DNA of 64,000 nucleotides from Gekko japonicus. Its lineage: Eukaryota. The position numbers and the translations under genes are program-made. This document shows positions 1 to 64,000 of the stretch, one piece after another. The DNA lies in NCBI RefSeq assembly GCF_001447785.1, contig NW_015169194.1, positions 730,854 through 794,853 of the forward strand. The letters run 5' to 3'. How positions within the stretch are numbered: position 1 is the first letter of the stretch; each line of letters opens with the position of its first letter. Below the pieces are notes generated by a model that ran no database searches, was not told the origin of the DNA, and was given only the letters and a program-made list of their open reading frames with translations.

Positions 1-3000
1 ATAACTTGTCAACAGGACACATCGGTCCAAATACCACAACAAGACTCCTCTGACTTCATAGGACTCAAATACGGAGGCATCTGAGGCTCATACCTCTCCT
101 GACCATAAATCCCCCAACCAGGATGTCGCTGAGGACTTACCCGTATCCCCATCTGGCAACCTTATGTCATACACAGATTTGGTCAAAACAATGGCCCACT
201 CTTTAGGCCTCTCTGTTGTCCAGCAACATCCGTAGGCAACAGAAGCGGTTTATGATATAGTTCAGCTTGATACCTCTTCCACCTTGGCATTGCCTATGTC
301 TTCAGTTTTTCTGCAAACGGCGAAGACACCATGGCTAAAACCTCCGTCTGCCCCTGTGTCCACGAGACGACTGGACCACATGTACAGGGTCCAAGAGGCA
401 GATGCCGAATTCCTCTTCTCGCACCCTCAGCCTAACTCGATGGTGATAACGTCTTCCTCCAAATCCAAGAGGACTCATTCCGCACCTTCTGACAAGGAAG
501 GTAAGAAATTAGATGCCTTTGGCAGGCGCTTCTACTCCATGGGAGCGTTAGGAGTCAAGGCCACTAATTACCTGGCCTGTATGAACCGATATCAATATAC
601 TCTCTGGGAACGGTTCTCAGAACTTCTCAGCCACCTCCCAGATGACAGAGTCATACAAAAAGAAGGCATGGTGTTGGCAAAACAACAGCTCAACACTACT
701 AAACATGTCCTCGAGGTGTCTTACAGAACTATGGCCTCTGCAATAGCTCTCAGAAGACATTCCTGGCTCCGCAACACTAATCTGCCAATAGATACCAGAT
801 CTTATGTGGAAGACCTTACCTTCGATGGCCTGGGGCTTTTCAATGCCACTACGGATTCTACTCTACAAGAGTTAGATAAAAGCATAAAGGCATCTCAAGC
901 TCTAGGAGTCTCATCCTCTGCAAGACAACCAATACCGTCCACGCACCTGGTCGAGGTCCTGGCAGAGGCGTACCCCAACTCATCAGTCTCCAGACACACG
1001 ATGGAGAACAAGACGGGTGGCCAAAAGCCCACCTTCCAGAAACCAAAATTCGGTTCCGGACAACAAGCTTCCCGCACCAAACAATCCAAACCCTCCAAAC
1101 AGGTATATGACACCTAAGAAGATTGCTAATATGAATAGTAATATGTCAAACAAATGCTGGAAATGTAAAAAAGCAGAGGGCTCATTTTATCACATGTGGT
1201 GGACTTGTGAAAAAGCAAAAAAATACTGGGCTGAGATACATGCAGAAATGGAAAAAAATGTAAAATGTAAATTTAAAAAGGAACCGGAGATACTGCTTTT
1301 GTGGCTGAAAATGGAGGGAGTAAATATAGCAATTAGGACATTGATGTGGTATATGATCACAACGGCTAGAATATGATCACAACGGCTAGCTTTGCATTGC
1401 CAAAAACATTTTCCTCATGGCCACTCACATTCCCGGACACATGAACGTGCAGGCAGACCATCTAAGTCGAGCAGGACTCAGCCTTCACGAGTGGGGGATG
1501 AACCCAACATCCCTCCTCCCACTCTTCCACATGTGGGGAGCTCCCCAAGTCGACATCTTTGCCACCAGAAACAACAAAAGGTGTCCTCTGTTCTGCTGTT
1601 GAGGAGGCAGGGATCCACAATCTCTGGGAGATGGTCTCCTTTACCCTTGGTCCACGGGACTTCTTTACCTGTTCCCTCCCTTACCTCTGCTTCTGAGAGT
1701 GGTCTGCAAACTACTCAGAGATGCCGCGGATTGCATCTTACTAACACCATGGTGGCCGAGACAACCTTGGTTTTCAACAGTCCTTGAGCTATCACAAGGA
1801 ATATACCATCAATTCCCTCTGGCTCAGGACCTTCTCCTCCTCCCCGACTCCCCTCTTCTCCATCACAACATACCACAGTTGAAACTGACGGCATGGAGAA
1901 TAACATCACCGGCTTCTCCGCCCACGTAGCGAATGTCCTGTGGAATTCAAGGAAGCCTACTATGCGGAGGTCCTACGATTATAAATGGTGAAGGTTCTGT
2001 TCTTCCCTAGGTGATGATGCCCCTCGAGCCACCTCAGTGGGTCTCGAAAGAGTTTTTCGATTCCTGACTCGGGACTTTCCCATTCATCGTTGAGAGTTTA
2101 TTTGGCCGCTCTTTCGGCCTACCATGTACCAGTTGACGGATGTACTTTTGTTTTCACATCCAATTGCAAAACGTTTTTTAAAAGGTTTATTGCATCTCTA
2201 CCCTCCTGTCAAAACTCCAGTCGCTCCCTGGGACCTTCCTCTAGTTCTCCGCCAGCTCACGAGGAAGCCCTTTGAGCCGCTTGCAACATGCGACCTCAAA
2301 CTTCTAGCATGGAAAACGGCCTTTTTAATTGCCATTACCTTGGCTAGACGAATGGGAGAAATATTAGCTTTCCGGCATGATACCCCTTACCTGTCCTTTC
2401 TGCCAGACGGAGTCCGCCTCGTCCCGGACATCTCCTTCCTGCCGAAGGTAGTGTCAGAGTTCCACCTGCAGGTGGAGGTCTTCCTCCCTGACTTCTTCCC
2501 AAATCCAACATCAGCGGAGAACAAATTATTATACACTTTAGATGTGAAGCGGGCTCTCCTGTTCTACCTCAATAGAACGCACCCAACTAGACGAGACTCA
2601 CAACTATTTGTCTCATATGCTTCACCAAGGCTGGGTACTCGCATCACGGCTCAGCGCCTGTCAAAGTGGATTGTAGGTCTGATCCATCTATGTTACCTAC
2701 TCGGTAAACAGCCATTACCTGTCCCTATCAGAGCTCATTCTACCAGGGCTGTCGCGACTTCCACTGCCTTCCTCCAGGGAGTGCCCTTGCCAGACATTTG
2801 TAAAGCCCCTACGTGGGCCACGCCTAATACCTTCATCAGACACTACGCCTTCGACGTCCGTACGAACACCAGTACCAGCATGGGACATCACATTCTATCT
2901 TCGGCTACGCGGTAAAAAACCTGCCAGCACCCTTCTCCAGGTAGGCTACTGTTCGCTAATCTCCCATGGGTGTGAAGCACAGAGACCATGTCGAAGATAA

Positions 3001-3328
3001 GCAGGTTGCTTACCAGTAACTGGTGATCTTTGAGTGGTCATCTGTGCATTCACACCATCCGCCCTCCTTTCCCGCTGCTGTCAGCTTCTACATTTTTAAT
3101 ACGGGTTGATTTGCGGCGGTTTGAAGGAACTGGTGGGATGTCTGCGCCCACCCCCACTGGGCATGCGCAGTGGGGTTCCTGGGCATGCCCGAGGGACTTG
3201 GTGCGAAAATCCATTAAAAGAGCTTGCTACAGCACTGATCGATCCAGCGCGTGCGCACTGAATCCCATTGGTGTGAATGCACAGATGACCACTCGAAGAT
3301 CACCAGTTACTGGTAAGCAACCTGCTTT
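1..3328 (+). mobile_element. DIRS1-like retrotransposon A (degenerate, 5' end outside window, RT deleted)
   Basis: gag-like ORF 284-1117; RNase H end (HIPGHMNVQADHLSR); methyltransferase-like segment (VDIFAT, TPWWPRQPWF); tyrosine recombinase 2124-2915 (RAHSTRA, FIRHY); 2999-3057 is the reverse complement of terminal 3269-3327. Confidence 0.9.
1102..1390 (+). mobile_element. L1 ORF2 C-terminal Cys-rich (zinc-knuckle) fragment inside DIRS A
   Basis: YMTPKK...KCWKCKKAEGSFYHMWWTCEKAKKYW; 20-bp tandem duplication at the right junction. Confidence 0.8.
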
Positions 3329-3350
3329 TGTCAGTGAAAGTAGGGTTCTT

Positions 3351-4033
3351 TTTTTTTTATGGCCCCCGTAGGGGATTTTTTATTTGCATTTACTAAAAAC
3401 TACAACAAAATTAGGGAGGGAATCTACACACTATAGGAGAAAGAAAAGAAAACCCACTAAAAACCCAAGGGTTGGAGGTCACATACAGCTTGTAAAAAAT
3501 TTGCTTAACAATAATAAAAAGCTTTCTTTAACATTGAGAGTGATCAATCATCATCATAGCTTGTAAAAACATCCCAACAAATCTGACTATATGAAGAGTA
3601 GTCCAGGAGAATTGCTATTTAACTTAGACACAAATTACAGAGAACAATGGCATCTCATTTAACCATTATTTTCCCCTCCACCATTAAAAGCAAATTAACA
3701 ATAAGTCTCCCTCAGTAGATATTACACAATCTCATTTTCTGTTCCATTGCTGTTTCCCTCTTTCTTCTTCCCTGTGGCACCATCTGGCCATCTCAAAACA
3801 AAGTCCCTTCTCCTTTTTCAAGGACTGTTACGCTTAAATTCTTGCCTTCAATCATAGGGGTTGTTCCAATTTGCTTTTCACTGCCCGACTTGAAGAGAGT
3901 CTCGTCACCTTATTGCCTAGCAGACTTAATCAGGATATAACCATGGAGGATACTCCTTCGCTTTAAGCCTCGCTTATGGTCTGCATACAGGCCCTTCAAA
4001 TTGCAAATGCCCATTTGACTCTCCTCTTCGATC
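3351..4033 (-). mobile_element. 5'-truncated polyadenylated non-LTR insertion (L1-mobilised type)
   Basis: 14-bp TSD aaagtagggttctt (3337-3350 / 4034-4047); poly-T at left; AATAAA on minus strand. Confidence 0.85.
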
Positions 4034-4080
4034 AAAGTAGGGTTCTTGAGCACAATAACAATTTCCCTTCATTCTGATAG

Positions 4081-4207
4081 ATACGGATTTGGGCTCAGAA
4101 AGACGCAATTATGAATGGATGTGCTGACTATGCCTTAAATATCACTGGACCAGTCTTTTCATTTATGGAAGGCTTTTTAAACATTACTTATCCTCTTTCA
4201 AAAACAG
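4081..4207 (+). CDS. LVRN: Laeverin/aminopeptidase Q, first in-window coding exon (~exon 4)
   Basis: ctgatag|ATA...; IRIWAQKDAIMNGCADYALNITGPVFSFMEGFLNITYPLSKT resembles LVRN; GC donor CAG|gcaagt, phase 1. Confidence 0.9.
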
Positions 4208-4679
4208 GCAAGTTGATCTGATTTTATTAAAAGCTATGTTCAAAAATGATTACAAAAATTGTGGGGGTATTTTAGAGTGCAAAAAATGCATCCTTGGAAA
4301 TGCTGTTTTATCTTTTTGTTGCTTATTTTAGAACTTACAAAAGGTTTGCATAATAGCTGTGTGGTTTGTTATGGTGTCAGCCAGCAAGCGGTATCTTTCT
4401 GGGCAGTGTACGTATACTACCTCCAAGTAGATTATTACCTCCACAAGCTTACTAGTTAGTCCCTTAAATGTGCCCCAAAAAGTTTTGTTTATTTATTTAT
4501 TTAGCTGCTGACTGGTTGTTCCTGGAATCTTTCTTATGTAGCAGTCTGTCACCTTTCTTTTTCTTACTTAAACATTTCACTTTTTACAATCACTTTCCTC
4601 TGAAACACTTTTAAAAATGTTTTGAAGCACATCTAATTCCTGTAGTCCTTTTCTCTTTCTGCATTATCTCACATGATAA

Positions 4680-5100
4680 GCGCCGTGCCATTGCCTATGC
4701 CTCAGTTCTCCCTCCTCTCTACCATATAACCAGCCTGTTCCTTTCCACTGGCTCCTTCCTTGCTCCATCAAGCATGCCATTCTTTTCCTAATTCTCAGAC
4801 TGCCATGTTTTTACTCATTCTTCCTCTTCAGCTACCGTCTGCTTTCCCTTTTACCCTTTGCCTCCAAACTCCATGACCTTATTCACATCATCTCAACATT
4901 CTCTCTTTCTTTCTTGACCCTCCGCAATCTGGCTTCTATCTAATCCTCTGCACTCCACAAAAACTGCCGTCTGCAAAAACACTGATGATTTGCTGCCTTT
5001 GATACCAGTGATCATTCCTTCCTGCTTGATTTCTGTCCCATCCTAAGTTTTTGTAACTATTCTCAGCTGATTCTCTTCCGTTCTGACAACTTGTTCATTC
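4680..5100 (+). mobile_element. Old L2/CR1-type RT fragment
   Basis: Degenerate YR..LLPF.SKL / LDP.QSGF / HSTKTA motifs. Confidence 0.5.
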
Positions 5101-5147
5101 AAAGTTTCTTCCTTATGGAAATTAAGCCCAAGTACCTGTAAGAAGGG

Positions 5148-6228
5148 CAGGGGTCTTTTGGGGCCAGAGCGCGCCAGAGTGCCACTCCGGGAGCCCAGGA
5201 GCTGGCAAAATGGCGATGGCAGCAAGCCCCGCCCCCAGCTCTTCCCGCGACAGCCTGTCGCCGGCCTTCCGGGGCCCACACTTTAGCGCTGCGGCCCCGG
5301 GGACGCCTGTCGCTGCCTTCTCGGGGCCCGCGCTGGAGCACTGCTGCCCAGAGGAGGCAAGGAGTGCCCTCCCCGCGACCTCCCTGGGCCAGCGCCGGAG
5401 CGCTGCTGCCCAGAGGAGGCCAGGAGAGCCCCCCGCCTCCCTGGGCCAGTGCCGAAGCGCTGCTGCCCAGAGGACGCCAGGAGAGCCCCCCCCGCTGCTT
5501 CCCTGGGTCAGCGCCGGAGCGCTGCTGCCCAGAGGAGGCCAGGAGAGCCCCCCGCCTCCCTGGGCCAGTGCCGAAGCGCTGCTGCCCAGAGGACGCCAGG
5601 AGAGCCCCCCCCGCTGCTTCCCTGGGTCAGCGCCGGAGCGCTGCTGCCCAGAGGAGGCCAGGAGAGCCCCCCGCCTCCCTGGGCCAGTGCCGAAGCGCTG
5701 CTGCCCAGAGGACGCCAGGAGAGCCCCCCCCGCTGCTTCCCTGGGTCAGCGCCGGAGCGCTGCTGCCCAGAGGAGGCCAGGAGAGCCCCCCGCCTCCCTG
5801 GGCCAGTGCCGAAGCGCTGCTGCCCAGAGGACGCCAGGAGAGCCCCCCCCGCTGCTTCCCTGGGTCAGCGCCGGAGCGCTGCTGCCCAGAGGAGGCCAGG
5901 AGAGCCCCCCGCCTCCCTTTCCTTCCTTCGTTCCTTCTCTCTACTCTTTCTCTCTCTCTTTCCTTCCTTCTTTCCTCCTCCTGCGGCCCAACTCTAGTGA
6001 GAACTCTAGTTCTTTCTTCGCTTCCCCCCCCCGTCTCCCCCTGCTAGGGAAGGGGAGGCTTTTGAAGATGCCTTCCCCCCCCTTTTGCTTCCCCTTCTGA
6101 CATAACTTCTGGTGATGTCAGGGGGCGTTGCATATGCTAATGAGCTATTATGTTAATAGCCTAGTAGCTCGTTAGCATACTATATGCTAATGAGCTCCTG
6201 CAGCTCTTTTTCTACGAAAAGACCTCTG
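5148..6228. mobile_element. Non-autonomous hAT element
   Basis: TIRs caggggtctttt / aaaagacctctg; perfect 8-bp TSD aagaaggg (5140-5147, 6229-6236). Confidence 0.9.
5330..5917. repeat. GC-rich minisatellite, 119-bp dimer (57+62), about 4.5 near-identical copies
   Basis: cgctgctgcccagaggaggcc recurs at 5401, 5520, 5639, 5758, 5877. Confidence 0.95.
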
Positions 6229-6254
6229 AAGAAGGGTGAATGGATCAAGTTTCC

Positions 6255-6445
6255 TCATGATGAATCAAACCATTGGTCTGTTGAATTCAGCCTTGTGTAC
6301 TCATATTGGCAGAGGCTCTTCAGAGTTTCAGGCAGTCGTCTTTCACATCATCTAATACCTGATCCTGTTATCTGGAGATGCCTGGGATTGCAATAGGGAC
6401 CTTCTACATGCAAACCAGACACTCTGCTACTGAGCCCCAGCCCTA
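6255..6445 (-). mobile_element. tRNA-derived SINE (Squam2-like)
   Basis: Minus-strand ggggctcagtagcagag head; similar to the copy at 27070-27282. Confidence 0.6.
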
Positions 6446-6702
6446 ACCCTGTGCATTCTTCCCTGTTTATCTCCATGTCCAACTCCATTCCTTTGTTTTC
6501 TCCCTTATGGCAAATTTTAAACTTCTCGGGGCAGGGGCTTGTAGTCAGTAGAACACCATGTGTATTGAGGGTACTGCATAAATAAATAATAAAATCCCAT
6601 GAGCAAAAGCTCCCAGATTTTGGGATATGGTGGTCTAAGCCAAGAGTATATTAATATTGAAACTAAAGACACTTTTCCCCCCTTATGTTTAAACCAATTT
6701 AG

Positions 6703-6857
6703 ATCTGATTGCGCTTCCTCATTTGGAAGCAGGTGCTATGGAAAACTGGGGGCTAATGACTTTCCAGGAAGAATTGTTACTATATTGCCCACAAGATAAA
6801 TTCACAGGAAAAAAAACTATGATTCGCCAGACTGTTTGCCATGAAGTAGTCCACCAG
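6703..6857 (+). CDS. LVRN: LVRN catalytic exon (~exon 5), GAMEN and HEXXH
   Basis: tttag|AT; DLIALPHLEAGAMENWGLMTFQEELLLYCPQDKFTGKKTMIRQTVCHEVVHQ; donor CAG|gcatgt required by frame. Confidence 0.93.
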
Positions 6858-7219
6858 GCATGTGGTAAAATGTTCAGTACTTTATTTATTTAAAGTATTT
6901 TTATCTTGTGCCTTTAACAACAAGAGAACAGTTCTAATGTTCTGTAGCCAATTGTTTTAACTAATGAAATGTAATAAAAATGAGTCCTGGCATAAGGCAA
7001 GAGAAGACAATCAAGTATTCTTGTAACATCATTCCGTTTCATAGAAGCACTGTGAACAATTTTAACAGACTTTCAGCAGATTTTTCACTGAAAAATGTAA
7101 TTACATGTATTACATTTACTAATGAATGATATGGGTTTTTTTTTCTTTCTGGCAAACCATTAGATACTTTAGCCTTCCAGTGTTAAGAATAAGTTTTGCT
7201 TATCGGTACAGTGTTAGTT

Positions 7220-7437
7220 CTCCTGCCAACCTAGAAATTGCAAGTAGATAAATAGGTACCACTTCAGTGGGAAGGTAACAGCGTTCCATGTGCCTTGGTG
7301 TTTAATCCTGCCGGCCACATGACTATGGAAACGTCTTCGGACAGCGCTGGCTCTTCGGCTTTGAAACGGAGATGAGCACTGCAACCCTCGAGTCAGATTC
7401 GACTGGCTTTCGAGCAAGGGAACCTTTACCTTTACTT
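7220..7437 (+). mobile_element. Sauria SINE, 5'-truncated
   Basis: (ACCTTT)n tail; 13-bp TSD tacagtgttagtt. Confidence 0.85.
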
Positions 7438-8174
7438 TACAGTGTTAGTTGTCTCCTTGCCCTTCTTGTCATAACAGCCCCCAACCTCATAACGAACCAA
7501 AGTATGGTGTTATGCATTTTTCTGTTGCTTCTATAAAAAAGAAAAAAGTACATATCTTGTCACATTATTAAAAAATGCTATTCTGAACACCACAAGCAGT
7601 AAACAGTTTTGTACAAAAGTGATTTTCACATATATGACCTTCATATAGCCACTATCATAAGACATTTGCACTGACAACTTCAGGTCCCAGATCCTGTAGG
7701 ACAGTTGTCCTTAACCATTTTACTCACCCCAAATATACAGCTACAGCCTTCTAAGCCCATAATGAATTGCCTTGCTGGTTCAGACTGAGACCTGGGTTTC
7801 TGCTTCCAGTCGTGGTAAGACAGGTCTCCTGGCAGCTCACAAGCAGGCCATGAAGGTGATGGTTTCCCCTTCTTGCTTATCCCTGGCGGCCTTTATATCT
7901 TTCAATTTGCCTAACCCTTAAAAAAAAAGAGAGTCATATTGTATGTTAATGAATTCCATTACTTAATTATTAACCCTCTCTTCACCACTCCACTGAGGCA
8001 CATACTAGTTTTATTTTGGGTGAATGCAGTGTACATGTATAGGTCTGATAAGCAATGTTCTTATGTGCTGGTTGGCAAAACAAGCCTGGTACAGAATTTT
8101 AACTTAGAAACTTTCATAAATAGTGTGACAAATGTAGACTAATTTGGCTAGTAAACTTGCATCTAATTTAATCT

Positions 8175-8265
8175 AACAAAGTTAGAGTCCAGTGGCACCT
8201 TTAAGTCCAACGAAGTTTTATTCAAAGTATGAGCTTTTGTGTGCAAGGCACACTTCCTCAGATGC
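8175..8265 (-). mobile_element. Penelope-like pLTR fragment
   Basis: gagtccagtggcacctttaag motif shared with 15110, 29140 and 31341; hammerhead-like core on minus strand. Confidence 0.65.
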
Positions 8266-8513
8266 CCACCTGGACCTAATTTAATCTGTTCAATTTAATG
8301 TCTTAAATGATTTTTACCCTCTTATTTTGCAACAGCAGCTGGGTCTTAAATCAGGTTAGGCAAATAGGCATAGAAAATAACCAGAAGGGGGAGGAAGAAA
8401 AAGGGATTAGAAGCGGGAGGGTAGCGTTTTAACATTTGCTTAGCTAGAGTCTGTTTTTGCTAAAGACATACAAAGAAGTAGTACTTAATGATAACTTATA
8501 AAATACTATCTAT

Positions 8514-8550
<37 letters not shown>

Positions 8551-9128
8551 CAAATTTAATGTTAGCATAGAAAACTATAATGACTGTACAAATCGTCAGA
8601 CATATATCAGATTATGGTAAACTATAAACTGCCATATAATGTATAATATGCCAATGTCAGATGAAGCTATTTTCCTGTACTGTTTTATCATTGATTTGTC
8701 ATTTTCATTTTGGTAAGTACAAGTTAAGTTAAACATGTTTTATGTCTAGAAAAAATATTAGAAATTATAAGTGTTTATAATTTCAGAAGGGCTGCATTAC
8801 AAGTCTTGCTATGACATTCTTCATAAATAAGTGCCTCTTCTAAATTCAAATACAAGTAGTGGGAGAATTATGCACGGCTGTGTTATAAAAACATAGTCTC
8901 TTTCCTTTTAAATGCTGACTTTTACCTTTTGTGGCTTTTCTTCTTTTTTATATATAACTTTTTGTGGCTTTTCTAAAGGAGCATCTTCCAGCTACTAAAT
9001 TCCCACCAACAGGAAGGTATTACAGCACTCCCTTTTTTATGCATATTAATTAAAATCTTGAATTAGTCTCTTGCCTATAGGATCATGACAATTGTTTGAA
9101 AGAATATGTTCTTCCTTTCCTATTTAAG

Positions 9129-9242
9129 TGGTTTGGAAACCTGGTTACCATGGATTGGTGGAATGACATATGGCTTAATGAGGGATTTGCCACTTACTTT
9201 GAATATCTGTGTTCATACTACATTGAACCCAATGTGCCTCTG
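9129..9242 (+). CDS. LVRN: LVRN exon (~6), third zinc ligand
   Basis: [38 protein letters not shown]; completes HEVVH-x18-E; ag/gtaggt. Confidence 0.95.
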
Positions 9243-10439
9243 GTAGGTGTGAATTTAAATTATTAGCATTTTTCGCATACTTACCCCCCTGTTATGTAAT
9301 TTAGTTGTCACTCCCTTGAAATACGTGGAAGCTGTAAAGTGGTGTCTCCAATTTTTAGAAGGTCCTCTGTCGAAATATCCTGTATGGGCGGGCTCCTTCC
9401 TGCCCGTGAGGTTGGGCCTAATCCCCACTGTCAATTGGAGGGAGTATGAGGGGGTAGGTAGTACCTGCTGCTCCTCCCTCATGGCTCCTGTTACTGATTG
9501 CTTGTTCATGTTGTTGGGATCAGTGAAAGAATCAAGAGGCATCAGGTCCAGGAGATCAGTAGTGGGCCTCTTTCTGGGATATGGGTCTTAGCAACTGCTC
9601 AGCAATACCAGTTGTGAATGCTAGTGCTGGAGCTGTACTACTAATTTAGGATTAGACCCTAAATGACATAAATGTAGACATAGGGCCTCAGATTACTTTG
9701 CATTTGTAGTAATGCCAATGTTTCTTTTCTGTATCATTTTTTTAATAAAAGGCATTTGCACGGGACAGATGCAGTAGACTGGTTTATAGTGCTGTGCTTA
9801 TCTGTAGTTATTTCAGTTTGATGAAAACTTATTTATAAGCCTAGCAACCCATACATTGAATTCATGGGATATCATGATATTTAATAGTCAGCCTGTTCCC
9901 ATCTGCAAATACTTAAATCCATGGATCAGGGCCAGGGAGACAAGGGAAATCCTTCAACAAACTTGGGGGATTCCCCAGGTTTGCAAAAAAAATAATAATT
10001 TGAGAAGTTTAAAAACATGATGTGGTGTTACAGAACCTCAAAACAAAGGAACAAGTTGTCTGTGCGGGCACAGGCAATGTAAGGTTGCTGGCCATGGGGA
10101 GGGGAGGAGTCGTCAGGTGACCTTGTGCACCCTAATGCAGCTCATCCTTTTCCCCCTCTAGAGAACAGTGGGTCAGGAGAAGCAGTGAGAACTACTCCAC
10201 CAAAGTGGTGGTGCTGCTGACAGGTGAAGAGGAGCAGAAGCCACTGCTGCCTGTCTTCAGCCTGCCAGGTGGGTGGGCAGGGGGAGGACCTTAGACCCAC
10301 CACCTTCTCTCTCTGCCTAACCTATCTCATAGGGTTTTTGTTGTGAGGTTAAAATGGAGGAAAGGAGAATGTTGTTGTAAGCAGCTGCTTTAAGTTGGGA
10401 AGAAAAGTGGGGTATAAATATCTGAATAAATATCGGATT

Positions 10440-10950
10440 GGAGTTTGAATAAATAGATGAGCCCAAGGTGGTATAGCTGGGTCCTATAATAGTCTAGCTT
10501 GAGTGTATATGGTTTGTTGCAGGGTCTGATAGTCAGTGATGTTCTATTGTTATCTCTTTGGGGCCTCTCTTGTGATAGGGTATTTTGTATGTTTACCAGT
10601 TTTGTACAGTTCTGTACCAGTTCAGCCTTTAAACCTCCATGTCCCCGTACGCCCCTGGGCCCTGCCATTGACTCGGGGAGGGGAAGGGTGGTCTCAATTT
10701 TCTTGCCGCTTGCAAGCTACCCCAGCATCCTGCCACCTCTCCATCCCCACCCGGCCCCACAAATGGCGGGCTGCGTTGACTTGAGCCCTTCCTGCTTGTT
10801 GCAGGGTCTGATAGTCAGTGGTGTTCTATTGTTATCTCTTTGGGGCCTCTCTTGTGGTAGGGTATTTTGTATGTGTACCAGTTCTGTACTCCTTAGAGTA
10901 CCTGTTTGAAAATCCTTCAGGTGTGAGTTACCGTTTAAGGAACTGGAGCA
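10440..10950 (-). mobile_element. Penelope-like deleted coding fragment with ~93-bp direct duplication
   Basis: RPQRDNNRT(S/P)LTIRPCNKP-like text; 10514-10606 repeated at 10796-10890. Confidence 0.55.
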
Positions 10951-11113
10951 AATGTGGTTGTAATACAGTGTTCAGTTGTAGGCAGTAGAGAGGTAAAATT
11001 TCCAGAAATATTGAAGCCATGGGGAAAAAGTCCCCAGCCCATTCCCCCCCCCAGGGGAAAATGGAAGTTTGGGGGGAAATTTAAATATATGCAATACTTA
11101 CTGTTGTATCAAA

Positions 11114-11471
11114 TCTATATATCTAATAGCCAAGTTGCCCCCCTGGTGTGCGGATACTTATTTACGCACATTGGGGGCACCTGGAGGGGAGGGAGAGTTT
11201 TGTGCACATGTGGGGCGGTCCCCAGGTGTGCACAAAAATCTAAAAACGCGATAAAAATATTGGGGGATACTTAAATCCCCCCAAAAGCTTCGGAGCCTGG
11301 CGGGGGGCGGGAAGAGAGCCAAGGGGGGGAGATCGAGGGGGGGATGGGAGGTGGAGCAGATGGGGGGAACCGGCAGGATGGGGGAGAACTTACTTCCTGC
11401 TGCTGCTTCCTCCTCTGCTTCAGAAGTGTGGAGCTCTCCCCCCCCGCGAGTATCGCGGGTCCCGCCTCTTG
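11114..11471 (+). mobile_element. Non-autonomous Helitron-like element
   Basis: A|TCTATATATCTAATAG start; hairpin cccgcga-gta-tcgcggg; CTTG|T end; no TSD. Confidence 0.75.
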
Positions 11472-12529
11472 TCTAAACTAAATTTTGTACTTTAACAATT
11501 TAAAAGCCGTTATTTATAACTTCCTTAGGATATAAAATTGCAATATTTGATATATTTATTGGATTTAAAAGATGTGCTTTAGTTTTCTACAGTCAGTCAA
11601 AATTGTAAATATACCCAGTATTTGAGATAAAACTGTAAGCTGACATACCGTCTGCTACGTTAGCACATGTACCTTAGTTCCAGCTAGATGCTGTCATCGT
11701 CTTTCTGTGGTTCACCTCTCAATGAAACTTCTGCCCCACCTCCTTCTGATATTTTTTCCTTCCAGCAAGGAATGGCAGTAAGCTACTTTCTGGGTATAGA
11801 TGTCACAGTGGTTTGAGGGAGAGGTGCAAAGGTAAACCACAAGGGAAGGGTCAGATCCAAAGGACAACAGAAGGCAATGAAAGCCCTGCATGCTCCCCTC
11901 ATGAAGTTTAGGTATCCTTCTAGGTGCAGAAATGCATCTTGGATTTAAGAACTGTATATGTCTACAGCATGCCCACCTTGTCTTTAAAAGAATTTCATTC
12001 TTTCTAAAAGAGAAAATATTTCATATGAATTTTTTCAGGATTCCCCAAAGTTTTTCCATCAGAAAAATTGAAGGAAAAAAGGCTTCGGGCTAAAAGCAAC
12101 CTGTCACAATCTATCAGGCTGACTTAACTCACAAGATTATGGCTGTTGTGCAGGTTAAGCAAAGGAAGGGAGAACAATGTGAAAAGCTGCTTTGGGTCCT
12201 GATTAGGGAGAAAAGCAGGATATAAAATAAATAAATTGTTCCCTCTTGATCCGCTCTTCTGCAGCTTGGCTAATATCTTGCGACCTGAGTGTCTTGTCTA
12301 CAGAGCTTCTGTGCTACCACTTAGCTGAATTAGTCTGATTAGCCTCTCAAATGGAGATTAAAATCAGAAAGTGATGGTCACGTTATTTGAAACATCCATT
12401 CTGCATTTTCAGGTAGATTATCAGGACTGAACCACAAGGGAGAGGGTTGACCAAAAGTGAATTATGTGTGAGCTCTATAACTCTGGGCATGCTGACTGGA
12501 ATGGGTCATACAGACCACTTCATGTACAG

Positions 12530-13440
12530 TGGCTCTCAATTTGCTACACTAGGCTCAATTCAAGGATCAGCTTACCTGAAGGACTGCCTACTCCCATATG
12601 AACCTGCCTGACAGCTTCTGTCATCTTTGGAGGCTCTGCTTCAGGCTCTGCTTCAGGTGCCCCCATCATCTGAGGCTAGATTGGTAGCAACCCATGGGGC
12701 CTCAATTTTGGAACTTCATTCCTGGGGAGGTTCATCTGTCTCCCTCTGTTGCTGTCTTCTGCCAGTGGCTGAAGAATTTTTTGTTTGGTTTGGTGTTCCC
12801 CTCACTAACTCTTAGTAGCTGTTTGTGTGGGGATTTTTTGGTGTTTGTATTTTTATGTTTTATATTTTTATTTAATTGTTTTTATTATTTCAAATATATC
12901 TGTATTTTAAATGTATTTAATGACTGAAATGTTTTAATGCAGGGGTGTTAAACATGCAGCCCGGGGGCCGGATCAGGCCCCCGGAGGGCTTCTATCAGGC
13001 CCACAGTGGGACTGGCTGTCTTCTCCTGCTTCTTCCAGTTCTGTTGCTGCTGCGTCATCATAGGTTTGCAGCTTACAGATACACACCTGAACAGCATACT
13101 CAAGATTGCAACAGCACAGACATTTTGACGCCATAATCCAGAGCAAGAGGTGTCAGTTATTAGACACTGTTAAATGAACAAAATATTGTAAGAGTGCTAA
13201 TGTTTTAAGCATGTTTTTATTTTAAGTAAAAAAAAAAACCTTTGTGTTCGTGTCCTTTATAAAGTTTATATCTCCACTACATGGCATGACATTTTATGGC
13301 ACACATGGCCCAGCCCAACAAGGTCTCATTTATGTCAGATCCGGCCCTTGTAACAAATGAGTTCGACACCCTTGTTTTAATGTTTGCTGCCTTGCAGACC
13401 CTGGATTAGATGGAAAGGCAACACAGAAATATTTTAAATT
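12530..13440 (+). mobile_element. L2 3' fragment interrupted by a hAT
   Basis: YLKDCLLPYEPA-type end and AT-rich tail. Confidence 0.65.
12940..13374. mobile_element. hAT-Charlie-like non-autonomous element
   Basis: TIRs caggggtgttaaac / gttcgacacccttg; TSD ttttaatg. Confidence 0.88.
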
Positions 13441-13513
13441 AAAAAAAATAAAAGGGTAACTTGAAATATCTTTTGTTTTTAGGTAAATCTCAGTATTTTA
13501 TGGTTATTTTCAG

Positions 13514-13654
13514 AACAAAGCCTTTACCCATAATGTTTTATTACCTATGCTGGACATGGATGCTGAAATGCCAGTTTGGTCTTTATCAGACAAAGAAGAA
13601 ACAGAAGAAACAGTTTCATTATATGAACGATTTAATGAACACACATATCAGAAG
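13514..13654 (+). CDS. LVRN: LVRN exon (~7), catalytic Tyr
   Basis: ttttcag|AAC; NKAFTHNVLLPMLDMDAEMPVWSLSDKEETEETVSLYERFNEHTYQK|gtaagt. Confidence 0.88.
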
Positions 13655-14545
13655 GTAAGTACTAAGTTATTGTACAAGAATATTTACACATGAAAAGAAA
13701 CAGCATTGAATTGTCACTGAAAATCACTGTGGCAATAATTTTATCACATGACACAAACTAAGGACCCTGGTGTTTCTGTTGAAATGAATGGTTGGCAGAG
13801 CCTTTATGACAAGGGGAACCTACATGCATATCAAAGCTCCATGGAGAGAGATAAATTAGTAATTAGGAGTAATATGTGGAAGCATGCTCCATTCAAATCA
13901 GTAGTTCTTGTTTCCATATTATGTGCACAAAGCTACCCATGTGATCATGTGTACACATAGATTGGTGCAAACTTGAAATTGTTGAATTACCTCTTGCCTT
14001 ATACTTACAAAGGGGTCTGAAGAGGTACAGGCGCCATTCAGCAAGCACATGTCCTTAGCTTAATGTGATTAGAGAAGAGAGTCTCCAAGGCATTAGCATG
14101 ATTGTAAGACAGGTTTGAGTCCTTTACAGAATTTCATAAGAGATGTTACAAGTGTCTTTTATTCTCTAGTACATCATTTATTAATGTTACAAAGGGAGCC
14201 ATAGAATACAGATACTCATTGATGTGTCTTTTTCGTTGGATGCAAACAAGGAACATTCATATACTGTTATTAGTACATAAACATTCTTTTAGTGGTACAC
14301 TGACCTTGCATTCCTGTTTGTCTGGTGTGTTAAAAAAAGAATTCCTTCTGTAGTTTTTGTCAAATATTTAGATATTCAGTTACCTAAATAATCAAAGCTT
14401 TTTATATGTGACTAAGGAAAACAGTTTTGAAGAACTAATGTGCAACATAATGAAGTAAGAGAAGCATATTTTGAATGTGAATGTCAATATTAACTGTTTT
14501 ATATTTTCATAAGTACCATTTTTTCTTCCTTTTTAAATAATTCAG

Positions 14546-14611
14546 GGGGCTTCCATTGTCCGAATGCTTTCCAGCTTTGTAAGTGAAAAACTATTCATCA
14601 AAGCACTTAAT
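14546..14611 (+). CDS. LVRN: LVRN exon (~8)
   Basis: GASIVRMLSSFVSEKLFIKALN; cag/gtaagt. Confidence 0.92.
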
Positions 14612-14716
14612 GTAAGTTTGGTAAAATAAATGCACAAATAAAATTTCAGAAAAGTGACTAAGGATGGATTCATTTAAAAATGTGTGAATTGCTTAATGGT
14701 TTTTGTTTTATTGCAG

Positions 14717-14782
14717 TCATACATGAATGAGTTTTCATTTGCAAATGCCATCCAGGATGATCTTTGGAGTCACATTCAAAAG
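14717..14782 (+). CDS. LVRN: LVRN exon (~9)
   Basis: SYMNEFSFANAIQDDLWSHIQK; gcag/gtgatt. Confidence 0.92.
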
Positions 14783-15109
14783 GTGATTAAAACATGTATT
14801 TTTTTTCTATCAGTCATTATAACAAATGGGACAGTGTCTACCCTAACAAGACTCACAGTATATGCCTGGCTGTTCTGTCAGCCTGGGCTCATAGGTCAGC
14901 ATCATCTTTCTTCTCCATTGTCTTGCTTTGTTTCTGCTCATGTCTATGTGACTGTGTTTATTTAAATAGTCAGAGATAAAAGCTTCCACGTTAGGCTTCA
15001 GGTATTTGTCTAAGCAGTCTTTCCATGGGCCCTGTGCTGATAGCTGGGATATTGTTTCTCAGTCCTTGGCTTGCTCCTGTTTGACTCCAGTCCAGTGCCT
15101 TCCTTAGTT

Positions 15110-15464
15110 TCTTCAAGTGGGTAGCGGTGTTGGTCTGAAGCAGCAGAACAAAGTTTGAGTCCAGTGGCACCTTTAAGACCAACAGAGTTTTATTCAAGAT
15201 ATAAGCTTTCATGTGCAAGCACACTTCTTTAGATACAGTGAAACAAGATGTCCTCAACCATTACATAATGGGGAGGGGGTTAGTTGCTAGGAATGGCTAG
15301 TTAGAGTCAAGACGCATAAGTAAGTGGGCGATTATAGCTGAGATTGGATTAAAGCGGTTGGTAAGATCTGTGAATAGCAGTAAATTAGAAACAGATCTGA
15401 GAACTGAGTCCGAGTCCTGCGCACAACGGCTTATACCTTGAATAAAACTTTGTTAGTCTTAAAG
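15110..15464 (-). mobile_element. Penelope-like fragment with inverted terminal piece
   Basis: 11-bp TSD cttccttagtt; 15421-15464 is an inverted copy of ~15171-15216. Confidence 0.75.
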
Positions 15465-16530
15465 CTTCCTTAGTTCCTGTTCTCATTCCCCCTTATGTTA
15501 ACTGCTTAGTGTCTAATGATATGTTATGGTTTCTCTGTGCCCTTCCTAGGTTCATGCAGTTAGACATGTGTTGCAAGCTTGAGCTGGAAACTCAGTTTTC
15601 CCAGGTGTGTGGTGACCTTGTTTGGATCAGGTCCATGGGGCATGGGGAGAAGTAGCTTATGCTTTCTTCCCATGCCATTTTCTGAATCTAGAACTGTCAT
15701 CAATGGGGACTCTGCATGTATCGATAGGGTTCAACTAAGTTTCCCCAGTGGGGCACATATTGACCCACTAGAGCTGTTTCCCAGTATGGCGGAGAGTATG
15801 AAGGGCTTTCTCTTTGGATTCTGTGATCCCAGTCCAAATTGGATCCACACACACCTGGGAATTGAATTCCCAACATGGAACTCCAGGCACGTATTAGATT
15901 GCACAGATCCGAGGAGGACCCGGGGAGAGCATAATACGTAGTAGTGATTTCCACTGTGCTTTGTCACCTGGATTGGACCGATACACCAGTCCCTGACTCC
16001 GGTTGCCTTCTAGCTGTTACATAGCTTGTTTCTTTTGGTCCTCCTATTGACATCTTTTCCAGAATGACTGTGCTTGCTGTAATGATGTTGTCTGCGTATC
16101 TGACTTGGGCAAGATCCTATTGTGGGAGTTCCCGCTGTCTCCATTGAGAGCTCCCTACTCTTGTCCTTCAGCCCCGAGCCTTCCCTGCCTTAAGCCAGCC
16201 TCAGAAATGTGGGTAGAGGGAACCTGGGGGCATGCTCCATCTAGTCCCTCTGTCCAAGTGGTTCTGCAGCACATACTCAGCAGACTCTACACATGCTCTC
16301 CTCCCCAGCCAGTGTTCAAGGTTCTTCTTTTACCCTACCAGCCTCCCGTTATGCCCTCCTTCCCCTTCCTTCCCTCTCCCCAATTGCAGCCTGTGCAAGC
16401 CCATTAAAGCCCATATGCTCATTCCATATACCTTCTCCCTGTCACCTCTTAGGGAGACCAATAATACAGCACCAGGCCTATCTGAAGCATTATCTGTCTT
16501 ACTAGATAAAGAGGCAATTGTGGAGGTTCC

Positions 16531-17061
16531 TGTTGAGGTTAACTGGTGTGGTTAGTCCACTCACCATTAGTTAGCAGAGTACTTAAATAAAGCTACAAAT
16601 GCAGGAGTGTCATTTTACCAGGTTACTCAGCTTACAAAACTACATGGAGCCACAGCTTACAAAGCTACACAGAGCCACCTTGCAAGTTTAGAAGAGAAAT
16701 ACTTCTCTCTTTATTTGAGAAGTACACTTTGGATAGGAAAGAGCAGAGATTGATAGATTACTAACTTACTAGCTAAAGGATGGAAGCAGATGGCGAGACG
16801 CCCATCTGCCTCATGGTGCCAAGAGAGGACCGCATATCCTTCTCTTGGTGTGTGCAGATAGAGAGCACGTCTTCATCCAGAATGAGAGAGAAGGAGAAGG
16901 GGAAATTGATCCCTGAGAGCACAATCTGCATATCAAAGAGGACAGTGGCAGAAGAGTAGATACAGGAAGAAAGGTCAGTTTGCCTATCTAGCTATCTAGT
17001 CTCTCTTGTCACTCAGTCCGGAGGTCTGAGACAGGGGACATCGCATCTGGAACTTTCAACA
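16531..17061 (-). mobile_element. Solo LTR (Copia-like termini) in DIRS B RT
   Basis: TGTTGA...TCAACA; 5-bp TSD gttcc; removal rejoins RT (EVP|ESQ). Confidence 0.85.
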
Positions 17062-17489
17062 GTTCCAGAATCTCAGATGCGTGATGGTTTCTTTTCAGGC
17101 ATGTTCCTAGTAGATATAAAATATGGTGTGGTCAGACCAATTTTATATCTCAGGAATCTGAATGTCTTTATGTCTGTTTAAAAGTTTCGCATATTATCCT
17201 TTCCTTCAGTTTTACAATTATTAAAGTCTAACTTCTGGTTTATTGTTATTGACTTGAAAGATGCCTACTTTCACATCTGTATTTGTGCTCAACATAGTAA
17301 ATTCCTTCATTTTTCATGTGGGAAACAGGTGTTTCAGTATACTGTTTCACCCGTTGGTTTAGCCACTGCATCAAGGGTATTTATGAAGTGCCTAGCTCTT
17401 GTGGTTGCTTATTTTATTTATTTATTTATTACATTAGATTTGCTAGGCTGTCCTTACCTACAGGTGGAGCTGACCATTGCATGTATCAC

Positions 17490-19368
17490 GGAGCTTCCGG
17501 TTTACGACGACACGCTGGCGGATGCATCTCCCGGACCTCCTGGGGATGTGATCTGCGCACCAGCGGATAGGAGGGGGTGTGACGGGTCACCACCACCCTG
17601 GAGCCTTGGCAAAAGGCTCCTAGCCATGGGGCCTTTGAGGGGCAACCTCTTCACCAGCATGATGCTGGGGAATTGAGGTGCTCCTCTGCCCCGACGGTCC
17701 TGCCGCTGAGTGTCTGTATGGATCTAGAGCCGCTGACCGGGACAAGCGTCGGAGATCGAGCATTTTAAACATGTTCTGAGTGAGGTCGTATGACCAACAA
17801 TGAACAGTGAGTCGGGTTAAAGCGAAGACGGGAATATATAAAGAAAGCTCCCCCCAGGAACGACGAGAGAAGCGAGCGGGGGAGGGGCCCCTCCCATACA
17901 CATGAACTAAACAACTGAATACTTAGAGGGGAGTGGAAGAAAAAGCGTTGAAATCTGTTTTGAGAGACTTACCAGAGTGCGGATAAGCGTATGGGCGTAT
18001 TTCAGAGACTTTAGCAAGTTTTCATAAAAGTAAACAATCCATAAAGATGGCGGGGAAGAGGGCAGAGAAAGACAAACCAGTAAAAGTGAAACCAGCCAGC
18101 TTGAGCCCTCGACCGGAAGAGACCACCGAGCTTTCCAAAATGTTGGCAGAGCCCTTGCGCCCTCTGCTGGATCAGATGACTAACATTGAACAACAGCTGA
18201 CAAATCTAAACCAGAATCTAGCAACTCAGCAGCTCCAACTGACTGAGACTTTAAAAATAACGGAGCAAATGGCTGAGAAGGTGAAGGAAATGGACGCCAA
18301 TGCCAAAAAAGTTAAGAAAAAGGTGCAAAAGCTGGAAAAGAAACAAGTCTCTGAAGAATCACAACTTTTACAGCTGCAAATGGAGAAAGCAAATTTCGTC
18401 CTATGGTTTCAAGGGGTCCCAGAATTAAAAGACGAGAATCTAAAGCAACTCTTGAGTGAAGCATTAGCCCCAGTTACGGATTTGAAAGCGGAATATCTTG
18501 TAAACAAAATGGATGTGGTCTACAGAGCCTATTCCGTGTACATCAAGAAGAATAATCTGCCTGGGGAGATAGTGGTCAAATTCTCGAAGAGGCACGTGAG
18601 GGATTTAATCCTGAAAGCAACTACAGGAACACCCTTGAAAATCGGGGACAACATTATCAGGATTTTAAAAGACATCCCATTTGAAATAAGGCAAAAGAGG
18701 AAGAAATACAAAGACTTAATCCTTTTTCTACAAACAAATAGCATTGCCTACAGATGGCAAATTCCAGAAGACGTCAGTTTTAAAATACACAATAAAAATG
18801 AAAAGATTGACTCTGTCTTTAAAGCACGTGAGTTCCTGAGAGTGCAGCTGGGAGAGAAAGCCGAGGACGGCAAGGAAGAAGATGACAGCAAATTCAGTGG
18901 CGAATTGGACTTGGGGTCTTCCGATGAGGACTGTTTCCAATAAGGGAGCGGGTGCACCCAAACGTGCATATCAATTGAGGATTAGAAAAGATAAAACAAA
19001 GTGAAGGCTGAAGGACTCTGAATTGTGCCTTAAAATTCTGTTTTTATTATGGATGATGCTCTTGGGTTTCTCTTTGAGCAGTTATATTTATGGATAAAAA
19101 GATAAATAATTTAGCATAACCGACTATGTTCAAAGTAATACTAGCAATTTAAGATTAATACCTAAATAAGCTGTTGTTATGATCTCCTATTCTTGAGGTT
19201 TTAGTTATTAGTGGTTTTCTTTCCTTTCTCCCTAGATGTAGTTCCCCCTTCCTATTTTTTCATTGTAATTTTTAGTTTATTAAAAAATGCAATAAATGCC
19301 CCTCTGTTTGTAGTTTATTAAAAAAATGTAATAACTGCCCCTCTGCCCCCCCCAAAAAAAACAACAAA
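17490..19368 (+). mobile_element. Full-length L1-ORF1-only (HAL1-like) retroelement
   Basis: TSD attgcatgtatcac (17476-17489 / 19373-19386); 5' GGAGCTTCCGGTTT; CpG-rich 5'UTR; one ORF; AATAAA and A-rich tail; no ORF2. Confidence 0.85.
18047..18943 (+). CDS. L1 ORF1p-like protein (coiled coil, RRM, CTD), intact 298 aa
   Basis: Heptad-rich N-terminus; FQGVPE, P.EIVVKF, DIPFEIRQKRKKY, YRWQIPE motifs; aagATGg start. Confidence 0.85.
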   Translation: MAGKRAEKDKPVKVKPASLSPRPEETTELSKMLAEPLRPLLDQMTNIEQQLTNLNQNLATQQLQLTETLKITEQMAEKVKEMDANAKKVKKKVQKLEKKQVSEESQLLQLQMEKANFVLWFQGVPELKDENLKQLLSEALAPVTDLKAEYLVNKMDVVYRAYSVYIKKNNLPGEIVVKFSKRHVRDLILKATTGTPLKIGDNIIRILKDIPFEIRQKRKKYKDLILFLQTNSIAYRWQIPEDVSFKIHNKNEKIDSVFKAREFLRVQLGEKAEDGKEEDDSKFSGELDLGSSDEDCFQ

Positions 19369-22067
19369 GACAATTGCATGTATCACTGTGGCTAGGTCGG
19401 GGCGAGACAGGTAGGTAGCCAGTTGCCTAACCTGGTACAGTTGGAGAAATGCCAGCCTGGCAACTTTTGCACCCTGGGTCGCCATAGACAAGAAGGAGCC
19501 CAAAGTCATGCCCAGGCTCTTGATGGTCTGTGCCAGTGATAGAGGCACACCCTCAAGAGTTGGGCGTTGACAACCCAACCGAGGCGCTCCTCCACCCAGC
19601 CAACAGGACCTTCATCTTACCTGGATTCAGTTTCAGCTGACTTTGTTTTAACCATCTCACCACAGCATCCAAACTCTCAGCTAAGTTCCTGGGAATGACA
19701 GTTGGCTGGCCGCCTATCAACAGAAATAGATGGGTGTCATCAACATATTGGTATTCTTGAGTATGTAGTCACTCTGACTACAGATGCTTCACTTATTGGT
19801 TGGGGTGCTCATTGTGAAGCACTTTCTGCCCAAGTGACATGGTCTCATCAGGAAAAACAGCTACATATTAATCTTTTAGCGTTACAGGCCGTTTGCCATG
19901 CCCTTAGCTGTTTTGCAGATATCCTTTGGAACTGCTCCATCTTAATCCAGACAGACAATATGGTTACGATGTTCTACTTGAACAAGCAAGGGGGAATGGG
20001 TTCCAGAATGTTAGGTGGCCGCAATGGTGTGGTCCATGGCACTGAAGCTCAGCACTTCCCTTCATGTTATCCATATTTCCCTTCATGTTATCCATATTTT
20101 GGGGATTATAAAGAAGTAAGCAGACAAAGCAAGACCAGGACACACTCTCATGAGTGGTCCATCAAGGACACTTACCTAGATCCAGTTTTTGCCCTATCTG
20201 GGCTCCTGGATGTGGACTTGTTTGTCACAGAGAAGAGCACAAAGGCTGCCAGGTTTTGTTCCTGGGCTGGGATAGGCCCAGCTTCTCTCAGGGATGCCTT
20301 TCAGATTTCTTGGAAAGGGGCCCTTTTTTATGCATTTACCCCTTTTCTGCTGCTCATCAGAGTCATAGAGAGGGTCAGGAGGGAAGGGAGGGATATGATT
20401 CTTATAGCTACTTTTTGGCCCCACCAGATTTGGTTTCCTCCCCTAATAAACGTGCCCCAGGGTCGGCATGTCCCTCTTCCTAAACAGCCAGGTTCTACAT
20501 CATGATGTAGGTTGCCTCAATTTGATGGCATGGAGTCTCCAGATAGGGATCTAACCTTCCCACAAGAGGTTAGTGAGGTTCTCCTGCACTCACGCAAACC
20601 TGCTACTAGGAGGTCTTATATGTACAAATGGATCATTTTCCCCTTTGGAGTAATTTTCCCCTTACAAGCTATATTAGATTACCTACTAGGTTTGAGAACA
20701 AAAGGTTTGACCTTTTTGTCTCTTAAAGTGCACCTTGCAGCCATCTTCTGTTACTTCTTTGGAACTGAAGAGGAATCAGTTTTTTCTCACCATTTATATA
20801 AAAGGTTTCTCAAAGGCTTATTCAACCTTTTCTCTTCCCAGGACCCACTGGTTTCACAGTGGTCTCTTTTGGTAGTTTTGGGCCACCTAATGTTGAAACC
20901 ATTTGGCCCTTGGCTGTGTGTTCATTGGCAGAACTTTCCATGAAAGTCTGTTTCTTGGTGGCCATTACTTTGTTTAGGAGAGTTAGTGAACTAGCGGCCT
21001 TAAGGGTGGACACCCCCCCCTGTTTTTAAAAGTTTGCCCTGAGATGGTAGTTCTCAGACCCAGCCTTCATTTTCTCCTGAAGGCTGTCTCTAGATTTCAC
21101 TTATCCCAAGAAATGATTCTACCTGTGTTCTTCCCTTTGCCAAGTTCTGAAAATGAGAAAGTGTTGCATTCATTAGATATTAGAAGGCCTTTATTATTGT
21201 ACTTTAAAAAGGACATTGGAGTTTCATAGAGACAAAGCACTTTTTGTGTGTTTTGCTGGCCCTAATACGGGTAAAAGTGCTTCACCCCAGACCCTGTCCC
21301 ATTGGATTGTTTCTGCCATCAGAGAATACTGTGCCCAAGCTAAATTGCCTTGTCCCTTAAACATACATGCCCATTCGACCAGGGCAATGGCTTCCTCTGC
21401 AGCGTTCTTCGATGGAGTGCTGTTCACCGAAATCTGTCAGGCCGTCACGTGGTCTTTAGTGGACACCTTCATGTGCCACTATGCCTTGGACCTGCTGGCG
21501 AGACAAGAAGCACGAGTGGGCAAACCAGTTCTTCATTCTCTGTTCAAGTGAAGAGAGCATTTCCCACCACCTGGTGAATAGCTTGTTAGAATTCCCATGT
21601 GGGACTGCAAGAAGATCGATAATGAAAACAGGATTGCACTTACCTATAACTGTTGTTCATTGAGTATCTTCTGTGCAGGCACACATACCCTCCCTCCCTC
21701 CCGCCCGCCCTGTTGTATGCTTTCTTGCTTCAGCGGCAAAAGAGGAACTGAGGGTGGGGGCACTGCAACTCCAGAGCACGTGATCCCTGGGTGGGAAAAA
21801 GAGCTTCTGGCTCCGGCATACAGTGCCACCTGGAGGCTTTTAGCTATAAAACCTCTCTGTGGGCAGGCCTGCTCATGCACAGTCTCCATGTGTGCCTGCA
21901 CAGAAAATACACGATGAACAACAGTTACAGGTAAGTGCAAACCTGTTTTCTTTGCAAAGAATGAAATGTCATCTGGTACTTAGGATCTGAAATCTCTGAT
22001 ACGGGAATAAATATAAAATATTTTTAAAATGAACAAAATTATTTCTAACCCAAAACATTTCTCCTAG

Positions 22068-22237
22068 ATAGTAGATGAACAGACTAACCTCCAATTGCCA
22101 GCACCAATAAAAGTTATAATGGACTCTTGGACATGCCAGCCTGGCTTTCCATTCCTAACTGTAAATCTGTCCACTGGGAATATCAGCCAGGAGCAGTTTC
22201 ATGATGAAAAAGACAAGAATGATACCAGTACTTCCAA
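22068..22237 (+). CDS. LVRN: LVRN exon (~10)
   Basis: IVDEQTNLQLPAPIKVIMDSWTCQPGFPFLTVNLSTGNISQEQF...; ctag/gtatgc. Confidence 0.92.
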
Positions 22238-23667
22238 GTATGCACAGTTTAGCTTATTTTTTTTTTGGGGGGGGGAAGCACTGAGATGCATCTTGTGTTT
22301 CAGAAATGTATTAGCTGTTTTACTTGTTTCCTGTCATATGAAACTGAAAGGCTACTTCTGGGTTGGTTCCAATTTTTGTTCATGCTTTCCTAGTTCCCCT
22401 TCTTAATATAGCACCTGTCACACAGGGCTTTTGTTCATGCAGGTCCCATTATCCCCAGCATAGCTGTTTTGATGGTCAGTGGTGACTCACTCCTCCTTTT
22501 ATCACCAGTGGAAAAGCTAATTGGATCCAGGCCATTTCTAAATAGCAAAACAGGGTGACAGTTTGTGAGAATGGGTGATTCTGCATCTGGCATTCGCTCC
22601 ATATTTTCTCAACTGCAGCTCAAAAATACATAAAGGTGGAATCTGCATTTGTCTTTCCCACCAGTGTCCCAGCCTTTTGACTCCGTCTTCAAAAAAGCTG
22701 TCTACATTTGGTGTCGTTTTCACACCTCAAGAGTGCTAGCATACTTTTGCACGTCCACATATGTTTATCATCCTTTGGGGCAGGTCCACTGTCATTGCAC
22801 CTCTGCACTGCTTTAAAAGAATCTTCTCCAAACAGCATTCAAACAAGCATAGAGAAAGATGGCATCACAGCAGCATGAAAATGATTTTAAAATGCAAATG
22901 CAGATTTGGCTTCAAATACCTCGGGGCAATGCCATACTGAATGCAAAGTCACTCCTGAACAGCTATAAATCTATGCAGAAGGTACCATAAAACCCGACAA
23001 TTAAAGAAAGTCAAAATGGCATGCAGTCTGGAAGGTACTATAAAATCTGATGATCAAAGGAAGTGAAAGTAGCATGCAATGCAGAGGGGAATTTCTGTTC
23101 CAACTTGTTTTTTGTAAAACAATGGAGGGAAAAGCCAATGCAGAATCAGCCAGGGATGGGGAGGGCTTGGGAATCTGGGAGGAATCCGCTGCTGCTAGAA
23201 GGGAAATACCACCTAGGACCTTCATTTTCAGAGACTAGAATAAGGAGCAGCTCAGTTTCTGTTCTTCAGGTCAATGACAGGGCAGCTAGAATGGTCAGGC
23301 CAAAGAGTGAGAATGAGAGCAGTGGTACAGCACTTAAGCTAAAATAATATGCATTTTTATAAGTTTGTCATTATCTAGATTCCTCTATGCAATGCCAGTG
23401 TTAATACCTTTCTGCATGCTGTGCTTATTTGCCAAAACGTAATTCTTGTGATGTGGGGATTCCTGCAAAACAAAGCAGAAAGAGTTCAGAGATTATGAGA
23501 ACTCTGCCATAGCCTATAGCAAGGAAGCCTTACTTCATATTTGCATGGTCTGTAATGTATGACAAACACCAAAGAAGAAATGAAAAAGAGAATGAAAAAA
23601 GTTAGTGTTTGAACAGTTTATTTACATATTTCTTAACCTTCATTATCCACTTTTGTTTTTAATTAAG

Positions 23668-23744
23668 TAACACCTGGATTATACCGATTTCTTGGATAAG
23701 AAATGGAACTGTACAGCCTTTAGTATGGCTTGATAAGAAAAGCA
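23668..23744 (+). CDS. LVRN: LVRN exon (~11)
   Basis: NTWIIPISWIRNGTVQPLVWLDKKS; aag/gtaagt. Confidence 0.92.
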
Positions 23745-23819
23745 GTAAGTATTTTTATTAAATTCAAGAAAGCCTCTACTGTTTGCAGCACAGAATCTAG
23801 AATGGATGTAACAAATATC

Positions 23820-23882
23820 AATTCAATTCAAAACCTTTATTGGCATGGATCAGAATCATAAACAGTCACCCTTCAGTTCATG
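23820..23882 (-). mobile_element. Micro-insertion of a non-LTR 3' tail
   Basis: TSD gtaacaaatatc; minus strand ...ccaataaaggttttgaattgaatt. Confidence 0.7.
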
Positions 23883-25323
23883 GTAACAAATATCCTCAGT
23901 TCATATATTTCAGGCATGTATTATGTTAAACTATATCAAAGGTCCACAGATTTTGGTTGAGCTTAATAGCCAGTCATGTTTGTATTAGACAGTTATGAAA
24001 TCCACTGCCTCTATGATAATGCAGAAATATTGTATGCATTTATCAAAACTGATTGATTTTCATGAGATTGAATGAAACACTATATTACCAAGATTGGATT
24101 ATATGGAAAACCTTGCAGAGGGAGTTGGCTGAGTGCATATTTCCCTGTCTTCCTTTTTCCCAGCAGCAGTTGCTACTCATCTTGAAAATGGTATTTGTGT
24201 ATTATTTCATGACAGAATTATTCTTTAGAAATGGAACATTTTCTACAGAAAACTAAAGAACTGGAAAGTTTCTCCCTGATACCATTGTTGCTCTGTGATG
24301 GTGTGCTGGCTGCTATTATAAGATAATGTAAGCTGATGGAAGATGTAAAAATGACCCATTTCCAAACCTGCTAATAACCAACATACCTTGCAAAAATGCT
24401 ATTTTTCTGTGTAGTCTGGAGATACCCTAACAATTTTGCTATCTAAATATGATGGACCCCGGGCACTTCCCCACTATCAGGCAGGTTTTCCCATCAAAAA
24501 TGTATTCCCAGCTGTGACTGAGCAGTCCCAAGTAGCATGGATTTAGTTATTGTTTTAAAAGTCTGTCTGTCCCACCCTGTCACGAAGATCTAATTGGTCT
24601 TTTAGCCCAGTCTAGGAACTTGATGGGATAAGCAAGAGCCCTGTTTTTCCCTTTCAAGTAGCACTTGAGACAATGTAACATTCAAACAGAAATAACTACT
24701 TTCTTTAACAGGCAGGGATTGAATAGGTGTAGTCGGGTTGGAAATGCTGAGGTAAAAATTGTTGTTAATACAGATTATACTTCTTTTAACAATCAAAACA
24801 CTGTTATTGAAACTATTTTCATATATTCTTGGCTCTTAACAGTGAGAGTCGTATTTTAATTACAGTGCATTTTAATTACAGTTACAGTGTTTCTTCATAT
24901 AGTTTCCTATGACTCTTCAGGTTTCCCGGAGATTATCTCTATTTGTGTACCTAAACTCTCCCCCTTTTGGAAACCACGGTTTATTTCAATATCCCAAGGT
25001 GTCTAAATCTGATTCCCTTCACAACAGACCAGGGGTCTCCTCAGAGCAAAACCCCCTGTGTAACTGGGCAGGAATTCTCCTCCTCCTCCTCAGAAGATAT
25101 AACCCTTTTCTTTTGGCCTGAATGGGAGTTTCAGCATACTACCCAATCGCCCTCGCCAAAATCTCAATCCCAGTTCTGGTGTCTGTGTAAAACGGACTTC
25201 AGTTTAGGCTGACTCTTAGACGTTCAGTTTTGATACTGAATTCTTCCTCGGAATTGATAGAAAACAGTTGAGGCAAAGAGTTGTTTCCCTTCCCTCCAAC
25301 GGCGAACCTGTCTGACTGACATA

Positions 25324-25615
25324 GGCCCCTGGCACACGGGACGGCTGAAACGCGGCTACTCAGAGCCGCTCCAAACTTGAGACGCCGCGGCGGGATCCCA
25401 CGGATCCCCTAGCCGCGGCGCATCACTCCCCGGCACGATCAGATGCCGGGGAGGAAAAGTCCGAGGGGAGGGGGGAGGCTGCCGAACTGCGCATGCTCGG
25501 GCATGCGCAGTACGGCTGGGGGCCGGGATGCGGCGGCGCAAGGACGCGCCCGCCTGTTTGCTCCGCCCCAGTTCCGTCCCGCTCCCGGCCCAAATGGGCT
25601 TGTATGAACAGGGCC
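25324..25615. mobile_element. GC-rich Harbinger-like MITE
   Basis: Loose GGCCC...GGGCC TIRs resembling 29947 and 36043. Confidence 0.45.
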
Positions 25616-26164
25616 TCTGTCAGGCTCACTGACTCCAACTGACTCTGTTAGAAGCTGACTGACTGTCTGACTTCCGAGATCAACTGGCTGAAAGACTCCC
25701 CAAAAGACCATGCCCTCAGCACTCAGCTAATCATATAGTTCTCCTCAGCGGGCGCTGGCCACTGTGGAGGTAAAAAGCAAGAACTGACCCCCCCCCCTTA
25801 TTTAGCATCCACCAGCAGTATTTAAGGAACAGGAAGTTATAATTCCAGAATATTACCCATGTTAACCTGTTTCAAGTAAGACCACAAATAGCCTATTACA
25901 AATTCTAAATGATCCTCCTGATGTGGTATGAAATGCTGCACACCAAACCAGACTATGGCTAGACCTTAGAAGTCTTTTATTTTGAATAAGACTTTTGTAG
26001 CACCTTAAAAACTAAAGCATTTATAATGGCATAATCTTAATTTAAACCAAAACAGCCTTTGTCAGCTGCATCTGATGGGCTCTGGTTCATACCACAATAA
26101 AAGTGTTGGTTTGGAGGGGGGGTGAGTAGTGTGTGTGTGTGTGTGTGTGTGTGTGCGCACGTGC

Positions 26165-26368
26165 TTGTGAGCCTGGAAGTTATGGTGACTTCTGGCGACC
26201 CCTCGTGGGGTTAAGATGTTTCAGAGAGGTGGCTTATATTACCTGCCTCTGCATTCTGGGCCTGGTATTCCTTAGAGGTTGTCCTTCCCAGTAATTGCCA
26301 GGATCGACCCTGCTTAGCTTCTAAGATCTGATGAGATCGGGCTTGCCTAGGCTATCCAGGTCAGGACA
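26165..26368 (-). mobile_element. 5S rRNA-derived SINE with RTE-like tail
   Basis: Minus cccgatctcatcagatcttagaagctaagcagggtcg 5S-like head; ends in (CA)n. Confidence 0.7.
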
Positions 26369-26642
26369 GAAAACTGTTAGTTTTTAAGGTGTTACAAAAT
26401 TCTGCTATTAAGCTACAAGTGTGCCTTTCTGTCTTATGTTCCAACTTGTGGTCCATCTGTAGTGTTGTCTGGTTTGGTGCATTGGGATGGGAAAATTATT
26501 CAGGGCTGGGCTTTTGGATTTATTTGATTCATACATTACAACAATCAGATTTTAGTACTTTTACATTTAATCTTACATGGGTATGTACACTTTTGTAGAA
26601 GTAAACCACTGAATTCATGCTGTTTTTCCATGCTGCCTACAG

Positions 26643-26782
26643 AAGTATTTCCAGAAATGAAAATATCAGATTCAGAACATGACTGGATTATTTTAAACGT
26701 GAATATGACTGGTTACTATAGAGTTAACTATGACCAATCCAACTGGCGAACATTGGCCAAAATTCTTGAAAGTGACCCAAAG
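26643..26782 (+). CDS. LVRN: LVRN exon (~12)
   Basis: KVFPEMKISDSEHDWIILNVNMTGYYRVNYDQSNWRTLAKILESDPK; cag/gtaaga. Confidence 0.95.
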
Positions 26783-27069
26783 GTAAGATTGTATCTGAAA
26801 CCTTAGGTAGGTGTCCACACATTGTGTCTGGGCTTGAGAGCCAATAAAATCCAATCCCACTCCAATGTTACTTGCAATACTAAATCTTAGACTGATCAGA
26901 CCTTACACTAAATCTGCAGTCATGAGAACACTTTCCTGGGAGCAAGCCTTATTGAATAAAATGTGACTTATTTCTGAGAAGACCTGTTTAGGCTTGTTCC
27001 CTAACTGTGTTGTTAACTAAATAATCCTTTAAATATAAAGAATGCCATCCTCAGTAGAACACATGAAAC

Positions 27070-27282
27070 TGCCTTATACTGAATCCTTATACACATGAAG
27101 CTGCCTTATACTTGGTCTATCAAGGTGAGTATTGTCTATTCAGACCAGTAGTCACTCTCTGTGGTCTCAGGTAGGAGTCTTTCACATCACCTGCAACCTG
27201 GTCCTTTAAGCTGGAGATGCTGAAGATTCAACATGGGGACTTCTGCGTGCCAAGCAGATGCTCTACCACTGAGCCGTGCCCC
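27070..27282 (-). mobile_element. tRNA-derived SINE (Squam2-like)
   Basis: Minus ggctcagtggtagagcatctgcttggc A-box head. Confidence 0.65.
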
Positions 27283-27971
27283 CTCTTTCAGTTCTCATCA
27301 TCTTCAGTCTTACCTAAATTAATGAGCAAATGAAATAATTGTTGCTTTTAAACTAAATTTGATACTTTTGATCTGTTTGCGGTTCCATTTTTTGTAAGCA
27401 AGCTCAAATACTGTAGACTATAATGTACTTTTTTCTGATGAAGGAAATGTCTTGTATAAAATGTGAAGAAATATGGACCAATGCATAACTTGTCTCACAC
27501 AGAGTGTACATTCTGAATACTGTTCAAGTCTGTTCGGGGAGTGTAGTGACATACTGCATCAAGTTATTGGACTCCTTTGACCAGTTAGATAACAGAAGGA
27601 ATTTCAGGGGAAGGTGTGTGTTGATCTAACAGTACATAAGCATATATGTATTTGAGGATGTGTTTGTGAGTTTGACAGCATCCCAATTCCAAATGAGTAA
27701 TCCGTCCATCCTAAATTATTTATTTATTTAGAATTTTCTAATCTTCCTCTTCAGAATCCTGCTTGAGGCAATTGATAAATAAAAACCACCGTATGAAACG
27801 CAAGCCATTTAAAAAAAGCAATTAAAATGTCAGATTTAAGCATAATTTCAGTTGAAGTATGAATGAGGTGCTTAACAAACTGTTGATAAATAATACCTTG
27901 AAATGAAGTAGGCATTTTAATTCATACAGAGTTGTTTAGATCTGCTAAAAGTACATGGATATTCTTTGCAG

Positions 27972-28027
27972 GCAGTTCCGGTGGTCAACAGGTTACAGTT
28001 GCTGGATGATGCCTTTGTACTGAAACG
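27972..28027 (+). CDS. LVRN: LVRN exon (~13)
   Basis: AVPVVNRLQLLDDAFVLKR; gcag/gtgagc. Confidence 0.92.
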
Positions 28028-29946
28028 GTGAGCATGAATGTTTCAGACAGTTTTTACTGTATTTAAAAGTGTCAACAACATTATTTTCATGCCTGTTTCC
28101 ACATTTTAAAAATGATAGTTTTTCCACCGTGCCTTCACCTTGGACAAACCTTGTTTGGGGAGTGCTTGTGACATACTGTATCAGATTAACCTTTGACCAG
28201 TTAAATTAACAAAAGGGCTTTCAGGGAAAAGTATATGTGGATTTACCAACAGTGCAGACCTGTGATAACTCCAGTCAGCATCCTGAGCGCTTTGGAATAC
28301 CTTCAGCAGCCAGAGTGACTAGGGGACCCCTGGAGTCTGCTCTGTGCCTTGCTCTCTATGCTGGTATGAACTCTTGAATAGATGGAGTGGTAATATAATG
28401 CACAAGCATACACGTGCAGACACTGATAATGTTGGAGCAGCCTGCTGTGGTTGAAATATTTGACTGAAACATTTTTTTTCTACTGGTTTTGTTGAAAATA
28501 AAAGAATGCAGACAGGTGATTTGATTCACCAATAACATTGCGTGACTGAGCCTTGGGCTTACTACCTCCTCTTCTGCACCCCAATTCCGTTAGCTGCTGT
28601 TCAGGACAAACCATGGCTTTTTTATTATATCCAGTTCAACAAACTACAGTTTGTGCTTGCCCTCCAAAGCAGGATTGCTTCTTTGTTGTCTCTGAGCATC
28701 ATGCTAATGGCACTTGAACCTGCACGTCAGTCTTATGATTCACAACTTCAAGAGCTGAACTAGAGAAGAGAGACAAACCAGGTAATTGTTGGTGTTTGTT
28801 TTGGTAAAGAAACACTGAAAAGCAGTTACCCCTTCAGGTGAGGTACAAGCTGACAAATAATGAACAACAAGTCAGTACCAAAACGAACATATAAACCTCA
28901 CAACTATTTAAAGAATACTGTAATGTGTGTATAAATCAATTGCTTTTAAGGCTGGAAGCAGGTTGCTTGTGTGGTTTCTCAAATGCCTCTGCATTGATCA
29001 GTAAAAAAACTGGCATATTCTAAAAAAGAAAAAGTAATCTTAAAATTTCTGAGATCTGACAAGATGGGGCTAGCAAAATATTTAGAGTCCAATGGCAAAA
29101 TATTCGTTATGAATTTTTCTCAGTCTCTGAATACCACGTGCACACAAAAGCTCATACCTTGAATAAACCTTTGTTGGTCTCAAAGGTGCCATTGGACTTT
29201 ACACTTTTTCTATCAGTATATAATATAATATTTGAGTTTCAGGTCTCCCAGTTAAGACACTCTCCGACAACACACTTAAGCAGTGGTAGCTTATTGAGAT
29301 ATGCTTACTTTAGAAAACAGGCTCCATGTCAGAACTGAGGAAAAGGTGTGCAAAATCCCCTATTATAGATAATACAAAATACACCCCACACCTCTCACAT
29401 ATGTCACCATTCAGCCCCTACTGTTACTATGGCAACCCTGACAGATATACGGTGCCTTATCTATGTCCAGGCTTGGCAAAAGAGTCTCCAAGGCCAGCTC
29501 CCTTGGGAACTGGCAGTGGGGCACAATCTTAAGGAAAGTTATGGCTTCTACAAGCATCCACTCAAAATACCCATGCACTCCCCTCAGGAATTCCCTTCCC
29601 CCCTTAGTTATGGCAAGCAGTGAAGTAGAACAAGGTGAAATGAAAGCAAGGCTTGAGAGTGATCTCAGTAGCACAGATTTTTAATACATGTGTTAGCTTT
29701 ACTTGAAAGGTTCAAACTTCTGGGATATGGTCATAAAGGTCATGTATAATGTATGTATTCACTGTAGTGAAGATTACATATGTGTGGCAGTAGAGATCTA
29801 GGATAGTGTGAGAACAGAAGGAATACTTAAATATTCGGTCTGTAATAATAGACTACTGGAATAAAAAATCAGTCAGGCATCAAAAAATGTGTTCAGTAAA
29901 CGATCTAGAACATTTTCATGCATCTCACTTGCTTTAAATGAGCCTT

Positions 29947-30323
29947 GGCCCCGGTCACACGGGCCGGAAAACGCGGGGGTAGGCGTGGCTATTTGCGGCA
30001 CCGCAATTAGACGCACGACAATGCGATTAGATGCATCGGCAGCAACCCACGGTTCCGGCCCTTGGCATGTGCGCTGCAACAAAGACGGGCAGAGGGAAAA
30101 GCCGCGCCGGCACGATCACACCGAGGGATTCCGGAGGCAGCCCGTGGCAAACCGTTTACTAGTACCTTCGAGGAGGTATTTTTTAATCATGCATTTTTGG
30201 CGCCATGCCACGGGTTGGCCACGGGTTCGCTCTGCTTGCCAGATGTTGTGGTGCAATCGTGCCCGGAAAATCTGCCATTCCATCATGGCTCTCCCGTGGC
30301 AAATTCGCCGTGTGACTGGGGCC
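29947..30323 (-). mobile_element. Harbinger/PIF-like MITE
   Basis: 16-bp TIR ggccccrgtcacacgg; ctt/cta flanks; inverted relative of 36043. Confidence 0.75.
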
Positions 30324-31340
30324 CTAGTTAGATTTTTATGCATCCATTTTATGTAATATTAGTAGTGTAATATCTTTACAGAAAAGACAAAAAAGAAATT
30401 CTGGTTTTGAGGTCAAGTACCAACCGTAGTTTACTAGTTCAGAGACACATGTCATATAATGCCAGACGTTGATTTTGCATTACTAGTGAATTGACCCAGT
30501 ATCTGAAGTTATAGATATGGAACATTTGGAGTAACAGCAAAAAATTGCCTTTATTAGCTAGTTTAGTTTTTCTCCAACTTAGGGAGCTCCACCAGTGCAG
30601 TCATCCCATATTACACATCACAACTTACAGTGCAATCATATACAGACTTACTTCAGACTAAACCCGTGGGGCATAGACTGGAGTAACTTTCCAGAGGATT
30701 ACATTGTCATTCATGAAAGCCCATGGTGCGAGTTGTTCTTTATACTCCTTTGATTCTGCACACCAAACAGTTGCTTCCTATCCTATCTTTAGCTGGTTTT
30801 TTGCTCCTGTCCTCTTTCTGCTCCAGTTCTGAGCCCAGCCTACCTGTCCTGCCTTTTCCAGCCTCAGTCTGCTTCCTGACCCTGTTTCCAGCTCAGCTTC
30901 CTGTAAACTGCCTGTCTGGAATGTCACAATTCTGACTTTGCATTGTAAGCACATCTTTCTGTCTGTTGGACTGATCATGCTGAATCTTTCCTCCATCTGG
31001 CTGGTGACCCACAAGCAAATTAAAGGTAGAGTCATGTTTTCCCTGGTTGCAGGTTGTTATTTTAAAGTTATGCCGTGCCAGTGCACAATCATACGGAAAG
31101 ATAATAAGGTAATTTTCCATTAAGATTTTCCACGGCAAACTCTTCAGGTGGAAAGCTGCTTCATGCAGTTTCCTGTGTTGTATTGCTTTAATGGAGTTTT
31201 ATTTTCAAATTAATCCCTTATTTGTTTAATTTGAAATGTAGGTGTTCACTTAATTCTGGAATGTTTGAATTTTTGAGGCTCTTATTTTCTTTCTTTTCCC
31301 TATCAAAATTTGCAAATATTGGAACTATTGCAAAGGCACA

Positions 31341-31470
31341 GATCAATGTGGTAGCCATGTTAGTCTGCCGTAGCAGTAGGCAGGAGCAAGAGTCCAGCAG
31401 GACCTTAAAGACTAACAAAATTCGTGGCAGAGTATGAACTTTTGTGAGTCACTGCTCACTTCTTCAGATA
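31341..31470 (-). mobile_element. Penelope-like solo pLTR
   Basis: 10-bp TSD caaaggcaca; CTGAAGA-stem-(A)AAA core on minus strand. Confidence 0.75.
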
Positions 31471-32281
31471 CAAAGGCACATTTAGGGTTCCATTTATTTT
31501 ATGCTCATTCTGAAAACTTTAAAACAATAGATGAATGTTCTGAAACAAAGAATAGGAACCCAGTGGACCTGTCTGATTTCTGAGCATCTCTCCCCCCTCA
31601 TTTTCAGTTCTTTGAGCAAGACTGACTGTGGCAATATATTGTAAAGCTCTTTTCAGCTGCAACAGACTGGCTGGTGGGAATTGAAAGGTTTTCATTTTGA
31701 CTTATTTTGGGCAGGTCAGTGAGGGTAGGTAGATGTGATTTTTATAAAAGCCTGAGCTCTAGACTATGTCACCACAGTGAGGGCCTCTGACTCTAAAATC
31801 TTTCATTTTTCTCCTTTTGAGGATCTAAAAGTAACTCTGCAGTAACTCTGTTAGGGTCCTTCTGACAAGAACTGGAATGAAAATAAATAGGTAAAAGTTT
31901 AGAAAAGAAATGCAAGATTGTAAAAAATGTTGCATTCTTCCAAATCAAAATAGCAAGTAACAGTGTCTCCTCATCCTTAACAGCTATTCTTAATTTTATG
32001 CATAGTTTTTAATGTGTCCTCCTGTTTCTAAATGGATCTTCTTGCCAGGCTAGCAAACTCCTGTGCATAGCCTTGTATGCATTACTTCTCATTTGTAAAT
32101 GGAAACCTCTAGGCTTGTAAAAGTGAAGGAAAAACCTGCAATTCATTTAGTGGATATTTTTTAGCTTTGTTGAAATGGAGTTCAGGAGCAGACTATTTAG
32201 TGGTTTATAGTTATTTTCATTTATTACTGTCTTTTCTTTTACCATTCTCTATTTACATAAAGCTTGATTTCTTTTAAATAG

Positions 32282-32435
32282 GTCTGGTCACACTGAAAAT
32301 GATACTCCGCTATATTTAACTAAATACCTTGAAAAAGAAGATGAAATCTTAATTTGGAATGTGGTATTGGGAAAGCTAGAATTTACCAATGCAATGAATA
32401 TTCTGAGTGATTATGAACTATATCCAGTTTTAAAG
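32282..32435 (+). CDS. LVRN: LVRN exon (~14)
   Basis: SGHTENDTPLYLTKYLEKEDEILIWNVVL...YELYPVLK; tag/gtacat. Confidence 0.9.
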
Positions 32436-33110
32436 GTACATATATTCTTTTAGTTAATAAAACTTATACCAGTTATATGAGTGGCAATGATATGAGCAGC
32501 TTCCAGTGTTACATTGCCTTATTCAAGTTTCAAAAACGTGTGTAGAGAAGTGGCTAAAAGTGTGTTGTCCTTTGAAAAAGTCAGATGTGAATAAGTTTTG
32601 CAAAGCTCCCAGGGAACTGATTCCAGGATTTTCGTGCTCAATTGTAATTATTTGGGTCATCATAATAGCTGAATGGCAGTTTTCCAGCAATATCCGTATT
32701 CACATTTTCAGAACATAACTAGGGAGAACAAGCTGAGGGATTGCAGAGGAATCAAGGGGAAGGGGACAACCCTCCAAAATTCTCTCAGCTTTGGTGGCTT
32801 GAGCATGCTGACTTCTCCGCCTCCTTCCTTTTCTCCCCGTTTAACTCACTCTCAGCATTCACTGTGCCATTCTGAGCAGAGTTTCAGTTTTCTAAACCCA
32901 TTGAATTTACTGGACTTGGAAGGATAGGGTAGATCTATTTAGGACTGTGCCGCCAGTCTCCTCTGGAACATTTTCAGTTCTCACCAGGTCATTTGTTGAG
33001 AGACTTCCTTTTTCTTTTTCTGGTTAATTTAAAAATTTTGTGTACTAGGGGAGCAGAATACATTTAAATAATTAATCTCAAAAAGCCATTTCTCTTTTTT
33101 CCCTCCAAAG

Positions 33111-33205
33111 AAATTCTTCTTAACGCGAATTTTCCCAATATATCATCGTTACGCAAATCTTCTTCGACAGGGTTTTGAAGTGTTGGCAGTTGACCATTAT
33201 ACCAA
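33111..33205 (+). CDS. LVRN: LVRN exon (~15)
   Basis: KFFLTRIFPIYHRYANLLRQGFEVLAVDHYT; aag/gtaagt; phases fit neighbours. Confidence 0.85.
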
Positions 33206-33409
33206 GTAAGTGCTTATAGATTTTAAAAGTGGACCAGCATGCCAATCCTTAAAAATACAGAATAGAACTAAATAAGTCTCACTAATGTGAGACTCACTTC
33301 CAAGCAATATGTTTAGTACTGAAGTGCATGTTTGAGGGATATTTTATATGAAAAAATATAAATAAGCACACATTTTAAGTTGAATATTGGTATGAAAATT
33401 ATGTATTTA

Positions 33410-34122
33410 CAAGGGGCGGACCCGCAATACGGGGGGGAGGAAGCTCCTCCACCTCCCATCCACCCCCCTCGGCTCTCTTCCCCCCCCGGCTCGGAAGCGA
33501 GGTCCGGGAGGCATCCATCTCTGCTCCTCCGTTCTTCCCTCACAACAACCCCAAGAGGTAGGCCGGGTTGAGCAAGAAAGTGTGTGACGCAGTACGGGCC
33601 GGTCCCGTGACGACAGGGAACCCATACCGCAACCTTCCCAGCAGCAGCAGCAAGCTGGGGCCACCGCCCTGTCTGCCCATGCTCAGAGTCACGTTCGGCG
33701 TCCCCGGGCGGTTCCGGGACCGAGGCGCCAAGTCCCTTGCCCCTCCCCGAGCCCGCCCCTTCAGTCTCGACTTGAGCAGCAGGAGAGCGGCCGCTTTCGC
33801 TTTCTGCGCCCGGCCGGCGAGATGGGAGGGACGCGTCACCACTGCTCCTTGGAGCTCCTGTGCTCTGGCTGCTGCTGCTGGAGGTGAAGGTGGGCGAGCG
33901 GGAGAGTGCCATGGGGCCGGGAAACGGGCAAGGGGCGGGGGCGTCTCTCGGAGCGGCTGTTCCCCCCCCCGCCCGGCTCCGAAGCGAGGTCCGGGAGTCT
34001 GCAGCTGCCCGGGCCTCACTGTTCCCCCGTGTGCACAAACCTCTCCCTGCCCCCCAAGTGCCCCTGAAGTGCGGATTTAGATATCCGCACAGAGGGGGCC
34101 AGTTCACTATTAGATATATAGA
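33410..34122 (-). mobile_element. Helitron-like element, same family as 11114, with GC-rich cargo
   Basis: Minus A|TCTATATATCTAATAG ... cccgtattgcggg ... CTTG|T. Confidence 0.75.
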
Positions 34123-35406
34123 TTATATTGTAAGGAGTTCAGGATGGTATATATGAATATTATTACTTTTATCATCTGATCCAATTGAATTATTTTGGCC
34201 TGAGACAAAGTGATTAGTTGAAAATTACTCAGTGAGCTTTATGTTTGAATGAGGATTTGAATCCTCATCTCCTCTAAGTCCAAAATTATTTATTTTAGAT
34301 GAAAAAGTAGAAATAAGGCAAGTAGTTAATTGTGAAACCAGCATTATGGATGAAATTATTTTATATAAGACTTTTCAAAATCCTGAGGTATAAGTGGAGA
34401 GGGAACACTGTAATAGCATTAAAAAGTACATAACTATTCTTTTTTCATATGCTGCCACTTGACAGCAATAGCTACTGATACTAGGGGAATTTCAGACAGC
34501 CGATATGTTCCGTTTCAGGAACTGTTCAGTAACGGTTTCTGTCTGTCATTTCAGACAGAACCTTTTTAGTAACAGTTCCCTGACAGATTATATTTACTCT
34601 TTCAGACAGAAAAGCTTCTGGCTACGAAGCTTAGTCTATCAAGGACAGGTCCCATATGAGATATGGTCCAAGGAAATAAGGGCTAGTCCCTATATTAAAG
34701 GTAGCAACTCTAGAGAAGTATCTTAAAAACCAGGAAAATACACATATTAAGAAAACTTGTATACAACATCAGCAGGTTTGTAGAAACCTGTTGCTTAGTC
34801 TCAGGTGCTTCCATTGCATGACATTTTAAGATAAATGGTAGGACCACCCATGGGAACTAAGGTGTATGATTCTTTGAGAAACCTATTAATCAAGGCACAT
34901 AATTATAAACTAGGGGCAGGGAACTTGTTGTACACATGCTGAACAGTGGCACAGCAGACCATTCTAGTCAGTATTCAGGGCCAGTCCCCTGCCCAAAGGA
35001 CTGTGACAAACTCCATAGGTGCTGGGCACCCATTCGGGAACTCTGCTCACTTCCAGTAGAACCCTTCTCTCTCACCCTCAGTCCTTGTTTGCTGGCACAC
35101 TATATCTTCACTGGTAGATATAGTCACAGACAATAGGTTGGGAACCTATAAAATCACAGAATTATAGCTTTGGAAATCAAAAGGTTATCTGCTCTAGCCA
35201 TGTGCTGAAAGCAGGTCCATACACCACCTGTCCTGTCTCATTTCTTAAACAGATTATGAAAACCAGACTAGAACAGGTGAATTATGCCTCAGAAACCTCT
35301 TGATGAATTCCAGCAGTGTGTATGCACTGAATGCTGAAATACAAAATAGTTCGTGTGTTTCTTTTTGTAAACTTGTATTTATTTTCATTTTGGGTTTTGT
35401 TCCAAG

Positions 35407-35514
35407 AGATGCTATCGAAAGCCTCTTTAGAACAGCGTGTTTGCTTGGTTTCCACGACTGTTTAGACCTAGCTACTGAAATCTTCTCCAAGAGGATGGAC
35501 AGCCCCAAGAACGA
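35407..35514 (+). CDS. LVRN: LVRN exon (~16)
   Basis: DAIESLFRTACLLGFHDCLDLATEIFSKRMDSPKN; aag/gtaaat. Confidence 0.9.
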
Positions 35515-35569
35515 GTAAATACAATTTATACACCTACTTTTATATAAAGTTATAGTTAATGATTTGTTA

Positions 35570-36000
35570 TATTATTTAGAAAATGTTTATGCCTCCTCTC
35601 ACTCCAGGGAACCTGCCTGAAGCGGCTTACAAAACAAAACATAATAAAAACATAATACATTATAAGTTGTTAATTAAAACCTAGCATTATAAACTAAGCC
35701 AGAGCATAAAAACAGAAATCAATCAGGAGTTTAAAATAAATAGAACAGTTGTCAAGCTGTTTGTAAATGGAAACCTCCCTAATTAAAAGCCTGGGTAAAA
35801 GAAGTGTTTGGCCTGGGCAAGGGGCCCCTAGTGAAAAAGCTCTGTCTCTGTTTTCCACAGAGGGGCAGTATTGCTGCAAGGAGATCAGTGTAGGTTTCAG
35901 GTGAGGCTAATGGGGAAAGGCCTTCCCTGGGCAAGGGGCCCCTAGTGAAAAAGCCCTGTCTCTGTTTTCCACAGAGGGGCAGTATAAAGCACTTTCCATC
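35570..36000 (-). mobile_element. L2 3' end with an internal ~58-bp direct duplication (121 bp apart)
   Basis: AFSxxAP-like motif; ctgggcaagggg...ggcagta occurs twice. Confidence 0.6.
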
Positions 36001-36042
36001 CAAAAGGAGGCTGCTTCTTATCAGAGGCATAAAACTAATAAC

Positions 36043-36562
36043 AGCCCCGGTCACACGGAGAATTTGCCGCGTGAAAGGCATGAATGTCAGGCGGATTTTC
36101 GGGGCGCGATCACACTGGAACATCTGGGAAGCGTAGCGCACCCGTGGCCAACCTGTGGCATCCCACCGAAGATGCGGAGTTAAAAAGTACCAAGGAAAGT
36201 GCACTAGTATCCGAAAAATGCGCAGCACAGGCAGGCATCGGATCGCGGGAGCACTAGTATCCCATGGCATCCAGCACCCGTCCACATCCCGTCGCAAACC
36301 GGATGTTTTTCGTAAGCGCACGCGCACAAAACTGAAAGTAGTGCTGCTCCGTGAAACTGCGCATTCGCACAAATGCGAAACGCTTGTGTGATCACGCTGC
36401 GCTGCTTCTTTGCCATGCTGCAGCATCGCCATGTGATCACCAGCTAACAGCCGAAGCATGGAGACTCGGGAAACCATGTGATCGGGCTACCGCGCTTTAT
36501 TTTGCTCCGGGGCGAACAGCCACGCCTCCCCCCCACGTTATCTGGCCCATGTGACCGGGGCC
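36043..36562 (+). mobile_element. Harbinger/PIF-like MITE
   Basis: TIRs agccccggtcacacgg / ccatgtgaccggggcc; 3-bp TSD aac. Confidence 0.8.
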
Positions 36563-36880
36563 AACATTTATCAGAACAAACAATATGATTAATGGGAACA
36601 AGATAGTACTCAAAGCACAGAAAGATGGGATAAGTTTTTAGATGTTCAGAATTGTGTTCAAGTGATGCAACAGACTATGTAACAGAATCCTTTTGTAAGG
36701 CTCTCTGTCTCTTGGGTTGGGTACATTAATTTCATAAAAGAAGAAGAAAGGAAGAATCATTGGTGGAAAATGTTGCTCTGTTTTACGGCTGAGATAGATT
36801 TACAGACCTGGCTAGGATAATCTATTTATTCATATTACCTAGGGAATGATAGAATATCACTTTGAGGTTTGATTACTATA

Positions 36881-37155
36881 GAGCCAGTTTGTTGTAGTGG
36901 TTAAGTGCACAGACTCTAATCTAGGAGAACCTGGTTTGATTCCCCACTCCTCCATTTGCAGCTGCTGGATGACCTTGGGCACGCCATAGTTTTGTCAGAG
37001 CTGTTCTGTCAAGGACAGTTCTGGAAACAGTTCTCTCAGCCCCACCTACCTCACAGGGTGTCTGTTGTGGGGAGGGGAAGGGAAAGGAGTTTGTAAGCCA
37101 CTCTGAGACTCTGAGTGAAGGGTGGGGTATAAATCCAATCTCCTCTTCTTCTTCT
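36881..37155 (+). mobile_element. tRNA/CORE SINE (Squam3-like)
   Basis: A box tgtagtggttaag, B box ggtttgattccc, cctacctcacaggg core, (CTT)n tail. Confidence 0.8.
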
Positions 37156-37340
37156 GTAGTTGCTTGTGTCTGTGCTATGTGAGATTATAGAATTCCCATT
37201 TATATGGCCCTCTATGGAAAGTTCCATGGTGGACCCCTGGAGGTGACTATATTGATACTGCCATTACTGTGTATTTAATAGAAACGTTAATCTACTATTT
37301 TGATATTTTTGCCACGCTGCCATATTTACATCACTTTCTT

Positions 37341-37585
37341 CCCAGTTTGGTGTAGTGGTTAAGTGTGCGGACCCTAATCTGGGAGAACCAGGTTTGATTC
37401 CCCACTCCTCCACTTGCACCTGCTGATGTGACCTTGGGTCAGTCACAAGCTCTGGCACAGCTGTCCTTGAAAAAGAACAGTTTGTGTCAGAGTTCTCTCA
37501 GCCCCACCCACCTAACAGGGTGTCTGTTGTGGGGAGGGGAAGGGAGAGGAGTTTGTAAGCCGCTCTGAGACTCCAAGTGAAGGGC
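37341..37585 (+). mobile_element. Second Squam3-like SINE, runs into a gap
   Basis: Highly similar to the 36881 copy. Confidence 0.8.
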
Positions 37586-37834
37586 NNNNNNNNNNNNNNN
37601 NNNNNNNNNNNNNNNNNNNNNNNNNNNNNNNNNNNNNNNNNNNNNNNNNNNNNNNNNNNNNNNNNNNNNNNNNNNNNNNNNNNNNNNNNNNNNNNNNNNN
37701 NNNNNNNNNNNNNNNNNNNNNNNNNNNNNNNNNTCCTTAAAACTGATACATTTTATTTCTTTATGTAAATTGCTTTAATTCTGAAACAATGTGTTGTATT
37801 TTTCTGACCCTTGATATCATGTTCTATTTTACAG

Positions 37835-38005
37835 AGTTCCTCTTTGTATTAGCAGAACCATTTGTTGCTATGGTATTCGAATGGGTAGGGACAAAGAATG
37901 GGACTTCGCATGGAAAATGTACAGTAGTAATGATGTTGAAAAAAATGACAAATCGGCAATATTATCTGACCTGGCATGTACCCGTGAGCCATGGCTACTT
38001 CAAAG
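37835..38005 (+). CDS. LVRN: LVRN exon (~17)
   Basis: VPLCISRTICCYGIRMGRDKEWDFAW...LACTREPWLLQ; cag/gtgaac. Confidence 0.92.
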
Positions 38006-39328
38006 GTGAACATTATTATCAGTACATTAAAATATTAGAACTTGCCAAATTAAAGAGAAAAGCAGGTAATAAGTATACTTATCAATGTATATGTCCAGTT
38101 CTTGTCTGGTCAGGAAGTTTCTAAACACTTCATTTTGTGATCCTGTAATAATTATTGTTACTCTCTTGTTTACAAACAGGAAGATTTTATCTGGATTTTT
38201 TGGTCAAAATAAGTTTATTCTTAGTGATTGAATAATGAATTGAGGAGTGTGGACTGAAATGGGTAGCACAACTGGAAAAGAAAAATAATAACTACTGATC
38301 CATGAACTTTCCACTATCCACATTGTGGGTGGCTTGTGAAACAAGAAAAGGGCATCCTTTAGTGGATTCTACTGTTGACTAGATTCCTTTAAGAAATCAA
38401 TATGGCTTTTTAAGACCTGGTTCTTCAGATAACATCAGTTTGCGTGTTATTGGGAATTCTTCCTTTTGCCACACTAATTTAGAATTTTCTCACTAATTAT
38501 TCTTTGCCAAGATCCAATTGCAGTTAACTACAATATAAAAGCACAAGATGGATTCTTTCTAAATCATAAATAAATATTTGGTCATTGGCGCTTAACTAAT
38601 AATTCTGATTGTCACTTGGAATTCTTGGACTAAAACTCAGTCCCACTGGAACAAAAAATGAAATTAAAGGTGATCCTAACAGGATCTGAGTGGAGTTTTA
38701 TAAGGCCATCTTTTGATAACTGGCAGTTTCCCATGCACAGTCCTGGTTTCTTGAGGACTCAGCCACCACAGCGACTTTCAGCTGCAAGTTCACATGCCAC
38801 AGAAGCCCGATTTGAACTGGGAACATGGTGCAAGGAGGGAGGGGATTCTACCTTCCCCCTGAGCCTTTCCCCCCACTTAAACTGGGCCTGGAAGGGCATT
38901 ATTTGCCCCATGAGGGGACTGTATGTTCAAGATTCAGGGCATGTGCAGTGCCCCAATGGAACAATAATGCCTCCCAGGCCATTTCAGCTCTGGAAAATGG
39001 CATGAGACTAAAGCTTCTCCTCCCCCCACACTGTGGTCAAAATCCACATCAGGGCCTCTGGTGCATTGGAATGGAGCTCCCAAAGGGAAGCTGCAGCTAT
39101 TGTGTGACTGCAATTCCCAATGGCGGCTATATGGATTAGAAATTTAGAGGGGGTCAGAAATTAAATATGAGATTTTTGGTAGCAGAAGCAGAAGCTACCA
39201 AAATCAGAATTCATTAATCAGATTTGCTGATTATGTGACAAAGCCACAGCCATGCAAAGTATGTTCCTATACATGAAGATTTTTACCATGTATTGTGAAA
39301 TGTAGCAAGATTAAAGGATATTTAACTC

Positions 39329-39454
39329 CAGGGCTTTTTTCCCCGGGGGGAATGTTTTTTTAAATGTTTAAAAGTTCATGAGTTTTCAGTATACAGACTG
39401 AAAACTTCATTTCCCTCTGGAGAGTTCCAGCACCTCTTTTATTTTAAAGCCCTG
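39329..39454. mobile_element. Short hAT MITE
   Basis: cagggcttt...aaagccctg; TSD tttaactc. Confidence 0.85.
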
Positions 39455-39529
39455 TTTAACTCAGTAGTGTTTTATAAACTTTATTTTCTTGTATTATGAG
39501 TTTTATATATTAAATGCACTTCTCTACAG

Positions 39530-39670
39530 ATTCTTGCAGTATACCCTCAACGATTCAATAATTTCGCCAGACCAGGTATCAGAAGTTATTGGTTCTGTGG
39601 CAGCAACTGAAGTTGGCTACCGGATAGCATGGAATTTTTTAACAGAAAATTGGTTGGTTTTAAGTAACAG
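39530..39670 (+). CDS. LVRN: LVRN exon (~18)
   Basis: FLQYTLNDSIISPDQVSEVIGSVAATEVGYRIAWNFLTENWLVLSN; cag/gtatgg. Confidence 0.92.
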
Positions 39671-40138
39671 GTATGGGAAGCATTGAAGCAACTTCATTTG
39701 CATTTTTAGTCCTAATGAACAGGGGGGAAATGTCACTTTTTTAGCAGCTGTTTTACTTTACTATTGATTATCAATAGAAAAAATAAGTAATTCAAACAGC
39801 AGTGGTCATTTTTACCAGTTAAGAGAAACAAGAAGTCTAAGAGGGGGACCTGCAAGGACTCACAGGGTGGAGCAATCCTTCGCTCTCTGCTTTGTCTCTC
39901 CTGCCCTCCCCCCACTGCTTTGCCAGGTCTGGCCTGCCTCCACCCACATGCTTTGGCTCTATATTCCCAGTATGCCTGCCTGGAATGGCAAGTGGTGGGG
40001 AGGTGGAGAAGCACTTAGGAGGAGATAAACTTGAACTGGCTCCAGCTTCCCCTTCTCACCTGTTCCTGGTAGCTGCCACCATATTTTCACAGACTGTTTT
40101 GGTTTGTTACAGCCTCCCAAAATGCAGACTGAGCTTCA

Positions 40139-40140
<2 letters not shown>

Positions 40141-40202
<62 letters not shown>
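40141..40202. repeat. (TG)n(AG)n microsatellite
   Basis: Direct reading. Confidence 0.95.
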
Positions 40203-40203
<1 letters not shown>

Positions 40204-40852
40204 TGTCTGTGCAAATGACACTATTAACTTGGAGGAATGTATTTCAAAATTATATTTCTAGAAATGTAGGGGTTCCTGTAGGTTTGCTGCACCCTATATT
40301 GGTTATTAGATGTAGGGATGTTTCCCAATTATTGATTTTTTAATCTGTTCTTCTTAGAGATAAAATAGGTATGATACAGGAAGTCTGTGATCAAATCTGC
40401 CAGGTTTTCCCTTTAAGGCAGCTTCAGGACCTTTGATTTTGATTTGGACAGTGGAACTGAGGAAAGGGAATTTAAATCTTTTGCTCTGAATTGTTGAATT
40501 GAATCTGAATTGTTCCCTGAAGCTGCTTTAAGTTCCTCAAGAGAGAGAAAAAATAAAGACACAATGCAGCTATTCTATTTTTTTCTTAGGATGACTTAGA
40601 GTGCATAGATCTGGATTAGGAAAATTGGACATGAGACAAGTTTGATCTCTCTCTACCCCTCCCCTCACTCGAAACAAAATTTGAGGGCCCTGAGATCTAG
40701 TCACAGGTCTCTGGTATCATCTTTATTCTGGCCTATAGTGTAATTTATGGATATATTTTTTCTTTTTCATGTCAGTCATGATGGCATACATTTAGCATCT
40801 AATCAAAATGTTTTCTCATACTTATGCATGCGCATAATACTTTCTGTTACAG

Positions 40853-40928
40853 GCATGGGAACGAACCATTACTTAGTTTCTTAGAAACTGCACAACATTT
40901 TATAACTACAGACTTACATATCCAAATG
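40853..40928 (+). CDS. LVRN: LVRN exon (~19)
   Basis: HGNEPLLSFLETAQHFITTDLHIQM; cag/gtaagt. Confidence 0.87.
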
Positions 40929-42144
40929 GTAAGTAGGTTAATAGAAACAGAATAATTACATATCTTGGAACAGTTGCCCACAGATGTGAAGAACTTGGGA
41001 AAAATCTAGGTGTGAATGTGTCTGAAATTAATTCTAATATTCAACTGGATGTTATGTCCATCAGAAGGCATATACAGGCAAGGTAAGAACCTTCCCAAGT
41101 ATGGGGGGGAAATGTTAATTGTTAAACTAAAAAAAGAAGAAGAACAGCAACAATATGGACACTGTGGGGCCAGGGGGGAGATTCTGAGTTACCTTCTGGA
41201 CTGAAGAATGTCCAATCCCCGACTGTGGCCTCTGTCATATGGATTCTTTAAACCCCAACTGCCTACAATCAGATAAAAAGGGGGATTAAAGGGTTGGTAG
41301 CATATAAGATACACATCCCTAAAAATATTTTATTTGGGAACCTGCTAGACCAAGACTAATTATTTATGAGGTAAGCAGAAATTGCTTCTTCATAGTTATC
41401 TGAGTGGACAGACAAGACACAAATGTAGATGAACAGCATAGGTTATTTAACAGAAACTGAAGTATTTAATATGGTATGGTCTTGTGTGGTAACGTTTCAG
41501 TATTATAAAGTGAACTGCTTGTCAGCTTTACCCCTATAGGTTACAAGCTTCCCCAGTGAGAGTAACTACTTTGTAATTGAGTCTCTGTTAATGTAAATAA
41601 ACCCTGAGAGGAGATGTGATTCCCCTTTTTCTTAACAGGTTACCTCAACAGCTTCAAGGCTGCTCTTTTACTACACAGAGCTCTTGTTCACAGAACCTGC
41701 ATGTGTAAGTTAGGAGTGAGGGCCCTCAACAGGATGCTTATTTGCTTCACTGAAACAAGCTTTCTTCCCTAAGCTGACCCCAAGCCTAACTAAAATCCAA
41801 ATAAAAGCCCCGCTAAATTGAAACTCTTATCCAGAGCCAGAAAAATTCCCTGTCCAAGGGAAAAAAAACCTTTCCCCCTCCTCTCTTAAGCTGAGCTTAC
41901 TCACTCCACTCCTCCAGTGGAGTTCCGTGGGCACTGATAGTTTGACAATCACCTGGATTTACTGCCCTGGAAGAGAGGTGGGACTTTGGGGGATGGTTGC
42001 CACAGCCCCCTTTGCCTTTCTGAAGCACTCTGATGAGAATGGAGTGCTAAGGACAGGTGAGAATCAGTTAATGTCTACAGTTGTGGGGATATCAGATGAC
42101 ACGCTTGAGACTGGGGGTGCTGTTGTCCTATGTGGCAAACCAGA

Positions 42145-42530
42145 TAGGGTTGCCAGTTCCCAGGTGGGAGTGGGGGATCCCCCAATTTCATGGGCTTCTG
42201 CCTGCCATTGGCCAGCTGGCCAGCAGGGGGAAGCCCCACCCCCAACAGTCACGACCCCGCACGATGTCCTTGACATGATGACGTCATGTGGAAGCGATGT
42301 CATTACACCGGAGGTGTCACAGAGCGACACTCTGGTTTTTGGGCAAAACTCTATAGGTTGAGCCCAATTTTACCAGAGAGTTTGCCCCCAAACCAGAGCG
42401 TTGCTGTGACACCTCCAGCATGATGACATCACTTCTGTGTGACGCCATCATGTTGGGGACATTACATGCGGTGATGTCGCCCCACCCCCCATCTCCCAGA
42501 AAATTCCCTCCCACCCTCTACCAGCACCAG
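42145..42530. mobile_element. hAT-Tip100-like MITE (right end unclear)
   Basis: TAGGGTTGCCA terminus; internal inverted repeat. Confidence 0.5.
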
Positions 42531-42603
42531 TTGCTGAATAAACAGTTTCCAGGGTCTATAGGAATCTCTGTGTGCTTCAGGGAAGATTCCTCCCAAAACT
42601 CTT

Positions 42604-43027
42604 TGTTGGAATTATTTTCCAGTAGTTAGCAGAGTGCTCAAGGCTATAACCCAGCAGAGCCCATCTGGTCAGTGTGTGTGCTGCAGGAACAAAGTTACAT
42701 GGAGCCTCTTTATCTTTGCAATCTAATGAGAGTCCTTTATTATATGGAACTCCATTCTAGACAGGATAGAGATAGATTTCTAATCTAGTCTAACATGACC
42801 TGCTGTCATGCTGCCAAGATGGAGAAGTCTGGCAAAGTGGGGAGAGTCAAAGTGGAAGGAAGGAAGTTTTCCCTAAGAGTAAGAATCTACACATCAAAGG
42901 GATAGCATCAGAAGAGAAGGAAAAGATATTTAGTGTCCTAGCCGATCTATTTCTCTGACTCTTTTGTAGCCCCCCCCCCCCCGAAGTCTGAGGCTAAAAG
43001 ACAGCGTAATGTCCTTCACTTCCAACA
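42604..43027 (-). mobile_element. Solo LTR (Copia-like), related to 16531
   Basis: TGTTGGAA...TTCCAACA; TSD ctctt; shares tagttagcagagt. Confidence 0.85.
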
Positions 43028-43730
43028 CTCTTTGGGTCAGGTTTCTCCTGTTGACTCTTTGGTTTAGGAAGCAACTAAAAAGCCCCAAGGAAGCATATCT
43101 GTTCAGCATTCTTCATTGCTGGTCCTTGTGCTTTGTGTCTTCTTTCTGCTTTTTGACCCTGGCTCCTGACATGTGGTTTTACAAAGTCTTGGCTTCTGAC
43201 CTCCTAGTTAGACTTCCAGTTTTCTTAGAAACTGTGGCTCCTGGTTCTTGTCTTGGCTTTTGCTCTTTACTCCATTTGAGACTCCTGATTCCTGGTCTTA
43301 GGTTCTGCTTCACTGCTGCCCATGACCCTGACACCTAAAAAGGAAAAAAAAAGGGGGGGACAGATTGTCTCAATCAGACTTTTAATGTTTTTTGTATCCT
43401 AGAGGGAAGGCAATTAGGCCAGGCTGCCCCATATTCCAAATGCTTAATTGCATCTAATCTAGGATGCTGTCCACTGTTAATATTTATGGCATTTGTATGC
43501 AACTTTTTCCCCTTAAAAGACCTAAAGCAGCCCACAGACACTTACCAAAATGCAAATCACCAAGTTAAGTAACACAATTAAAAAAAAACAAGTAGATCCT
43601 GGTTGGGTCCTGTTGCACAAGGCTGCTTCACACCAGGCCTGAAGCTGCAAGGCACAGGACAAGGGACAAGAGTCCTTGGCTCTTACTCAAGAGCACTTGC
43701 TTCTGATACCACCCAGGTTTTAAGTACCTG

Positions 43731-44703
43731 TGTTACCCAAAGGAAGTGTCTCTGATATTAATTGGGAGAATTAATGTAATTGGAGACAAGCGAGAGGGGG
43801 TAACTAGGGGGTCTCCAGCAATGCTTACAGGGATGGTTCCCTGAGAACTCTCAAAGAAACCAGACTCAAGTACAACAGGAAAGCTGTTTTATTACAAAAG
43901 AATAAGAGTATGGCATACATACAGAGCACACGGGGGACACACACAAACTATCTAAGAAAGAAAAGGAAATAGTGGGGAAGGATTTGGAGAGGGCAGTATT
44001 TACCAGGTCCTGGAGATCAAGGTCTGCAGAAGATGGCGAGGGAAGTGGCCAGTGTTTCCTGGAGAGATGCAAGAAGCCCACAGAAAGTGGGGGTGTAATG
44101 TTAGTGCTGAGAACATCCACACACTGCATGGAGCAGAGTATGTCCAGTTATAGGAAAAAATGATCATCAGGCGGTCTGATGTATGTGTGTCCCTAACACA
44201 ATACCTTGATTGGATTTCCCAGGGTGAACAAAGACCTGGGGAAACCTGTGACAGTTTGCATGAATTGGATGCCTGGTGGATTTGTCTGATGTAATCTGAA
44301 AGTGTTAATGTTCTCTGATGACCCTTAAGTACAGGATGGGAGAGGCTATCGGGTTATATGAATAGCTTATTAATCAAGGTAAATGGGCGAGGGGAAGCAC
44401 AACCAGATGTGACGAGGTCGCATCAAGGTGGGGTATTGCCTTCCTGAGAAGCCCATTGTTGAGATTAAGTATTTTTTTAGGGTGGAGGGGAGAGCTATTA
44501 GCAAGTCAGTACCCTAAATCACCTTCGCAAAATAGTTTCCCAGGCTTGTCTCTGCCCAGCATCCATTTTGTTTGATTCCAGCTCCATTTTTGTTCCACTT
44601 CCAGGCCAGGCTGTACAGTACGCACATAATTTGGGGGGTGATATTGAAAGAGTGGCGTCTACTTTCAAACTACCCTTCCGCAGGAGGGGTCTGGCTGATA
44701 ACA
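43731..44703 (-). mobile_element. Solo LTR (ERV/Gypsy-like)
   Basis: TGTTA...TAACA; cctg/ccta flanks; minus-strand AATAAA. Confidence 0.55.
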
Positions 44704-45347
44704 CCTACAAGGAGAAGAAGACAAACTTAGCCCAGATGAAACTCAGTTTCCTAACACACACCCCCCCCCCGAATTGTCTTTGGTCCTGTTCAGGCTTTAA
44801 TACCCAGAAGGAGAGGATAACCAACTGATCAGAGCAGCTGCTGCCAGTTCTGACCATTCTGAAACTAAAAGGAATGCATCTAGTGATGTGCAAATGAAAG
44901 GCACTGATGGTGGCAGATCTTCTCTGCTTTCCCTTCAACACAATAACTGTTTCCAATTCTGGGAAAGATTCTTGGGGTTGCAAGACCCATGTGGAGTAAT
45001 AGCTACATTGGTTAGTGGGCAGTGAGGAAGGGAAAGGGGACGAAATCACCCTTCTTGCATCTTCTGTTAGCACAAGCATGTTGCCGGATCCAACCCAGAG
45101 TCTGCAGGAGAGGGGGATTAACAGCAATTGCAGTCATAATTTGGTATGGAGAAAATTAATGTGAATTTATGTCATCTGGTCTTGAGTCATTCCTCAATGT
45201 TGTCCTTCCACGAAGAACAAGAATATAGGACTTGGGACTGGGCAGTAAGTATGCAGGATAGTAATCACAACTGTAGGGGAAAAGTGCACCTGAACAAAAG
45301 TGATAATGCGCCTTTGAATAACTTACTGTATTTATTATTGATTTTAG

Positions 45348-45494
45348 GTCCAGGTTTTTTTAAACAATACACTTACAGAAGAAGAAAGAATAGTTCCCAA
45401 TGACATACTGCTGACAGCAAAATCTAAAAATAAAGAAAGGAAAAAAGCAATAACCAAAACTATCAAGTGGCTACAGAAAAAAATAGATGGCTAA
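45348..45494 (+). CDS. LVRN: LVRN last coding exon (~20) with stop
   Basis: ttttag|GTC; VQVFLNNTLTEEERIV...IKWLQKKIDG*; the 17 exons sum to 2004 nt in frame. Confidence 0.87.
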   Translation, partial: VQVFLNNTLTEEERIVPNDILLTAKSKNKERKKAITKTIKWLQKKIDG

Positions 45495-46209
45495 AACTTG
45501 AGAACTCTTCCAAGTGTGTATTTTCCTCCAGTGTACGGGTTGCTGGACTCTAAAACTTTAAAAAGTAACACACTATTGTATAAAAAGAAATATCAATTCA
45601 TGTTTCTAATGAAGAATGCTGCCTATGAGTGCAAATTAGACCATTCTCATTGCAAATGGAAGAATCAAATGAGAAAGATATTTACATCTTAGCAAAATCC
45701 TTCTTTTGTGAGAATGCACTTTTAAGAGCTGGCCTAAACAGAAGCAAAAGGAACATCTTGACACTGTACTGGCTGAATGAAGCAAACTTTAGTACTTGAA
45801 ATACACGTCCAGAAAGCAGAAGAAACAAATGTACTCTCTGTTCTGTGGCTGATATGCTGTATGTGCAGCTTTGGGACTAAATATTCATTTTTCTTAATTC
45901 AGCTTTTTAACTTATGAAATGGAGATGATGGTGGTAATATCTAAATCACACATAACTATGATACTGTACCACATAACGTTTTCCTTACGATATGAGCAAG
46001 CAGTGCTCTGTAGAAATACAGTGCTCTTTATTTTACACTACAGTATTCTATATCAGATTTCTTTAAATCACTTTGGGGGAAAATCTGTACAAATTACTAG
46101 TGCTAAGAGTCTGTTGTTAGGCCTGTTAAACAGGTATAGAATGAGCAGACCATTAGTGTTACAGCAAGATCATTTGTTTATGAAATGCAGATGTGTTTCT
46201 TTGCATATA

Positions 46210-46402
46210 TCCAGTGTTGTCGGATCTCAGAAGCTAGGTAGGGTTCGCCCTGGTTAGTATTTGGGTGGGAGACCATCAAGGAATATCAGGGTCATGGTGT
46301 TGGAAGCAGGCAGTGGCAAGCCACCTCTGAACGTCTCTTTCCTTGAAAACCCTGCAGGGTCGCCGTAAGTCATCTGTGACTTGATGGCAACAACAGCAAC
46401 AA
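46210..46402 (+). mobile_element. 5S-derived SINE with RTE/BovB-like tail
   Basis: gatctcagaagctag...ggttagtatttgggtgggagacc; gggtcgccgtaagtc...gacttgatggcaacaac. Confidence 0.75.
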
Positions 46403-48284
46403 GAAAGTGAAACTGCACTGTTAAAGCCTTCGTATTCTAATTTAACAGATTGCTGGGAAATTAAAAAAAACTTGCAACAAAGAAAAATACAAAAGCCAAA
46501 ACATGGAATTGCAATACAGTATTATAAAAACAATTATAAGCAGTGAAAATCTTGTAGTTAACCTGGTTTAGCATATACGGGAAACCAGAGCCCCCCCTGT
46601 GTCATTCGCAAGTTTGCGTTCCACCACCACCACGGCATGAAGGGAACCCTTTGGGTAGAAGGAGTTCATAAACGTCATTAACACAGGACAATTAAATTAG
46701 CTGTCATAAGTGCCTTGCCTTCCTGAGGGTGGTTATGGCAAGCTAGAGATCAGAATTTTTTTTGTTACCTATTCCCCTTTAGAACAAGTTACAGCAAATT
46801 TGGGATACTTGGGATTCCTTCCTCTTAAAGGTTACTGGTTATCTTGAGGAAGGTGAGGGCTGATTTAGCAGCATCACCCAAATGGAAATATATCACTGAA
46901 GAACATTATTCAGTGCCTGACTTTCAGTCCTCAGGCTGCTTTGTTGGCAGCCTTTGTACAAAACCACTGCTTACCCTTACCCAGCTTGTATGTGACCACT
47001 TTTCCTTTCTTGTGTTTATAAAAAGTTCTCTTTTTAATTGACAAGTGTTATGTAATTGAAATTGCCAAAATGTGTAAATATTTACCAAAGTAATTTATGG
47101 ATAAGAAAATATCTTTCAAATGCCTGGTGTTCTAATTTTCGTCTAAGATTGTCCTTAGTAACGGTGGTGATGGACATTTAAAATATTTTTTTTTTGTGCT
47201 GCCCCATTCCTGAGCAAATGGAAATTCAGGACAACCTTTCCGTGGTCAGTTTCATTTTGGAGGACAGAGCACAGTACTTCTGGTTTCTTTGTAAGATTCT
47301 TATTTTTGTATTTAAGTAGGCATCCTGATAAGTTTTTACATGATTTCATTAGGAAGCTTTGTGCTTCTGGTAAAATACTGAAAATATTACTCATGCAAAA
47401 GAGAGAGATGAATTCAGAAACAATAATTTGAAAAATTATTGGCTGGTAATATGATGGTTATGAAGATGATTAATTTTTAAACTCTAGGGTAGTTCTTCAA
47501 GATTCAGGGACCTGATTTGGGAACCAAATCACCAAATAGGCAATGGGGCCTTATATATGTCTTTGGAAGATTTATGTCTTGGGGCAATGGAACATATTTA
47601 TAAACTTGGGCAGATATTAAATCTTCCTAACATTTGTGCCTAGCAAGAAAAATTGACACCTGATTCTCTGCTGTTAACATGAACAAATAGCCAGTCATTT
47701 TCCATACAATATAATAGGATAAAGAGGAAAAGTCTAGTCAGGAAGAAACAATAAATGATTTTTAATTAACAGTCTTACTGCAGGTTTGATTACTGGACTA
47801 ATACATCTTTCCCAAGCCAAGGATTTTATATATATAACCAAAAGCTACACACATATTATGAAACGTGTGAAAAGCAAAGCACAAGTTTCACAATGGAATA
47901 TGGTTTCCTCCTCCTAGTGTATTGTAGACAAGATGAGTTTAAAAAGCATTTCAGAGACATTATAATACTTCACCTGGAAAATTTAGGGTTAGTTTTTAGA
48001 CAAAGGGACCATGTAATACAACTTTTAGAAAAATATGTTGTGAAACTTCTTATAAAATGACTGAAAATGCCAATTTTTTACTTTATGATTGATTTCAAAT
48101 ATGGTGGTCAAATAGGAACATGCTATAAATTACTAACTTGTTTAGGTCAGACTTGTATGTAAATGTCAGAAGATGCAGGAATGTAAGAAAGATCTTCATG
48201 GGACTCAAGAAAATATGTATTGGAGCAAGAAGGAGAATTGTGGTCCTTGGGGCAGGGAAGGGCACGAAGGTGAAGGGGATAACA

Positions 48285-50320
48285 AAATAATATCTTGTAT
48301 TAAGCTATAAAAATTTTCCTGATTTTGGTTGGGTGCATATAGATTTACGATCAACAGTTTTCTATTTCTTCGGATTAATGATATTGCCACTACTCTTCCA
48401 TCTGTAGATGCATAAATAAGTTCAGGGTTTAAATCTTCTTTAATATATATGGCAACACCTCTTTTTTTTTCTTTCACCTGCTGCAAAAAATACAACTCCT
48501 GTTTTCTTAGAATTCAGATATTTTACGTCTTTCTTCCTTATATGAGTCTCTTGTATACACTATTTCTGCTTTTATTTAATTGATGGAAAATCCTTTTTAG
48601 TTTCTGAGAACTGTTTAAGCCATTCACATTAACCGATAAGAAAATCCTTTTTCGTTTCTAAGGACTGTTTAAGCCATTCACATTAACCAATAAAATGTCC
48701 AGCTTATTATTTCTTTCCATTTTTGTCGGTGAGTCTATTTATTCTTGCTCTATGACGGGTAATTACTTGTAAGGAGGTAATGTTTGCTCTTCTTTGTCCT
48801 CTGTTCTCTCCCTTCTTTTTCTCTTCCTCATCTTTATTATCTTTAAGATCTTCCTCTGTTTCACTTTCTTCTTCATCTCTTTCTTCTTCACCTTCGCCTT
48901 CCCATCCTAACTTCTCTCCATATCGCTCTAGAACATTCTTAGCCTTGAATATAGAGCCCAATTTGTGTCTTTTCCCTTCATGGTTAAACAATATGCCTTC
49001 GGGAAGGAGCCATCTATAAGAGATTCCATTAGCTGTCAGCAGATCCGTTATTATATAGTATGGTTGTCTTTTTTCCCTAACTCTCCACGGTACTTCTTTT
49101 AGAATCTCTTTTTCATTAATCTTGACTGTAGTTTCATTAGAAGCCTTTAAAATTTTATCTCGCATTAGTCTAGTGAATTTAATATGTACCTCCCTCGGGA
49201 TTTTATGTCTTCGTGCATAAGCTGTATTTTTTCTATAGATCACATCTATTTCCTTTTCCACCTCTTCATATGTATCTAGCTTTAATTGTTCAGATAGGTT
49301 TTCAATTAATTCTTGTTTTAGGCTTTTTTCCAAACTTTCTGGTACATTCTGACATTTAATTAGTAAAGCCGCTTTGTCTAATTCCAAATTCATCAGAGTT
49401 TCCTCTATTTTATCTGTTTTCATTTTTAACTCATATACTTGGTCTACTTGGAGTTTCTCTTCAGTATTATTACAATCTTTAGCTAATTTTAATATCTCCT
49501 GTTTATTTTCATTAATTTGTTTTTTTATTTCTTCAGTGTCTATTTTCATCTGTTGTGATATTTCTGCAATATTTTTTGGATTGGTTCTAGTTCTTGTTTT
49601 ATCATTTCTCCCATCTTTATTTATTTGATTTCTAATTTTATCTGTATGGGTTCTATTTCTTAAGTAATTCTGGTAATGTGGAATCTATTATATGCTTAGT
49701 GGTTTGTTCTACTATTTCTTTTATTAAGATTTTTAAATCTTTATTTTGCATTTGCCCTGCACTCATTGTGCTGAGTTTAAGTTGTGTCTGGATGCTAGTT
49801 TGCCCTGGGGAGGTTAAAGATCCTTTCCTACTTCCACTACCCCCTGTAGCCATCTACAGTTTATTATTAGTATTGAAGCCTCCTTCACTTAAGTTAAGAG
49901 TTTATACTATAAATAGCTTCACCTCCAGTCTTTTTAGAATAAGTGTTATATAGGTGTTCTATACAGTTCCGTTGCTTAGTTTTTCTCTTCCTGTATTTTT
50001 TCCTCCTGCTCTGTTATATCTGCTCCGTTGCTCCGTTGCCTCTCTGTTCTGCTGTAATCTCCTATCTTTCTGCCTTTTCCTCTGGGTCCTAGATTCCACC
50101 GCCTCTTATCTCTGCTGTTCTCTCTCTACTGCACAATCGCAATTCCTCTCAGCCTTTTCTCACAAGCCACAGCCTCCTCTCGAACGCCGCTCCCCAGACC
50201 TCGCACTCCAAAACATAGAACGAAAGAGGACAGAAAACAAACACAGCTATGAGGTATTTATATCTTGCAGATTCAGTTTTGGCTATTTAAAGTGTTCTGC
50301 TGGTCTAATAACCCCTTTAA
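48285..50320 (-). mobile_element. 3'-truncated L1: 5'UTR, disrupted ORF1, start of ORF2 endonuclease
   Basis: ORF1 49853-48707 (QNVPE, PREVHIKF, YRWLLPEG); EN NVNGLN (duplicated), KKRGVAIYI, IVNLYAPN. Confidence 0.88.
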
Positions 50321-50329
50321 CCTGCCCCG

Positions 50330-51030
50330 ATTCCCCCCCAACTTCTATCTTTTGCCTTCGCTAATGGCCACCTTAAAGGGAACCTTTCCCTTTCTTTCCT
50401 CTTTGTCTTATTTCATGCGGGCTTAGTTTAGTTTTACCTTCTAGGTCCTATTTTTTCAATGCCTTTCAAATACACACATCAACTATAAAATGGTTATTTT
50501 TTGTGGTTCTATAACGTTGAGAGACTCCAATTGGTTCTGTAGGCTCCGTCTTGTGCTCGGCGTCTGTTGGGCGTTCCTATTAGCCTTCCACTTCAAGGCG
50601 TCCCATAGGGTCTCAAGACGGTTGCCAGCCTGTCTTGAATATGGGAAAAAGCCTCTTGCTTTCGGTTTCCCCCTCCGAGAGAAACCAGGTGGGGGGAGAT
50701 GGAGAACCCCCTAAAAGGCTAAAAGAAATAAAGTAGGCAAGCAGCTGCTGCTACGAACGTCCACTCTCGGCAAAACCAGAACCGGATCGCCCCCTTTTTA
50801 GATTCTTGATGTCTTTTTAAAAACTGCTTCGCTTTCGTAAAAGAGTCAATATTTTCTTTTTTGCCTTTGTAGTTGAACATCAAGACTTCAGGTATGAATG
50901 AATGAATTTTATTGTTACGGCGCTTAGCCAGCAATAAGACTTCAGGTAGTATCCATCAGTAGGTAGTGGTATTTTCCCGTAGGAAGGTGGTTAAATTCTT
51001 GTATTGTTTTCTCTTCTTCCTTATCTCAAA
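50330..51030 (-). repeat. Direct duplicate of 51581-52230 (ORF1 C-terminus plus downstream sequence)
   Basis: Near-identical ~650 bp; carries an extra 41-bp insert 50895-50935 with TSD aagacttcaggta. Confidence 0.9.
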
Positions 51031-51580
51031 CTAGAAATAAGGCCCGTTGTGGAAATAAATACAACGGGATCTAGAAAGAGGCTCTGGGAGAGTGCTCTGG
51101 CTTTGGGCAAACAGTGTCAGTTTCCTGTGGCGACCTCAGCAGGGTATAATGACAGAGTGCACTGTTTTCTCCAGAGGGACTGCTCTGAGCTACCTGAAGA
51201 GCATTTGTATTTTTGAGTTATCTGTAGCCCTCACCTGGAGAGTGGTAACAATTGTTACCCAGGCTCCACCCCTCATATCTCCAGGAATTTCCATATGTAA
51301 AGGTGGCAATGCACCAAACAGAGGGGGACAGAGAGGCGGGGAGAAGGTAAGAAGGGGGTTGGAGGGAGGGCTGCAGCCATCTCTCTTTGCTGCTGAGAAA
51401 TGCGGAGTAGGGTCTTGGACAGGTTCTCCGTGGTGTTGGGCTTGCCCCGCGGCAGGAGAAGTGGCAAATGGATAGGGGAGCTTGGGGGGCGCTGGTTGGA
51501 GTGGAGGGCTGGAGGCTTGGAGTTGGGGGGGCGGGCAACGGGAGGTCGGAGGTGCCACTCGCCGGGCCAAGAGGGTGGGA

Positions 51581-53234
51581 ATTCCCCCCCAACTTCTATC
51601 TTTTGCCTTCGCTAATGGCCACCTTAAAGGGAACCTTTCCCTTTCTTTCCCCTTTGTCTTATTTCATGCGGGCTTAGTTTAGTTTTACCTTCTAGGTCCT
51701 ATTTTTTCAATGCCTTTCAAATACAAACATCAACTATACTTTGGTTATTTTTTGTGGTTCTATAATGTTGAGAGACTCCAATTGGTTCTGTAGGCGCCGT
51801 CTTGTGCTCGGCGTCTGTCAGGCATTCTTATTAGCCTTCCACTTCAAGGCATCCCATAGGGTCTCAAGACGGTTGCCAGCCTGTCTTGAATATGGGGGAA
51901 AAGCCTCTTGCTTTCGGTTTCCCCCTCTGAGGGAAACCAGGTGGGGGGGAAATGGAGAACCCCCTAAAAGGTTAAAAGAAATAAAGTAGGCGAGCAGCTG
52001 CTGCTACGAACGTCCACTCTTGGCGAAACCAGAACCGGATCGCCCCCTTTTTAGGTTCTTGATGTCTTTTTAAAAACTGCTTCGCTTTCGTAAAAGAGTC
52101 AATCTTTTCTTTTTTGCCTTTGTAGTTGAACATCAAGACTTCAGGTAGTATCCATCAGTAGGCAGTGGTATTTTCCCGTAGGAAGGTGGTTAAATTCTTG
52201 TATTGTTTTCTCTTCTTCCTTATCTCAAATGGAATGTCTTTTAGTATTCTGATGTCTTCTTTGATTTTCAGTGTAGTCCCAGATGTTGCTTTCAATATTG
52301 CATCTCTTATAGATCTCTTAGAGAATCTGACGTATATTTCACCAGGCAGGTTTTTTTTCTTAATAAATTCTGAATATTTGGTAGATCATATCCATTTCAC
52401 TTTGTAATACTTCTGCCTTAATGCCTGTTGCTGGTGCAAGCGCTTCACTGAGAATTTCTTTCAGATTCTCAGATTTGTCTTCTGGCACTCTTTGAAATCC
52501 CAACACATATGAAGATTTTCCTATTTGTAGCTGCAAAAGTTGAGTTTTATCTGAAGATCTTTCTTTTTCCAGAACTTCCAGTCTTTGGTCAATTGCTTTG
52601 GTCTTGTTTTCAACTGCCTCTGTTGTTTTGTTGGGTTTTTTAGCTGTTTTTGTAAAGACTCCAAGGTCTTGCTGATGTTAGTCATCTGAGCCACCAGAGG
52701 TTGCAATGCAGTATCCAGCATGCCTGCAAAGTCAAAGTTCACTTTCATTTTAGAGACTGGACGTGTTGAGCTGGCAGTTCCTTGTTGAAGTTTCACTTTC
52801 ACCGCCATCTTTCAGCCCGATAAGACATTGTTTATGTTTTGTAAAAGTTTGTTTAATTCTTTAGAAGTTTATTTGCTTTGATGCCTTAACAGTCTGGCAT
52901 TGTACTGATTTAATTCCGCCATCCACTCAAACACCGCCACTTTCTGTCCCCTCTAGTGCATTTAAATCTTTGTTGTTTTCAAGGGGTGGGTAGCTCCCCC
53001 CCCCCCCCCCCCTTCGTTTGTGNNNNNNNNNNNNNNNNNNNNNNNNNNNNNNNNNNNNNNNNNNNNNNNNNNNNNNNNNNNNNNNNNGAGAGTCACCCCC
53101 AGCACCCCAGGCTGAGATCCCTCTACAAGGGCTCTGGGGGGAGTCCAGAACCATCCAGACCCTCTCCCTGTTGCTGTGTCACGGCTGCTTCGGAGGAGCG
53201 TGCCTGCCATCAACACGCCAAAACCAGAAGTCCC
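51581..53234 (-). mobile_element. Degenerate L1-ORF1 element related to 17490
   Basis: 5' GGGACTTCTGGTTT; ORF1 from 52808 (L.PL..QMTNI, DIPFEIRKKRK); no endonuclease after the stop. Confidence 0.75.
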
Positions 53235-53760
53235 AGCCTGGCATGTTTAGGGCCCAAAATAGCCAGACAGTTTTGGGATCCTGACCGCAGTGCTCTTTGG
53301 GGAACATGTGGGAAAAGGTGGTCCCTCAGGTAGGTAGGCCCCTGACCATAAAGGACTTTAAAGGTAAGCACCAACACCTTGAAGCAAATCCAGTATGCTA
53401 TAGGCAGCCAGTGCAGTGCTTTTAGCACAGGCTGAATGTGCTCCCACATAGGAGACCCAACAACAGCCTGACAGCTGCATTCTGCACCAGCTGAAGCCTC
53501 CAGATTTGGTACAAGGGCAGCCCCACGTAGAGAGTGTTACAGTAGTCTAACCTCGAGGTGACCATTGCATGGATCACTGTCACCAAGTCGTCGTGTTTGA
53601 GGAAGGGAACCAGCTGCTTGATCAGCCAAAGATGATACAAAGCTTACTTAGCAGTAGATGCTACCTGGGCCTCCATGGTTAGGGAGGCATCTAAGAGCAC
53701 TCCCAAGCTCCTAACCTCCGATGCCGGCACCAATGGTACACCGTTGAATGGTAAACCCAG
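53235..53760 (-). mobile_element. L2 RT C-terminal fragment
   Basis: VIHAMVTSRLDYCN...LQLVQNAA...LHWLPI. Confidence 0.88.
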
Positions 53761-54469
53761 AGTTTTGGACTTCTGAGTAATTTCTGTTCCAGACTTGAAC
53801 CAAGAGTGCTTTGAGTATGTTGTATATGTGCTTTTCGAGTACGTTATGCCATTCTCTACAATTTTTGCTACTCTACATGTGTTGATGGCAGGCTCTTTGG
53901 GGGTGCCTAAAACTCTATACTGTGTCTTGTTCTTGTGTGCCCACCTAGGTGAGTAGTTAGAGGACTGCTCCTACATGTGTAAGATGTAGGTTCTAATCTG
54001 GCTTCTTTGTGCTGTTTTGCTATTAACCAGTTGGTGGCCAAAACATTTGGCTATTAACCTTTGCTTTCTTGCCAACACCACCTTCAGTGGGATCCAGACC
54101 CATGCCTCTTGTTTGCTACATGGGTAGATTTTCCCAGTAAGCTGTTGGGGAGTTAACAGGAGTACCTTGCGAAAATGTTGACATGCATTCTTCAATTGTT
54201 GCCCCAGTGTCTACATTCCCCTCATCTGGCAAAGGGCTTGTGTTCCCAAGCACCACCTAGCCCAAGACTGGAACCCTTGTGTGGGAAAGGTGTTGGCCAT
54301 TCTATATTTGGGTTGTCTTTGCTGAGTGAACTACAGGAACATGTAGCTGCTGTGGCTTCATTAGCCAAGCTTCCTTCAACCAAGGTGGTTTGGAAATTGG
54401 AGCACCTTTCCTGTTCCATAATACTAGTGCTCAGGGCAGCCAATTAACTTGATGGGCAAGATTCAGAAT

Positions 54470-54935
54470 GGCTGAAAGGAAATACTGCTTTACTCAAAAC
54501 TTAGTATATATTGTGAAATTCACAGCCAGCGGTGTAGTGGCAGCCATGAGTATAGATGGCTTTAAGAAGGAATTAGCTTAATGGAGGATAGGTCCACAGT
54601 CAATGGCTACTAGCCATGGTAACTAAAGGGAACCTTCATATCCAGAGGCAGTAAACCTCTGAAAACCAGTATTATACAGTAACTTCAGGGAAAGTTTGCT
54701 CCAGGGTAAAAACATAAGAATAGCCCTACTGGATCAAACCAGTGGTACAGCTAGTCCAGCATACTGTTGAAAACAGCAGCCAACCTGCTGCCCCAAAGGG
54801 CCAATGAACAGAGCCTACAGTTCAAGGCATTTCCCGATGTTGCCTCCCATCACTGGAATACAAAGGTAACTGGTTCATCACTGTACAAAATAGGATGCTG
54901 GACCACTGGTCTGATCCAGCAGAATACCTCTTATG
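54470..54935 (+). mobile_element. CR1-type 3' fragment
   Basis: DGFKKEL-like end; ggtctgatccagca...cttatg tail. Confidence 0.6.
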
Positions 54936-57091
54936 ATCCCTGTATGTGGACGCATGCTGGCAAAAGAGAACTTGGTTGCAGGAAGTGACTTGAGTCTACA
55001 TTTACAGAGCTACCTGGACTGGAGTATGTTCACTCTACACCTCTTCCTGGTATTGCCTCCTTCTTTGTTCTGCACATGGCTGGTGATGGGGCCCTGACAT
55101 CAGAGATGTGTGGCTGTGTCTCTGCTGGTTGACTGTGTCTGCTTGCCACAGGGCATGGGAAGCATGCCATGTGTTGATTGGTGCATGCTGGCAGGATTGC
55201 GATTGACTCCAGTGCAATTGCTATGCTCTCAGAACCTTTTTTTTGGGGGGGGGTTCTTGTCACATTTTCGCTCTGCAAAGCAGATGTAGGATACTGACTA
55301 CTGGCAATATAGTGGCATCAGTGTCACAGGACTGAGTTGTAAACCAGGTTAAAATAATGTAAATTAAGAATCTGGGTACTTGGAGTAATGGTGTATCACA
55401 AATTGTGGTGGTCCCTGGCCCTAAAGTATGTCTTATGTGATTTTATAGAGTTTTAAGATTTTTATGGTATACCAATTAGGTACATGGTACCGCTTTGTTA
55501 GCCGCCCTGAGCCTGCTTGCAGGATGGGCGGGGTATAAATATAATAAATAAATAAATAAAGATATCCACCTTTCCTCGATCAGGGCCAGGGCCTTTTTGG
55601 TCCTGACCCCCAACCTGGTGGAACTCTCTGCCAAATACCATCAGGGCCCTGCAGGACCTTAAGCAAACCCGCAGGGCCTGCAAGGTACAGATGTTCCGCC
55701 AGGCTCTTCGTTGAGGACAGCAACAGTTTCCTTCTTGGCTGGCACCCTTTCTCATTCCTCCTGCTGTTTACCTTTATTTTGCCCTCGAAGTAGCTGATAG
55801 TCTGAAATCAGATTAATTAGTATTCACCATCTCTTTTCTTTGGATATGTGTTATTAATGTTTTAATAATTTTATCTGGTTATGTTTTATGTGCATCGCCC
55901 AGAGCTCGGCAATAGCAGGGATTGGGCAATTAATACATCCAATATATAAATAAATAAATCTAATAACACACATTCCTGTTTCAGTTGGCATTCTTGACAA
56001 CTTCGTTGGATTTAAAAGGGTGCAGGTGACATTGCTGCAGTATGGGGATGACCTTGGGGACCCAATGACGACAGAGAGTTGTGGCTGGAAGTTGGCAGGA
56101 TGTTGCCTGCTATACTGATACCAAGGCATGGGGTGGCTAGCATGTGTGGCAGGTGTACATGGAGAGGGCCAGGACTTAAGTGTGATTGGGGCCAACACTC
56201 TGGAGGGCTGGAAGGACAGGTCTAGTTATTGGGCCGGGTGCTTAAACACAGTTGGACGCTGCTGGAGACTGAGAGCTTGCTGAAATGACCAGAGAGTGCT
56301 GCTAACTGCCCTAGGCCTGGGAGTGCTGTTAATGCATTGGGAGGATCGGACAGCTGTCCAATCACTTAACTGAACCTGTAATAAAGAAAATGGAAGCAAA
56401 CTAGACACAAACGGCTTTATTTAGACCATGGAGGTGTGCCCTCCACCCAGGTTGCTCCTGGTCTCCTCACTGCAGGTTCCCTGTCTCACTGCCCCCCCCC
56501 CACCCGCTGGCCCCAGTCACAGTGTGACTCTGTTTAGGATTGCGCTGTTACATCTGCTATCTACATTCACGTTGTTTCCCAGGCAAAGCTTCTTTAGTAT
56601 ATCTGGACACTGAACACTTTTTTTGTGTCAGTCTGGCAAACATACTGCTTCAGTGCAAAAACATTTGCAAAGATTGCTTTCTGCCATGGCTTCAGTTTTT
56701 CACAAATGGGAAGTCATATACAATTTTAAAATGTGAAGAGAAGGGACAATAAAAACACATGTGAGAAAATGTTTATCTTTGCTTGCTCTTCCAATGTCAG
56801 TGCTAAGAACAACTGTTTTTTGTTTGGAGAACCACAGGAAAGTACAATGGAACAGAGAGAAGAAAAATGAAAGAAAATACCTTGACCTATACAAAAGGAT
56901 ACATGTCTTGGAACCACACAAAAGTGGCGTACTTTGTTTCAGCAGTGGACTTTATTCAGTGCTATCACAAAAGTTTCGTTGTTTCACTTGGGCATCCTAT
57001 TCCACACAATGTTATATGTTATTCTGTATCTTGCCCACATCTGATCATTTTTGTTACTGCATAAATACATCATCATTGCTATTGTGACTTT

Positions 57092-57348
57092 AAAAAAAAA
57101 TATTTTAATTGAAGAACTATATTACAACCAACAAAAAGGTACATAGATTGTATATAACATCATCTAGTGTTTAAGCTAAATTATATCAATTCAACATATC
57201 TCCTTATATTTATATTTCTTTACAGAAAGCTGTCTTCTTCTTCCCTTCTTTCAAAATGATCATTAATTATGCATTGAAACATGCGTAATTATTAGCTTCA
57301 TAAGCTCCAGCATTTTCTTTCTTGTTTTAATTTGATAATACAATTGAT
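57092..57348 (-). mobile_element. Short non-LTR 3' insertion
   Basis: 12-bp TSD tattgtgacttt. Confidence 0.6.
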
Positions 57349-58351
57349 TATTGTGACTTTTTGAATGAAAAGAAACCCCATTCTAAACAGTTATATAACT
57401 CTTATACTGCTGATATGATCCAAAGTACTATGTCCTTTCTATTCAAAATCTCTCCTGACTATTTCTGAATTTTACACCTTTTATCCTCATTTTGAATGAA
57501 GCTTTGGTCTGAATAGCAGGAATTAAGCACAATCAACATATTCTTCTTTGCATTCCAGGTATGATATACAGGCTTGTGTCAGAGAAACTTGGACTAGCCG
57601 AAGTTTCCTCAGTATCATATCTATGTAAATACAATTACTGCTGTCAAATGTACGCTGTGGTCCAAACTACTGCATGGCCCAGCTATATTTGAATCTAACA
57701 CCAGTCTCTCTTAGAAATATAATTTGAGGGAAAGGAGAGGGGATTCTCTTCCAGCCTTGAGAAGCATGTCTTGAAAACCAGGAAATGGTTAAGTCAGTTC
57801 TTCTTTCTCCACCTTGGTTTCTTATCAGCTGATATAGCTATTATACTCCTCTGGGAAGTGTCTCCTGCAACCTGCTAAAAGAGGTAATGAGACTAGTTGA
57901 AATTTACAGGAGCAGCTCTACAACTAGGGAGTTGAACGATGTGGAGCTAAAGCAGCCCCAAGTCCTTACTCTTGCGGGGAATGAAGATGCCTTTTAGCCC
58001 ACCCACAGTGCTCGGCTGAGTGCCGAAGTTGCGCCCAAGCACCTGGTATTCCGTTCAGGCACAAACCACCCATTGTGCTGCTGCCTTCTTCAGCAGGNNN
58101 NNNNNNNNNNNNNNNNNNNNNNNNNNNNNNNNNNNNNNNNNNNNNNNNNNNNNNNNNNNNNNNNNNNNNNNNNNNNNNNNNNNNNNNNNNNNNNNNNNNN
58201 NNNNNNNNNNNNNNNNNNNNNNNNNNNNNNNNNNNNNNNNNNNNNNNNNNNNNNNNNNNNNNNNNNNNNNNNNNNNNNNNNNNNNNNNNNNNNNNNNNNN
58301 NNNNNNNNNNNNNNNNNNNNNNNNNNNNNNNNNNNNNNNNNNNNNNNNNNN

Positions 58352-59380
58352 TGACAGCCCCTGGGAGTAACAGAAGTGTTCAGGAACTGGGATGACAGGC
58401 CACAGAGTGGAATGACGGCCCCAGGGTGGAGCAGGAGTGTTCAGAAACTGGAATGACAGGGCCAAGAGTGGAATGACAGCTCCAGGGTGGAGCAGGAGTG
58501 TTCTGGGACTGGGATGACAGGCCACAGAGTGGAATGAAAGCCCCAGGGTGGAGCAGGAGTGTTCAGGAACTGGGATGACAGGCCACGGAGTGGAATGACA
58601 GCCCCAGGTTGGAGTAGGAGTGTTCATGGACTGGGATGACAGGGCCAAGAGTGGAATGATGGCCCCACGGTGGAGCAGGAGTGTTCTGGAACTGGGATGA
58701 TTGGCCATGGAGTGGAATGACAGTTCCAGGGTGTACCAGGAGTGTTCTGGTACTGGAATGACACAGCTACGGAGTGGAATGATGGCCCCAGGGTAGAGCA
58801 GCAGTGTTGTGGGACTGGGATGACCAGCCACGGAGTGGAATGGCAGCCCCAGGTTGTACCAGGAGTGTTCAGGGACTGGAATGACAGGCCACGAGTGGAA
58901 TGATGGCCCCAGGGTGGAGCAGCAGTGTTCTGGGACTGGAATGACATGGCCAAGAGTCGAATGACAGCCCCAGGGTGTACCAGGAGTGTTCTGGGACTGG
59001 AATGACAGGGCCAAGAGTGGGATGACATCCCCAGGGAGTACCAGGAGTGTTCAGGAACTGGGATGACAGGCCACGGAGTGGAATGACAGCCCCAGGGTGG
59101 AGCAGGAGTGTTCTGGGACTGGAATGACAGGGCAAGGAGTCAAATGACAGCCCAAAAAAAAAAATAACAGGGCGAAGAGTGAAATGACAGCCCCAGGGTG
59201 TACCAGCAGTGTTCTGGGACTGGAATGACAGGGCCAAGAGTGGAATGACAGCCACAGGGTGGAGCAGGAGTATTCAGGGACTGGGATGACAGGCCACGGA
59301 GGGGAATGACAGCCCCAGGGTGGAGCAGCAGTGTTCTGGAACTGGAATGACAGGGCCCAGAGTGGAATGACAGCCCCAGT
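58352..59380. repeat. ~60/61-bp GGAATGACAG-rich satellite, abuts assembly gap
   Basis: About 17 diverged units of ...gagtggaatgacagccccagggtggagcaggagtgtt... Confidence 0.93.
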
Positions 59381-60867
59381 CCCACACAGGAGCCAAGAGA
59401 AGTGTCTTCCTCAGGAGAGAGTCCGGCCTTCCAGGAGCCACAGCTCGTTTCCTCTAGGCCAGACCCTCCCTGGTGCTGCCGCTGCTGCTGAAGGAAGGTG
59501 GGGGAGCCTTTGAAAGGCACTGGGCAGCCTTCTCTGTGGTACATCCCGCTGAGCCATTGCCCTGATAAAGTGCTGGCCTTGTGGCCGAGGGAGAGGGGCC
59601 GCAAGGGGCAGCGAAGGTGAGTGCTTCCCCTGCTTGCTGTCAGTCGCTAGGTCTGCCTCCTTCTCCCCTGTGGAGGGGTTGCTGCTCCTTTGGTGGAGTG
59701 TCCATCCCCTTTGCCAGTTCCCTCCAGGCTGAGAGTGAGACACTGGCTGCTGGCTCTGTGGGTGGGGCCGAGGCAATACAGCGAGGCAATGCAGCCAGGG
59801 GATTGGGAGTCTGTGAGAGTGGCAGCCGAGTGGGCCAAAGGCTGTGGGAGTGTGTCTAGGAGTCACACCAAAACAGCTTTGTTATATAGGAGAGATAGCA
59901 TAGTATAAAGAAAAGACAGAAAAAAAATAGTTGGTTTTAGAGCAGAGTTAGGCTTATGAGGTATACCAAGCTAATCAATTTAGCCATGTTACATAGGGAT
60001 CATAGAGTTGAGCGTCCCACTTCAAGTCTCACTGCTCAAGACTGCACTGGTTTCTGCTGGATGTAAATTTCTTATTTGAATGGCATTCCAAAAGTATTTC
60101 TATGGTATATTTATGTGAGTACTAGCGAGATAATGGTTTGACAGAAACACAGACATAGAATAAATGAAATATATATGTTATATGAGGAGTCATACTTCAC
60201 AGGCAAGTTTGTTTTTGTTTGCCAGGGACCTTTTGCCTGAGATGTTTACATAAGTCAAGGCTAGCTCAGGGATATTACATTTTATATATTTTTCTGTGTG
60301 TATATGTGAAATACATGCTTGAATTAAAGAAATAGAGTTTCATTTTGTAGCAGTCACTACTTAATCCTTCACTTCTACATTTCCCATCTCCTGTCTTCTG
60401 TCTGTGCTTTTCACTTTTTAAAGTTTTAAGATTTAATTTTTCTTACAGCCAGTTTGGTGTAGTGGTTAAGTGCACGGACTCTAACATAATTTTTTTTTAG
60501 CACAGATCATCTCAAATTTTGTGAGTGTGAAACAGCCTCATCCTTAATGCAGGATAAAAAAATGAAAAGCAGAAGAAGGGAGGTGTGCAGAGATGGGATT
60601 TGTAGAGGAGATGCCCAAGAAAAAGCTGAAGAAAATGGTTGACTGGGACTGATGGGACTGCTGCCTCCTTTAACACAAGGTTCTGCTTCTATAAGCAACC
60701 TGCATTATAGTGCATGAACTTTTGAGATAAAGTAATGATGTCCCCAGACACGAGTAAAGTGAACTGCTTAAGTTGGTGTTACACCAGAATACTTTCTGCT
60801 GCATTCCACCTCAAAAGCATATGTAGTTCCTTGTGAGAAGGTCCCAGCACCCGTGTCTCCTATCTTG

Positions 60868-61143
60868 GCTACCATTAATGAGAGAGAGCTTTGAGAGTTG
60901 GGGTAGGTTTGAACAAAGATGTCACAACAAGCATAGCAATAGAAATTCTAGAGGCGAACTTGGTTCCCAATTTGATGTGGGAAATCCATCACTTTGTAAT
61001 CTGTCCGCTAAGTAGATTGGCCATCTGCCATTTATTGTTTATAAAACTGTATAACCTTTGTCAACTATGCCCCCCTCCCAGAGTACTCAGCGATGCATCA
61101 ATCTGTCTACTTAGCAGACAGATTACAAAGAGATTGATGGATT
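60868..61143 (-). repeat. MER121-like ancient hairpin repeat / candidate conserved non-coding element
   Basis: Minus AATCCATCAATCTCTTTGTAATCTGTCTGCTAAGTAGACAGATTG...ATAAACAATAAATGGCAGATGGCCAATCTACTTAGC matches my recollection of MER121; inverted arms 60983-61019 / 61099-61143. Confidence 0.75.
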
Positions 61144-61354
61144 GCTAATAAATGGCAGATAAACAATAAATGACAGCTGTGACTCTAGCAAAAAGGTGGG
61201 GGGGAGGTTGGCACATATGGTGCATGGGACCAGCTGTGATTGGTAAGTGCGAGGATTCTTCTGCACATTACTGATGTTAGAGACATCTAACATCAAATTT
61301 TAAAGTACCTGGTTCACAGCACAAATCTGAATAGATAAGAGGTATTTTAGTTTC

Positions 61355-61535
61355 CAGGGCTCTTTTTGTATCAGGAATTCCTTTGCATATTAGATGACAC
61401 ACCCTTAATGTAGCCAATCCTCCGAGAGCTTACAGAGCTCTGCTTACAGGGGCTACTGTAAGCTCTTGGAGAATTGGCTACATTAGGAGTGTGTCACCTA
61501 ATATGCAAAGGAGTTCTGCTACAAAAAGAGCCCTG
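61355..61535. mobile_element. Palindromic hAT MITE
   Basis: cagggctctttttgta...tacaaaaagagccctg; TSD ttagtttc/ttaatttc; near full-length hairpin. Confidence 0.85.
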
Positions 61536-62652
61536 TTAATTTCATCTTTTAATTTTTTTCATAATTATACATATCTGGAAAAGATCTTATCCAGCATGGA
61601 ATGTGAAATGAGCTTAATGAATAGTTAGCATTCATAAGTGCTGAGGTAAAGAAGTTGTACTATTTTTGCAAGCCATTCAGATTATAAGCATTACTGACAT
61701 TTAAAATGCAGGGCATATTTTTTTGTGCAGCCATTGATGAAATGGGAAGATCCTGTGCTGATCTAGATGTCTTACTTCTCTTTCTCTTTTCCTCCCTTGT
61801 TTTTGCAGTTGTAGGGAAACATAAAGTGAGGGAATGAACATTTGGAGGTGGCAGGATGGGTAGAAGGATAAAGTTCTTTCATTCTCTCCAGCACCAGAAC
61901 ACAGACAGCCACTATGAAGTGCTCCTGTTCTACTTCTTGATCATATTCTATAGAAGAATGAATAGACTTGTGTATTTAGGTGCCTGAAGGTAGCTTCATA
62001 TGTTCATAAAATCTGCTTCAAATAGTATGTGTTCTGTCACAGTCTAGAATTGAGGCAATTAAACACCAAGGAAAGCAGTTATTTTTTCTATAAGTAAATT
62101 TATAATTGACTATTTTTAAAAATTCTTTTTATTGGTTTTCCAAAGAAGAAGAAAAGAAAAGAAATACTATATTCTTATTTTCTTATTTTCAACACAGCAT
62201 CAAACATTAAATATTTTGTTAAATACTTTGCCTTTTCCTTTACAAAAGCTTTAACTGAACAGCTGGCTCTTGCAGAGGTAGGTCCAAGCCTAAGGCTGGA
62301 TTTTTTTTTTTAAAAAATAAAAAAATAAAAACAGGAATAAGAGATCAAAAGAAAAAAGTTCCATTCAACATTGTGACCATTAATTATCAAATTTAACAAA
62401 ATCACATTGTTTTTTAGTAATCTTAAAATTAACATTTTGTCTTTCTAGCTAATCAGTTTTTATTCTAGGTTACATAGGATTACATCTATATTATGCAATA
62501 TTGCAACCAACTTTTTAAAAAAATCTCTAAATAGATATATAGCAAACCTATAACAATAACAAAATTACTACTACTAATAATAATAATATTGATGACAGCT
62601 ATCACCCTAAAAATAACAATACAACTACAACTACAACTATCACCCTGTAGAA

Positions 62653-62991
62653 CAGGTATGTCCAACAGGTAGATCACGATCTACCAGTAGATCGTGGAAG
62701 GGTCAAAGGTAGATCACCAGCCCCACTTGGTCGCCTGGTTTGCTGGCAAGGTGTTTGGGGTTTTTTGATGATTTTTTGGTGGTATTTGATTATTGGTGCC
62801 AGTATGATGAATTCTTATTTTTACTTTTAGGACTGCATGTGTGGTTTTGGGGGGTGGGGGGTGGAGCCCAACTTTAGTGGGTTAAAATCTAATTTGAAAC
62901 TAATTTGAAACTTTATTTTCATGGTGGTAGATCACCGGCACTTTTGGCCGGAAAAAATCGATCACTACCTGTTCGAAGTTGGACATGCCTG
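62653..62991. mobile_element. hAT-Charlie-like MITE
   Basis: caggtatgtccaac / gttggacatgcctg; TSD ctgtagaa/ctatagaa. Confidence 0.85.
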
Positions 62992-64000
62992 CTATAGAAC
63001 AACAATACCAACTACATTTTTCACTTAACTCCTCCTTCCTTTTTCTTATTGGCTATTCCTGAAATAATGTAAGCATTAGAAAGAAGGGACACACGAAAGG
63101 TAAAATAAAAAGCTGTTCATTCACAATTCTGACCCATAATGACCTAATCCCTCCTCTTCATCTCTTTAGACAAATTTATTTCATTATGTCTTTTAATACA
63201 CTGCAATAAATCATATTTCTTTAAATTTGCCAATACTTCATCCTTTCAAGTTATCTTTTAAATATTTAACCCATTCTTATTTTCTTCTCTTTTTTCCCAT
63301 TTACCTGGTTAGTTATTATAACTCTAGCTAACTATCATTGCTCTAAAACAATTTATTGTAACTCTAGCAGACTATCATTGCTCTAAAACAATCTATATGG
63401 ATTCAATACATGAATAGAAACAAAAATATAGGTAGAAATATCATCCTTCACAACAATCATTTCTAAAAATGCCTCTTTCTGGGACACCTTTTTAAAATAA
63501 TCATTACTAAATGTCGCTTCTCTTTGTATATTTTAAACTTTAAATCCAACATTTGCTACTTCGGGTCTCCCATCTCAATTTTCATGCTTCTAATAACTAT
63601 TCATGCTTCTAATAACTCTATTAATTCTCCTCAAATCCCATTTCAATCTTTTTTGACCTGTGTAGTTGCTCTTTTAAGTAATCGCTTTCAAAGGGTTCTT
63701 CTTTTCCCTTTCAGTTTCCCAAAGTGTCTTATTAAACCTTTTGAGTCCTTCTTTTGTCTCATATTGCTCCCCATTTTTTCCCTAGTTGAAGAAGAGATGT
63801 CCTGTATTTCCTTCTCTTGAAAATGGTCCTGTTCCTCCTCCAAGTTCCATAAGGGCTGAGAAAGTTCTTTCTCATTTTGCAAATCTAACTGTTTATCTGG
63901 AGGGTTTCCAGCAAGATTTTGAAATGTCATTTCCACCGCTTGCTGGATTTCATCACAAAGTAATTTACAGAATTGTTCCAAAGTGACTCCCTTTTTTCAA

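What the first reader, a model, noticed from the sequence alone, without database searches (positions are those of the whole stretch)
17490..19368. Complete ORF1-only L1-derived retroelement ('half-L1') with an intact ORF in a lizard
Seen: one 14-bp TSD (18 bp with one mismatch) brackets a 557-nt CpG-rich 5'UTR starting GGAGCTTCCGG, an uninterrupted 298-aa L1 ORF1p, ~400 nt of 3'UTR with a duplicated poly(A)-signal block, and an A-tail. No ORF2 trace is present, so it probably retrotransposed as an ORF1-only unit. Known: HAL1 elements are described from mammals. Inference: an independently derived squamate HAL1-like family that makes its own ORF1p and borrows ORF2p in trans. I am not aware of it being described in squamates but cannot check.
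Basis: partly seen in the sequence, partly recalled or inferred. Interest (0 to 1): 0.75.

Follow-up and report, generated by a model that had tools for sequence, protein, structure and literature searches.

The report
Lizard ORF1-only half-L1 retrotransposon family
This 1.9-kb stretch is one decayed copy of a highly repeated jumping gene, likely from a lizard, that carries only the first (RNA-binding) gene of LINE-1 and likely borrows the copying enzyme from complete LINE-1 elements, a way of life that the papers found describe for LINE-1 only in mammals.

Summary
The anatomy is real: 14-bp exact target-site duplication (17/18 with one mismatch), lizard clade-1-type L1 5' end, L1 ORF1p (fold match to human ORF1p, E 9e-11), ~350-nt AT-rich 3' end, A-tail, no ORF2 trace, inserted in an L2 fragment. 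It is not a one-off: contigs from two DNA runs pile about 1,000-fold above the flanks, evenly over 5'UTR, ORF1 and 3'UTR; diverged relatives pass from the ORF1 stop into a homologous UTR; ORF1 shows purifying selection (dN/dS 0.14-0.26 against a second window copy).

Correction: this copy is not intact. A frame break near 18933 removes the family's conserved basic C-terminus (family stop 19002-19004, about 319 aa), and two conserved residues are lost.

Best reading: a HAL1-like, ORF1-only non-autonomous L1 family of a squamate, likely mobilised in trans by ORF2p. Independent origin is inferred; the partner L1 was not found; no genome, Repbase or Dfam was available. Nine paper searches showed no reptile HAL1. 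The scan has noted ORF1-only LINEs before on other DNA (fungi, a likely mammal). New member of a known kind.

The parts
17472..17489 (+). 5' copy of the target-site duplication (14 bp exact, 17/18 with one mismatch); part of the host L2 fragment
   Evidence: single-copy state seen in an L2 paralogue at 53552-53747
17490..18046 (+). 5'UTR, 557 nt, CpG-enriched; 5' end resembles the lizard clade-1 L1 consensus; internal promoter inferred
   Evidence: (majority letters at 17505 and 17507 give ATGGCG)
18047..18943 (+). Open part of L1 ORF1 (298 aa): coiled coil about 38-115, RRM about 118-208, CTD about 212-267; ends early because of a frame break near 18933; W120 and D242 replace conserved R and G
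18934..19004 (+). Out-of-frame remainder of the family ORF1 with the YxLRxR motif and the family stop TGA at 19002-19004 (family protein about 319 aa)
   Evidence: (tables 4, 7)
19005..19353 (+). 3'UTR, about 350 nt, 32% GC, pyrimidine tracts, ATTAAA 19279, AATAAA 19291, ATTAAA 19317; no ORF2 similarity
19269..19345 (+). 39-nt tandem duplication of the polyadenylation-signal block; read depth falls about 20-fold in this bin, so probably rare in the family
19354..19368 (+). A-rich tail (13 A of 15 nt)
19369..19386 (+). 3' copy of the target-site duplication
19387..19760 (-). Host: L2-type RT fragment (continues at 17401-17489 with a TAAA-repeat tail), itself inside a DIRS-like element; L2 and DIRS labels rest on recalled motifs
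52050..53234 (-). Copy C: decayed relative (68% nt in the ORF1 core, similar 5' end and short 5'UTR); its 3' part is replaced by the 5' end of another L1, so its ORF1-only state is unknown
3351..4033 (-). Copy D: 683-nt 5'-truncated insertion with its own 14-bp TSD and A-tail; last 270-290 nt homologous to the element's 3'UTR; no ORF1 or ORF2 similarity
48290..50794 (-). Element B: autonomous-type L1 fragment (941-nt 5'UTR, ORF1 33% identical to the element's, ORF2 endonuclease-like start overlapping the ORF1 end); comparator, not shown to be the partner

Best explanation
The 1.9-kb element is one decayed copy of a highly repeated, ORF1-only LINE-1 family, likely of a squamate, that likely arose by loss of ORF2 from a lizard clade-1 L1 and likely spreads by making its own ORF1p while borrowing ORF2p from complete L1 elements. 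Shown: ends, TSD, ORF1p identity, lack of ORF2, high and even repetition, diverged subfamilies with the same junction, selection on ORF1, decay of this copy. Inferred: transcription from the 5'UTR, binding of ORF1p to its own RNA in cis, recruitment of ORF2p through the A-tail or the L1-type 3' end, target-primed reverse transcription. That ORF1p is needed in cis is inferred from the selection on ORF1 and from the argument made for guinea-pig HAL1.
For: Anatomy and TSD; empty-site analogue in an L2 paralogue, E 7e-14 across the junction. ORF1p: profile E 7e-16, model pLDDT 85.6, Foldseek E 9.4e-11 to 2ykp. Repetition: 18,537 and 18,789 contigs laid in two DNA runs, the largest class 90-95% alike; summed depth 920 and 1,141 times that of five low flank bins; means 5'UTR / ORF1 / 3'UTR 304k / 391k / 440k (X1) and 272k / 256k / 477k (X2), without the steep 3' excess expected if 6-kb L1s shared this tail. 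The bin that spans the family stop is the deepest of 30 in both DNA runs; loose ends on both sides of 18999-19031, in 3 of 4 runs, show a diverged subfamily with an in-register ORF1 end and then UTR-like sequence, not an ORF2 start. Selection: dN/dS 0.257 (bootstrap 0.145-0.389) over 244 codons and 0.143 over 172 core codons against copy C; hand count of 10 of 16 ORF1 loose-end rows: of 96 codons 27 identical, 32 synonymous-only, 37 amino-acid-changing, no stop. The post-stop region (348 nt, 31.9% GC) fits lizard clade-1 3'UTRs (345 +/- 118 nt, 33.1% GC), not clade-2 spacers (46% GC) (PMC5381506). A second TSD-flanked insertion, D, ends at a homologous 3' end.
Against: No genome was held, so no second full-length TSD-flanked copy was seen whole; no listed contig spans the element. 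Summed contig depth is, as the tool warns, no copy number. Only 24 of 2,508 loose-end rows and 15 of 46 joints were shown, so a minority running into ORF2 is not excluded. Copy C lacks its 3' end, so its dN/dS may partly reflect an autonomous ancestor. The Pfam test for ORF2 is insensitive: it missed the endonuclease-like start of B, although it found a zf-RVT fragment. The target site does not fit the recalled L1 endonuclease consensus well (that of D does). No partner L1 with this 3' end was identified. RNA reads lie on both strands about equally, so transcription from the element's own promoter is not shown.
Confidence: 0.8

Rival explanations
1. The copies are prematurely polyadenylated products of an autonomous L1 whose ORF1-ORF2 spacer contains a poly(A) signal; the master elements encode ORF2.
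For: Lizard clade-2 L1s have spacers of 270-384 nt (PMC5381506), close to the 348 nt seen here; the lay output beyond 19290 is thin and its loose-end table was cut; no genome to check.
Against: GC 31.9% against 46% for such spacers; 5' end and ORF1 group with clade-1-type elements, which have spacers of 0-110 nt; comparator B runs straight from ORF1 into an ORF2-like start; depth falls about 20-fold after 19291 and no ORF2-like loose end is among the 24 best-supported rows; insertion D, 59-70% alike, ends at the homologous place.
Confidence: 0.1
2. It is an ORF1-only family, but ORF1 is a passenger: the RNA is mobilised like a long SINE, and the selection seen on ORF1 dates from autonomous ancestors, each subfamily being a separate recent deletion.
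For: This copy's ORF1 is decayed (6 of 8 top-listed differences from the majority are non-synonymous; frame break); the structure of copy C is unknown; D carries a related 3' end without ORF1.
Against: The diverged subfamily that shows the ORF1-to-UTR junction keeps the frame and the YxLRxR end with synonymous changes; decay after insertion is expected of any copy; separate deletions would not be expected to share one junction.
Confidence: 0.07
3. It is a domesticated ORF1 gene or a single processed copy of one, like L1TD1 or Lyosin exon L.
For: ORF1 domestication is known in reptiles (Lyosin, PMC12129022, passages); family sequence is present in RNA runs.
Against: About 1,000-fold depth over flanks, many variants, TSD and A-tail inside another transposon, frame break and loss of conserved residues in this copy.
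Confidence: 0.02

Closest known systems
HAL1 (half-L1) of mammals (Smit 1999; Bao and Jurka 2010, not held, known here through passages of PMC5753468, PMC5322556, PMC3627910, PMC5786205)
   Same: L1-derived, ORF1 only, poly(A)-type tail, TSDs, multi-copy, ORF1 coding capacity kept over long times; dependence on ORF2p in trans is assumed for both.
   Different: Host is a squamate by protein relatives; ORF1p groups with gecko and agamid proteins and with a lizard autonomous-type L1 in the window, and is only about 20% identical to human ORF1p; 5' end is of the lizard clade-1 type. So it is a parallel origin (inferred), not a descendant of a mammalian HAL1.
Lizard clade-1 L1 (Anolis L1_AC families; PMC5381506, sections 7, 9, 10, 11, 13 read)
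   Same: 5' motif CTTCCGG...ATGGCG, ORF1 length near 960 nt, AT-rich 3'UTR of about 350 nt with pyrimidine tracts and AATAAA.
   Different: 1.9 kb instead of 6.2-6.7 kb; no ORF2; 5'UTR 557 nt instead of 792-1,465; apparently far more abundant than the small copy numbers that the abstract gives for non-mammalian L1 families.
HeT-A (Jockey clade) and Ag-Sponge (CR1 clade), ORF1-present bipartite non-autonomous LINEs (PMC5786205, passage)
   Same: Keep ORF1 and both ends, lack reverse transcriptase.
   Different: Other LINE clades and insect hosts; no telomere role is suggested here.
Lyosin exon L and L1TD1, domesticated L1 ORF1 (PMC12129022, PMC4161310, passages)
   Same: ORF1p sequence kept under selection without ORF2.
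   Different: Those are fixed host genes or exons; this is a dispersed repeat with TSD and tail, and this copy is decayed.

Membership tests
HAL1-type non-autonomous L1 | Encodes an L1-clade ORF1p (coiled coil, RRM, CTD) | tested here: met
   Pfam Transposase_22 in 22 of 95 aligned relatives but not in this copy
HAL1-type non-autonomous L1 | No ORF2 between ORF1 and the tail | tested here: met
   Only about 350 nt after the stop; no tblastn or Pfam hit; the Pfam control was only partly sensitive
HAL1-type non-autonomous L1 | Poly(A)-type tail and TSD | tested here: met
HAL1-type non-autonomous L1 | Amplified as an ORF1-only unit in many copies | tested here: met
   Indirect: even, about 1,000-fold depth and a shared junction in a diverged subfamily; whole copies with TSDs were not counted
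HAL1-type non-autonomous L1 | ORF1 kept under purifying selection in the ORF1-only state | tested here: inconclusive
   dN/dS 0.14-0.26 against copy C, whose 3' end is lost; synonymous excess in loose ends; no branch-wise test
HAL1-type non-autonomous L1 | Mobilised in trans by L1 ORF2p | not testable with these tools
   Inferred from tail and TSD; target site fits the recalled endonuclease consensus poorly; partner not found
Named mammalian HAL1 families | Descent from a mammalian L1 ORF1 | tested here: not met
   Named nearest relatives are squamate proteins; about 20% identity to human ORF1p; no mammalian HAL1 sequence was in the tree
Autonomous L1 | ORF2 with endonuclease and reverse transcriptase | tested here: not met
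Catalogued Repbase/Dfam family | Match to a library consensus | not testable with these tools

The most novel reading that the evidence does not exclude
An old ORF1-only L1 lineage, born independently in squamates, has persisted through many subfamilies with its ORF1 under selection (synonymous sites near saturation between two copies in one window) and has reached hundreds to thousands of copies, outnumbering its helper L1s in a group where L1 families are held to be rare. It would be the first non-mammalian vertebrate HAL1 and would show that a cis-made ORF1p is a general requirement for long L1 parasites.
Probability: 0.4. Interest if true: 0.62.

Novelty: new member of a known kind. Interest (0 to 1): 0.45.

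Why it matters
HAL1-type elements are the natural experiment on why L1 RNA needs its own ORF1p when short SINEs do not. In the papers seen they are reported for L1 only in mammals. A high-copy, multi-subfamily squamate case gives an independent origin with a very different ORF1p, usable for selection tests and for a trans-complementation assay. It also warns that abundant 'L1' in squamate repeat annotations may be non-autonomous. The kind of element is known, so the gain is in range and in testability, not in a new mechanism.

Tried and rejected
Whole-genome copy count: no genome held. Word-index protein searches: nothing for the single protein, only P0001 and P0011 for a 4-sequence alignment; the exact protein is not in the collection. 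Pfam gives no significant family for this copy. Idea that D holds an ORF1 C-terminus: rejected, profile score below zero (the shuffle control in that script failed and was not rerun). No RNA holder listed by the run index; this is no evidence on expression. Raw RNA runs X21 and X22 gave 5,857 and 324 laid reads, mostly under 95% alike, on both strands, 60-64% running on unlike: family sequence is in RNA, but promoter use and tissue are unknown. Empty-site joint in DNA runs: none among the 15 of 46 joints shown, so polymorphism is undecided. Rfam over 16000-21000: one chance-level hit. Empty site in DIRS: rejected, the immediate host is an L2 fragment. No complex prediction was run. Bao and Jurka 2010 is not held. 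Sequence look-up among earlier findings gave nothing.

Full report
1. Observation. The element at 17490-19368 is bracketed by a direct repeat at 17472-17489 and 19369-19386, 17 of 18 identical and 14 exact. Among 3,000 random pairs of window segments at similar spacing, 2,999 had a longest exact match of 11 or less and one had 14, probably the real site drawn again. The repeat belongs to the host: the flanks translate to an RT fragment of L2 type (label from recalled motifs), and a paralogue at 53552-53747 matches across the junction with one copy of the repeat (nhmmer E 7e-14). The L2 piece lies in a DIRS-like element (tblastx to a second such element at 1486-2858; label recalled). The 5'UTR is 557 nt, 53% GC, CpG observed/expected 0.76 against 0.31 for the window. 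A 39-nt block is duplicated at 19269-19345, and an A-rich tail follows at 19354-19368.

2. The protein. The 298-aa frame has no significant Pfam hit and a weak single-sequence hit to human ORF1p (E 0.004). A profile of 95 relatives hits ORF1p at E 7e-16. The AlphaFold2 model (mean pLDDT 85.6) has a long helix, an RRM and a CTD, and its ten best Foldseek matches are human ORF1p (best E 9.4e-11, about 20% identity). The HMMER search found 337 relatives at E up to 0.001, the best at 46% identity. Of 19 relatives looked up, 7 carry names: Gekko japonicus (2), Eublepharis macularius (1), Phrynocephalus forsythii (3 of them) and no other taxon; to be exact the named ones are P0004, P0013, P0030, P0037, P0095 and P0100, six proteins, the rest being unnamed. 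The squamate origin is therefore inferred, not told. In a FastTree tree of 114 core sequences, midpoint-rooted, the protein pairs with P0001/P0151 (0.998) inside a 19-tip clade (0.968) that also holds those six proteins and the ORF1 of element B.

3. The copy is not intact. Contigs of run X2 carry two more nucleotides behind 18933 (depth 348.6 of 556.8; X1 does not show this row), and depth collapses there in both runs (table 4). From the ATG to the TGA at 19002-19004 there are 958 nt, two short of 320 codons. The out-of-frame stretch 18969-19004 reads YQLRIRKDKTK-stop; loose ends before 18999 in runs X2, X21 and X22 read a variant of the same motif in register; the nearest homologue ends in YDLRAR (2 of 115 homologues have YxLR in the last 45 residues, both of that cluster). 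The family protein is thus about 319 aa, and this copy lost its basic end. It also has W120 where 78% of relatives have R and none W, and D242 where 92% have G. Of the 8 top-listed differences from the majority within the open frame, 6 change the amino acid.

4. It is a family. No genome was held. The run index listed 24 runs, all of one coded organism; two DNA runs hold half of the words. Laid at 85% likeness on 16900-20000, X1 and X2 gave 18,537 and 18,789 contigs, the largest class 90-95% alike. Summed depth is 118,000-636,000 in the 17 bins inside the element, against 95-916 in five low flank bins; other flank bins are raised by L2 and DIRS repeats and were left out of the baseline. The ratio is 920 and 1,141. 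The tool warns that this is no copy number, and overlapping short contigs inflate it; around 100 distinct contigs show a variant at single positions, so hundreds to thousands of copies is my inference. The profile is flat: 5'UTR, ORF1 and 3'UTR average 304k, 391k and 440k in X1 and 272k, 256k and 477k in X2. Autonomous 6-kb L1s are mostly 5'-truncated (established knowledge), so a tail shared with them would stand far above ORF1. The bin across the family stop is the deepest of 30 in both DNA runs. A diverged subfamily matches 18999-19031 and differs on both sides: before it an in-frame ORF1 end, after it sequence that aligns by eye to the UTR, not to the ORF2-like start of B. Limits: 24 of 2,508 loose-end rows, 15 of 46 joints and 40 of 708 variant rows were shown, and no listed contig spans the element.

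5. Other copies in the window. C (about 53234-52050, minus) is 68% identical over 487 nt of ORF1, has a similar 5' end and is cut by the 5' end of B. Against C, dN/dS is 0.257 (bootstrap 0.145-0.389, 244 codons) and 0.143 in codons 95-270; the N-terminal 69 codons give 0.73 on a poor alignment. D (4033-3351, minus) has its own 14-bp TSD and A-tail; its end aligns to the element's 3'UTR (score 111 against at most 54 in 100 shuffles; E 1.9e-7, 59% over 288 columns) and it has no ORF1 or ORF2 similarity. B (50794-48290, minus) has a 941-nt 5'UTR, an ORF1 33% identical and an endonuclease-like start overlapping the ORF1 end (motifs recalled, Pfam missed it). A hand count of 10 of the 16 ORF1 loose-end rows (six dropped as short, gapped or duplicate sites; some kept rows overlap) gave, of 96 codons, 27 identical, 32 synonymous-only, 37 amino-acid-changing and no stop.

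6. Which end is it? Boissinot and Sookdeo (PMC5381506; abstract and sections 7, 9, 10, 11, 13 read) give lizard clade-1 L1 a 5' consensus GACTTCCGGTG-N8-ATGGCG, spacers of 0-110 nt and 3'UTRs of 345 +/- 118 nt at 33.1% GC with pyrimidine tracts; clade 2 has spacers of 270-384 nt at 46% GC. The element begins with CTTCCGG, the majority letters at 17505 and 17507 give ATGGCG, and the post-stop region is 348 nt at 31.9% GC. It fits a clade-1 head and ORF1 joined to a clade-1-type 3'UTR. Whether this came by internal deletion or by capture of a tail is open, since no autonomous L1 with this tail was found.

7. Mechanism. Most likely (0.8): master copies are transcribed from the 5'UTR, make ORF1p that coats their own RNA, and take ORF2p from autonomous L1s for target-primed reverse transcription. 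The structure, repetition and selection are shown; transcription, cis binding and the helper are inferred. RNA runs X21 and X22 hold family sequence (5,857 of 16.75 million and 324 of 16.26 million records read) on both strands, which shows neither promoter use nor tissue. The target site fits the recalled L1 endonuclease consensus poorly, that of D well. Rivals: premature polyadenylation of an autonomous L1 (0.10), passenger ORF1 (0.07), domesticated gene (0.02).

8. Literature. Passages of PMC5753468, PMC5322556, PMC3627910, PMC4161310 and PMC4494074 describe or cite HAL1 as an ORF1-only L1 derivative, with mammals as the hosts named. A passage of PMC5786205 groups HAL1 with HeT-A and Ag-Sponge. 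Term searches in PMC5381506, PMC5203782, PMC5381603, PMC6050309, PMC4455052 and PMC12129022 showed no reptile ORF1-only family (passages only, supplements not opened, and their repeat libraries could hold such a family). Nine library searches (listings and abstract starts) gave none either. Bao and Jurka 2010 is not held, subscription journals are mostly missing, and Repbase and Dfam could not be searched, so 'not described in squamates' is likely but unproven. Earlier notes of this scan report ORF1-only LINEs in fungi and in a likely mammal (not checked here); none matched this sequence.

9. Verdict. Observation partly confirmed (intactness wrong); interpretation largely right and now supported at family level. 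It works like HAL1 and meets the structural tests of that kind, but is not a member of a named mammalian family. New member of a known kind, interest 0.45; the bolder reading, an old and abundant squamate HAL1-like lineage, has probability about 0.4 and interest about 0.6.

Noticed in passing
window 50330-51030 and 51581-52229: A 700-bp duplication (88% with gaps) of the end of copy C's ORF1 joined to the 5' end of L1 element B; B seems to have inserted into C at an A-run. The duplication may be real or an assembly artefact.
   Followed up: partly
window 48290-50794 (minus): Autonomous-type L1 fragment with overlapping ORF1 and ORF2-like start, a 54-nt tandem duplication at 48586-48693, cut off at about 48290.
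   Followed up: partly
window 3351-4033 (minus): 5'-truncated TSD-flanked insertion whose first 310 nt (44% GC) match neither ORF1 nor ORF2; it may be the long 3'UTR of the helper L1 or of another ORF1-only lineage.
   Followed up: partly
window 296-3330 and about 16200-21500: Two diverged DIRS-like retrotransposons (36-60% amino-acid identity in RNase H to recombinase regions; label recalled); the first has short inverted repeats at 2999-3057 / 3269-3327 and holds an L1 ORF2 C-terminal fragment at about 1100-1373 (zf-RVT, E 2.8e-4).
   Followed up: partly
window 5262-5918: GC-rich tandem array (119-nt unit, 4.9 copies, 98% matches) inside a 296-codon open frame at 5210-6100.
   Followed up: no
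window 58352-59379: 61-nt minisatellite next to an assembly gap (58098-58351).
   Followed up: no
window 17552-18154, 17896-19104, 17911-18765 (joints): Single contigs show internally deleted family copies, two of the joints in both DNA runs; possible shorter non-coding derivatives.
   Followed up: no
proteins P0004, P0013 (Gekko japonicus), P0100 (Phrynocephalus forsythii): L1 ORF1p-like proteins annotated in public databases as 'apolipoprotein A-IV-like' or 'Myb/SANT-like', probably misannotated transposon ORFs.
   Followed up: no
window 18047-18943, RNA runs X21 and X22: Family reads are about 17 times more frequent per record in X21 than in X22 of the same study; tissue or library cause unknown.
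   Followed up: no
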